A stretch of 64,000 nt of DNA. It comes from Chiloscyllium plagiosum. Lineage: Eukaryota. How positions within the stretch are numbered: position 1 is the first letter of the stretch; every line of letters starts with the position of its first letter. The stretch covers positions 31,600,466 through 31,664,465 of the forward strand of contig NC_057734.1 of the NCBI RefSeq assembly GCF_004010195.1. Direction: 5' to 3'. Position numbers and translations under genes: made by a program. This document shows positions 1 through 64,000 of the stretch, piece by piece. The notes below the pieces were generated by a model. That model made no database searches. It saw only the letters and a list, made by a program, of their open reading frames with translations, and was not told where the DNA came from.

Positions 1-614
1 CACCCGATGTGGCCTCCTCTATATTGGGGAGACAGGCTGCCTACTTGCGGAACGTTTCAGAGAACACCTCTGGGACACCCGGACCAACCAACCCAACCAC
101 CCTGTGGCTCAACACTTCAACTCCTGCTCCCACTCCACCAAAGACATGCAGGTCCTTGGACTCCTCCATTGCCAGACCATAGCAACACGACACCTGGAGG
201 AAGAGTGCCTCATCTTCCGCATAGGAACCCGCCAACCACAAGGGATGAACTCAGATTTCTCCAGTTTCCTCCATTTCCCCTCCCCCCACTTGTCTCAGTC
301 AAATCCCTCGAACTCAGCACCGCCTTCCTAACCTGCAATCTTCTTCCTGATCTCTCCGCCTCCACCCCACTCCGGCCTATCACCCTCACCTTGACCTCCT
401 TCCACCGATCGCATTTCCAACGCCCCTCTCCCAAGTCCGTCCTCCCTACCTTTTATCTTAGCCTGCTGGGCACACTTTCCTCATTCCTGAAGAAGGGCTT
501 ATGCCCGAAACGTCGATTCTCCTGTTCCTTGGATGCTGCCTGATCTGCTGCGCTTTTCCAGCAACACATTTTCAGCTCTGATCTCCAGCATCTGCAGTCC
601 TCACTTTTTCCTCG
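1..614 (+). mobile_element. Penelope-like element 3' end (GIY-YIG endonuclease C-terminus plus pLTR)
   Basis: Frame from position 5 reads RCGLLYIGETGCLLAERFREHLWDTRTNQPNHPVAQHFNSCSH...LEEECLIFRIGTRQPQGMNSDF, a PLE GIY-YIG pattern. A pyrimidine-rich UTR and a hammerhead-containing pLTR follow. Confidence 0.85.
487..514 (+). ncRNA. Minimal hammerhead ribozyme motif (Penelope type)
   Basis: CUGAAGA-A-GGGC(UUAU)GCCC-GAAA-CGUC: core boxes, 4-bp stem II, palindromic ACGU and GUC triplet. Confidence 0.65.
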
Positions 615-2045
615 AAGCAGCTAATACAACCCTACTCTTTAAAAACAAAGATGGGAGAGAGAAAATGGGGAACTCTCGGCAAGTTAGCCTGACACTGGTG
701 GTGAAGAAAATGCTGGAATCAATTATTAAGGATATAATAACTGAGCATTTGGAAAGTGACAGAATTGGTCTTAGTCAGCCTGGATTCACTAAAGGGAAAT
801 GGCTCTTGACCAGTCTTCTGGAATTTTTTTTTGAAGGATGTGACCAGTAGAGTGGACAAGGGTGACTCAGTAAATGTTGTGGACCTGGACTTTCATGAGG
901 CTTTTGACAAGTTTCCACACGAAAGATTAGTAATGAAAATTAAAACTGGTGTTATCAGAGGCATTGTATTGATGTGAATAGAGAACTGGTTGGCAGACAG
1001 GAAGCAGAGGGTTGGAATAAACGGGTCCTTTTCAGAGTGCAAGTAATGATGAGTGGGGTGCTAGGACTCCGGCTGTTCACAATATACATTAATGGTTTGG
1101 ACGAAGGAATTGAATACAATATTTCCAAATGTGTAGATGACACATAGCTGCGTGGCAGTTTGTACTGTGAGGAGAATGCTAAGGGGCTGCAGAGTGACTT
1201 GGACAAATTGGCTGAGTGGGCAAATACTTGACATATGCAATATAGTGTGGATAAATGTGAGGTTATCCACTTTGGTCACAAAAACAGGAAGGCAGATTAT
1301 TACCTAAAAGGTGGCTGTTTAGGAAAAAAGTGAGGCACAATGAGACCTGGGTTCGTGGTGGAACAGTCATTGGAATGCAGGTGCAGCAGGCATTGAGGAA
1401 AACTAATGGCATGCTGGCTTCATAGCAAGAGGATTTGAGTACTGGAGTAAGGATGTCTTGCTGCAGTTATGCAGGGCCTTGGTGAGGCCACACCTTGAGT
1501 ACTGTGTGCAGTTTTGATCTCCTAGTCTGAGGAAGGACATTCTAGCTATTGAGGAAACCAGTGAAAGCTCACCAGACTGATTCCTGGGATGGCAGGACTG
1601 ACATATGAGGAAAGACTGGATCAACTGGGCTTGTATTCATTGGAAGTTAGCAGAATGAGGGGAAATCTCAGAGAAACATAAATTCCGAATGGGACTGGAC
1701 AGGTTAGATGTGGGAAGAATTTTTCCAGTGTTGGGAAAGTCCAGAACTAGGGAGTCACAGTCTAAGAACAAGGGGTAAAACATATAGGATTGAGATGAAG
1801 AAGAATTTCTTCACTCAGAGTTGTGAACCTATTGAATTGTCTCCCACAGGAAGCTTTTGGGGCCAGTTCATTAGATATATTCAAAAGGGAGATGGGCGTG
1901 GTCCTTGCAGCTAAAGGGATCAAGGGATATGGGGATAGAGTAGGAATGGGATTCTGAGATTGCATGATCGGTCATGATTGTATTGAATGGTGGTGCAAGC
2001 TCGAAGGGCTGAATGGCCTACTCTGATACCCATTTTCTATGTTTA
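615..2045 (+). mobile_element. CR1 LINE, degenerate RT region and 3' end
   Basis: GNSRQVSLTLVVKKMLESIIKD...SQPGFTKGKWLLTSLLEFF and DKVPH-like motifs, with frameshifts and a CR1-type 3' tail. Confidence 0.85.
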
Positions 2046-2132
2046 CTTAAACAACTTGCAAATTTTGAGACAGGATTTTCTTGATATGCATAAAAATCCC
2101 CTTCAAATGAGAATGAGATGACAATTTAAAAA

Positions 2133-2410
2133 GAAACTTATTCATTCATGGGATGAGAACATTGCTGCCCAACCCATCATTTATTGCCCATCCCTAACCT
2201 CCTACAGGGCAGTTAAGAGTCAACCCAATTGCTGTGGGTCTGGAGTCACATGTAGGCCAGGTAAGCATGGCAGTTTCTTGCCCTGAAGGACATTCGTGAA
2301 CTAGATGAGTTTTTTCCAACAATCAGCAATTGATTCATGGTCATCATTAGACCCTTAATTCCAGATTTTTATTGAACTCAAATTCTACCATCTGCTGTGG
2401 CAGGATTAAA
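2133..2410 (-). mobile_element. Deu-domain (SacSINE1-like) SINE
   Basis: Shares gagtcaacc...ctggagtcacatgtaggccag...ggcagtttc with copies at about 17450-17745 and 40890-41180. Confidence 0.6.
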
Positions 2411-5400
2411 TTATTAATAAAAATGATAAAACATAGAATATTCACACCTAAACTGCGTATGCTATTCTTGGAAGACAACAATCCGTCTTCGTTAATGTAT
2501 GGCATCAATGTAATTGGAAAGAGCAGTAGTGCATTTGTCCACTATTAGACAAGATATAGTTTATTTGTAGGAAATTAAAAAACTTGAAAAACATTCTGCA
2601 ATTCTAATTTAGCCTTATTGTTAAATATTTTTCATTTGAAAGCTCTCATCTAAAACATCAAAAAGGTTTAACTTAACAGACTGACAAATAGGGTTGAAGC
2701 CAAAATTCCAGAGATGAAAGCAGCATTCTAAAGCACCAGTGAATGGCACTAGTTTTTATAACTGTGAAATTAGCATTACTTTGTTTCAGTTAGTTTGTAT
2801 CCTGGTAAATAATTCCAAATCAGAATAAGTGGCAGCATATATTCAATTTCTTATCTTATGTTTTAGTATCTATATTTTGCACTAAATATTTTGTTGATCC
2901 TCATCACACACAATTCTCTTTGTTGACAGCTTCCAAGTACGTCAAATTGAGTTAAAATATTCTTGTTTATTCTATTAGCTTGCCAATAACTTTTCAACAA
3001 GCAAATCTTCAATTTCGTAACCAACACAATTACTACAGTAAAACTGCTTGAGCATGATCACTATGCAAAAACCATTTCTTTATCATGTCTTATTAATTAA
3101 AAGCAAAGTAGTTACTAAATCCCAAGATTACAAGAAGGGAATGGGAAATTACATTACGTTTAGTCTGTAAAGTGACCAAGCTTAATCTGTAAAGTCAAGA
3201 ACATCCAGAAACTGGGGTGAAAATTCCATGCATAAACACTTCTAATCCCTAAATCAAATCAAAACTTCAAACTGTTATTCCATTTCCAAAAAGGCACTAT
3301 TAGCCTATTTTTGACCAAAAGATACATTCTATCACTCAGATGCTGCTGGATTGGACTGAGGAGGATTTGATCTTAGTTTATAATTTTGATGTCTATATAA
3401 CGTACAAAACATTTACAATAGTAGTAAGAAATGCCTTGGGCAGGATTTTCATGATTTTATCAGTATAGTCATTGAGGTGGGTGAGCCTTCAAAATGGTGG
3501 GCAGGACCCATTTCCAGGATTCCTATCCACTTATCCATTGCCAATAATTTTACTGGCATGGGATGACAGTATGGGTAGCAAATCTGCATGTAGCACACCT
3601 AATCTTGGTGGCTTCAAGTTGGGCATTTTGGACTATTCACAATTCGTATAGATTTCTAAAGGCAACATGGTTCACAGCAGCTTAGAAGAGTCATTATCCA
3701 TGAGAAATCCACAGCCTTTTGACAGATAAGTTCAAAATGTTGTGGCAACTTCATATGGCATAATGCAATACTAGAAGTTTAATATATTTTAAAAGTTAAG
3801 TGACCATTAAATTGTCCAATGCTGTGAAAGCAGAAAAGTCCTCAGATGCATTAGAGTCCATTATGTTGTGGATACAGTGCTGTTTTTCATTTAGTAATAC
3901 TGACAATCAGATCTGACTGTGCCAATGGTCAAATGTAATTCAATTATTTAACCAACTAAAAGTAGAGACATCTGTCCCCATGCTTTTAAGGTTGAGCAAA
4001 TGCTTGGGCACTTTGATCGTTAATATATCAGCTCCTCTGCTTTAAGCATGCACAGATGCACAAGCTTTCTGGTTGAAAGCTTGGAATCTGTTCCTCAGCT
4101 TCAAAGGTCAAACAGATGATTGAGCTCTTTCAATAACTTTATAGGTTTTAACATATTCAACCTTAGAATTTTTTTTTAATAGCAGATTTCAATGGCATCT
4201 CATAATGAATACTTGGCTGAGCTCCAAACCACATTAATAGTTTCAGCTCAGTAGGTTGTTGTCACAGCTGTCAAGCAGACTGAGATTTTTATAAGCACTA
4301 CAAATACTTCCCAAAGTTATTAAAGGTCTCAAGAGTTCTGTATATAGTGAATACTGGGTGAGTGGGTTTTGAGATTATGAACAGGGCAGAGGTGGTGGGG
4401 GTATATAGGGGTGGATGCGTGGACATAGAGGGTATGGAAGGGAGGGTAGAAAGTGAGTACGAGGGGCCTCACATCTACTGAATTGGACTGATGTCCTCAG
4501 GAAACTGCAAGTGAGTCTTCTAAACTTCTTGCCTCAGCATCTGTTTGTTTTCAAGGTGGCAATCGGTAACTTAGGCAGGAAGTGGTATAGGGAAGTTAGG
4601 GAATGATCTGACCTTGATTTACACCTTGAAGGTGAAGATTCAGGTCCTTGTGTCAGACCACTCAAATATTAGGTAACTAATACAGATTTACAAGTTATCG
4701 CTCATTCACTTTGAAAACTGGAAATGGCACTCTGTTCATAAAAACATTACATCAGTAGCACCTACAGTTTCACTAGCAAACAACATGTTTAAGAAAAACA
4801 TAATTTCTGATTTTTGCAAAATAAGAATCTTGGGGTGATAGATATGTAAAAGGTAAAGACGGCAAAGTCCCAGAGGACTATAGGGCTGCCCTCTCTTTAG
4901 AGAGAGATGACTGGTAATGGCTTACCCCAAGGGTCACTTTGCCTCAGTCTCAACTTATGTCAAACCTCTATGAAGAAACAAATATTAAGTTTGTACTGCT
5001 CAGAATTCAGCAAATAACATGGCCTACTCCAAATCAGTGAAGCATCATAATTTGAGGACATATTTTAAATAATGTGTACATACCCTAAGCAAGGCATGGA
5101 TTTTGGAGATGCCTGCAGTAATCAAAAGTAAACTTAACATTAATACCATTAAGTTTCCAGTTTAAATACAGGAATTGAATTTTAAATTGAATTTCCCAAG
5201 TGTCGTGGCAACTATATCTGAAATCATTACATTACTATGCTAATGTCCCATTAATACTGTCACTTGTCTCCCTGCATTTAACACTATGGCTTACAAATGG
5301 AAATAACCTTGGGAATTAGATTTTGCAAAGTGGGAGACAGTGCTTCTTACAAGAACATTACATTTTATGAACAAACTCGAACAATGAGAACTGACTTACC

Positions 5401-5783
5401 ACAAATAATTAAAGTGACAATTGGACAGATATTAAATTAAAATTTTGAGAGTAGCTATCCAGACAGCACTTGTGCAAGTCAGGTACCAAATGAAAGTGCT
5501 GTAAAAGGGCTAAGAACAAAATAATTCTAAAATAATTGACATATTTCACAAATACAATTAAAAGACTTACTACGTTACAGATAACTTACCACAGATAAAA
5601 GTTATCAGATAAAATTTCTCAATAAAATGGCCACTATTTCTCACTATTCCAGCTCTTGCCAGGATTCTGCCGACACAGTAGCTTTTACAACTGGTGAAAC
5701 ATCCCCCAAGTGCATATGTGCAAATCACAAAATATATAGTAATACTGAGTAATTATTGCATAGTGGAATTTTAGGTTATATTC

Positions 5784-5909
5784 CTAAGTTACAGTCTGAG
5801 ATCGCTGTCGTAATTCTGAAGAAGGCTGGTGAGTGCTTGAGTTCAAGATACATTCAAGTGGTTGATCATGCTGCATTTGGTTTACCCGGGCATGCTCTGC
5901 AAACCATTC
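5784..5909 (-). CDS. TPCN1: TPC1 last coding exon (26 of 26 in window)
   Basis: cag|EWFAEHARVNQMQHDQPLECILNSSTHQPSSELRQRSQTVT*; the ending matches mammalian TPC1 RQRSQTVT. Confidence 0.95.
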   Translation of the reverse strand, partial: EWFAEHARVNQMQHDQPLECILNSSTHQPSSELRQRSQTVT

Positions 5910-6344
5910 CTGTTGGAAGGGGAGACATTTTTATTGCTGAACAATATGAGAAACAGTTATTAGTAAACAAAAAGAAAAATCAGCGTCCAACCAAAGTACT
6001 AATATTTTATTAATGTTTTCAGATGTACAACATAATTAATAATTCACACCCTTTAACATCTATAAACAAATCCTAAGAACTTAACTCACCTAAGTCTCTT
6101 TTGTTGATAATATACCTAGTGACATTTGTCCAACTGCTCCTCCAATCAGTAGTTTACATTTATAAAAGGATTGGTATTGCTATCCTTGACCTGCCCACCA
6201 TGATATTTTACCTTCCCTTTATAAAGGAGTTAATTTTTTTTTACAAGAATATGTTTGACTCTAAGTATATTCTAAGAAGTTATCTAAGTGGGTTTGTCTA
6301 TTTGGTAAACATAAGAAGGTACACCATTCGAAAGGTTTTCATAC

Positions 6345-6425
6345 CTGAATTTCCTCTTCATACATTTTAATGCTTAGATCACTTTTAGTTCTTAATCTTC
6401 TGCCAATAAAAACCATTTTAATCTG
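6345..6425 (-). CDS. TPCN1: TPC1 exon 25
   Basis: [27 protein letters not shown]; NAGNAG acceptor, GTATGA donor. Confidence 0.95.
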
Positions 6426-7234
6426 CTGTAATAAAACAAGAAACAGTTTTCATGTCATAAAGCTGAAGATAGTCTTAAAAGTCCTCTTGAAAAAGACATT
6501 GCTTATGATCTAAAATATATAGGTTACAATATTAGCTCAAAGACAGACAGGAAGCGGAGACGGCAGTGGGAAGAGTATAATGAGTTTGGAAAATATGTAA
6601 GAATACGTTTCACTCAGATCTCAACAATTCTAACTGAAGGAATTGGTTAATAATTTCTGCCTCAGTTTTCTGGTCATCTTGAAAAAGTGAATGAGGCTTT
6701 TAACACAGGTCATGGCTGCAATCAGAGAGGAGGACAGGATTTATCAAAGACCTTGGGATGCTGGGGTTGGAAGAGGGATATATGTGGAACAGTTTCTGGA
6801 TCAGAGGTCATAGGGGATTACCAGTGTTGGTGGTGGAGTAGATCGGAGACTTTGGGGAATATGCAGAAAGCAGGACCCTTGTGGGTTGGTTAAGTAGGGA
6901 GGTTTTGGATTGGTTGAAAGGCTTGGTGGTTGGGGAGATTAGTAGCTAAAGCTTTAAAGAGGAAATTAGAAGGGGAAAAAATCTAAGGCCTTTGATGGGA
7001 GGACCAGAACAATTAGTTGTAGAGGAAATCTGCATCCTTGGGGAAGAGGGTTCATGTGGATAGAAATAGCCTCAGGAGATTGGAAGAACAGTGGATGTGA
7101 TCAGAGGCCTTGCAGACAGGTAGGTGGTGCAAGATCAGAAGGATTGATGATGGTAGAAGTCTGCCTCACATTTGGGGTTGGTTGTTTGATTGGCTGAGTC
7201 ATCTAGTTTCAGTAGGTAAGTGAATCTTATATGA

Positions 7235-7452
7235 AACAAAGAACTGTGTATACTGCTGATGTGAAACAAACAAAATCAAATCGGTGGAACAACCTAGCAG
7301 CATCTGTGCAGAGAAAGCAGAATTAACATTCTGAGTTCAGTGACCCTTCAGTTCTAGTTCCGAAGAAGGGTCAATGGACTTGAAAATTAACTCTGCTTTG
7401 TCTCCACAGATGCTGCCAGACCTGCTGAGTTTCTCTAGCAATTTCTGTTTTT
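7235..7452. mobile_element. Head-to-head Penelope pLTR fragments (fold-back)
   Basis: gcagcatctgtgcagagaaagcagaattaa is inverted relative to ttaactctgctttgtctccacagatgctgc, with a degenerate hammerhead in the centre. Confidence 0.65.
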
Positions 7453-8171
7453 GGTAAGCAAATCTTCCTGGGTGAAGTTGTACTCGAGTTTCATTAGACT
7501 TTGGGTGGTTCAAAAACCAGGAAACTTAGCCAACAAATGGCTAATTCTGAGGTACACAAGCCAACTCCTACATTACTGTAATATTGGAAGTACACTAAGG
7601 CGTTTGAGCTCAAGTTACAGATATTTTTCATTTTTATATACTACTTAAATTAAAGCTACTATTTTTAATGGTTTAAAAGTTCCCTTCAGTATGAAGTTGC
7701 ATAGTTACATCCTTATGCTGCTTAGTATTCATAGTAGTTATTTGTCTTCTTCGCCTTCCCTTTGGAAGTATCTAATATTGAAAGGTAAAGATGCTATTGT
7801 TGTACCAGACTATAAGCTTCTCTCATTAAAGAATGATAATTTAACTATGGGTTACCACACCTCAGATGAGGGGAGAGTTTGAGAAGGTGTGTTCTTAATG
7901 GTTACTTTAGCCAATGCAGAAATTGAGCCCACACTGTTGGCATCAGACTGCATTGCAAAACAGGCGTTTATGCAACTGAGCTAACTGATTCTCATACACC
8001 TAATATTATCAGCAAACACATAAGTGACCAACTGGTTTTACGTCAGCTCCTATAAATACCATTCTATGGGGCATAGTAAGTTCTTTATGAGTAGCCCAAT
8101 AAAACATTCCTTGGCCTTCAATCTGCCCCTTTTTTTATTAATTTGTGGAATGTGGCTTCGCTGGTTGGACT

Positions 8172-8330
8172 AGATTAGATTAAATCCCCTACAGTGTGGA
8201 AACAGGCCGTTTGGCCCAACAAGTCCACACCGACCCTCCGAAGAGTAATCCACCCAGACCCATTTCCCTCTGACTAATGCACCTAACACTATGGACAATT
8301 TAGCATGGCCAATTCACTTGACCTGCACAC
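8172..8330 (-). mobile_element. HE1/V-SINE 3' fragment inserted in an older SINE
   Basis: Near-identical to the 3' half of the SINE at 49912-50258; (tctaa)n tail. Confidence 0.7.
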
Positions 8331-9179
8331 CTTACCATTTATTGCCCATCCCTTATTGGGTAATGGCTTAATTCCAGTGCTCACCTCAGATTTCTATAGA
8401 GTCAAACTAATGTCTTAGGTAGGTAGAATGGGATGAGAAAAGGCTGTATGGGCCATTCATATCTTTTCCCTCAGAGCCTGCATAGAATGTTTGTAAGAGG
8501 AACAATCAACAACACAACTATTATGCATATCAAATATAATCACGTTTAATTTTCTTTGAATTCTATATCTGATAGGACCAAGATTGAGATTTTGAATACA
8601 CAACATTTGTACACTCCTCAAGAATTTTAACTCTTTTCCCCAAATTTCTCCCCTTCCTTTGCTCCCTCTTCTACCGAAAATTTCTACACTTCCAAGAATA
8701 CTTGTCACCTTCCATTGCCTCAAATGTAACCAGTATTCATGAGTTAGCCAAGACAGTGAGCAGAAGCAAACTATTTGACCATGAGCGAATAGGGTATAAT
8801 ACATCTTTTACTCACTGTGCCAGCCTAATAATTTGCAGCGGAAGCCACCAGACAACCCTCACATGCAGAAACTCTATTTTGATTCCTCTATTCCATGACC
8901 TGTTGAAGTGCTGTAGTGCCTCTGCTATAATTGCGTAAATGATCAGTAACAAAGGATTGAATTTGAGACTGTCTGCAGAACTTTTTGTCATGGAGTCATA
9001 GAGCACAGGAACAGACTCTTCGGTCCAACTTGTCCATGCCGACATGTCTCCCAAACTAAATTAGTCCCAAAGTCACTGATACAGTACAGAAAGTTGAAAA
9101 TAATTCTTGTAATAGTTAATTATGAAAGCTGGTCATGATTACAGCATGTGTCAAAGTGAATATGTAACATGTGCTAAAA

Positions 9180-9193
9180 CTGCCACCTGGTGG
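9180..9193 (-). promoter_or_regulatory. Putative CTCF site
   Basis: CCACCAGGTGGCAG matches the core consensus CCASYAGRKGGCRS at every position. Confidence 0.5.
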
Positions 9194-9234
9194 TGAACAT
9201 GTAAGTGCGCAACGATGTACTTGTGCAGAAAAAA

Positions 9235-11300
9235 CAAGGGAACACATAATGAACGGTAGGACTCTGTTAAGCAATGAGGATCGCAGGGATGTTGATTAGT
9301 GTATACACTGGTCCCTTGAAGTATTATGACAGGTTGATAAAGTGGTTAAGGCAGCATATGGGATACAGGTCTTTATTGGCTGAGATACAGAGTTTAAGAG
9401 CAGGGAGATAATGCTAGAACCGTATGAAATGTTGGTTAGGCCACGTCTAGAGTACTGTGAACAGTTTTAGAATCCACATTTTGGGAGGGAAGTGATTGCA
9501 TTGGAGAGAGTGCAGAGGAGATTTGTCATCATGTTGCCTCGGCTGGAGAGTTTTAGTTAAGGAGAGAGATTGGACAGACTGGGCTGATATTTTGAGCCCA
9601 GTGACCCTTCTTGAGCACACAGAGTAACTTGGAAAAAGTGGTATAAATGCTGAAGATGACAGGTTGAGGGCAAAGGAGTACACGGGTAGGTAGAGATAGT
9701 GCCCAGAGGGACAGAAAGACAGTTAAGCAGACAAAGGAATGGATAATGGTAAGCCATAATAATAATGGGACCATAAGTAGATGAAAATAAGTTAGATGTA
9801 TTGAAAACAGCCCACGTCATGACAGGGCTAGGGGTGTGGGGGTCACTAAAGGACATACAGGTAGGTGTACAGGCCCTAAAATTATTGAACTCGATACTGA
9901 GACTTGAAGGCTGCAGGGTCCCCAAGCAGAAACTGATATGCTGTTTATCCAGCTGGCACTGGACTCACTGTAGCAGACCAGAGACAAATATATTGGCCAA
10001 GGAATACTGGTGTGTTGAAGAGGCAGGCAACTGGAAGCTCAGTGTCATTTTTTTCATTTTTGTACACAGAATATAGTTCTGCATTGCAGCAGCCCAATAT
10101 GTGATTCGTCTCTGTAATGTAGAGGTGACCACATTGTGAGGAGCGAATTCAGTCGACTAGATTGGGTGAAGTATAGGCTATTGGCTGCTTCGTCTGGAAG
10201 GTGTGACTGGAGCGTTGGATAGTGAAGAGGGAGGAAGTAAATGGGTAAGTGTTGAACCTTCTGTGATTGCATGGAAAGGCATCATGGTGTTTCGGGGAGG
10301 TTTTGAGATTGGTCCACACCACCTCCACTATCCAAGGCTCCAGACGCACCTTCTAGTCAAACAGCAATTTACCTGCACTTCCGCCTAGTATTGTGGAACA
10401 TCTACGTTCTGTCCAAAAATTGACCCGAGCTTCCAGTTGCCTGCCACTTCAACAAATTACTATGTTCCCAGGCCAACATCTCTGTCTTGGGCTTGGTGCA
10501 GAGTTCCAGCAAAGTTGGAAAAAACATCTCATTTTCCATTTGGGAACCCTGCAGTCTTCACTACTCAATACTGAGTTCACCGTCCTCTCTGTCCTTTATC
10601 CACTCCCACATTCCAGGCCTGTAATGACATAAGCTGCTTTCAGTACCCCCAACCCATTTTCATCTGATTATGATCCCCATTTTAGCTTTTCTCTTTCTCC
10701 CTGGCTGATCATCATCTCTCCCTTTGTCTGCCTAACTGTCTTACTGTCTCTCTGGGCTTTGTCTCCACCAACCCATTCACTCCCACACTTGCAACTGTAT
10801 GTCTTCAGTATAAATACGACCTGCTTGTAGCTACTATTAATATTGAAAATGAGTCACTGGACAAAACGTTAACTTGGCTTTTTCTGCACAGATGCTGTTT
10901 CTGTTTCAGATTTAGAGCATCCACAGTTCTTTGTTTATTTTGGATAGACATGGGTTGTTTTCCTTTGAGTGGAGGAGAGTGAGGAGGGAGATGATTGAGA
11001 CATATAAACTCATGAGGGCCATAGACGGGAGGCAAGAAGAAACATTTCTCCCTGGCGAGTGATCAATGTCTGGGGCATAGTTTTAAGTTAAGTGGCATGA
11101 GGTTTAAAGACCATGTGTTAAAAACTATTTTTCCCAGAGGGTGGTAGGAATCTGGAACTTAAGGTTGGTAGAGGCAAAACCCTCAATATTTAAGTTGTAT
11201 TTAGATGTACACTTGCGATGCTGAGATATACGCTACGGGCCCAGTATTGGAAAATAGAATTTGAATAGTTAGGTTGTTGTTTTGCCCAGCACATAGAAAT
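9235..11300 (+). mobile_element. CR1 3' fragment interrupted by an inverted pair of Penelope fragments (about 9590-10945)
   Basis: CR1 text stops at gagattggacagactggg (about 9583) and resumes at ttggatagacatgggttg (about 10940). GIY-YIG remnants lie on both strands between. Confidence 0.7.
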
Positions 11301-11746
11301 CCTTCAGCCTATTGACTATCAGTGCACTAGACCACCACGACACTATATCTGTTCACATCCTTAACTTCATTTGTATTCAAACTGTGATAGCTCTTAATTA
11401 TTTCAAAGTTAGCATGATGTAAAATATGAAGCTCCACACATATCAGGTAAACAAGACAATACACAGGCTGAAAATAATATAGTTTTTTCAGGTTGTTTGA
11501 TTGTCTTACAGTGACAAAGACATGAAATAATATCAGAATAAGGGACTCTCCATGCCCGACACCACAGACACACAAAGAAACCAAAAAATCTGTGGATGCC
11601 TAAATAATACCTGTAGTCATCCTGGATATGGTGGTTTAGAAATGGCAATATTACCTACATTTAATAATTAAAGAATAATAACAAAAATGTTAAAACTCCA
11701 ATTAAACAGAATACGAAGAGAAACTGGTATACGTATAACCACTTAC

Positions 11747-11886
11747 ATCATTGCTTGCCATTCTGGATGACAATTTAAGGAGTCCAGAGATCTCAGAAGA
11801 TGGAGAACCATTCTGTCTGTTGAACTCAAGAAGTCGATCAACTTCATCTTTGTCTACTTCAGTCTCAAAAACAATTCCATTTTCGT
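11747..11886 (-). CDS. TPCN1: TPC1 exon 24
   Basis: (D)ENGIVFETEVDKDEVDRLLEFNRQNGSPSSEISGLLKLSSRMASND; phase 1 to 0, AG/GTAAGT. Confidence 0.9.
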
Positions 11887-12106
11887 CTGTTATCAGTGAC
11901 AGATCAGAATACAGAATACATAAAAACACTGTCCAAAAATGACAAAATTAGAACATGATTCAAAATTCCAATCTTTGGTAATAACTGATCACAATTAAAA
12001 AAAAACAAAAACTAGTCAAAGAAACATTAAATTAAAATATAAAACATTGAGGCACAGAGCAAGAAGCAAACTATCATTGATGGAAATTTGTATGGATGAC
12101 ACGTAC

Positions 12107-12191
12107 CTCCCTCATCTTTACTTTTTCTACTGTAGTTCATGCGGAACAGAAATGCATCCAAAATAAAGGCAACAATAATAGTAAGTACAAC
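12107..12191 (-). CDS. TPCN1: TPC1 exon 23 (IIS6)
   Basis: VVLTIIVAFILDAFLFRMNYSRKSKDEG. Confidence 0.95.
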
Positions 12192-12610
12192 CTAAACAAG
12201 ATAAAAAAAATTGGTAAGTTACAACTGTATGCTATGCTAAAAAAATCTTGTTTAGATCCATCAAGAAATCATTACATAAAGCCATTAGGACTGCCCATTG
12301 AAAATAAGGAAGGGTAGGCAAGTTATGACAATCCGTGCATAATGCTGATTTGATGACATTTTCAATTTCAATACTCGAGCCTTTGCCAACGCTAAACATG
12401 ATTCAGCAGCAGGAAGGAAAAACTCAGCAGCATTGCTTACAGGGAGAAAGAGGATGACCAATGTGTCATCACCAGCTCAGCAGACTTTCCTGACATGCAG
12501 GGCACCACGAATTACATACACATTGTACCATGAGCCCCACATGTAGACTCAGAAATGTGCAACAACTAGAAGACTTCCACTCCCTCAATACTCAGTGTAC
12601 CATATTTAGG

Positions 12611-12752
12611 TTCTGGATTAGTGGTGCTGGAAGAGCACAGCAGTTCAGGCAGCATCCAAGGAGCTTGTGGATGCTGCCCGAACTGCTGTGCTCTTCCAGC
12701 ACCACTAATCCAGAATCTGGTTTCCAGCATCTGCAGTCATTGTTTTTATCTC
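12611..12752. mobile_element. Penelope pLTR fold-back mini-insertion with 14-bp TSD
   Basis: 48-bp inverted arms 12611-12658 and 12668-12715 (1 mismatch); TSD gtacYatatttagg at 12597 and 12753. Confidence 0.8.
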
Positions 12753-12801
12753 GTACTATATTTAGGTCAATGCCTGCTACCCTGAAAGTGGTCATGCTAC
12801 C

Positions 12802-13101
12802 TGAAATAACCCCTGCTCAGGGGCCAGTGTCTTGTCACCAAGTCACCCTTTATTTGCTTGTGCACTGTCGCCAGCCAGCTCGGAGTCAATGCCCTGAACT
12901 GAGAAGACTCTAAACTCTTGGCTATACTTTTTATTAGAAAAGGTGAGGAAATAACAAGCAAACATGTTTATAACTGAATTAACTGCACAGAGGCTGGTAT
13001 CCCATCACCATGCCACACTTTATTTACTAGTGCACAGTATACTGACCGGAGCTAGCCAGTTCGGAGTCAATCCTCTAAATGGAGAAGATTATAACCTCCT
13101 G
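12802..13101 (-). mobile_element. Two partial LTRs related to the Gypsy LTR at 36382-39946
   Basis: Reverse complement reads aaataaagggtgacttggtgac...ttatttca, like the LTR 3' ends at 38254-38373 and 39827-39946. Confidence 0.6.
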
Positions 13102-13104
13102 GTC

Positions 13105-15020
13105 ATGTTGGTCATAAAGTCATAGAGATGTACAGCATGGAAACAAACCCTTCGGTCCATACCGACCAGATATCCCAACCCAATCTTGTCCCACCTGTCA
13201 GCACCCAGCCCATATCCCTCCAAACCCTTCCTATTCATATACCTATCCAAATGCCTCTTAAATGTTGCAATTGTACCAGCCTCCACCACATCCTCTGGCA
13301 GCTAATTCCATACACGTACCACCCTCTGCATGAAAAAGTTGCCCCTTAGGTCTCTTTTATATCTTTCCACACTCACCCGAAACCTATGCCCTCTAGTTCA
13401 GGACTCCCCGACCCCAGGGAAAAGACTTTGTCTATTTATCCTATCCATGCCCCTCATAATTTTGTAAACCTCTATAAGGTCACCCTTCAGCCTCCGACGC
13501 TCCAGGGAAAACAGCCCCAACCTGTTCAGCCTCTCCCTGTAGCTCAGATCCTCCAACCCTGGCAACATCCTTGTAAATCTTTTCTGAACCCTTTCAAGTT
13601 TCATAACATCTTCGGGACCAGAAGTTTCTACCTAAGGTGTCTTAAATGGCTCCCTGTCCAAGTAACTTCAGAAAGACACATGACTTTCCCTGTGGAATCA
13701 AACTGCAGCCAATATGTAGAAAATCACTACACCTCCAATTTTGGTGTCATCTGCAAACTTACTAACTGTACCTCTTATGTTCGCATCCAAATCATTTATA
13801 TAAATGACAAAATGTAGAGGACCCAGCACCGATCCTTGTGGCACTCCACTGGTCACAGGCCTCCAGTCTGAAAAACAACTCTCCATCACCACCTTCTGTC
13901 TTCTACTTTTGAGCCAGTTCTGTATCCAAATGGCTAGTTCTCCCTGTATTCCATGATATCCTACCTTGCTAATCAGTCTCCCATGGGGAACCTTGTCGAA
14001 TGCCTTACTGAAGTCCATATAGATCACATCTACTGCTCTACCCTCATCAATCCTCTTTGTTACTTCTTCAAAAAACTCAATCAAGTTTGTGAGACATGAT
14101 TTCCCACGCACAAAGCCATGTTGACTATCCTGAATCAGTTCTTGCCTTTCCAAATACATGTACATCCTGTCCCTCAGGATTCCCTCCAACAACTTGCCCA
14201 CCACTGAGGTCAGGCTCACCGGCTTATAGTTCCCTGGTTTGTCTTTACCGCCCTTCTTAAACTGTGGCACCACGTTTGCCAACCTCCAGTCTCCGGCACC
14301 TCATCTGTGACTATTGATAATAGAAATATCTCAGCAAGAGGCCCAGCAATCACTTTTCTGGCTTCCCACAGAGTTCACGGGTACACCTGATCAGGTCCTG
14401 GGGATTTATTCACCTTTACCTGTTTCAAGACATCCAGCACTTCCTCCTCTGTAATCTGGACATTTTGCAAGATGTCACCATCTATTTCCCTACAGTCTTT
14501 ATCTTTCATATCCTTTTCCACAGTAAATACTGATGCAAAATATTAATTAAGTATCTCCCCCATTTTCTGTGGCTCTGGGGTTGTTAATCTGGGTCAATCA
14601 AGAATCTCATAGTCCACAAGTCAACAATGTTCCAATCACTGTGCTACCTTTATTCTGTGAGAGTACATTTACGCCGCCATAACATACCCCTCGAGGATGA
14701 CGACTGATGACAAGAGCTATCACCCCTCTCCGATCAACCTGGCTCATGATGTCCTGGGGATTTATCCACCTTTAACTGTTTCAACACATCCAGCACTTCC
14801 TCCTCTGTAATCTGGACATTTTTCAAGATGTCACCATCTATCTTCCATATCCTTTTCCACACTAAATACTGATGCAAAATATTCATTTAGTATCAGTGGC
14901 TCCACACAAAGGCCGCCTTGCTGATCTTTGAGGGGCCCTATTCTCTCCCTCGTTACCCTTTTGTCCTTAATATATTTGTAAAAACCCTTTGGATTCTCCT
15001 TAATTCTATTTGCCAAAGCT
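13105..15020 (-). mobile_element. CR1 LINE (relatively young; internal deletion and duplicated segment)
   Basis: ORF 13698-14282: ANVVPQFKKG...YKPVSLTSVVGKLLE...QHGF...DFSKAFDKVPH...GVPQGSVLGP...FADDTK. Confidence 0.92.
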
Positions 15021-15024
15021 GTCA

Positions 15025-15880
15025 GTAGTACAGGAAGTTTATCAACATAGCAACCTTCCAGACCAGGATCTTTCATGACTTCCACAGATTTCTGCTATCA
15101 AAGGCACGGTTGCAGCTTGACAAAGGCAGCGCTGCACTGTTGACCATGTGCTGAACCTTTTCATTGATAGTAGCTCCTCAGGAGAGGAAGTATTGCACAA
15201 ACTCCAGAGCCAGCCTATCACCATAGATGATACAGGGTATGCTCAACTGATCCAGTGAAAATCTTTGTCCTGTCCTGTGCAGAATGACTATTATACAGCA
15301 GTCAACTGCAAACTCAAGGCCATGAATGCCCACATTGGTGAGTTCTGTTTTCACCCGGAACCAACCAAAGTTGATACCGGATGCTGACAGCAGGTGGTAA
15401 GTCTTCTTGGATGAATTGGATAAGGATACTCAGATAGGTGCTGACTAAGGTGGGGGCAATCATACAATGTGGTTTGATCCTAGTCTGAATGTAAAAGGGC
15501 TCAGTTTCAAACCCTCTACAGTGGCACATACACTGTTACACAGCAGTGTCAGGATGGTGACAAACGTCAAAGGGGAAAGCAGAGGATCCATAGAGTTTCA
15601 CTGTTTGGAGAATCAAACACCTTGGTCTGGTCAAAGAAGTGGAACAACAATTCTTGACGTTGCTCTTGACATTTTTTCTGGATCTGCCTAGCCACGAAGA
15701 CCAAGTCTGCAGTGTCTCAGGATAGTCAAAAGCCACGCCGGGTTTCCGAGAGGAACCTCTCAGTGACAGGATGATGAAAAAGTTGTAAAGCTCTAAACTG
15801 TGAGGATAGAGTACATTACCTTGGCTTGTTTTCTTTAGCAGGTGAAAGAATAATCTAATTGGCATGACTGAAGTTGTAAA
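15025..15880 (-). mobile_element. RTE-clade (BovB-like) LINE RT remnant
   Basis: DTADLVFVARQIQKKCQEQRQELLFHFFDQTKVFDS and TEPFYIQTRIKPHCMIAPTL resemble RTE RT motifs. Confidence 0.7.
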
Positions 15881-16080
15881 GTGAGAGAAATCATCTCCTG
15901 TGGTGTGGGGGGTGAAGAGAGAGTGAGAGCAAGAGAACGAAAGAGCAAGAGAAATACACAAGGAAAAGGAAAAGCAACTGACAGAAACAGAGAGAGTTCA
16001 GAACAGGGTGAAAGTAACTTAAAATTAGAACCAGTCCATTCAAGGATGTCAGGAAGCACTTCTTCAGTCAAAGTGGAGTG

Positions 16081-16195
16081 GGGGTGACACAGTGGCTTAG
16101 TGGTTAGCACTGCTGTCAAGGACCCAGGCTCAATTCCACTCTCGGACAACTATCTGTAAGGAGTCCACACATTTTCCCCATATCTGCGTGGGTAT
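16081..16195 (+). mobile_element. tRNA-derived V-SINE 5' fragment
   Basis: gtggcttagtggttagcactgctg...ggctcaattcc A/B-box-like head. Confidence 0.65.
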
Positions 16196-16269
16196 CAGAC
16201 CATGCACATAATATCCCAAACAGCCTCACCATTGTGAGGGCACAGCTCTTGTGTACAGACAGCACCAAA

Positions 16270-16545
16270 AAGAGGAGCAGGAATAGGCCACACGGCCCTT
16301 CGAGCCTGCTCCGCCATTTTATAAGATCATAGCTGATCTTTTCGTTGACTTAGATCCACTTACCAATGCTCTCACCATATCCCTTATTTCCTTTATTGTT
16401 CACAAAAATATTTACCTTAGTTTTAAAAATGTTTACTGAAGTAGCATCAACTACTTCAATTCCAGAGATTAACAACCCTCTGGATGAAGACATTCCTTCT
16501 CAATTCAGTCGTAAATCATCTCCCTCTAATCTTGAGACTATGCCT
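16270..16545 (-). mobile_element. CR1 3' end fragment
   Basis: Reverse complement of the CR1 tail (ggctcgaagggccgtgtggcctattcctgctcct). Confidence 0.7.
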
Positions 16546-17845
16546 ATCTTGAGGAAGGAGGCTGTCAAAGCATCAGCTTTTGGTTTACTTGACCATAAGA
16601 TCAGTGCACAATGGCACTTCTCTCATTCATTCAGGATACTGGGCAGCTGGAAAGGGTTCTCTCAACCCCATCTCACCTAGCTAATGAATTAAAGTAATCA
16701 TGGCTTGAGTAATGGAACAAAGGTCCAAGCAAATATCCATCAAATGCTGACTGTTGTACTGGACTTAGTTCCCCACAATGATCACTAGCTGGTCCATGGG
16801 AGGCAGGCATGTGCTTATATGTTGAAGCCACAAAATCAGACTGAACTTGAACAGATTTGTTGTCCCTATGCTCCAGTCTGTGAATGGATCTTTCACACCC
16901 TTGTCTGCTTCCTCGTGCAACTCTGTCAGCTCCTCTACAATGAGGAGTCAAAACATAGACTTGGTGACTGCTTTGCAGTACACTTTTGTTCAGATTACAA
17001 GAATGTCCTCAAGCTTCCAGATGCCTACCATTTTCATTCTCCACCTTACTCCTGCTCTGTACTTTGTCCTTGGCCTGCCCTATACTTCAATATCTCCCAG
17101 GACATTACTGCAGTCGTTCCTCAAAATAATTATACTAATGAGCTAGTCTTGGTGTTGAATATTGAAATTCCCCAATTTGAAATACATTCTGAGTCCTCGC
17201 CACCCTCAGTGTTCCTTCCAGCAAGAGTTCAATATGGAAGAGTATTGATTTATTAATGAGGGGGACAGGAAGTGATAATCAACAGGAGGTTTCCTTGCCA
17301 ATGTTTTACCTGATGCCATAAAATTTCAATGTTAAGGACTACCAGGGCAACTCCTTTCCGTTTGTATATTACAGCATTCTCACCTCTGGTGGATCTGTCC
17401 TGCTGTGGGAAATGGCATAACCAGGGATATAGACATCACTTGCAAGGGTGTCCTTAAGTGTACTTGAATGGCTTATTAGGCTAATTCCAAGGACAGTTCA
17501 GAGTCAACCACATTACAATGAATCTGGAGTCACATAGAGGCCAGACCAGATAAGAATGGCAGATTTCTTTCAGATTTTATTAGTGAACTAGATGGGATTT
17601 TAAAACAATTGATGACGATTTCAGTTACCATTTACTGAGACTAGCTTCACTGAATTTAAATTCGATCAGTTTCTGCTGGGGATTGTAACCACAGCCTAAG
17701 CCTCTAGATTACCAGGGCAGTGACAATTCCACTACACTACTGTATCTTCCTGTTCATTAACGAACAGCATTAAAATTATAAATTTTAATTACTGTACAGC
17801 TAAATACTGTGGAAGATTGAAACAACAGTACTCGCCTTTACTTAC

Positions 17846-17914
17846 CATAGTTACAATATAGAAAGTCATAAAGTAAATGCGACTCCAGCTTGTAGTCTGA
17901 GATACCACGCCTTC
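17846..17914 (-). CDS. TPCN1: TPC1 exon 22
   Basis: EGVVSQTTSWSRIYFMTFYIVTM. Confidence 0.95.
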
Positions 17915-18026
17915 CTGTGGAAAGAGAGCTGCAGCTAAATTCTGTTACATACATTTGCAATTAAGCAGTAATTCAGTGGAATAGGTCTTATCTTTGGAGA
18001 AGATACTTAATCTCAAGAAAACTCAC

Positions 18027-18073
18027 CATAGTTATATACCAATTGTTTACAACAGTCAACTCAAACAATGTTA
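18027..18073 (-). CDS. TPCN1: TPC1 exon 21 (pore filter II)
   Basis: (V)TLFELTVVNNWYITM. Confidence 0.96.
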
Positions 18074-18156
18074 CTGTAAAAAAGGGAAAAAAAGGACATG
18101 ATTATTTTTATGACCTTTCTGCCTGCTCAACTAAATTACACCTCAATGTTACTCAC

Positions 18157-18269
18157 CAAAACTGTTAAGTATGTTATTGAAGTTATTGAGAGAGTAGTAT
18201 CCCTGTATCACAGTTCTGTCACCAATGGTCTGATTTTTCCAGCGATAGAAATCTGCTACCATGCTGTTA
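18157..18269 (-). CDS. TPCN1: TPC1 exon 20 (luminal loop)
   Basis: [37 protein letters not shown]. Confidence 0.95.
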
Positions 18270-21059
18270 CTATAAACATAGAAGTGGGTTATAAGCTGGT
18301 AGGTCAGAAAAGCAAAATAACTTGAATATAAAGTGAAGTACTCCAAAAATCACTTTGATACTACTGTGTGTCGTAAGTGGTTAAGGTGATTAAGGTAATA
18401 GCAATTCCTCAAATGTACAAGTTACAGTCAATAGCAACTTGCCAATAAGAACCATTTGAATGCAAAAGAAAAATACTGTAGATTCTGAAAATCTGAAATA
18501 AGATAAATTTCTGGCCATTTCTACGAAGCTATAATTTGGTTTATAAAATAAAGGAAATAGTAGTTTTCCTAACGACATAAAAAGAGTTATGAAGTAATTT
18601 TATTCTGAATGTCAATTTGTGTTTCCCTGTTTAATTGCTGTTTATTTCCCACTGTTACTTAGGTGAAGGGTAGCCTGCACAAGCACCAATTTACTTTTTG
18701 ATCTTTCTCTGCACCTTCTCTGTAGCTGCAACAATATATTCTGTATTCTATTCTATTACCATGATATATTTATGTAAAATATGATTTGCCTGGATAGCAT
18801 CTCGATACGTGACAATAATAAATCAAATCAAACAAACTATAATATTTTGGAGTAAAATATATAATATATAGGCAAAATATAATAATTTCCTTTCTCAATG
18901 AAAATAATGGTCTGGAGTTTGTAGTAAGCAGTGAAGTGACCGTTCTCATTGACGGGCTTGAAAAAAAACATGTATTAAGATCTTGCAATTTCTGTGGCAT
19001 CTATCTTAGCATTAATTTACATCTGGCACCAAATCAAGAGGATCTCCAGGTATCCAGCAACAGTAATGTTATCAATTTGCATATTCAGCCAATCATACTG
19101 AAGAATTCTCATTGACGGCAAACCAGGATGCAAGTAGCATTGATAATCTTTCATTTTTTATATTTTTCTCTGTAAATGTATATTAGATGCTAACTCATCA
19201 TAAAATGAAAACATTGTATAAAATGCTGGAATTGTTATCATACTGGAAAATGTTTACATTTCTGCAACATAAAAATTAGGCTCCTGCGGTAAAGCACCAT
19301 TTAGCTGCAGTATTTATGATTTAGTACATCATTAAAATACAGATTCCATGAACCTTTTGGGGTTAGGAGAGGAGGTTGAAACTGCATTAGCAGCAATATC
19401 ACAATGTAAATGAATAGTTCTTGCAATTTCAGTGATTTCTAATGGATCAAAGTGTTTGATGTAATAGAGTATCTTTGTGAACTCAATGAAAATATATTCC
19501 TTATATATGGGCATTTTTACAGAGCTCAATTTCAATGTTTCTCAGCCTTTATATGCCTCCATGCTTGATTTTTCTTGTCTAATTATTGAAAATGCTACAC
19601 AATAAACAAAGTACTTTTGAACTAATATTGCCCTAATGTAAGGAAACTCAGCAGTTAATATGCACGATAACAATAAACTAAACAAAGTATGTAATCTGAG
19701 CAATGCTGGTTGAAAGACAAAAAATGGCCAGAATACCTGGAGAGATTCCTATCACTTTATTACCTGTACTGTAATGTGTCCAACTGAGACAGCAGATGAT
19801 ATCTTACTTCAACATATTGCCTGAAAGTCAGCACCTCCAATTTTGCAGCACCCTCGCTCAGCACTATAGCTTCTTTCACATGATTAAAATGAAATTTATA
19901 TTTCCTGTTTGTTACATCATGTTTAGTAGTCTGTGACTCAGTGAAGGCAAACTGATTGATTAAAAATTCTTCCTGGTGCTTCCTCAGTTCACAGGTGCTA
20001 CAAGGTGGCACCCTATGGCAAGAAGGCTCAACTCACAAGCCTACAAAGTCTAAGGGCAACTTACAGACCCCCTCAGATAGATTTGGAAGTTTTGGCAGCC
20101 CTCCTTGTCAGGAGGTATTAAGTAAAGTCCTCAATATCAAGATGTTTCATTGTCTACAAGCATCAAGTAAGACCATGGGAAATCAAACAAAAAGTTTCAT
20201 TTTGTCTGCCAGGGTGCAGTGGAGAGTTAGGAGATGTACAATAATAATAAACACTGAAATGAAATTTTAATTACAGAAAGATTTGCTCTCTGCTAACAAA
20301 AGGCAATGGAAGAAATGGACAAACAAATCAGCTCTTTAAGTGAGCTAACTGTACTGCCAACAAATATATGCAATTGCATTTGACAGGGTGCTCAAATATG
20401 CATTTTCTACAGTGTTTTAACTACAGGTCCTAACTGAATCAATGTACTTGGAACAACTAAAACTTGAAATAATGCCTTCTCAAAGTGTGTAATATTTGTA
20501 AAAGACTCCAATTTGCCTTTGTCTGCTCCATTCCTGGATTAAATTTCTGTGCTATGCACCCAACTCACCTCATTTTATGCTTTATTCACCATCTCCTCAG
20601 CTGTCCAACTGCTACTGAGATTGCTCACTGACTGTTTCCAGAATCTCAGAATGAACACTATTCTTTTATATCAAATCTTTACAGGAAACATCTACTGCAG
20701 TGTTCATGAAGGTGGCCCACCAGCACCTCCTCAGGCTACTTGGGACTAGCAATAAATGTCAATCTTGCAAGCAATGGCTCAGCCTGAGAATATATTTTAA
20801 CCAACAGGTTGCGCAACATCACAGAGAAGGAGAGCAATTTTGGGGGGGGGAAGCTGTTATCTTTAGTGTATAAGCCCTTTCACTTTTGCTGTGATAGTTC
20901 ATTTTCTAAATAAACTCGTAATGTTTTCAGCACTAGGACAAAAAAGAATACCCTATCAACATCAGCAAGTTGCAGAATAAGAAACTGCAGGGACATGAAA
21001 CAGACTAGACAGACAGACTGTAACAAATTAGTGGAGTAAACTGATCACATGCAGTTCAC

Positions 21060-21950
21060 AAATTGTGAATGTGACATCCTTGAGAAAGTGGTTGAGAGTT
21101 CCATTCATGAAACACTTCAGTCGTTTGCTGTAGGTATGCCACAATGTCATTAGCAATGGAGTTCCAGGAATTTTACCCAGCGATACTGAAGAAATAGTGA
21201 CTACTTCCAAGTCTGGATGGTGAGTGAATTGGAAGGGAACTTGTAGGTTGTTCCAGTATCTCTGCCCTTATCCTTATAAATGGTGGTGATTATGAGTTTG
21301 GAAGATGCTAAAGAGCCTTGATGAGTTTCTGCATTGCATCTTATAGGTGCTACAAATTGGTGCTGCTCAGCAGTAGTGTGGAGGGTGTGAATGTTTGTTG
21401 ATGTGGTGCCAATTAAGCTTGGTCAATGAGTATTGACAAGCTTCTTGAATATTGTTGGAGCTGCACATATCCAAGCAGTTGTGGAGTATTCCATCACTCT
21501 CCTGACTTGTATCTTTTACATTTAGAAAGCCAGGAGGTGAGTTACTTGCTGCAGAATTCCTAGCCTCTGACCTAATTTTGTAGCCACAGTATTTATATAG
21601 CTAGTCCCATTCCATTTCTGGTTAATTATCCCCCACAGGATGACAACAGTTTGCATTGGTAATGCTACTGTCAAGGGGCTATGGTTAGATCCTCTCTTAT
21701 TAGAAATGGTCACACCTGTGTGTTATAAATGTTACTTTTCACATGTTAGCCCAAATCTGGATATTGTCTAGGTCATACTGCTTTTGGACATGGACTGCTT
21801 CAGGCTCTGAGGAGTTGTAAATGATGCTTAATATTGTGCAATCATCTCCACTTCTGACATTATCATAGAGACAAATTAATTGATTAAGCAGCTGAAGATG
21901 ATTGTGCACTCAGACATGACCCTGAGGGGCACTTGCAGAGAGGTCCTGGA
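21060..21950 (-). mobile_element. Degenerate non-LTR retrotransposon RT/3' fragment
   Basis: ORF remnant WNGTSYINTVATKLGQRLGILQQVTHLL; resembles the element at 23860-26050. Confidence 0.6.
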
Positions 21951-22111
21951 ACCTTCTACTTTGAGGAACAAAACCCATATTTTCTTTAGGGAAGGCCCTT
22001 TATGTCCAAGGTGAAACCAAGATATATCCAGTCACGTGACTTTATGGCTCTGAGAAGTACTCATGTGATCTTGGTTGCTGTAGAACTAAAACATAGGATA
22101 AATAGACGTTC

Positions 22112-22390
22112 CAAATACAGAAAATTCTGGAGAAACTCAGTAGCTGGAAGCAAAAAGAAAAAATGCTGGAAAATCTCAGCAGGTCTGGCAGCATCTTTAA
22201 GGAGAGAAAAGAGCTGACGTCTCGAGTCTAACTGATTCTTTGTCAGTAGCTGGAAGTATTTGTGGACAGAAGAACAGAGTTCCACTATGACTTTTTCAGA
22301 ACTGAAATGCTGCCACACCTGATGAAATTTTCCAGTATTTTCTGTGTTTGTTTCGGATTTCCAGCATCTGCAGTAAATTGCTTTTATTTA
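22112..22390. mobile_element. Nested Penelope pLTR fragments; inner insert 22151-22242 has a 14-bp TSD
   Basis: tcagtagctggaag occurs at 22137-22150 and 22243-22256. Confidence 0.7.
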
Positions 22391-23070
22391 GTAAACAGTT
22401 AATTAGGACATTGAATTATAGCTTGAGTTCAACAGATGGAGTAGACCACAGTGCAGGAAACAAAGAGATCCCGGTGAAGAAAAAGGGAGAAGTTGTTCAG
22501 GATAGAACAAAAACTGGATGTTGTAGAGGTAAGGCAGATGAAGCTGTGGCAAGGAGATCTAAAAGCTGGGTTCTGAGAGCTGAATGTAAGGATTGGAAAG
22601 ATATGCCTTTTGGGTGCCTGTGGAAATTATAAGTGGTGAGATCTAAAGGAACTTTGGGCTTACCTGATTGAGTAAAGGAACTTATTCTCCATCTCGGTAA
22701 TAGAGGGCTGTGAGATTGTGTGGCAAGTATTTTGCCATTTATGCTGAAGAAGGATTGCTCACAGTTTTGTATGATGTACCTTAGTTTTATTCACCATTTA
22801 AAGTAAAATTTACCTCATTAGTTGACATATCCTTTACCTGTTAATTAAATTAATTATGTTGATTTTGGTGTTGTTACTGTGCAAGTTCTTAAAAATGAAA
22901 TTTTACCCATCAGTCTTCTTTCTGTTTATGTTATGTTCCTTTCTTTTAAAGGAATTATTCATTTCTACGGGGGTTGTAACAAGAGGAATCAAAGAGTTTT
23001 AATTTTTGAGTTGCTCAGAAAATCTATATAGATTACAGTTAAGTATTTTTATTCCCAAGGATGGACTTAC

Positions 23071-23160
23071 TTGCAGCAGTTAGGATAGAGAACATCACCA
23101 AAGAACTCCATTCCCACAATTGCAAACGAGTAGTAGAAGATCATGAGAGTTAACCCTAAA
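23071..23160 (-). CDS. TPCN1: TPC1 exon 19 (IIS5)
   Basis: (S)[29 protein letters not shown](N). Confidence 0.96.
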
Positions 23161-23237
23161 CTGGGAGGCATAGGGAAAACATTACACTTTGTAGTAAAGT
23201 ACTTAAATTAAAAATTACATAAAGACATGTGCCATAC

Positions 23238-23309
23238 CTTGCCATTCTGGGAAGCAATTCAAACATTGTGTCCAGAACATCTCTGTATCTCCGTTTAATC
23301 TTAAACAAT
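23238..23309 (-). CDS. TPCN1: TPC1 exon 18
   Basis: (R)[23 protein letters not shown]; followed by a 77-nt intron. Confidence 0.96.
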
Positions 23310-23859
23310 CTGCAAAATAAAGTTAATTTAGCAAGTTAGACTCTTAATATATCAAGGTGATATATTAAATAAAACTTTTTAATTATTTCAGGTAAAATAA
23401 CCTTATTCACAATTTCCTCAGTTAATTGCCAGTTGAGCATTAAATTGGGGGTAAATATGTTGTGGAGACAAAGAAGAATTAACATTTCATTTCCAGTGAC
23501 CCTTCTTCAGAACTGCTTCACTCAACCCGAAATGGTAACTCTGCTTTCTCTGCGCAGCTGCTGCCAGACCTACTGAGTTTTTCCAGCAATTTCTGACAAT
23601 ATCCCATGGAGCCAATTTGGAATCTCATACTAGCACATGGTGGAAACTGAATTTAATTAAATCTGGAATTAAAAGGCTAATAATGACTGTAAAACTATTG
23701 TCGTAAAATCCCATTGGTTCACTAATGTCCCTCAGGGAAGGAGGACTGCTGCTCTTACCTGGCCTGGCCTACATGTGACTCGAGACTCTCAGAAATGCAG
23801 CTGATTCCGAAATGGTCTGTGAGTTGTACCAATCTCTAAAAGGTCTCAAAAAATAAGAA

Positions 23860-26050
23860 TGAAACCAGGTGGAACAGCTGACATCAACTAAAATACTAAA
23901 TGAAAATGGCAAACTTAGATCTGTCAAACTTGCAAAGTCCTCTTTACCAACATCTGTGGGCTAGTCTTAAAATTGGGAAAGCTTTCTTCCAGACTAGCCA
24001 AGCAAAACTGATACAGTCATGCTCATGGAAGCATATCTTAAACACAACATCCCAGAGAAAAAAAAATCATCATCCCTGAGTATGTCCTGTCCTACATTGT
24101 CCTGGCAGTCCTCAACATTGACTCTGGACCACCTTAAGGGTCATGGCTCAGGCTAAACATAGTCCAGGAAACCTCATTTTGATTACCATTCAACACCCAT
24201 TTTGCTGTTGAACATCACATTGGAGGAAACACTGAGGGTGCAAAGGCACAGCATGTACTCTGGATGGGGGGGATCTTCAATGCCATCACTAAATATGGCT
24301 TGGCAGACCAGACCATTACTGAGTGAGCTTATAAAGTCCCATTTCACATAAAAGCTAAACTGACTCTAAAGGCAGGTGGTGAGGGAACCAACAAGAGGTA
24401 AAAACATACTTGACCACATCCTCACCAATCTGCCTTCTACAAATGCATCTGTCCATGACAGTATGTAAGGGTGACTACTGCACAGTCCTTAAGCAGATGA
24501 AGTCCCATCTTCATATTGAGGGCACCCATCATGTGTCATGTGGCACCAGCACTGTACTAAATGGAATAGATTTCTAATAGATCTTACAACAGAAGATTAG
24601 GTATCCATGATGTGCTGTTAAACATCAACAGCAGGAGAGCTGTATTCAAACACAACCTGTAACGCATACTTCCCCTCCACCATTAACATCATGTTAGACG
24701 ATCAATCCTGCCTCAATGAAAGATGCAGGAGGATAACCCAAGAGCACCACCAGGCACACCTAAAAATGAGGCAACAATCTGGTCGAGCTATAAAGCAGGA
24801 CTAGTTACATGCTAAACAGCATAAGCATCAAATAATAAGCCAAGGATAAGCAATCCACAACCAATGGATCAGGTCTATGTTCTACAGTCTTGTCATGAGT
24901 AAGGTAGAAAATAAACACCTCCGTGAAGGGGGAGACTCCACAAACATCCCCATCCTCAGCCATGTGGGAGCCCAACACGTCAGTGCCAAAGACAAGGCTG
25001 AAGCATTTGCAACAACCTTCAGCCAGATGTACCATGTAAATGATCCATAACAGATGCCAGTCTGGAATCAATTTGATTCACTCCACATGAGGCATTGATA
25101 CTGCAAAGAAATATGGGGCCTGACAGCAACAGCACTGAATATGTGCTCCAGAACTTGCTACAACCCTAGCCAAGCCTTTTCAGTACAGATACAACACTTG
25201 CATGTATCTAACATTGTAAAAGAAAAATCCAAATTAGGCCTGATACACAAAAATTGAGCCAAATACAAACTGGTCAATTGACTCCTTGGCATTCTACTCC
25301 CAATCCGAAATTAACAGAAGATGTCATCAACATTGTTATCAAGCACAACTTGTTCAGCAATAATCTATTCATTGATGCTAAGTTTGAGTTCTGATCTGTC
25401 CACACAGTTCCTTATCTCATTACAGCCTTGGTTTAAATATGGATAAAAGAGATGAACTCTGGATGTGAATTGAGTGACAGCACTTGACATCAGAGCCACA
25501 TTTTAATGAGAGTGGGAGTAAGGAATTCTATCAAAATTAGAGTCAATGGAAATCCGGGAGAAAATCCTCTACTGGCTGAAATCATACTTGGCACAAGGAA
25601 AACAGTACCACTTGTTACAGGTCAGTTATCTGAGCCACAGGATAATTTTACAGAAGTTCCTCAGGATGGTGTCCTGGATCTAACCACTATCAGCTGCATC
25701 AGTGATCTTTCTGCTATCATTCAAACAGAATTGGAGATGTTTGCTGATGATTGCACATTGTTCAGCATTATTTATGACTCCTCAGATACTGAAGCAATCC
25801 ATGTCCAATTGCAACAAGACCGAGACAATATCCAGGTTTGGGCTGACAAGTGGAAAGTTTTATTCATACAGCTCCAACAACACTCAAGAAGCTTGACACT
25901 ATCTAGGCTAAAGTAGCCTGTTCAAGTAGCACCAAATCATATAAATATTCATTTCCTCCACTACCGACGCTCAATATTAGCTATGTGTGTTATTTATAAT
26001 ATGTGCTGCAGAAATTCAAAAGGTGTCTTAGCCAGGACTTTCCAGATCCA
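23860..26050 (+). mobile_element. Degenerate APE-RT non-LTR retrotransposon
   Basis: LDHILTN-like APE remnant at about 24410; EVPQDGVL...MFADDCTLF RT remnant in ORF 25506-25916. Confidence 0.75.
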
Positions 26051-26491
26051 CCACCAATATAATGGGCTGATCTACAACCCCAGTTTGCGTTCACAGCAAT
26101 TTAAAAATTCAGCCCAGTAATTCAAAAGGAGACAATACTGAATCTTTCTACCATTTAATCATAGAAAATCTTAATTTTTTTTGTACAAAACAATCTGAAT
26201 AATAAATGAGTTTATCACTTTGATTGAAGATTGATATTTTTTGGTATTTCTTTTTAGTTGTTAACATTGCTCCCATTTTTAACTGGGAAGGTTTGTCTAC
26301 TTGCCCAGAAAATAACTATTCAAAACAAGGTCTTAACAAAAAGAATATTAAATGACAATATTAGAAGCAAAAACTGAGCATATTTGCTTCAAATTGAAGT
26401 AGATTTTCAAAACGTTGATATTTTATACATTAAAAAAGCAGAATCACTTATCTGAAAGTAATACATGCTGAGTCAAGAATTGGTTACTAAC

Positions 26492-26599
26492 CTTAGCAGC
26501 TGAAGTGGCCTCAAGATGACGATGAAATAGAATGGTTCCATATCAAAAGCTAAGACCACTATTCCAACAAATGCAAATACGGTGACCAAGAAATCAAAC
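26492..26599 (-). CDS. TPCN1: TPC1 exon 17 (IIS3-IIS4)
   Basis: [35 protein letters not shown](R). Confidence 0.96.
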
Positions 26600-28219
26600 C
26601 TAATGTAAAAAAAAAGGAAATTATATGTTTCTTTGCAGTATAAAAGATAGCAAAGACCACCCAGGCTATATTTTGTTTATCAAACATATAGACACATGTA
26701 CACACAAAAATTTATAATGCGATAAAGTTATAACAGCAAACTTGATCAAAACGCAAAATTAAAATTTTCCAACCTTTCTGATTTTAAACGTATTACCATT
26801 ATATACTCTAAATGATTAATGTTACTGACAATTTTGTATGTGAAGATTGTAGGATTTAAGATGTTTTGAAATACGTTTTTCTTCTAAACATTGCCTGTAT
26901 CCAATGGAAATGCGGGTTTTAGCTTGTTGGAATATGCCAAAAAAAAAGGAATCATGAAAAGTTAGATGATAGAAATTTGTGGCAATGTCATATGGATTAT
27001 TCAACAAGCACCTGCCTATTTTTGAACCAAAATGCATTGATGTATCAGACCAGAATAGCAGAGCAGAGTTCATTCCTGCACACAAGCTCATCACAGTTTA
27101 TCCTTACATTGTAACTCACAAACCTAAATATTTGACAAAAATTTACTTTTATGTCGTAACTTCACAGGAATGTTAGAGCACAAAATTACATGCTGAGCCA
27201 CATAAGGTGTCATTAGGACAAAGAAAAAATGAAAACCTAAGTCTGAAGGAGAATCTTAAAGGAAGAAAAAGAAAGTCAAACAGCTCACAGAATTATCATG
27301 GTGGCAAAATGATTGAGTTTGATTTTCAGGTTCAATCAATTTTTTTTTGCATTTCAGGAACTTGTACTTAAACAATTCCTTTTCCATAGAAAAACTTCTC
27401 GGGGCATTTCAAGGAATTGTATTTGGAAGTAACAATACCAAAGCAATGAAGGAAATATTACGAGTGACAACCAAAAGCTTAATCAAAGGAGGATTTTAAT
27501 GATGATCTGAAAGAACAAAAGAGATGCAGCTATGGAGAGGTTTAAGGAGGAGATTCCATAACATACAACATTCAGAGTTCAAGATAATTGTTAAGGTGTT
27601 TGTAAAATTTACAAAGTTATGATCTATAGAGACAAATGGCCAGATGAAAAGATTCATTCCAGGTAAAGGATATTTTTAAGTATGTGGAAGAGCCAAAGCT
27701 ATTAGAGTTGCAACTAAGTATTAAGCTGTTTTAACAGTCCAAGCAATCAGAGCTGGGCTATCTTTAGAATTCAGAAAGAAAAGTCAGTCAATTAATCTGT
27801 GTTTTGCAGGTCTCAGGAATGGACAAACAGCATGGCATCTGGTAAAAATAGAGGATGTCACCAAAATAAAATATTTAGCCATCATGACAGTTGAGCTAGA
27901 CACTTTACAGTGAAGATAGGTGTGAAATTTCAGTAGGCTTGAGCATTTGTAGAGGATATTGCTGTTTATGATAAGATCTTTCAAATTTGCGATATAATAT
28001 AGCTGTTTTATTTCATTTTTTGCGTTAATAATTTATGTTCTTTTGTTAAAGTACATTCACATATTTGTGTGAAAATGTCCAGTGACTGACCACCATGGTA
28101 ACCAAATTGCATGTACTATCTATCATGTCAGATTTCACTCTGAAATCTGACTTGCCCATTAATACAATCCAATGGGGAAAGGGAGGGCTTTGCACAGGAG
28201 TCTGGAGTTGCAAAAACCT

Positions 28220-31200
28220 AGGATGAATCTTACCATATTTTGACTAAGTGTTATTCTCATCAGATTTCATTACCTCCTTAATGCCTAGCAAACTCTCTTG
28301 GGCTTTCATCCCTAGCTTGTCCCATTAATTAACTCTCACAGCCTTATGGTTCCTCCAATGCTAGTCTGATTCTCCCACTCCCCATAGCTGGAGGTACTCA
28401 TCATTACCCGAATACTCTGGCATATACTGGCATGCTGGTGGCAATGAAGTATTGAAGAGGCTGTTGAACACTCAGTTAAGTGTTGGCAGTCTGGAGCTGC
28501 CCTGTACATTCCATACATGCACCCAGGGTACTGCAGTCTTCATGGTGCAGAGAAATGCCCAACAGTGCAGGAAGAAAGTGAATGACCTTCTTGCTTCCAC
28601 CAGCTTAAGTGCCACCGTTTTATCTTTCCTACTGCACCTCCCACCAAGGCTCATGCATTACCACTCACAATACTGAATGCAACACCTTCCCTCACTTATT
28701 CACATACCCCAACAACACCTCAACCTACTAATCTTGCAATCCATCTGCACTGCCTTCTCATTCACAAGACACCTTGCTATCTTTTCAGTAACTACACCAG
28801 CAGTAACAGCTATGTCAGCCCTTTTGGTCTCACTCGATCCTTCTTTCCTTCATTGAAGGAAATAGCCCAGAAGGTTGAAAGGGACAGGGTATCTAATATT
28901 TGGCTCCTTATGAGGAGAGGAACTTGGCACTGGCCAGTGGAAACCAGGATGCCTCCTGTGGGGATGTGTAAACCTCACATCCCAGTGACCAAGAAGGACA
29001 CATTGTCCATTGTTGTGCTCCTCTCCCATTACCTCCACTGTGTACTTCATGTTAACATGTCACAACTTCTACCTCTTTGTCGCAGGACTTTTTTTGCCTC
29101 CTGCAGGTATTAAAAGGATGCCCAGAGTGGGCAGTCAAAAGGGCTGCCTTGCAAGATAGCTCCCTCTGCCACCTCTGAGTACAGGTGCCTCAGAAGAAGC
29201 ACTGACAAGGCTACCTCCTGCACCTTCAGGTGAAGACCTCATATGGTCAGCAATTAACAACTTCGTAGACATGCCCAACCAGATACAGAAGTAGCAAGCA
29301 GGTTTGTCAGTGGCACTGGGCAACCTAACCCAATACTTCAAGACTGTATCAACTTGGTTGAGACCCTGCTACCTCAGGCGTGCAAGCATCTGATTGTCTC
29401 CATGAGGCTGGCAGTTGACATGGAGAGCAAGGTTCAGCAGTCTCAGGATCTGCAGGATATGTGTGGCCCTGAACTCCATTGCTTTAGCCATTGATGCTCA
29501 GCACCAATGGTAAAGCGATAGGAGGAAAAAGACTTCCATTTCTCCCCAGGTGCACTTGCCTCACAGAGAAGGATGCTGCTGCCTGTCGGCACATAGGTGG
29601 AGGAGGAAACACACCCAGGCTTCCTAGAACTGTCCTCTGAGGACACTCCAGAGGTAGCCAGGCCAACCTGCTCTCCACACTTAGCCTATGGAAGGTCAAG
29701 TTGAAGTACATTTACCTCTGGACATGGCACACTCAGCAGGTTTAGACCCTGTAAGCAATATTACTGGGGTCAGCTGATCACACCTCCAAGGACAATAGGT
29801 TCAGTGTAGTGCAAGCTCTTCCCCCCAGCTATGAACCCCAGAAATGTATTGAGAAAGAAGACTTTCTGAAGACACAGGTGACTTGTCACTGGAAATAGGC
29901 TCTAACATTTGTAAATATATGTTCTCTTTTCACCATCAACTGTATGCGGTAGACCCTGTCTAGCCACATTGCATCATGAAAAGTTCAGAATGCATTCATC
30001 GTTAGTGTTACACAACTCTCAATGATCTACGATGTGAAGTGAGCAGCTCCTGTGCCATGTGGAGGCGATGGATAAATGATAGCTGACTGCTCCTTTGGCA
30101 TCTAGGCTCCATCTCTCTAAATGGACAAAAATTACTACTGCATCACAGATATTAGTGGCATTTATTTGTTATCTTCCATGGTCTAATCAGGAGTGCTGAC
30201 ATAAAATAAATTGGATTGCACACAGTGGGCTCATGCCTAATGTTCACAAGAAACGTATAGCTTGCAGCGAGTTTCAGTTTTAGTGTACTGTCAGTTCTGC
30301 TATAACTCATCTTTCGTTAACGTGAAATGGCTGGAAAATGATTGGGTGAATAGGCAACACTGTTTCTAAAACACAAATTTTTAAAGTGTGTGTTGGCCAT
30401 TATGTGATTACATCACGTACACTAAGTGTACTTGTATTGTGCGATATTTGTATAGCATGGGGTCACACAGGAACACAATTATCGCACTCCGGAAGAAATG
30501 GTTGTATGTTATTTGTATAATACTGTTATACTGTTATCCTTTGAAATTCCTCGCAATTAAAACCTCCTCCCTCATACAATGAAGCACTTACCCCGCACAA
30601 TATGGGTGCAGTTACAGCTATTTTAATCTCTATTGTGCACATGTTATTTACAGGATGATGGAAAGACAAAAGCAGTCACTCATTGGACAGCAATTTCTCA
30701 CTTCACTTTGCCATTTCACAATGTAGGTGAATCCCCAAACATAAACTTCTCCTTTCTGCTATTCCTCCCATCAACCCCACAGACTTTCCCACCCACCTTA
30801 TCTAACTGAGTTTCATATCCCAGCTTTATACACCCCTCCACCCCATAACCCCTGACATATCAAGTCAGATGTTAGGTCTTCCAGATGCTCGGTAGAAGCC
30901 AGCATACTGCTTACTATCTATGACTTCCCCCAAGCTCTCACACGACTGCTATCACTTCCTCACTCCTTCACCTCCCCCATTTTACATACTGAATTGCCCA
31001 CTTTCAGTACTGTTATGCCCTCTGCATCCCAGGATTCTGCCTGAAATTCCCATGGTTAAGTTCTCCAGCCTCTCCACTTCACACCAGTGCCCCCCGATAA
31101 CCCTCTAGTGTTCTAGTATGACAACGCCCTTGACTGACTATAGCATCCCTTCATTTTGAGAGACTGAGCTGAAAAGCTCCAAAAAGATGAATTGCCACAC

Positions 31201-32190
31201 TCCTGACTGGTATCTATGCAGCTCCTTGATTTGTGGTCTTGCAACTCCCTGGACCAATTGCATTGAATCTACGGGGCTGACCGGAACCCAATCCATGGGC
31301 TGGAGAGCTACCAATCTCCTGGCCATGTCCAAGTTCCTGGATTGATATTGGAGGCTGTCCCTGCTTTATTGTGCCTCGAACACTTAATTCCAGTACATCA
31401 CTAAGGATTCCTCCCCTTATACTTGGAAAGATGGTCATTTGCTTACAGCATGTGCAATGTATTTACTACTGAAGCTGCTGGCATATGCTGCGGGTGTGAG
31501 ATTGGTGTCCCAAGTTGCCATTCAGGCAAATCTTTGACAGATGACTGCTGACCAGAATGACAAGCAGGGACTCTGTGAGCAGGTAGGCACTATAAGTGAG
31601 CACAAAGACAGAAGTGAACAGCCTGAAATTCAGCTTGGTCCAGTGTGTGAGCTGAATGCCTGTCCCTGCACACAAAGTCTCCTTGCAGCAGGATTGCAAT
31701 GAGAGGTGCTAGTGCACACCAAAGTGCAGCATTAAAATGCAGAAGCATGTTGTAAATGGACTGGCAATGTACAATGGCATTTGTCAAATGTATGTGTCTG
31801 TGGATGTGGGGTGCATGCAGTCACTATCCATGGTGCATTGGTGAGATGATAGTGCCAGATTTTCAAGATGGAGGTCCAGAGGACCAAGCAATAAGCTGGA
31901 GTCATCAAGTACCTGCTCTGATTTCCATCTTGGAAATTTTCGACATCTGACAGATGATAGAATGGGAGCCTGCATATTAACGGCTCAAGATTAGGTGATA
32001 CTGTATAATAATCCCTGTTAATACTGATCTTTCTGCTTACTGGCAAGAATCTCATCTCAATATCCAGAGCTGAGTTGGAAAATGTAGGTTGTTGATCCTG
32101 ATGTAGGTAAAGAATTGTTCAACCTCTCAAATGATTCTCCCAAACTTCATGCCAAAGCCCATGCCATTCAGGTCCTGAGAAGACTTCATA
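28220..32190. mobile_element. Degenerate PIF/Harbinger-type DNA transposon remnants
   Basis: Myb/SANT-like remnant QRNAQQCRKKVNDLL at about 28548-28592 inside a GC-richer block; boundaries are uncertain. Confidence 0.4.
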
Positions 32191-32722
32191 CTAGTGTTTC
32201 TGGATGATTGTAAGGCTGGAGTAATTACAGAAATAGAGCTGAGAAATATAGAAGATGAAAAATTTAAATCTGAGTCATAGGAGATCCATAAGCAAAAATA
32301 GGTTGCTAAGAACAGGCACGATGAAATGAATGGGATTTGGCATAGTACGATAAAGACAACAAAATTTTGTATGAATTGTAGGATAAAGTGTGAGATGTTT
32401 TCCAGGTCAGCTTTTGAAAATGGAGTCTGATGGACTTCCCATCAAATAGAAGGTAAGAGTTGTGGTAATAGCTTCATAGCTGGGACAGCCAAAAAAGGAT
32501 CCAAGTGAGGAATTATAGAGATTCAACCTCTAACTGCAATAATTCAAATTTCCTGTATTGCCTCAAGAGTAATAATAGCCTAATGATTCCAAGAGCAGTT
32601 CCACTGCATAAATGCAGCAAATTCATCAGTGCATTGGTTTGGATTATAATATGCACTTGCCACAAATCCAACATTATGAATTATTTATTCTGTCCACTAT
32701 TTTGAAGTTGTTCCATACTCAC

Positions 32723-32795
32723 AGATTCCAGCCAGATGTGAAGTATTCAGATGGTCCCAGCCCAGTGATTTTCAGTAACATTTCTACCCCGTAAA
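32723..32795 (-). CDS. TPCN1: TPC1 exon 16
   Basis: (I)YGVEMLLKITGLGPSEYFTSGWN(L). Confidence 0.96.
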
Positions 32796-34130
32796 CTACT
32801 CAAAACAGAAGTATCTTTGTCAATGGGTAAACATTCATCGAATACTTACAATACATGATTTGAAGTATAGGAAAGATAATTAAATCAAAAGTATGCTTTT
32901 TTCTCATTTTGGCACTAATCAAACAGTAAGTATGACAGTTTTAACATTACCTACACCTCTACTCAAAAACTAAATTACTTTACTGTTCCTAGTACTATCC
33001 TTTAACAAATTCAGATAAGCTTGTCAATTTTCAATTGTTTTAATAAAGAATAAAAAAATCCTTTTTACGGCTATGAAGTACATCTTGCTGCCTGTACCTC
33101 TGGAAGAAGACTGAAATCTCAATTTGTATTTATGCACTTCCACAGATGCAAGCATGGCATGTTTCCTAGATCATTACAAACACACAATGCCAATACTTAA
33201 ATCTGCTACAAAAACCTGAACATTCTAAGCATAAGATGTATTTAAAAGGAAGTCCTGATATAGCAATCCATATAATTCAGCAAAAATGTTTAGGCTCCAA
33301 TAATTTACATCACCTAGATGTAGAGCCATTTAGATCAATTCCAAAGACATATCAGATTCCTGAAGGAAATTATTTGTAGCCGAAATTTGGGACAAACTTC
33401 AAGAAATATTAACATTCCCGAGAATAAGGGATCTTTACAGTGAAATATCTTTCTCCCAAATTTCCAGAGACTAATTATGTGAATATTTGATATAAATTTT
33501 GCGTCGAAAGACTTGGCTGCACACGTAAATCACCTTCAACCCTTAAATCAATATCATGAGGGAATAAGTGGGAATAAATATCAAATAATAATGTCAGTGG
33601 CATCACAAAATGTAAAACAGATCTGAGGAGGTTGAAGTAAAACTTAGTTTCAAGTACAAAAAATAAGCACAAAGGGAGCATCGTTGTTACTAAACAACAT
33701 AAAATTCAGCCTCCATCTCTTAATCACAGTTAGGTTGCAATAGTACGATGAAGAAAACCACTCTCTAGAGATCCCCCATCCCACATTTGAAGAATGGTGT
33801 GATGGTAAAGCATTCAATTAAGAGTTTTAATGGAACAAAAAAACTTTACATTCAGTAATTTTTTTCCCTATTCTTCTCTTGTAAGAGAATGTTCCTACAC
33901 TCTATTCTTTCTCTGGATAGGTGAAGGGTCAACAACTTCCTTCTCTCCCCATACCCAGATTTCACAATCAGTCATCTCTCTTACAGGTTAAAAATTTTCA
34001 CCCTTTACAAACATCAGTCCTTTCTATTGAATAAACAATACCACAAAACTTTTCTTATTTAACCCAATTACATGGCCAGATACTATACAGAAATTAGAAG
34101 ATGAAGCAATAATAAAATACTAGCACTTAC

Positions 34131-34184
34131 TTGTGAGAAATACAATGTAACTCCAGGGCACAATCCGGAGGAAAAAGGCACCAT
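34131..34184 (-). CDS. TPCN1: TPC1 exon 15
   Basis: (D)GAFFLRIVPWSYIVFLT. Confidence 0.93.
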
Positions 34185-35035
34185 CTACAGAAGAGATAAT
34201 GAATCATCCCAAAAAAGAAATAAAATTTCAAATCCAGGGTCATATACAGAAGATGGTAGATGCACGTTTGTAACATGTTAAAAAAAAAGTGCAGTTCTAG
34301 AGAGAACTGTTGGGTTAGGTATTTACTTTACCTCCTGACTATAAAGGTGATGTAACCAATCTGCTGTCAGTCACAGGAATCACATAATTTCCATTTCCAT
34401 TCAAGTCTGTATGCAAGTTTTATGCAAGTTAAAAATCGTCCCCAATACCTTTGATAATAGAAGTTAGATGTACAACCTAATTTGTTTTTCCTATAGAAGA
34501 GTTGATCTAAAAATCCTGCAGGGTCAGAAAAATTCACGATTTGATTCCCCTAGCCAGTGAGCATCATTAAGTTCCTAGATAACTGGATTATAGAGCAGAA
34601 AGTCACTTGATGTTCTCAGTCCTAAACACTGCTCAATAAAACTTGCTGATATTACAGGGATATAGATTCTGTGATCCTTCTGCCATGCTACTTTGCCTTC
34701 AATCAACATGCAACAAAGCATGCACATAAAGAATAGCCACTCAAACAAGGTACAAATTGTCCCCAGTGAGTCCAGAATCTTGGAGGCAACAGCTTCAGAA
34801 AATGAGTGGTGAGAGGAAAGCTGGCAGAGGAATTGGACCCATAAACAATTTTCATGTCCAATTTATACAACGGTGTGTTGGGATATTTTGATCAATTTCA
34901 TGTTATTTCTCATTGACATTTGGGTCACATGTTTAAATATAATCTAATTATGTAAAGAACATCTACTAAATTCAACACTTTATCTAAAACAATTTAACTG
35001 ATTTACAAAAATGGATTTGTAGATTGTTTTGACAC

Positions 35036-35092
35036 CTTTGATCATGAGTGTGTCAGCCAGTATCCAAATTCCATTTACAGCAATAACAACAT
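35036..35092 (-). CDS. TPCN1: TPC1 exon 14 (IIS1)
   Basis: (Y)VVIAVNGIWILADTLMIK; weak GTGTCA donor. Confidence 0.92.
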
Positions 35093-36902
35093 CTGAAACA
35101 GAAAGATATATGTATATCAGATAATTGTTCAAGTCGACATTTTTTTTTCAGAAGTTACACATTGAATTGCAAGTTCACAACCAAATTCAGTGATTATCCA
35201 AAACTCACGATTCACTTATAGGTTGGTTTTATTTTGTCATTTGATGCATTGTTCATTTCCACCTTATCTTCCCTTTTTCCGTGTTTTAACAAACTTCATA
35301 GAAGTACAGAAAATGGGAGCAGGAATAGGCTGATCAACCCTTCATGGCTGATCATTCAACTCAGTATACTTTTCTCACTTTTTGTCCCCACATCCTTTAA
35401 TCTCTTTATGAAGTTAACTTATAGAAAAATGGCTAATCAAAATATTTTAACAGGTTTTACATCCCAAAGGAAAAGGACGGTTATGCTTACAGGGCAATAA
35501 CACATCACCTTCATAAAATGAAATGTTATGATTTACACTCCCCTCTTTATTCCTAACAATATTGTGGGTCTGTTCAAACTACCTCTGATTTCATTGGTTC
35601 AATGATGCATACTAATATAATGGTCAATAAAATGACACTCTTCCAAGAGAAGAAAGTTAATTGTGTAAAATGAAACAATAAATCAATACCTCAAATTTAT
35701 ATTTTCTAATCATGGCAAAAGTCCCATTTTAAATGTCATTTTAGCACTGAGACTGCAACCAATCTGCACACCCTGTAATGATTAGTCAATAACTTAAGCA
35801 ACATATGCAGAGTTCTTCTCAAATAATGCATATTGAGGAAGCAAATGTAACTTAATGCCATAAGACAAAATTACCATTACTTTGGAATCATTCTGTGTGA
35901 GTACTTGAAACCTGGGACTTAAAATGGAATCTAATTACAGCTGAAAAGATTAAAAAGTATCTGTTTCCTTTTGGTAGTCACTAATATGCAAACAGTGCAC
36001 TGGTGACAAGGCAATTTTATCAAATTTAGTCTACAAATAAATTTGGTATATATTAACTAAAATGAGACCATAGTCTTATGTAAAATTCAACAGGATAGCA
36101 GACATTATAGACAACCTTACTCCATCCTTACCATTCTCCAATATTTCAATTCCAAATAGGTGCAACACATTTTACTTCAACTCAGTTGTCTTAAATTTAC
36201 TTGTGCTTTTTTCAAAATTGGGATAACACAAAAAGGCAGATAAAGGTATTTAACTTTATGATTGCCAAGATTCTGATTAACGATTTAAGTTCATTGGTCT
36301 GAAATGTTAGGCATTATTCAAGCAGCTGACTAGGACAGAATCCACCAAGCGAGCAGTTGGTGAGAGTCTTGTCGTAGCTACTGTAATGAGATCAGCCAAG
36401 TCAAGACTTCAGAATATGAGTTCTCTAATGAGGGCTATTAGTCTGGTCCAATCAGAAAACCCTGGCTGACAAATAAGAACAGGAGTGTTCCTCTCCCTTG
36501 TAAAATTGCTGTCTCTTTTGTACAGCTGTAAATGTTTTTTGTAAACTGTTTTGTAATTTGTTTAATAAAAAAAAATAAACAGGAGATGGAGTCTCCTCAG
36601 TTTAAAAAAAAAGAACAGGAGTGTTACACTGCTTGTCACTGGCCACCCGGGTGTTTTCCTATCTTCCTGGTGGTGGAAATTGAATAAAGATTCGTGCACT
36701 TTGTGTCTTTCACTGTGTCTCACACCTGCACACACACACCATGGGCGCTGGGGAAAAAATAAGCACTACCGCACTTAGGTGGTAGTGTGGGGGTTAAAAA
36801 GAAACAAAAAAAAGGAAAAAAAAAAGAAAGGAGTGTAAGGGCAGTGCTTGTCACTGGCCACTTAAAAAAAGAAGAAAAAAAAGGAAAAAAATACTAAAAC
36901 GT

Positions 36903-37286
36903 TCGACTGCCTGCCCCTCTTCCGCGGTTACGTTGGGGCCCGGGTGTCTCTGGAGAAGGAGCACGCGGTGTCCACCAACACCCTGGAGTTGTTCAGGGGG
37001 AGGTGGGCGCCGCAGGGAGTGGAGTGCATTATTTCTCCCTCCAACTATATTTTGATTTAGTCCCTACCCTCCCCTCCACTGTTTTGATCACACAGCACTG
37101 CCCTTTGATGTGAAGGGCAGTGTTTGTCACTGGCCACCCGGGTGTTTTCCTATCTTCTTGGTGGTGGAAATTGAATAAAGATTCGTGCACTTTGTGTCTT
37201 TCACTGTGTCTCACACCTACACACACACACCATGGTTGCTGGGGAAAAAATAAGCACTACCGCACTTAGGTGGTAGTGTGGGGGTT
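36903..37286 (+). mobile_element. 5'-truncated Tx1-like LINE copy
   Basis: DCLPLFRGYVGARVSLEKEHAVSTNTLELFRGRWAPQGVECIISPSNYILI*, then 3' UTR, hairpin and A-tail. Confidence 0.75.
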
Positions 37287-38750
37287 AAATTATTTTAAAA
37301 AAAGAAAACAAAAAGAACAGGAGTGTTCCTCTCCCTTGAAAATTGCTGTCTCTTGTGTACAGTTGTAAATGTTTTTTGTAAACTGTTTTGTAATTTGTTT
37401 AATAAAAAAAATAAATAAACAGGAGATGGAGTCTCCTCAGTTTAAAAAAAAAGAACAGGAGTGTTCTTCCGGAAAACCCGGGTGTTTTCCTTTCTCCCGG
37501 GTGGTGGAAATTGAATAAAGATTCATGCACCTTGTGTCTCTCACTGTGTCTCACACCTGCACACACACAACATGGGTGCTGGGGAAAAGCTAACCACTAC
37601 CGCAGCTAGGCAGTAGTATGGGGGTAAAAAACGAAAAAAAAAGAAAAAGGAAGGAAAAAAAAGGATGGGAGTGTTAAAATATAAGCACTACCGCGGTTAG
37701 GCGGTAGTGTGGGGGAAAAAATTTTTTATAAAAGAACAGGAGTGTACCCTCCCCTTCACTGTTTGATCACAAAGCATTGCCCTTTGATGTCAAGGGCACT
37801 GCTTGTCACAGGCCACTCGGGTGTTTTCCTTTCTTCCTGGTGGTGGAAATTGAATAAAGATTCGTGCACCTTGTGTCTCTCACTGTGTCTCACACCTGTG
37901 CACACACACAACATGGGTGCTGGGGAAAAAATAAGCACTACCGCAGTTAGGCGGTTATGTGAGGGTTAAAAAAAAAAGGAACAGGAGTGTTAAAATATAA
38001 GCACTACCGCAGTTAGGCGGTAGTGTGGGGGTTTAAAGAAAAAAAAACAAATAAAAAAATACAGAGACAAAAAGAGAAAAAAAAGAACAGGAGTGTTCCC
38101 TCCCCTTTCACTGTTTGATCACACAGCATTGCCCTTTGATGTGAAGGGTGTTTCCTTTCTTCCTGGCGGTAGAAACTAAATAAAGGTTCGCACACCTTGT
38201 GTCTTTCACTGTGTCTCACACCTGCACACACACAATAAAAAAAACAGGTGTGTCAGAGGTTCTGTTCACTCTGAGAGCTGGCTCTGAGGAAGCTGGACCA
38301 GTGTCAAGGACTCTCCACGTGTAAATAATGGGTGACTTGGTGATGGGATACCTGCCTCTGTGGAATTATTTCAATAAAAAAAAAGAACAGGAGTGTTGGA
38401 GAAGGGGGGGACTGATTCTGGGACTGGCTAGCCCATAGCCAAAAGGGAAAAAAAGGAAAAAAAAGGAGTATTCTTTGTTGGTATTTCTCAATTATTATCC
38501 AATGTCAGTCACTCCGATTGTAATGAGGATGTTATGGGTGGGGCAAATTTTTTGTGTATGATCTTGTGTGGAATTTCACTGCACATTGCTTTCAGATAGG
38601 ATGGATGGGTTAAATCATAATCATTTGTACAAAACCTATTGGTGGAAATGGGTGTGGAATTCTTTAAGTCAACAACCACTGTTAACCCCTTCCTGTTCCT
38701 TTTCACATCAATTAAATGTTTGAAGTTTTGCCAAAGTAAAAAAAAAGTGT

Positions 38751-39169
38751 TGATCCAGGCAGTGGACCGTGGAGGGGGTCGTTAGAGACGACTGCCTGCC
38801 CCTCTTCCGCGGTTAAGTTAGAGCTCGGGTGTCTCTGGAGAAGGAGCACGTGGTCTCCACCAACATCCTGGAGTTGTTCAGGGTGAGATGGGCGCCGCAG
38901 GGAGTGGAGTGCATTATTTCCCTTTCCAACTCTATTTTGATTTAGTCCCTGCCCTCCCCTTCACTGTTTGATCACACAGCATTGCCCTTTGATGTGAAGG
39001 GCATCTCTTGTCACTTGCCATTCGGTTGTTTCCTTTCTTCCTGGTGGTGGAAACTGAATAAAGATTTGTGCACCTTGTGTCTTTCACTGTGTTTCACACC
39101 TGCACACACACAACATGGGTGCTGGGAAAAAAATAAGCACTACCGCAGTTAGGCAGTAGTGTGGGGGTT
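38751..39169 (+). mobile_element. 5'-truncated Tx1-like LINE copy
   Basis: Same ORF2 C-terminus (with stop codons), UTR and hairpin as 39239-39659. Confidence 0.75.
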
Positions 39170-39238
39170 AAAAAAAATAAACAGGAGTGTCAGAGGTTCG
39201 AAAAAAAAGAAAAAAACAAATAAATAAATAAAGAGTGT

Positions 39239-39659
39239 TGGTCCAGGCAGCGGGCCGTGGAGGGGGTCGTTAGGGCCAACTGCCTGCCCCTCTTCTGCGA
39301 TTACGTTAGAGCCCGGGTGTCTTGGGAAAAGGAGCACGCGGTGTCCACCGACACCTTGGAGTTGTTCAGGGAGAGGTGGGCGCCGCAGGGAGTGGAGTGC
39401 ATTATTTCCCTCTCCAACTCTATTTTGATTTAATCCCTGCCCTCCCCCTCACTGTTTGATCACACAGCATTGCCCTTTGATGTGAAGGGCACTGCTTGTC
39501 ACTGGCCACTCGGGTGTTTCCTTTCTTCCTGGTGGTGGAAATTTGAATAAAGATTCGTGCACCTTGTGTCTTTCACTGTGTCTCACACCTGCACACACAC
39601 AGCATGGGTGCTGGGGAAAAAAAAAAGCACTTCCGCAGTTAGGCAGTAGTGTGGGGGTT
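39239..39659 (+). mobile_element. 5'-truncated Tx1-like LINE copy (ORF2 tail 39239-39433)
   Basis: WSRQRAVEGVVRANCLPLFCDYVRARVSWEKEHAVSTDTLELFRERWAPQGVECIISLSNSILI* resembles Tx1-clade ORF2 C-termini. Confidence 0.75.
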
Positions 39660-39728
39660 ATAAAAAAAAAACACAAGTGTCTGGCATCCTGTTCACTCTG
39701 AGAGCTGGCTCTTGTGGGAGCTGAATCA

Positions 39729-39790
39729 GGTGTGTTTGTGTGTGTGTGTGTGTGTATATATACGTGTGTGTGTGTGTGTGTGTGTGTATA
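39729..39790. repeat. (TG)n/(TA)n microsatellite
   Basis: Expanded at the cagtgt motif of an LTR fragment. Confidence 0.95.
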
Positions 39791-40026
39791 CACAAGGACT
39801 CTCCTTAAAAAAAAGAACACGAGTGTCAGACATCCAGCTCGCTCTGAAAACAGGCTCGAGGGGAGCTGGATCAGTGTCAAGGAATCTCCATGTGTAAATA
39901 AAGGGCGACTTGGTGACGGAATGCCAATGTCTATTGAGCTATTTTGTGGCAATGTGAGAAAAGCACGCCCCTGAAGAATTTGCTCACAATAGACATTGTT
40001 GAGTTGAAGATAGCATTTCTAGCATT

Positions 40027-40560
40027 ATGCTGTTTTGTGGGAAGCTTGACAGTTCGAACCTGTCTTTGAAGTATGTGGAAAGAATGCATCTTTTTTCTGG
40101 GCAAATGATATTGGGGCAGATGAAAAGCAATGACTAATTCTCAAGACAGGTTGTGGACCCACAGCTTTTATCGTTATTGGCAACCTAACCTTTCCCCAGG
40201 CACCAGATGCTAAAACCTTCCAATAGTTTATGGATTTATTTAAGGAATATTACAACCCCAAGCCTCCTCAAATTCTGAGATGGTATAGGTTTTACTCAGC
40301 AATTCGAGAACCAGGAGAATCCATATTGGGATTTTTGACTAGGTTAAGATGACCGGCAGAGGCATGTGACTTTAGTTTAACCCTTAATGTGGTGCTGAGA
40401 GACCACATTTGTATGTGGGACTAATGATGTAAACATGTAAAAGTGTTCACGTGCTGAAGCCCTACTAGACTTCAAACAATTGGCTTTATCATTAGAAAAT
40501 GCGGCAAGTGGAATATGAGATGTAAAGGAGATATAGAGTATTCTGATGAAAGTGGACACC
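40027..40560 (+). pseudogene. Gypsy gag remnant
   Basis: YVERM...ANDIGADEK...FKEYYNPKPPQILRWYRFYSAIREPGESILGFLTRLR*PAEACDF...LRD..VCG, with stops and frameshifts. Confidence 0.8.
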
Positions 40561-41189
40561 CTCGTCAGTCTGTCTGAGCTTGTAGAATACCACTTAACTG
40601 AAGGCAATAGCAATAGCCTCACTCAGGACATCTCCTGTACAGAGGGACCCTTGGTCAGCCCACAGAAAAACCCCAAAACAAGCCAAGCCTAGGTCGAACG
40701 GTTAAAATTTTCTTCAGGATCCTTTCTGGCAAATCATTGTAGCTGCTTCTAGTATGTGGACTTCAGACAGCAAAAAAAGTCCCACTAGACCTAAATTGAG
40801 TGAGAGAACACATAAGTGTACTAGCAATTGGTTAGATTAAGATTCCTAGAAGTATTCTCACATACCAATATACAAGAGTGCCATTTGCTCAGATGGCAGT
40901 TAAAAGTCAACCAAATTGCTCTTCATCTGGAGTCACATTTTGGCCAGACCAGATAAAGATGGCAGATTTCCTTCCCTACAGGATATTAGTGAATCAGATG
41001 GTCTTTGTCCAACAATAGACTATGGATTCACAGTCATTACTTACATTGCTAATTCCAGATTTTTTTTATTGAATTCAAATTTAATTACCTGCCATGGCAG
41101 GATTCAAACCCAGGTCCCCAAAACATTAGCTGGGTCTCTGCATTAACAATCCAGTGACAATACCACTAGGCTATTGCCTCCCCTTCTTT

Positions 41190-41950
41190 TCTGCTCTTTG
41201 TTTCTCTTTCCTCATAAAACAATTTGTTCATTCCGGGTATTAGTCTAGTAAACCTTTATTGAATTCTCCCAACACATTAACATCCTACATTAATATACAA
41301 TGCCTTTAAATTGTAGAGTTGAGGCCCCAACACTGAGCCCTTTTGGCACAACACTCATGACATCCTGCCAGCCTGAAAAAGACCAATTCATTCCTACTCT
41401 GTGCTTTCTGATAGCCAGCCAATCTTCTATCCATGTCGAGAGTGTGGTGCTGGAAAAGCACAGCTGGTCAGGCAGCATCCAAGAAGCAGGAGAATCGATG
41501 TTTCAGGCATAAGCCTTTCATCAGGAAAGGGCTTCTATCCATGCCATATGTTGCCCTCTACAACATGAGCCTTTATTTCCCCAATATTGTTTGATGTGGC
41601 ACCTTACCAAATGCCTTCAGGAAATTGAAAAGTAATACATCCACTGATTCCCATTTATCTACAGCACAGCATACTTTTTTAAAGAACTCCAACAATTTAC
41701 ATGATTTTCCTTTGACAAACCCATGTTGGCTCTGCCTAACTACCTTGAAAATATTCAAATGTCTGTTATAATGCCTTCAGTAACATCTTCCAATATTTTT
41801 CTTATGACAGATGTTAAGCTAACTGTCCTGCAGTTTCTTGTATTCTATTCCCCTTCCTTTTTGAATAAAGCAGTTACATTAGCTATTTTCACATCTAAAG
41901 GAACATTCCTCAAATAAGTTTTGAAAACTAAACGTATCAACTCTCTCATT
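41190..41950 (-). mobile_element. CR1 RT fragment
   Basis: SQHGFVKGKSC...KAFGKVPH; WIEDWLAIRKHRVG. Confidence 0.8.
41436..41531 (-). mobile_element. Penelope pLTR mini-insert with 12-bp TSD and hammerhead variant (41497-41524)
   Basis: TSD cttctatccatg at 41424 and 41532; minus strand reads CUGAUGA-A-AGGC(UUAU)GCCU-GAAA-CAUC. Confidence 0.8.
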
Positions 41951-42324
41951 GGCTACTCCTTTGGTTTGCATGGAATCTTTTCTTCCCAAGTCAGATCTCT
42001 CAATCAGGCATTAACTGCCTTTGAGGGATAACCCCATGAGATACAAACAACATGGTTGTTTTTAGGCTTCCTGTTTGGAGGGCCCCCGATTGGTAGTTTG
42101 GTGGGAATGTCCTACCAGACATAATTGGAACTGATGTATGAGTCTTGCCCCCAAGTAAATGACCTGACTCCTATCTCCAAACATTCCTCATGGACAGCAT
42201 TAAATTCTGCTTGTCAATTATGTTTTTCTCTCTGGTAGTATTTTCTGCCAGAGTCAGGCAGGAGGGTGGCAGGTGAGGGATTCTGAATTCATCTCAATTA
42301 GCTCTGTGGCATGAATGCCTGTAG

Positions 42325-42511
42325 GAGGAAGTGAGGACTGCAGATGCTGGAGATCAGAGCTGAAAATGTGTTGCTGGAAAAGCGCAGCAGGTCAGGTAGC
42401 ATCCACGGAACAGGAGAATCGAGGTCTGGGGAGTTGTCTACAGGCATTCATATAAAATCGACGTTTCGGGCATTCCTGAAGAAGGGCTTATGCCCGAAAC
42501 GTCGATTCTCT
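42325..42511. mobile_element. Penelope pLTR insert with 14-bp TSD, inverted flank copy and hammerhead motif (42476-42503, +)
   Basis: TSD atgaatgcctgtag at 42311 and 42512; near-identical to the pLTR at 480-614. Confidence 0.8.
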
Positions 42512-44235
42512 ATGAATGCCTGTAGACAACCCCCCAGACCTTCCTCCCTCAAAAGGAGCTCCTTAAGTTGCCAATTAATGCTCCCTTAAGAATTCCATCC
42601 TGTTGTGGCTGGTATTAATCTAGTTTTCAGGGCTGTTTGCACACTCCCAGATGGTTGAGAAGAGTTCCTTCGTTAAGGATACTCAATGACTGATCAGGAG
42701 ATCCGACACAAAGAAGGGGAACGTGCTAAGGCCATGTGTGAGTCCCGACTCTCCACAACACCCCCCCCCCCCCCCCCCCCGCCTTGACCAGCTCCCAATG
42801 ATTCCAGTCATAATCTTGGGTCTCAGATGGGTAAAGATTTGGAAGCAGTTCCCATTGGGTAGGACCTCCAACCTCAGGAATCTGGTCTGTCAAATGCTTG
42901 AGTACCACATGATGCACTGTGCCAACATAGAAAGAGGTTACATTTGGATCTCTTCAAATCAAGCCAAAGGCTGACACCACTCTGCCATCATAAGACTTTG
43001 GCTGCAGATAGTTCCAGCATTTTGTTTTTTTTTAAATTGAAACAAAGAAATGTGCATCCTTTTTAAAGGCCCAGATTTCTTGGTCAGTGGCAAAGTGATA
43101 GTGTTCACTGTTGATTTCAAAGAGGGCTGTTCAGATTGACCTAGCAGTCGGAGTAGCATGGATCACTATCTCCTCAACATCAGTTTGAAACTGGCACCAA
43201 GTCAAGAAATTCTGTAGAAGTTTAGCAACAGTAGCAGGATGAGTAAAAACCTGGAAGTAAAATGCAACTGATTATCCTTAAGTTTTTAAATATTATTTTA
43301 AGATGGTTAGCATATCCATGGGGTAATACAGGAACTGAAATATCATAAACATATTTTATCTTAAAGAAATAAGACGTGTATACTTCCTTTTTCTTCAAAT
43401 CATAAATGGAGAAATTTGATATTCTACATACATAAAATTAGATTTCAAGATCAGAGATTTTCAATGGTAAGCATGAATACACCATCAAAAACTGAATTAC
43501 ACTTGAATCAACAACATGTAACTTTGAAGGATTTGTTATGGCAAGACGCATTGTGTAAAAAAGGAAACTACTTATAGTTCACTGGTTTCTACTGGAGTGT
43601 GATGGGCGGGGTGAGGTAGAGCGAGTGGCAGAGGGTGTGCTTCAATATTTCTATGCCTGACTGCACATGGCAGACTCTAAACATCACTGACTCTTATACC
43701 AATTTTATGACTGAAAAGTCCAACCCCATGTGTTGGCCAAAGTTAATAGTGGTCAGGGGGTTTTCAATATTGATTTAATATTCATAAAATTATTTGTTTA
43801 ATAGTTTGTAGATTCATGTTGTGATTATACAACTACCAGATTACACAGCTGGAAAACAAGTACATTTTTGCCACCAACAATTAGATTTTGATCAGTGGTA
43901 AGACTATTCATGTAAGCAAATAAAATGGGATTTGTTCGTGTGAACAGCTTTAAAGCAGAAATTTTCTTAATAACTGTACGGCTGTTATACAAATGTGATA
44001 TGAAATGATTACAAAATGTTAAGGCCATGCATTTAAGTGGGGTCAAATATTTTTCTACATACTACGCAAGACCGATTGCACTCATAGCCTTAGAGGGAAC
44101 ATCACTAAACCAAAACTTTATCACAGCAAAGATTTTTTACAACCCAAGTTAATGAGTTGGCTCTTTTCAGCATATTAGAATTTGTAGCACATTTAAGTAA
44201 GAAAATTTGATTAGGAAATCATCTACTGTACTCAC

Positions 44236-44280
44236 ACATGGCATACTGGAATGCTTTGGACTTCACAAGGATATTAATTC
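44236..44280 (-). CDS. TPCN1: TPC1 exon 13
   Basis: (G)INILVKSKAFQYAM. Confidence 0.95.
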
Positions 44281-45048
44281 CTACAAAAGTAGAAAATAAT
44301 TAGAAGATTTATAACTCAGTAAATTACAAACACTTGCTCAGCATTTCAAAGTTTCAATTTATGAAAACAACATCTTTTCTTTGGTCTGAAATTTGAGTGT
44401 TTACAAAAATTTCATTATATTAGAAATTATAACCCTACAAATGCACTGTTGGATAATAAGGACAGAAGATGCATAAGAATACCATCTACTCCAAATCCCA
44501 TTAATATTGCAAACTATCCTGATTTGGATATGCACCACATTCCTTCATCATTGCTAGATTATAATCCTGTAACTTCTTTCCTGTCAACATTGAGACCAAT
44601 TTTGTCATAGACTGAAGCAGATCAAGTTGAAAGCCCATCACTGGTTCTCAGGGTAACAAAGGATGGGTGATAATTGCTACTCTTGCCAGAGTGTATATCC
44701 AGAAGATGAATTTGTATAAAAATGTAAAACAAAACAAATTTTGTTTTCATTCTTGGGGCTCATCTAATGTCATTAGCCATAAAACTAAACTTATCAGCGA
44801 TTACCCAAGCTCTGAGATCAAACTAAGCTTAATAACTAATTTTGATTTACTACACATACAATTTATATAGATTCATCCAATAAAAGCAATCAAAAGAGTT
44901 AATTAAAGTTTAATTGGCAAGTTTAATTAACCAGATTAATTGTAAGTCCTCAAAGACTAATATAATAAATGTAATGAAATTAAAATAGATTTATGCATTA
45001 ATCTGCAAGAGCCTGGTTGTTTCAATAGGTAATCCACAGTAATACTAC

Positions 45049-45112
45049 CTTTAAATATAAGAAATGGAGTATGTGGAAGATCATAAAACCAATAGTCTCC
45101 ACTTCTTTTTGC
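45049..45112 (-). CDS. TPCN1: TPC1 exon 12
   Basis: AKRSGDYWFYDLPHTPFLIFK. Confidence 0.92.
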
Positions 45113-45329
45113 CTAGAGGAGAAAAACACACCACTTAAATGTAATTAATTGTATTAGATGTCGTTTCTACTTTATTCAAAATAAATGCTAACATGTTAAG
45201 TAAAGGAATCAATTCAATGAATAACCAACAAGATAAGTTCACTATGGGGAGTTGCACATAAAAACATGCACAGTTCGAAGAACTTGTGTTGTAGTTTCAT
45301 CTCTGACTTGCATTCCTTTTCAACTACAG

Positions 45330-45615
45330 AGGACACAGTTTAAAAATATGGGATAGGTCATTTAGAACAGAGTTGAGAAGAAACTTCTTCACCCAGAGAA
45401 TGGGTATATGGAATGCTCTGCCACAGAAGGCTGTGGAAGCCAAGTCTCTGGATACTTTCAAGAAAGAGTTGGATAGAGCTGTTAAAGATAGGGGAATCAA
45501 GGGTTATAGGGATAAGGCAGGAACAGGATACTGATTGAGGATGATCAGCCATGATCATAATGGATGGTGGTGCTGGTTCGAAGGGCAAAATGGCCTACTC
45601 CTTCACCTATTGTCT
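45330..45615 (+). mobile_element. CR1 3' end fragment
   Basis: gagaagaaacttcttcacccagag...ggcctactccttcacctattgtctat tail. Confidence 0.8.
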
Positions 45616-46035
45616 ATACAGCATTGGGCAATTTACTGTATTAAGAAAATCCATAGAATTAAATTATCTTAAATTTTTTTCTGGTTCACTTATGCAAGGC
45701 TTTTTATGCTTTACCTTTCTTCCAAATTAGGTAGTGATTAAATGTCACAGATCTTTGCCATAATCTTCTTTATGTCTTGAATATATTTTACTTTTGAATT
45801 GACCCACAATCCATTTTGGGAAAACATTGAGATAGCAGCTCACTACAAGTTCTGTACCATTTATTTTATCCTAGATTTATATACCAAATTTGAGCTTTGA
45901 ATATGTAGATACGCAGCATAGATTATTGTATAAAGTAGGTAGACTACACTATCCAATGCTTAGCATTTACCAAAACCTGGTTAGCATTCAGTTTACAGAA
46001 ACAGAAAACAAATGTAAAACTTCCACATTACTTAC

Positions 46036-46084
46036 TTTCCATTTTAATCCAGCAACTTCATAGAAGTTGTAAAAATCTTCTATT
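46036..46084 (-). CDS. TPCN1: TPC1 exon 11
   Basis: IEDFYNFYEVAGLKWK. Confidence 0.94.
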
Positions 46085-46245
46085 CTGTGGGACAGATATT
46101 CATTTTAAGTACATAACATTATTGACACATACATAACCCTAGCAGTCATAGTGCATGCAAAAGATAATCTGGAAAGAATTAATTGTAAATGAAAGTATTT
46201 TTTAAAACAACTGATAACTAGGATGAAACATCTCAATATCCTTAC

Positions 46246-46370
46246 CCAAGAAACTCTGCATCGCCTTTCTTCAGTGCTTTGAAGACAAGATATTTGTTTC
46301 TTGCATTCATTCTTGGAGAGTAGAACCTCATTAAGCCCTCAAACTGTTTGAAGGAAACCCCATTAGGCCT
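46246..46370 (-). CDS. TPCN1: TPC1 exon 10 (EF-hand-like linker)
   Basis: RPNGVSFKQFEGLMRFYSPRMNARNKYLVFKALKKGDAEFL(G). Confidence 0.95.
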
Positions 46371-47687
46371 CTGCAATAAACCACAAAGATACCAATTAGA
46401 CAGTTAAGCAATCTGTGAAATATTGATTGCTTGTGGAAATTTCTCTGCAAGAACTTGAGTCTCACTGATCATGAGAGTGCCATGTTAAAGACTGATCTAT
46501 ATGCTGAATGAGTTCTCAGTGTGGGCAGCAATGGGCACTTACAAATGGCTTCAGTTTCTTTAAATTATTATGAAAAGGTAAGTAGCTCCTGATTGGAATC
46601 CATAAATTCTGATTTTAAATATAATTTTTAAGGGAGTAAGCAAGATTTGGTCAAGGCTTGCCTAAAATGAAGCTGTAACCCAGGAAGAATTTCATATCCT
46701 GAGGACAGTGTAAAACTGATTACTCCAAACAAAATATACACTTAAAATACACACAGAGAAAATCTTACTAGAACCTTTTGTTTCTAACCAATGAAATGCA
46801 TTTTTCTTAAAATTTTGTCAAGCTGAAAACCAATAGATCACAAGGACTTGCACTAACCTTTTGTTAACTCTATTCTCTGTGTTTAGCCTGTGACATGGCG
46901 CATATGCTAGTATGGATTAATGTCTCAGAAAGCAGACTGTGAATGTTGGGAGTATTTTTTCTGGAGAAGACTGGGCAGAGATTTGATAGAGGTTTTCGGT
47001 GTCATGAAGGGTCTGGACAGAGTAGATGGAGGAAATTGTTCCAACTGTGAAATGATTGAGAACAAGAAGACACAGATTTAAAGTAGATGGCAAATATAAT
47101 GTGAGATGAAGCACTTTCATGCAGTGAGTAGTTACGGTCTGGAATGCACAGCTTGAGAGTGTAAGAGAAGGAGATTCAATTGTATTTGAAAGATGATTAG
47201 ACTGTTATTTGAAAATGGACTGGGGAGAAGGCAGGAGAATGGTATGAAGCAAAATGCTCATTTGGACAGTTTCTACAGACACGGTGGCCTTTGTCTTTGC
47301 TGTAATAATTCTGTATTTGGTGATCAGTTAATCAATCTAAATAAATGCAATGGCTCTTATGGTGCAGTGGTAGTGTTCCCACTTCTGAACTCCCCAGGTA
47401 GGCCTGAGTTCAAATCCTCCCTGCTCTGGTGTTGTGCATTAGCTCCTCTAAACAATCTGATTTTAAAAATAACCTCCATATTACAATGATTCCCATAGGA
47501 CACAATCTTAATTGCTTAAATCAGAATCCTATCACTTCCATAGAAAATTTAATGACTAATCCTTAATTTTTAGCAGAATAAAGTATACAACAAATCTCAA
47601 ACTACAGATTATCATTAAATCACAATTTTTATAACCTAAAACTCCACTACTTAACAAAGCCTATAGAAGCTTTTGCATAGTACTCAC

Positions 47688-47804
47688 CCTTTTACTGACC
47701 AGAAGGCGGAAGGCATGTTCTATTGCTAATCGTTTGTGCAAAAGGAGTGATTTAAACTTCTTCTTTTCAACATCATTAAATGTATCAAATACCACAGCAA
47801 GAAG
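47688..47804 (-). CDS. TPCN1: TPC1 exon 9 (IS6 end)
   Basis: [39 protein letters not shown]. Confidence 0.96.
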
Positions 47805-47946
47805 CTGGAAAATTGTGAACAAAATACTAGTTAAAAATTCTCAATGAGGCAAACATGTAAATTAAGTTCACAATGTATTAAATTATAAAATTTATAATGG
47901 GTAAATATTGTTCTCAGTTTTTGATTAACGTTATTCAAAAACTTAC

Positions 47947-48046
47947 CAGATTCATGATGAAGTAGAGCTCAATGGATAAATACACAATGAAGAATACACA
48001 AGACCAACGATTTTTGGAGTAAGCTGGCATCATCACATCTGGAAAA
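47947..48046 (-). CDS. TPCN1: TPC1 exon 8
   Basis: (N)[33 protein letters not shown]. Confidence 0.96.
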
Positions 48047-48449
48047 CTACAGAATTATCTATTTTAAGAAAAGAAAAATGGAAATCCCTATTTCAATTTG
48101 ACCCCTACCCCTATCCTCATCACAGTTTGCTCTTTTTCTCTTCCCTCATTTGCAATCAGTGGCTCATGTTAGAGTTCAATTCCAAGGGAACAAACAGTCA
48201 GCCCTCAGGGATACTAAGAACCCATTTTGATGTGTGATCTGGACTGCTGGACTACTATTTCACTGTAGAGTGCATCACAACCATGTCTGATTCCTCTGAT
48301 TAAATAATTTCCATTAAAAAATTCCAAGTTATAAAAGAGCAGAACTCTAGCGTTTTCTTTCTCAATCTAACTGCAGCACTCCCAGCAACTTGCAAATGGA
48401 GGTTAGCTTAATCAGCAGAAATCAGTGATCAAACCTGAGGCCTTTCCAT

Positions 48450-48582
48450 AGAACTGTTCTGAAGAAGGGTGACTGGACTTGAAACGTTAACTCTCCACAG
48501 ATGCTGCAAGACCTGCTGAGTTTCTTCAGCAATTTCTGCTTTTGTTTCAAAATTTCCAGTATTCGCAGTTCTTTGTTTTTTT
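48450..48582 (+). mobile_element. Penelope pLTR fragment (second family) with hammerhead motif 48456-48491
   Basis: GUU-CUGAAGA-A-GGGU(GACUGG)ACUU-GAAA-CGUU-AAC. Confidence 0.65.
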
Positions 48583-49054
48583 ATAGTGAGGCCTGTCTAG
48601 TTTAGCTTGTTTTTGCAAGGCTATGCATTTAGCCAATGAACTGAATAAGCATAGCAATTTTCTTAAACCAAACATGGATTATAGAAATGTTTGGAAACCT
48701 GTTCATACGATTTCTTTCTTTTTATATGAAATGCTGATATGTCACTTTGACAGTACCGATTCACCAGTTTATAAATCACATCCTACTTTGCCTCCTTCCT
48801 TGCCAAACCCAATGGTAAAGGCTATTGGTATCTCAGCATACTATGTTATTGTATTAAATATCAGAATGCTGTAATGATATATGTCATTTTCCCACATGCA
48901 ACATAAACACATGTTATTCTATCAATTACTGACAATTAAGCAAAAAAAACCAATTTCATTTTTTTTAAGAGGCTCTTTCCCTGAAAGTTACCATTGCTTT
49001 AAAGGGAAGGAGTGTTCTGTTGCATCTTTGAACTAGAGTGTTGTGCATACTTAC

Positions 49055-49113
49055 TTAGCTGTAGTTAGGAGAACAAACAAACTGACAAGACTGTCTTCTG
49101 GAGTGCTAAAATA
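49055..49113 (-). CDS. TPCN1: TPC1 exon 7 (pore filter I)
   Basis: YFSTPEDSLVSLFVLLTTA(N). Confidence 0.96.
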
Positions 49114-49289
49114 CTGCAAATAGAAAATAAAATCATTGTCAAAAAACCAACCTTGTAATCACTTACCATGAAATTTTAAAATATTATGTTATGCATTATA
49201 TTTTTCTTACAATTTATGCATTTTATGAAATTGATAAATTAACAAGAATTTACAGTTAAGGGTGATAGTACTTTGAGATTTTTCAGCTA

Positions 49290-50420
49290 ATCATAAGAAT
49301 CAAAGCAGTAGGAGCAGGAGTTGCCATTCAGGCCTTCGAGCCCACTCCGCCATTCAATGAGATCACGGTTGATCTTCTACTCTACACCATTTTTCTGCAC
49401 TGTTCCCATTTCCCACAATGTTCTAGAAGTCTATCCATTTCAGTACTGAACAAACTCAACATTTGAGTCTCCACAGTGTTTTACAGCAAAGAATTCCTAA
49501 GATTCACCACTGTCTGAGTGAAGAAATTCCTCATCATCTCACATCTAAATGCCTTTCCACTTAATCAAAGACTGTGCTACCTGGTTCTAGACCTTGCAGT
49601 CATAGGAAATAACCTTCCTTCAAGCTCAATAAGAATTTTATATGTGTGAAATTGCCTCATATTCTTCTAAATAATAAAAGTAAAATCTATTTAATATTTT
49701 TTTCATAAGTCAATCTCTCTATCTCCGTAATTAGCTAGGTGGATGTTTGTTGTATTCCAATTGTGGCATGTAAATTTTCCCACGGGTAAGGAGACTAAAA
49801 TTGCACATAATACTCCACCAAGACTCTACATAATTTCAGTAAAACATCTTTACCCCATGCTCCAAATTACTTTGTAATGAAGGCTAATATACCACTTACC
49901 TTCTTGCTTAATTATAATTAGAATCCCTACAGTATGGAAACAGTCTCTTCGGCCCAACAAGTCCATACCGACCCTCCAACGAGTAACCCATTCCCCTACA
50001 CTATTATCCTATATGTACTCCTGACTAATGCACCTAACCTACACATCCCTGAACACTGTGGGCAATTTAGCATGGCAAATTCACCTAACCTGCACATCTT
50101 TGGATTGTGGGTGGAAACCGGAGCACTCAGAAGAAACCCATGCAGGCATGGGGAGAATCTGCAAACTCCACACAGAGAGTTGTCAGAGGCTGGAATCGAC
50201 CCCGGGTCCCTGGCACTCCGAGGCAGCACTGCTAACCGCTGAGCCACCATGCCACCACGCTTTGCTCACATATTAATTTTCAATGTCTCAATTACAGCAA
50301 CATCCCTTATAAGTTCAACACTTCCCATCCTTTTACCAGTTCAGAAATACATTGTATTATTTTCCTAACAAAATGGAAAACCTCACATTCCTCCACAATT
50401 TATTCCATTTGCTATATTTG
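49290..50420 (-). mobile_element. Old CR1 3' fragment interrupted by a SINE
   Basis: CR1 tail at about 49290-49370 with degenerate RT text upstream. Confidence 0.65.
49912..50258 (-). mobile_element. Near full-length HE1/V-SINE
   Basis: tRNA-like head gtggctcagcggttagcagtgctgcctc...ggtcgattcc, V-domain-like centre and CR1-derived tail. Confidence 0.85.
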
Positions 50421-51003
50421 GCTCACTGGCAGCATCTCCAAATCCTTTTGTGCACCCTTCATACGATAAATTCTGATTGGTTGTTAAAATGATCAAAAAT
50501 TAATTGACTGAATTAGCTGCCTACCTCTGTTACTGCTAGGAATATTCCCGGTGGCAGAAAAAGTTTGGCTTCTCTCTGTGTTTTTCAACATCGTCTTATT
50601 AGCCCTACCACTTGCTAGCCCATCCTCAAAGGGCTGGTAAAATTCCCAGAGACTAGTGGAAATGTGCAGGTATTCTATTTAACATGACATGACAAGTGAT
50701 GTCTCTCATGAAGCAATGGGATCATCTGCACCTGAAGCAATGCAACTTGCAATGGACCAGGTGCTAGAAAGTGGGATTAAAATGGCTAGTTAGTTTAGTT
50801 ACTGCAGACATGATGGGCTGAAGGGCTTCTTTCATCCCATACCATTTTATAGCTCTGAAACATTACTATGCATTAACAAGCAGAAATTTCTACTGGAATA
50901 TTCACTAGATATTCACTTATGTACAATGTACAATTAAACAAAAATAAAGGCATGAAAACATATGACCAAAAAACATGTTTAAATAAAGATTGTGAATACT
51001 TAC

Positions 51004-51038
51004 AGGGTCCAACGGATTGGCAGAAAACAAATAAAATC
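51004..51038 (-). CDS. TPCN1: TPC1 exon 6 (35 nt)
   Basis: (G)FYLFSANPLDP. Confidence 0.94.
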
Positions 51039-51689
51039 CTAGAAAAATAATGAAAAAAAAATCCCATATTAGAAGACTGCAAATCCGCAGTTTTAGAAGC
51101 ACTCTCAGAAAAGAACATATAAACACTGTATGTTTACTTCAACTTCCGAAAACATAATACTTCCCACATTACTGTTTTTTTCCCAGCTCTGCATTCTAAC
51201 TGCAGCTGCACACAGACTTCAACTTAATTGTTCTAGAATGGATCACTTGCAACATACAAGTGGCACAGCTATTTTTGCTCTTCAGTCTATGTTACCCAGT
51301 GTCCTCTTTCCTCCATGCATCTTGAAATGACACTTCAAAGGTTGCAACATTGGGCTCCATTTTGCTGGTGGTTCAGGCAGGGGGTCGATTAACTCAATTG
51401 GTTGGATGCCTGGTCTGTGATAAAGAGAGTTCAATTTCTGAACTAGTTGAGGCTACCATGAAGACCTCTCCTCCCACCTAAGGCATAGTGGCATTCAGGT
51501 TAAACCACACTAGTCATCTCTCTTTAATGAGACAGAGGCCTTTATGTTTCTCTGGAACTGTGGCAACTTTACCCTTAGTTCTGCCACCATAGGAGCTGGC
51601 AGGCCCTACACTATGTTGTGAAGGACAATAGTTTGGGCACCCCGTGCATGCACTGGAAGTATATGGATTCTGACATTATAATGTAATGT

Positions 51690-53330
51690 TGAGTGAAGTT
51701 TAAACTCTTCAGAAAGCATATCTCCTCTCTGTATCTAAGCCTGGAAATGGATTCAACTACTGTGCTCCACTATGAAAGTTGTCATGGAATTATGGCACCC
51801 CTCCCTGACTATGACCTATTGCCTCAAATCAGTAATAGAATGGCACTATCAGTGGCCATCAAGGTGACTATGATCCTCAATTTCCACCAACAGATCCTTC
51901 TGGCCTGGAGCAGGTGACATTGCCAACGTATTCCAGTTCAGCCAACACTGTCGCATCCAGGAGGTCCTATATATCAGGAATGGGGACTAATATTACTGAA
52001 TTCTCTTTAAGCAGAAAGGAACATGCTCTACGAGGATGGCAAGCATTCACATGGTGCAGGAACCTGCCAAATGCATTCATTCACCAATCATGTTGGAGAA
52101 TTCATGCTAGCCTGGCACCAGTAACTATGCTCTCATTTTGAAACAATCAATCCTTCTGTCTTTGGGCCACCAAGTTAAATTAGACAGTGACTGCACAGCA
52201 AAAGGAGTCATCCACTATACATATGGCTAATGGCTACCACACATTATCAGTATTCCTACAATATAAGCACTGCTGTAACTGGACGATGTTGTGAAGCAGA
52301 TTATTGACATCCTGGAAATCTTAGGGTAAGGGGTCCTTCCTGTACAGCCAGAGAGCATCCATGATTAGTGGCTGCACCATTGACAACCTGGCCACTCCGA
52401 GAATGTTATACTGTTCACCAGGTCATTGACAACCTTCTCAAGAAAAAGAAGTAAACTAGGAAGCTGGTACATCTAGTTTTGAAGAAATGTCTGCAGTCAC
52501 TTAATGAGCTTTTGATTTCCATGAATAAATCCTTAAAACCCAGCTGTTTAACACTTCCTCATCTCACCATCCATCTGTGATAGGGCATCACACTTTCTTC
52601 CTAGGCACAACATGGGAATAAAATACATCACAAAGCAAATGTCGCAAATCAGTTTATCAAGCAACACTGATTTCCAATGGGCTTTATATTGCCACTTCGG
52701 CTGAGGTGGTGCAATGGTCTGGGCTGGCTGACACGAATAGCAGGGACACTGACATCACACTAATGATAACAATACAAATGCTGTCATATTGGACAGCAGA
52801 TTCCTATGCCATGGGGACACTGGCACTATAGCTGAGCATATTCTGGAGCACAAATGGCTATACTGTTTCTACCCAGTCCTTCAAACATTGGCATCTTCAA
52901 CCATGGTGGCAGCAATGCAAATCTGTAAGGCACCAAGATGAGCTTGCATGGCAACTTGTAGAAATCAAATGATTTCAGTTTGAGCACTTAGTGTGGCACT
53001 CAGAGACGCAGCTTCTGTCTGTGCTACAACGGAAGCCAAGACACTGAGCATCAGATGTTGCATCAAAGTTGGGTCTGGACATATTCTCCTAGATTTAGCC
53101 ATCAACTCCACGAGGGGTAGGACAGGTTCCAACACTGCGCTGTACTGAGTTTGAGCCAGACGTCTTCTTGTTCTATGATAGGCTCTTTGGAAGGCCTATC
53201 AATGCACCAAACTTTTATGTGCGTGCTCATCAGCCCTTTTCCTGTATTCATCCTTTTGAAGACCTCATAGGAGTTCTTTGCAGCAGGATTAAGCTGCAGT
53301 CATGTTCTCCAGGGAGCATGATATGCATTA
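51690..53330 (+). mobile_element. Harbinger transposase (HARBI1-like) remnant
   Basis: ALSVAIKVTMILNF at about 51842 and GSFLYSQRASMISGCTIDNLA at about 52331 resemble HARBI1-family motifs. Confidence 0.55.
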
Positions 53331-53453
53331 TCTTTTCCCTTTATCATGGTTGCAGCCCACTTGCCCATATTCAACATTTTAATACACATACAGAATATAT
53401 TTAGATAGGGTCCATGTAAAGACAAATCATTAACTAAGTAGGTGAGAGCTTAC

Positions 53454-53542
53454 CCAAGATGGCAAAAATGACCATGAAGAAAAGTAGTAACGATAAAATG
53501 TCAATAAAAGGAGGGAGAGACTGGAAAATCTGACGCAAATTT
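53454..53542 (-). CDS. TPCN1: TPC1 exon 5
   Basis: (R)[29 protein letters not shown](G). Confidence 0.96.
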
Positions 53543-55379
53543 CTGAGAATTCAAAACAAAACATAATTAGAATTAACATTTTGCACTTTCTAGTAATTAT
53601 GTATTAATATTAAATGAGGATTTTCTTAAGAACCAATGGAGGGATCAACTAATTTTAAAAAACGGTTTAATTCGGCCTTACAGTGTTTTTGTTGATAACA
53701 TATTGAACATTTTTATTTATGACATAAAATATTATTGTGGTGAGAATTCCAATATTTAGAAAACATTATTCTGTCCATTTAAAACTTTCTCTTCTTCCTC
53801 AGCCAATCATTTCATAGTTACTAATTTAACAAAACCATTTGGCTTCTAGATTTTCAATCCAATTAAGAGGAGGGTAAGTATTTTCAGGATTTCCTGGAGT
53901 CAAATAATACTTTCACTGATGAAGTTTGCCATTTAAACAAACAGAAATTAATTAGCATTCTAGTCAATGGACAATAAATAATTCTGTATATTTGGAACTT
54001 AAGCAATATATAAATTACTGATGTCAAAACTATATTGTACAAAACAATTAGGGTTCTCACTAGATCAAAGCTGCTTACTTGTTATGTTTATTAAGGTTTA
54101 GTAACATAATGGAAAGATGGTTTACTTCAGATAACTCTAACATTATTAAATAGATCCATTTGCCATTTCTTGAATTTATTCCAACATTAATAATTGAAAA
54201 TAACTAAAATTACAATCTACAGCTGCAACTCAAAATGGAAGATGAATGGAAATTTCACCTCACTGAAGGTGCCAAAAAAAGAGAAATAATTGATGTGCTA
54301 TTGTGGATAAAGAAGTGACCTTCAAAAGCTAATGCTTTTCCCTTGCCTTAAACTCCATCTCCCACTAACCCCATGAAGTGAAAAGATGATAATACACACT
54401 TACCTTCTCATTGCTGCATTTCCCAAGGGGTAGACCTAACTCAACATTATTTTTGACCCAGAAACTGCCAGTCTGATTGGCTTGCAGCTTCTGGTGACCT
54501 CATAAGTGCCAAGGCCTGTGAGAAACTGTGGTCAGAAGCTACAACTTGAGGCTGAGACACTTACCTATGCTCTACCTATCAGCTTTTAACAAGTTATTTG
54601 GTGGCAATAGGTTGAATTCTTTCAGTTAGCTGCCTCTTAAAATTCCTGTCCAAAGCTTTGACTAAATGAAACAAAATATGTGAATTTATTTGGTTCACTA
54701 ACCCCAGCTGCACAGAAATTCACTGAAGTCCTTTGATCTGTAAAGATTTAATATATATAAAAACATCCTATTTGCATGTATTTACTGTCACCTGCTTTCA
54801 TCTCAAATTCATTTGTGCATAAATAAAAATCACTATTCCAAACTGTAATTATACCCTGCAGTTTTGTCAGTATATAGATAAGAACAGATGTACGAACTTA
54901 AAACGAGAACTCAATTATATCTGTATGTTATGGTCCATCTATCCCTTATTCTCTAATCCCATTTCATCTAAAGGTTGACTCATACAAGTTATGCTCATTT
55001 GAATGTAGACACAATAAAAGGAATGGCACTGGAATAAAACACATTCAGGATCACTGGCATTCTCATAATTTTGCTCTTAGTAACTACAATGGCATAAAGA
55101 CACTGGTTTCTTCTAAATATTTAAAAATACTATCTCCAGGTGAAAACAAGTGATTACTTTTATTTAATTTAAAACCAATTATTAAAAAGAAACAGAACTC
55201 TTCACAGTAAGAATTTTTAGTAAGTGTTAAGACATTGGTTGATACAAAACTCTGATTAGAAATCATGTGCTCAAACTATCAGTTTAAGGAACTGCATCAA
55301 TTTGCTGATCAATTTTTTTTGTCATGCCTGGTATTTATAGAATTCTTGACAAAAAAAAACATAATTACTGTAAATTTAC

Positions 55380-55510
55380 CTTCTCACTGCTCCACAATAT
55401 CTGCAGTCTACCAGAAAGATTGGCCGCAATGCTCGAGTTATCCGGACATGTGAAGTTTGCCTGATTAATACCACAATGACTTCTATAAACTGTACAAACA
55501 AAACCACACT
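55380..55510 (-). CDS. TPCN1: TPC1 exon 4 (IS3-IS4)
   Basis: [43 protein letters not shown](R). Confidence 0.96.
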
Positions 55511-56920
55511 CTGGAGAAATACCAGAAAGGGAACAGGTTAAAAATTCGTGTATTAAAAGTACTTAATAAATAGCAACTTCTAAAATTGAATAAATGATGT
55601 ATTAACAAAACAAGTTCCATTCACCAGAATTCATAAATAATGACATGCATGATGAAATATACATTTAGAACTGAGTCTTTCTGTTCAAATATTGCCATCC
55701 ACACTACTTCTCATATTGGAAAGCAATTATTTTCAGGACAAAAGTTGATTTGACTTTCAAATAATGGTTACTCATTCAAATACAAATTAGATTTATTTCA
55801 GAATGTAACATTTTAGGAAATAGTATATGAATCATCTAATGTAGCATTTTTAGGGGTAACAAAGTGACTTATAATTTATTCACCAAGTTATGTAACACAG
55901 AATACTGTGGCTCTAAGTTTCTCAGGATGGTCTATTGTTTAAAATTGCCAGAAGGTATGAAAAATCTATTAAAATATTTTATCAGACAAAGCTGTGTTTT
56001 ATTTTTGGATAGAGATATTAAATGATATGGTATTTAGTTAACTACACCCACAAATACAGCTTATTTCCCCCCTCCAAGCTAAGACGCAGCAAAATTGCTT
56101 TCTAGTCAACCTGGTTAACTGAATCCCACAATTATTATGCAATGGTAAGGATCTCCAATCTGAAGGTATAATGGGACAGATTCAATAATGGCTTTAGAAA
56201 GAGTCATTTATAATTACACAGAGAGAAAAAGTTTGAAAGGCTATAAGGAAAAGGTGAGAAACATGGGAATAGCTGAGGTGCTTTTGCAGAGGGCTGGTAC
56301 ATCCCATTGGGCTGAATGGTTTGCTTCTCTGCGGTTTCCATTCTATGATTTCTAAATTCTATTAGGTTTTAGAACAATTCCAGGGATTGGAAGATTGAAA
56401 ATGTAACCCTAGATTTCAAGAGAGTGACAACATGGCAGGCTGATCCATAAACATACACTCTAAGGAGAAGAGATAAAGTGGACAAAATGAATCAATTAGC
56501 AGAAAAAAAAATCAGTAACTGGTGGTATTGATTTAAAGTAATTAGTAGAATGATCGGGGAAATTCAGGAGGATTTTCTTTTTTCCCCACACTGACAGCAT
56601 GGGGTTCAGAATTCACTTCTTGAGTGGTTTGTTGAAGCAGAAACCATCTTTGCATTTAAAAAAACAGCTGGACATGCACTTGAGGTGCATTAGCCTTACA
56701 GGGCTATGGACCATGTGCCAGAAAGTGAGATTAGACTTGACAGGTTTTTTTTGGCCTGCAAAAGACACTAGAGGCCTTCTTCTGTGCTTTAGTTTTTCCT
56801 TTGCTTTTACTACAAAGGAGTTTCAGTATAATAGTATAGAAGTCTTAATATAATCATATAGGGATTCACATGTAACATTGACCTTATTTCTCAGACACAA
56901 TACATTAAAAAATAACTTAC

Positions 56921-57034
56921 TTTCAACATCGTTCTTTTGTGTCTAATAAATGTGTGAAAACCCAACCATCTCATCTTCATACCAAGTTCAAACACCACTG
57001 TGACAAGTGCAAACAATTCCAGTGTGGCATGCAC
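56921..57034 (-). CDS. TPCN1: TPC1 exon 3
   Basis: [38 protein letters not shown]. Confidence 0.96.
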
Positions 57035-58199
57035 CTAAACAAGTTTAAAATTAAATAATTTTAAACAAGAAACTGAAACATAATCAGTTAAAAAAATTAA
57101 GTAGCAATTTCTTAACAGAGCGTAGTGGGGAGACTTCAAGTTGATAGTCACAGAGCACATTGGTGTTGTCATAACTATGCAGTTTGATGTGCCTTCGTGT
57201 TGTACAATATGGAACTGGATTCCCATTTCCCTTTGCAGCAAATTCTCATGCTGAACACGATGTTATGCACAGGACACCAACAGTAGCCATTCCAAAATAC
57301 AGGAAGTATTTTCCTATCAATGCAAACACCAGAGAACGCTGCTAAGACTAAACATGGGACAACATGACTATTACAGCAACTGAATAGGAAAGAGTCGAGA
57401 AATCATTTTATAAGATCCCTCAAATGATATAAAGTAAATATGAAAGAGCAAAAAGATACAGGATACCTTGTGGCATGAATCATTTGTTTGACACAATACA
57501 GATAATAGGAGAGTATTCAAATGAGTCAGGACTGGTGCAATATTTGATTACTTGGATAAAGAAGGACATATTGGACACATCCAACATGATTTCAGAAAAA
57601 GATCATGCTTTACAAATCTAACTTTATTTTGCAAAGAACTTCCAAAGTTCAAGGATGATGGAAGTTCAACAGAAAATGATTCACATCTTCCGGCCAGTGG
57701 TAAGGGGACAGCTCCTCATCTAGTAGGTTCTAGAGGGTAATGTCATTCAGCAACAATGAAGTCATAAAACAGGATGATCAGCAGATTAAGTAACTCTCAA
57801 ACAGCAAACCAAGTAGTACAAAGCATGGGTTACATTTAAAATTTATATTTTAATCCTTTTACAGAAAGTTAATGCAATTAAGGTAGAAGCTGAAAAAAAA
57901 TACATTTTTTAAAAATTAAAAATCATGATTTTTAAAAACGACAAGGAAATTACACTCTTTCACGTAAACTTTTCACATCAACTTTTCAGAATGAGAGGTC
58001 ATTTAACCATAATTAAATGACCTTTCCAGAGTGCCCTAAATGCGACGCAATTTCCCATCAGAACCTTAGTTCACTTAAAAAGTGCAGCAGCAAGAAATTT
58101 GGCTCAATCATCATATTACAGCATAATCCACAGTTTAATCCACACTGAGAATCAAATTTGTTTGCATAAATCAACAAACATTAACCAGAGCATGACAGA

Positions 58200-61170
58200 C
58201 TTCATAGGAGCATAAAAGCCAAGAGCAGGTTCAGCCCTTCAAGCCTGCCCTGCTCTTCCACAAGATCTTCGCTGGTCTACCCAGACTTCAACTCCTCCTT
58301 CATACCAATTGCTTATAGCCTTGAAGTTCTTGATATTTTAAAAATCTATCAACCTCCTTTTTATATACTTTCAGTGATCTAGCTTCCACAAGTCTCCAGG
58401 GTAGAGAATTCCAGACATTCACTACCCTCAGAAGAAATTATTTTGTGTCTCAGTTTAAACGAGAATCCCCTTATTTTGTAATTGACTCCTAGTTTGAGAT
58501 CCCTCCCGAGTCGTGAAAACATCTTCTCAACATCTACCTCATCAAACCTCCTCAGTATCATGTGTGTTTCAATAAGATCAAATCCGCCCCACCCCCATTC
58601 TTCAAAACTCTAAAGAATAAATAACTAACCAACTTAACAGTTTTTAATAAGTCAACCCATTCATCCAAGAGATCAGTTCTTGGATAAAGAACCTCTTTTG
58701 AACTGCCTCTGATGCCTGCAGATCCTTTCTAAGTTACAGAGATCAAAATTGTAGACAGCATTCGAAGTGCGGCCTCACCCCTAGCCTTATACAGTTGTAA
58801 CAAGGCTTCTCTACTTTTGAATTCAAATTTTGTGGCAATGATGCTTGAAATTCTATTTGCCTTCTTAATTACTTGATATACATACAGGTTAACATTTTGT
58901 GTTTCATGCACTAGAACACTCAGATCCCTTTATGGTGCATTTAAATATTAGTCTCCCTTTTGATTCTTCCTTACACTTTCCAATATTAAATTCCAGCTTT
59001 CAAGTTTTGCCTCCTCACTCAACCTTCTTGCATCCCCTTGCAGATTTCTTAAGTCTTTATCGCATCATGTCCTGCCACTGTTTTCGTATCGTCAGTAAAT
59101 TTGGATTACTACACTCAGCATCTTTTTCCAAATTATGGATATAGATAGTAAATAATCATGTTCCCAGGGTTCCACTACTTATGTTTGTCAACATATAAAA
59201 GACCCATTAATCCTGATTTGCTAGCTTCTGTGTGTTAATTGATCCTCAATCCATGATAATGCATTCCCCCTAATACCATGAGCTCCAATCTGGTGCAATA
59301 ACCTTTTTCAGTGGCAGCTTACTGAATGCCTTATATAAATCAAATTGCACTATATCTATTAGAATATTTGATAGAATATCAAAGAACTCGAGTTAATTTC
59401 TCAAACATGACTTCCCTTTCACAACTATGTTGATTCAGTTTGATTGAGTTAAACGTTTCCGAATGTCCTGCAATTTCCTCTTTAATAACTGACTTTAGCA
59501 TTTTCCCATTCACAGATGTTAGCCTTACTGGCATATAGGTTACTGCTTTCTTTCTCCCTCCCTTCTTGAACAGGGGTATCACTTTCCTAGTTTTCAAACC
59601 TGCTGGAACCCTTCCAGAATTTACTGAGTTCTGGAACATTTTCCTCCAGTGTCTCTGCAACCACTTCCTTTAAAGCTCTTGAGTATAGGCTTTAAGGTCT
59701 TCACACCTTGTCAGGCTTTAGTCCCATTAGTTTGTCAAATACTTTAGTCACCATAACTCAGATTTTCAAACCTTCTTTCCTTCTATGAGCATCTTGATTC
59801 TCTGATATCTTTGGGATGTTTACAGTGCCCTTCATAGTTAAGACTGATGCAAACATATTGGTTTAAATAATCTGCTATTTCTCAGTTATCAATTCACAAA
59901 TCCACCAAGGATCCCACATTCACTTAGCTACTCTCTTTTCATATGTCCGTAGAATCTCTTGGTGTTTATTTTATTTTCTTGCCAATTTACTTTCATCATC
60001 AATTTCTTCCTTTTTTATTAGCTACAGTCATCTGCTGCTGATTCCTAAGAAATTCTCAATCATTTTGCCTACCATAGTTTTGGCCATTTTTTATGTCTTA
60101 GTTTTTCATTAGATATCCTCCTTGACACCTGCCTTAACCATGTGGTTATTCCTTCTCATCCAAGTCCTTCTTTCAACTGGAATTAATTTTTGCTGAGTGT
60201 TATAAAGTATCTGCTTAAATGTCTGCCACTGCTCATCAACTCACCTTCCCCTTAACTCTTCTTTCATACTTCTGTAACTGCCTCTATTTAAGTTGTGTTC
60301 ACTGGTGTGAGACACCAGTTGCTTGCTCTCAAACTGAATTTGTAATTCTACCATTTTGTGATCTCTACCCCCTACAGTATCCTTAACTATGAGATCTCTT
60401 ATTAATCCTACCTCATTACACATTACTAGGTTCAAAGATAGACTTTTCCCAGGTGGGTTGTACAATATACTGCTCTAAGAAACAAGCTATGAGCATTCTA
60501 CAAATTCATCTTCCATTCTATCCTTGCCCATCTAATTTATTTAGTCAATATGCAGATTAAAATAACCCATGACAATTGCAGTCCCCTTCTAACATTCCCC
60601 AATATTTCCTGATTTATAATTTGTCTTAGTGAAGCAACTCTCTGGAAACCTATTGCCCTCTACCACTTGAGACTTCTTTCAATTGCTACTCCTGATTTCT
60701 ACTCAAACTGATTCCATATTGCAATCTATAGCACATGTATCACTACACAGCACCACATTGCTAGCTTCCTTTCTTAACAATGATGTCCACTTCAGTTTCC
60801 TCTTTGCATATATTTCTGGAATATAAAATACCTTTCAATATTGAGGTTTTAAATTCTGGTCACCCTGCAACCACGTCTCTGCAAAATCTACCAAGGCATA
60901 TGCATCTATTTGTGCTAAAAACTCACCTATTACAAATGCTATATGCATTCAGATAAAGTTTTGACATTTTCCTATTATTACATATTCAGGATTTAATTAC
61001 TGCTTTACTCTTCTGTTTATACATTCTATCTCTTCCCCAACACTGATGATTGTTTACTTCTTCACCACCAGGCACCTCTGCTCTCTCATTTCTTTCTAAT
61101 CTTGCCTTCAACTAAACCGTTGTTACCAGTAATGAGTTAAAAGTCCTATCTACAAACTTAGTTGTACAAG
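58200..61170 (-). mobile_element. Long degenerate CR1 LINE (APE, RT and 3' tail)
   Basis: LNLVMCNEVGLIRDLIVKDTVGGRDHKMVE (APE end); VIPLFKKGGRKKAVTYMPVRLTSV (RT). Confidence 0.85.
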
Positions 61171-61259
61171 GATGAATTTAGGCATGACACATTAACAAAT
61201 ACTTGAAAGACAGACATTCTGAGCTAAGCATTGTCAAAAGTTGTGAAGACATAACATAC

Positions 61260-61436
61260 ATAAATGTCGAGACGGAGCGAGGGAACTGCTGGAGCTTCAC
61301 ATAAGGAGAGTATCAGCAGCAGCACACCAGAAATCAGCTCCATGACATAGAATATGTGATTGTGCACAAAGAGGTAGGCTGCAAGGGCTCTTTGATCTTT
61401 TGGATGAGTGAAGAACTTGTCATTATTTTCTCCCTC
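61260..61436 (-). CDS. TPCN1: TPC1 exon 2 in window
   Basis: [59 protein letters not shown]. Confidence 0.97.
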
Positions 61437-63463
61437 CTGTAAGTGACAAAATGAAAAGACAGCTATGAACAATTTATTATTTTTTACTGCTGAGTTATCA
61501 GTTGTAGCACTTTCTATCTCGAGCACAACAACAAAAAGAAATGTGTCCATCAAAAATGTAACCTTTAAATAGTAACCAAAATATAAAGTTACATTTCTGA
61601 CTCCTTTCTAGCAACATCATCATAATCAAATGTGTCCTTTATTATTTTGGTGCTAAGTAAATTCAACAAATCAAGATCTGTAGACAAAGGGTTAAATGCA
61701 TTCGTTAAATAATTTTGACCTTTATTGTTAAAAAGCCCTGCAGTGTCTTTAATGTTATTTAGTCACTTTTACAGCAAGAGACTGAATTTCAAAAATAATG
61801 ATTATATAACAAATTCTGTACACCTTTGGAATCTTCATTTTCTTGGCATTGTAACTGTATAATACAAACTTGTACAGGAAACCTGGCTTCATAGGCATTT
61901 TTAAACAAAACACTTATACATTCTTCTAACATTTGCTAATATTTTATTTGCACCTTGTGCACAGCTTCATGTATTGTATTGAATGTTTGACACATTAGCA
62001 CATCATCTTGCTGTAATTAAGTCATCTTGAAATCAATAACTGAATTAAAAGTGAAAAGGTTAATGGACCAGCATGTCATTCTATACATATCAAAAGTATT
62101 GAATGTTAATAATGACGAATACTTTTTTTTAAAAAACATCAAATTGTTTTATTTGAAAAAATAGAAGTCCATTTAAACAGTGAACAGAACTATTCAATAC
62201 AATCAAATTTTTTAAAATATGGAATGTTATTGAATGCATTATAACTGATAACTGACATAACACAGAAGATATTGGACTGGATCACTTTAAGTATAATTTA
62301 GGAGAAACATATCACTTAAAATTTATACGGAAGACTACTAAACATTTGCCAATTATATTGAAAATATACAGATTCACTTTAAGATAAATGGTATACATTT
62401 TTTTCATAAACAAATTGTAACTTGTTCATCATCTGTAGGTTCTGATTTAACCAGTACTTCTCTGGAAAAAAATAATTACCTACTTAGGTGCATTCTTTTA
62501 GTGCTACTTATGTCATGGTTGTAACCAGGACTTCCTCAGAAGTACTTTCCTGTTAACATCAACAACATCAGGAATGCATTAAATTAATCCTGTTAAATTA
62601 CTAGTTTACATTTCATTACAATATAAGGTTGATTATCGGAGACAGAAAAGTTTTTTTTAAATTTGTAAACTAAACTACCCAATTTTGTTAAAAAGACACA
62701 AAGAAGAAACAAACTACTTTGATAGTGTGGATTACAACGTCTTTTTACCTCTGGGATTTGATTTTGAATTTAGCCCCAAGATTAAAGTCTCATTCTCTGT
62801 ATTTGTGAAGGTTCCAAATAAAGTGCACTTGGACAGTCACCCCCAGTTTGTAGTAACAATGTGTTAGCAATGAGATAGAATCGAGATATCATTAATATGG
62901 AGCAAGCTAATGAACCCCTCCTGAGACAAACCAAAAGGTTGATTCGTATTTAAAGTTAAACTTTTGCAATTTGGAATTCTCATGCTGATAGAGAAAAAAA
63001 AGTGGAAGCCTCACTCTACATCTGTTTTGTCTTTTAACTGCCTTGCAGTGATCAGAAATGCAACCAGAAGTACTGCAAGTTAAAAAAGAAACATGTTTAA
63101 AATTCCATTCTTCAGCACTTATATCACTTACCTTGACAAGTACAATATATATGTAATACCAGCTTCATCAAACTAAACCAATATTAGTTTGATGAGATTA
63201 TGAACTAGATTAACAAGCTTACAGTCAAAATACAAGGTCAGGGATCAGTTAGGACCAGAACAGATGTAAGAACATTATGGCCAGATTATCTGTAATTAAA
63301 GCTCAACAGTTTTGCTTTTATTAAATAAAAGCTATAGTATCAATTTCACAACAGCAACAATACCAAGTTACCTTGCTTATACATACTTCTTTCAAACTGA
63401 TATACTCTTCATTTTTAATAGCTTAACTGGAGCAGGATCAGCAGTTGTAAAAAGGTTCCACAC

Positions 63464-63594
63464 CTGTAAGTAGATTGCTGCTTCCTGATAATTCATCTCC
63501 CAGACTTGTTTCAGAGAACCATAGCTTGCTCTGTACTCTCGAATGTCTGGTGTTGCAATCACTTCAGTGTTGATAATGTCATATCCTCCTCCAT
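63464..63594 (-). CDS. TPCN1: TPC1 first coding exon in window (internal exon; start codon lies beyond the window)
   Basis: Phase-1 acceptor, GGGYDIINTEVIATPDIREYRASYGSLKQVWEMNYQEAAIYLQ; WEMNYQEAAIYLQ matches mammalian TPC1. Confidence 0.93.
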
Positions 63595-64000
63595 CTGTTA
63601 AGAGGGTGAAAGTGGATGGTTCAAAATAGCAACAGGACAGGCAGGTCAGGCATTATCCTTCAAGTGCTACTTAAATTTCATTCATAATGCACTTATAAAG
63701 GGGAATGAAATTACTTTGTCTTAGAAGAACTAGAAGCAGCTAATTAACACAAAATGTGAATGCCTTTGGAATTGGGAATAAAGAGGAAGATTAAAAAAAG
63801 GAAAATGTATCACACTGATGAAACTGAGCACTTCAAATAAGAACTCATCACTCAGGGGATTTTAGCATCTGAATGATTAATTTTATAAGACCATTATTCT
63901 TATGCTCTCATCAAAAACAAGCTTGGTTTTGTTAATAATAAAAGTTAATTTCAATCTTAGTGTTCTCCTTCATTTTAATCATTGGCAATATCATGCTGTA

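Follow-up and report, generated by a model that had tools for sequence, protein, structure and literature searches.

The locus at 36475-39826 of the window, the 64,000-nt stretch of shark DNA analysed here, raises the question of why poly(A)-tailed inserts have piled up at one site of a Gypsy long terminal repeat (LTR) and which element brought them there. The answer that we favour, with a probability of roughly 60%, is that the locus holds ~14 stacked inserts with poly(A) tails (ten are Tx1-clade LINE 3' ends), which likely arose through repeated target-primed insertion by a LINE that likely borrows the promoter of the LTR.

The sequence-only reading had held that removal of 36489-39826 rejoins a Gypsy LTR followed by a PBS-like site and gag, and this was borne out. 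A single LTR of ~235 bp is split into the halves 36370-36488 and 39827-39945. Among 29 other LTR copies, 16 carry the right half directly after the 14-mer and thus represent natural empty sites, 12 carry an insert starting at most 3 nt from the 14-mer, and one is unclear; in all 12 filled LTRs the insertion lies at one base and in one orientation. The Gypsy assignment is based on a two-LTR copy (L215) with a PBS-like site and a purine-rich site, and on a reverse transcriptase (RT) piece with 54-57% identity to protease-RT-RNase H-integrase polyproteins, among them one named K02A2.6-like; Pfam matches on the Gypsy fragments were weak, and a PDB search with the RT piece gave zero matches. No 3' LTR is found within the window, where Gypsy homology ends at ~40809. 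Following the textbook consensus, we take 36448-36452 to be a predicted CCAAT box and ~36471-36479 a worn TATA-like box. The left edge of the 14-bp duplications falls in the TATA-like box, and the insertion site is one LTR base between this box and the predicted transcription start.

Features of the locus, with positions in the window
Feature	Position	Strand	Basis or remark
Gypsy LTR left half	36370-36488	+	LTR copy comparison
First target copy	36475-36488	+	Inside LTR left half
Insert 1: family B 3' end, A tail	36489-36610	+	97% to B copy L216
Insert 1, continued: likely read-through tail (target-like motif and 15 nt like B head), second A tail			
Targets preceding inserts 2-4	36611-36624, 36823-36836, worn one near 36890-36903	+	
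Inserts 2-4: 5'-truncated Tx1 3' ends	36625-37312	+	Reference positions 6857-7025, 6852-6877, 6645-7025
Targets flanking insert 5	37313-37326 and 37451-37464	+	
Insert 5: second family B 3' end	37327-37450	+	Start and tail identical to those of insert 1
Inserts 6-9: Tx1 3' ends	37465-38082	+	Reference 6875-7023, 6984-7022, 6807-7025, 6984-7024
Targets between inserts 6-9	37661-37674, 37732-37745, 37977-37990	+	
Insert 10: Tx1 3' piece with internal deletion, A tail	38097-38382	+	Reference 6807-6968
Insert 10, continued: foreign target variant; whole LTR right half; A tail	38240-38253; 38254-38373		LTR end also seen from loose contig ends at 38373
Insert 11: internal piece of subfamily A2 5' head, A-rich run at end	38397-38457	+	83% to L211 head; bridged by contigs
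Insert 12	38472-38747	+	95% copy of single-copy locus on contig C8; A tail 20-25 nt past ATTAAA
Insert 13: Tx1 3' end, A tail	38753-39224	+	Reference 6610-7025
Insert 13, continued: likely read-through tail, then A tail	39177-39199		
Insert 14: Tx1 3' end (ORF2 end and 3' UTR), A tail	39239-39812	+	Reference 6608-7025
Insert 14, continued: foreign target variant, GT-rich LTR-like element head, A tail	39681-39806 (head)		
Last target copy and LTR right half	39813-39945	+	AATAAA near 39898
PBS-like site and decayed gag region	39946-40809	+	75% to internal part of two-LTR copy L215

The target motif AAGAACAGGAGTGT occurs exactly seven times in the window, as had been counted before, always on the + strand and within 36475-39826. 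When up to two mismatches are allowed, 11 matches are obtained (0.70 expected), again all on that strand and within that interval; the ~11 degenerate copies given earlier become ~12 by reading, bringing the target motifs to ~19. The stacking itself stands, but the earlier number of ~17 insertions does not: the array likely records ~14 events (plausible range 12-19), because five target-like motifs likely are read-through tails inside inserts. Similarly, the origin from one LINE 3' end holds for 10 of the 14 inserts, but not for the other four: two are copies of an ORF-less 1.9-kb rider (family B), one is a fragment of a LINE head, and one derives from a single-copy locus. All units share the same orientation with a target-site duplication (TSD) between them, and poly(A) tails, TSDs, and 5' truncation are all present in the LINE copies. 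Insert 10 is likely a 3' transduction and insert 12 likely the 3' end of a cellular RNA moved in trans.

The array is real. Contigs of organism A from two studies bridge 38335-38815 and 37276-37377 with zero differences and 37386-37523 with three gaps, which speaks against an assembly artefact, although none of the contigs listed spans the entire array. A contig of organism B extends just ~14 nt to the left of the last target, too little for the order to be compared across species, and the failure to see insert 12 in that comparison is likewise too little to count.

The assignment of the LINE to the Tx1 clade was upheld. ORF2 encodes an APE endonuclease (L1-type match, E 1e-19) and an RT (RVT_1), with a weak zf-RVT match below the cut-off, and ORF1 has a weak match to a zf-CCHC zinc knuckle. 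The best named full-length relative is Xenopus Tx1L, to whose ORF2 (YTX2) the shark ORF2 is 51% identical over 948 aa (46% in the endonuclease). In a quick tree of 26 rows, built without an L1 outgroup from 25 of the 120 matches listed, ORF2 groups with Tx1L and with turtle and sturgeon proteins (SH-aLRT 93, or 100 once one more unnamed protein is included).

Genome-wide, 25 of 54 LINE 3' ends are flanked by the LTR within 1.5 kb and five more lie in arrays, while the remaining 24 lie outside both, many of them with a 13-16 bp duplication of their own. Targeting is thus a strong preference: the earlier claim that the family targets an LTR retrotransposon holds as a preference, with 12 of 29 LTRs filled, but not as strict specificity. 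The share agrees with the definition of Kojima 2015, by which a target-specific Tx1 family has the target in >20% of its flanks. The 14-mer had been regarded as a site that every TSD regenerates; however, other arrays carry different local 14-mers, the right part of which varies freely between arrays, and array growth leans to the TATA-proximal end. That the 14-mer is part of the element's own 3' end was ruled out by off-target copies with duplications of their own (including L003, L007, L010, L012, L022, and L124). A target-like tail is present in at least seven of the 24 off-target copies; we would read it as transduction.

The LTR site is shared by family B, by the copy of the single-copy locus and, at other loci, by tRNA-type SINEs. 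Because such head-less RNAs (the single-copy-locus insert and the SINEs) reach the same base, RNA-guided targeting by the head is disfavoured. Family B is 1.9 kb long without an ORF of 150 aa; 17 of its 24 loci have LTR matches and three more lie in arrays. Zero blastn or tblastx matches to the LINE and no Rfam match were found for it, and it differs from a SINE that shares its partner LINE's 3' tail and has a Pol III or snRNA head. It is a non-autonomous rider and not a classical SINE. An Rfam search, which would also show the 5' self-cleaving ribozyme of R2-type co-transcription, gave nothing above noise in a single copy of A1, of A2, and of B; old copies may have decayed.

The heads of subfamily A2 and of family B (5' ends defined from seven copies, not from the 40 search matches) start with LTR R-like sequence. 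In A2 heads the identity is 0.60 before the predicted initiator and 0.85 and 0.92 after it, compared with 0.78, 0.74, and 0.79 in the matching segments of 12 LTRs that had been selected by likeness to the window LTR. The heritable A2 sequence thus begins at the LTR's predicted initiator, a start site placed by motif prediction, and lacks the TATA box. Beyond the initiator, the R-like head was ruled out as a mere long TSD: the heads share a variant of their own (19 of 20 have C, whereas 10 of 12 LTRs have T), and in L211 the head and its own downstream LTR differ. In subfamily A1, a copy of the element's own 3' region, variable in length, stands in front of 22 of 24 heads; the other two follow LTR R. 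This repeat (~45-625 nt) derives from the ORF2 end and 3' UTR, has a variable left edge and a right edge fixed at 6886-6895, and stops ~20 nt before the poly(A) signal; a clean pattern of stepwise 15-nt erosion was not seen in its starts. In a sample of 11 elements the 5' repeat tends to track the element's own 3' copy (p=0.036 by identity, with identities of just 87-98%), as do 115 of 150 diagnostic cells versus 90.5 expected (p=0.0015, post hoc). That long repeats copy a resident downstream insert was not seen in L110, L111, L115, and L119. Since full-length heads copy either the LTR start region or the element's own tail, the LINE likely borrows the host promoter and rebuilds its own front.

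Adjacent inserts often share their 5' junction. Such "twins" make up 39 of 86 neighbouring pairs versus 2.6 expected (maximum 9), although they are concentrated in 22 loci and not independent of one another. Starting at 0.946 at the junction, their identity is down to 0.911 at 201-400 nt, compared with 0.912 in unrelated pairs at that distance (within the first 20 nt, the control alignments suffer from edge effects), and they end at different 3' points. Twins thus diverge like independent copies and not like recent duplicates, which agrees with the accumulation by repeated insertion proposed from the sequence alone. The last copy is more diverged than the first in 43 arrays and less in 22 (p=0.002); in loci not chosen by 3' similarity the ratio is 24 to 14 (p=0.04), and a within-array permutation gives p=0.095. 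Growth toward the TATA-proximal end is therefore a tendency, against which the window array runs, as its rightmost copy has one of the lowest divergences (3 of 216 sites).

Promoter borrowing and template jumping would combine these observations as follows. The APE endonuclease would nick within the TATA-like box, guided mainly by the TATA region and less by the right part of the 14-mer, and the left target copy, which keeps its upstream context intact, would be re-used most. A new cDNA may then anneal to the resident copy next to the nick; the duplication would thereby reach into the resident copy, and the newcomer would end up truncated at the same start. The RNA of A2 and B would start at the initiator, driven by the host TATA box, and its head would restore the core promoter after insertion. 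In A1, the 3'-region copy may serve as a disposable leader, which a jump of the template to the 3' copy would lengthen in the way proposed for TART. Leaky 3' ends would bring target-like tails along, and the LINE protein would also insert family B, SINEs, and the occasional cellular RNA. The strongest form of this account describes the LINE as a promoter parasite of the Gypsy LTR, with a TATA-box cut 15 nt before the start, an initiator-rebuilding head, an LTR-like terminal redundancy in A1 that template jumps regenerate and that is an independent origin of the TART design, and cDNA-capturing residents that fix insert length and turn arrays into ordered self-templating records; we hold it tentatively, at somewhat less than even odds.

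The heads could instead be an internal promoter captured once from an LTR, and the A1 repeat an inheritance from a few array-borne sources, in which case the targeting would be real but without ongoing borrowing or regeneration. A1 starts do cluster near 6667-6673 and 6808-6838, as few sources would give, no LTR is seen upstream of the full-length A1 copies L074 and L111, and short repeats lack the own-copy signal, with L103 and L104 running against it. We nevertheless consider this unlikely, since the 5' and 3' copies within L102 and within L111 share rare variants such as a 3-nt deletion, in line with the overall p=0.0015, since the heritable A2 sequence starts at the initiator without a TATA box, and since a repeat ranging from ~45 to 625 nt keeps a fixed right edge. 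It is less probable still that the endonuclease is loosely specific like that of L1 and that the TATA box is an open, bent germ-line hot spot for any LINE-driven RNA. Tx1L, the nearest named relative, has a sequence-specific endonuclease (in the part of PMC1950540 consulted), 12 of 12 filled LTRs agree in base and orientation, and three element types carry heads that match the sequence just right of the cut; these points weigh more than the 24 of 54 off-target ends, several at TATA-like A-rich sites (L126, L149, L150), the freely varying right part of the 14-mer, the SINEs and cellular RNA at the LTR site, and an endonuclease hairpin loop three residues shorter than that of Tx1L.

Local tandem duplication or unequal crossing-over of a few insertions, or partial mis-assembly, could be suspected from the block 36475-36624 that recurs at 37313-37464, from insert starts that alternate between 6984 and 6807 (6984, 6807, 6984, 6807), and from the many twins in an array that no listed contig spans. 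To this explanation we give very little credence, because twins, away from the junction, resemble each other no more than unrelated copies do and differ in their 3' ends, the inserts come from four sources, and contigs of two studies bridge internal junctions.

That a Tx1 family homes to an LTR is by itself not new. Both Tx1 families that target LTRs and tandem arrays with TSDs between their units have been published, and the suggestion that the target class might be undescribed had to be dropped: in the text compared, Kojima 2015 (PMC4494074) reports two crocodilian families, Tx1-8_Crp and Tx1-4_AMi, that prefer LTR retrotransposons, there without naming LTR group or site. One Alligator Tx1 protein, not tied to a named family, falls in another clade of the quick tree than the shark LINE. 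The same text describes the Tx1-Mar/SINEU system, which prefers a DNA transposon and in which transcription from the flanking target was suggested for SINEU-2B. Target preference, tandem insertions sandwiching a TSD, and non-autonomous riders are shared with these systems, but the heads described there derive from U1 or U2 snRNA, and the shark heads from the predicted LTR start region or the element's own 3' region. Like Tx1L, which targets Tx1D, the shark LINE enters another transposon at a fixed site; unlike it, its target is a Gypsy LTR core promoter and not a piggyBac-type element, and its specificity looks looser. In the literature searched (Repbase, Dfam, and the PMC4494074 supplements lay outside this scope), we found no report of the shark target, LTR-derived Tx1 heads, a Tx1 terminal repeat, an A2 sequence that begins at the initiator, an A1 leader from the own 3' region, or shared-junction twins.

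If the proposed steps are true, a site-specific LINE keeps its promoter by entering another element's core promoter and bringing the missing piece along, and a vertebrate LINE has acquired a self-renewing terminal repeat, a proposed step linking LINEs and LTR elements. In the parts of PMC1636488 and PMC5537684 available to us, such a repeat is discussed for fly telomere elements: the 5' end of TART/HeT-A is directly repeated at a subterminal 3' position, a template jump is proposed to extend the 5' copy, and head-to-tail arrays buffer 5' loss. A1 resembles TART in having its 5' repeat at a subterminal 3' position with a variable left and a fixed right edge. TART membership was ruled out by the Tx1-clade ORF2 and the interstitial LTR sites: TART/HeT-A are telomeric insect elements with kilobase-scale repeats, whereas A1 is a vertebrate Tx1 element in interstitial LTRs with repeats of the size given above, and its promoter likely comes from another transposon.

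Drosophila R1 belongs to a different clade and targets 28S rDNA. As far as described in the portions of PMC2718515 and PMC5932611 seen, its arrays consist of same-orientation copies with a 14-bp TSD between them and with additions at the 5' TSD, and 5' junctions can form when target sequence on the RNA pairs with the target. The shark array is alike in orientation and in the TSD between units, with growth at the 5' TSD being a tendency here. According to the same sources, the copies in tandem non-LTR dimers are mostly truncated at different 5' points, whereas 39 of 86 neighbours share one such point in the shark. The twins provide numerous natural junctions on which second-strand joining can be tested.

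The 14-mer that the sequence-only reading had described as a repeated target within a split Gypsy LTR was borne out, with seven exact copies in the window and with natural LTRs that are either empty or filled at this site. All exact copies lie on the plus strand of the array, as do the 11 copies found when up to two mismatches are allowed (0.70 expected), and about 12 worn copies were found by reading the sequence. Among 29 other natural loci retrieved with the LTR left half, the right half follows directly in 16, an insert starts within 3 nt of the 14-mer in 12, and one is ambiguous. In 10 of the 12 filled LTRs, the insert opens in sense direction with a piece of the LINE or of family B, a rider at the same site; the other two open with what we take to be a tRNA-type SINE. 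The window, whose repeats suggest a shark as the source, is part of a chromosome-scale contig (genome 3.56 Gb). Contigs from two studies cross internal junctions of the array in three stretches (see table), and no contig among those listed spans it entirely.

In a natural copy of the target Gypsy element (L215), what is left of gag and pol lies between two LTRs, and PBS-like and purine-rich sites are present; the target site is filled in the 5' LTR of this copy and empty in its 3' LTR. A 96-aa RT piece shares 54-57% identity with Gypsy-type polyproteins, and Pfam matches for the Gypsy fragments are weak when taken alone. In empty LTRs (14 copies inspected), motifs named by textbook consensus follow one another in the order CCAAT box, TATA-like box, initiator-like motif (some 30 nt past the TATA-like box), and AATAAA. 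The 14-bp duplication has its left edge inside the TATA-like box and its right edge 14 nt before the predicted start. At three other loci (L193, L197, and L200), array-internal LTR right halves finish in A tails about 15-25 nt past the LTR AATAAA, which we regard as fossil signs of a working LTR poly(A) signal.

When compared with natural references, the array consists of 14 inserts, namely ten LINE 3' ends, two family B 3' ends, one piece of a LINE head (the element's 5' end), and insert 12, which matches a single-copy locus at 95% and ends shortly after ATTAAA. Five target-like motifs sit within inserts after an A tail and are often unlike the local 14-mer; one of them is followed by the whole LTR right half to its last base, where loose contig ends lie (38373). 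We take these motifs to be likely read-through tails, which leaves about 14 events, as opposed to 19 if they are counted separately. Of the earlier interpretation, the LTR preference and the Tx1 clade are supported, whereas the single family and the approximately 17 events are not supported as stated. Inverted LINE pieces within arrays at L161, L167, and L174 look to us like twin-priming inversions.

The LINE census comprised 60 loci from two 3'-end searches minus six (two self, four duplicates). Of these 54 loci, which are top-scoring matches and not a random draw, 25 are LTR-flanked, five lie in arrays of at least three copies, and 24 are neither. Of the 24 family B loci, LTR matches occur at 17; three more are in arrays, one is a tandem B pair, and three are off target. 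The sequence-only reading had also raised the alternative that the 14-mer belongs to the element's own 3' end; this is ruled out because many off-target LINE copies carry clean 13-16 bp duplications of their own. Since other arrays repeat local 14-mer variants of their own, the right part of the 14-mer is unlikely to be the recognised sequence.

Besides ORF1, a near full-length LINE copy encodes an ORF2 that contains RT and matches zf-RVT weakly; the endonuclease of another copy matches L1 endonuclease structures. A 948-aa natural ORF2 frame is 51% identical over its whole length to ORF2 of Xenopus Tx1L, the top named full-length match among those listed. In a quick tree, built without an outgroup from 25 matches out of the 120 listed, ORF2 clusters with Tx1L, turtle, and sturgeon proteins. 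Family B (1.9 kb) has neither a long ORF nor a match to the LINE; seven of its 5' ends begin at or just past a target-like motif, and the head there resembles a second LTR subtype.

LTR R-like sequence (R being the stretch from the predicted start) precedes 25 of 25 heads of the LINE subfamily A2. In 20 of them (one near-duplicate locus, one twin, and three heads that are fused or shortened being excluded), identity is 0.60 across the 12 nt upstream of the initiator motif, then 0.85 and 0.92 after it, compared with 0.78, 0.74, and 0.79 in 12 LTRs. A2's own sequence therefore begins at the predicted start. Subfamily A1, retrieved with an ORF1 query and without selection on upstream DNA, carries a copy of its own 3' region ahead of the head in 22 of 24 cases (counted by reading flanks; an automatic flag found 14). 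This 5' repeat is about 45-625 nt long, with its right edge at LINE reference positions 6886-6895, about 20 nt upstream of the poly(A) signal. Both copies are present in 11 elements; there, the 5' repeat is 0.929 identical to its own 3' copy versus 0.918 to others (p=0.036), and 115 of 150 diagnostic cells agree with the own copy versus 90.5 (p=0.0015, post hoc; n=11 elements); two short repeats go against this trend.

The junction set contained 186 fragments with a target-like junction among 357 distinct ones. Of 86 adjacent pairs, 39 have 5' starts no more than 3 nt apart, versus 2.6 expected. For 36 such twins of at least 60 nt, drawn from 22 loci and not independent, identity is 0.946 close to the junction and has dropped by 201-400 nt to 0.911, the same as in unrelated pairs (0.912), and their 3' ends differ. 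This pattern fits independent insertions whose cDNA would pair with a resident copy. Of 66 arrays, 43 have a last copy that has diverged further than the first one, and 22 show the reverse (p=0.002); for loci chosen by criteria other than 3' similarity, the counts are 24 versus 14 (p=0.04; permutation 0.095). Young copies lie at both ends of the array in the window, namely not only the two leftmost of those that could be measured (1/144 and 4/215 sites) but also the rightmost (3/216 sites).

Alongside the site, orientation, duplications, twins, and head structure, which are direct observations, we propose a mechanism in which the endonuclease, with a putative nicking specificity, would nick the LTR TATA box, a resident copy would capture incoming cDNA, and the array would grow mostly at its left side. 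The LINE would borrow the LTR promoter, with its transcription beginning at the predicted start, the head would restore this promoter, and A1 would carry a renewable 5' repeat, presumably by template jumping. Published work offers precedents: crocodilian Tx1 families prefer LTR retrotransposons, SINEU-3 copies stand in tandem around a TSD, and snRNA-derived heads occur, with transcription from the target considered possible (Kojima 2015, PMC4494074). Similarly, tandem R1 arrays are described as arising by insertion at the 5' TSD (PMC2718515; PMC5932611), a template jump has been proposed for the subterminal direct repeat of TART (PMC1636488; PMC5537684), and the endonuclease of Tx1L is described as sequence-specific (PMC1950540). 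A literature search at the level of listings, with Repbase and Dfam outside its scope, returned no description of this LTR as a target, of heads derived from an LTR, or of a terminal repeat in a Tx1 element. The LTR targeting adds a further member to a habit already known; head architecture and junction copying set this case apart. The head structure also speaks in favour of a dedicated family. Internal tandem repeats, as seen in the A1 5' UTR, are also found in family B.

Coordinates of features in the window and at other loci of the source genome (G000)
Feature	Location	Strand	Remark
Array with all 14-mer copies	window 36475-39826	+	
Stretch with internal junctions	window 38335-38815		crossed, 0 differences
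Internal junction	window 37276-37377		crossed, 0 differences
Internal junction	window 37386-37523		crossed, 3 gaps
Inverted repeat	window 39627-39652		conserved, directly before LINE poly(A) tail; possible protein-binding hairpin
End of Gypsy homology	window, near 40809		
3'-end fragment of same LTR	window 12967-13038	-	separate from array
Source of insert 12 (L152)	G000:C8:105532572-105532832	-	single-copy; likely 3' end of germ-line transcript
Tandem family B units	G000:C21:7857570 and 7859663		full-length, 2093 bp apart
Tandem LINE units	C1:107312841 and 107320373; L203		full-length, ~6.8-7.5 kb apart
A1 5' UTR	L061:1240-1640		variable tandem GC-rich repeats and purine-rich run
LINE 3' piece fused straight onto A2 head	L208:1500-1600		possible independent start of A1-like arrangement
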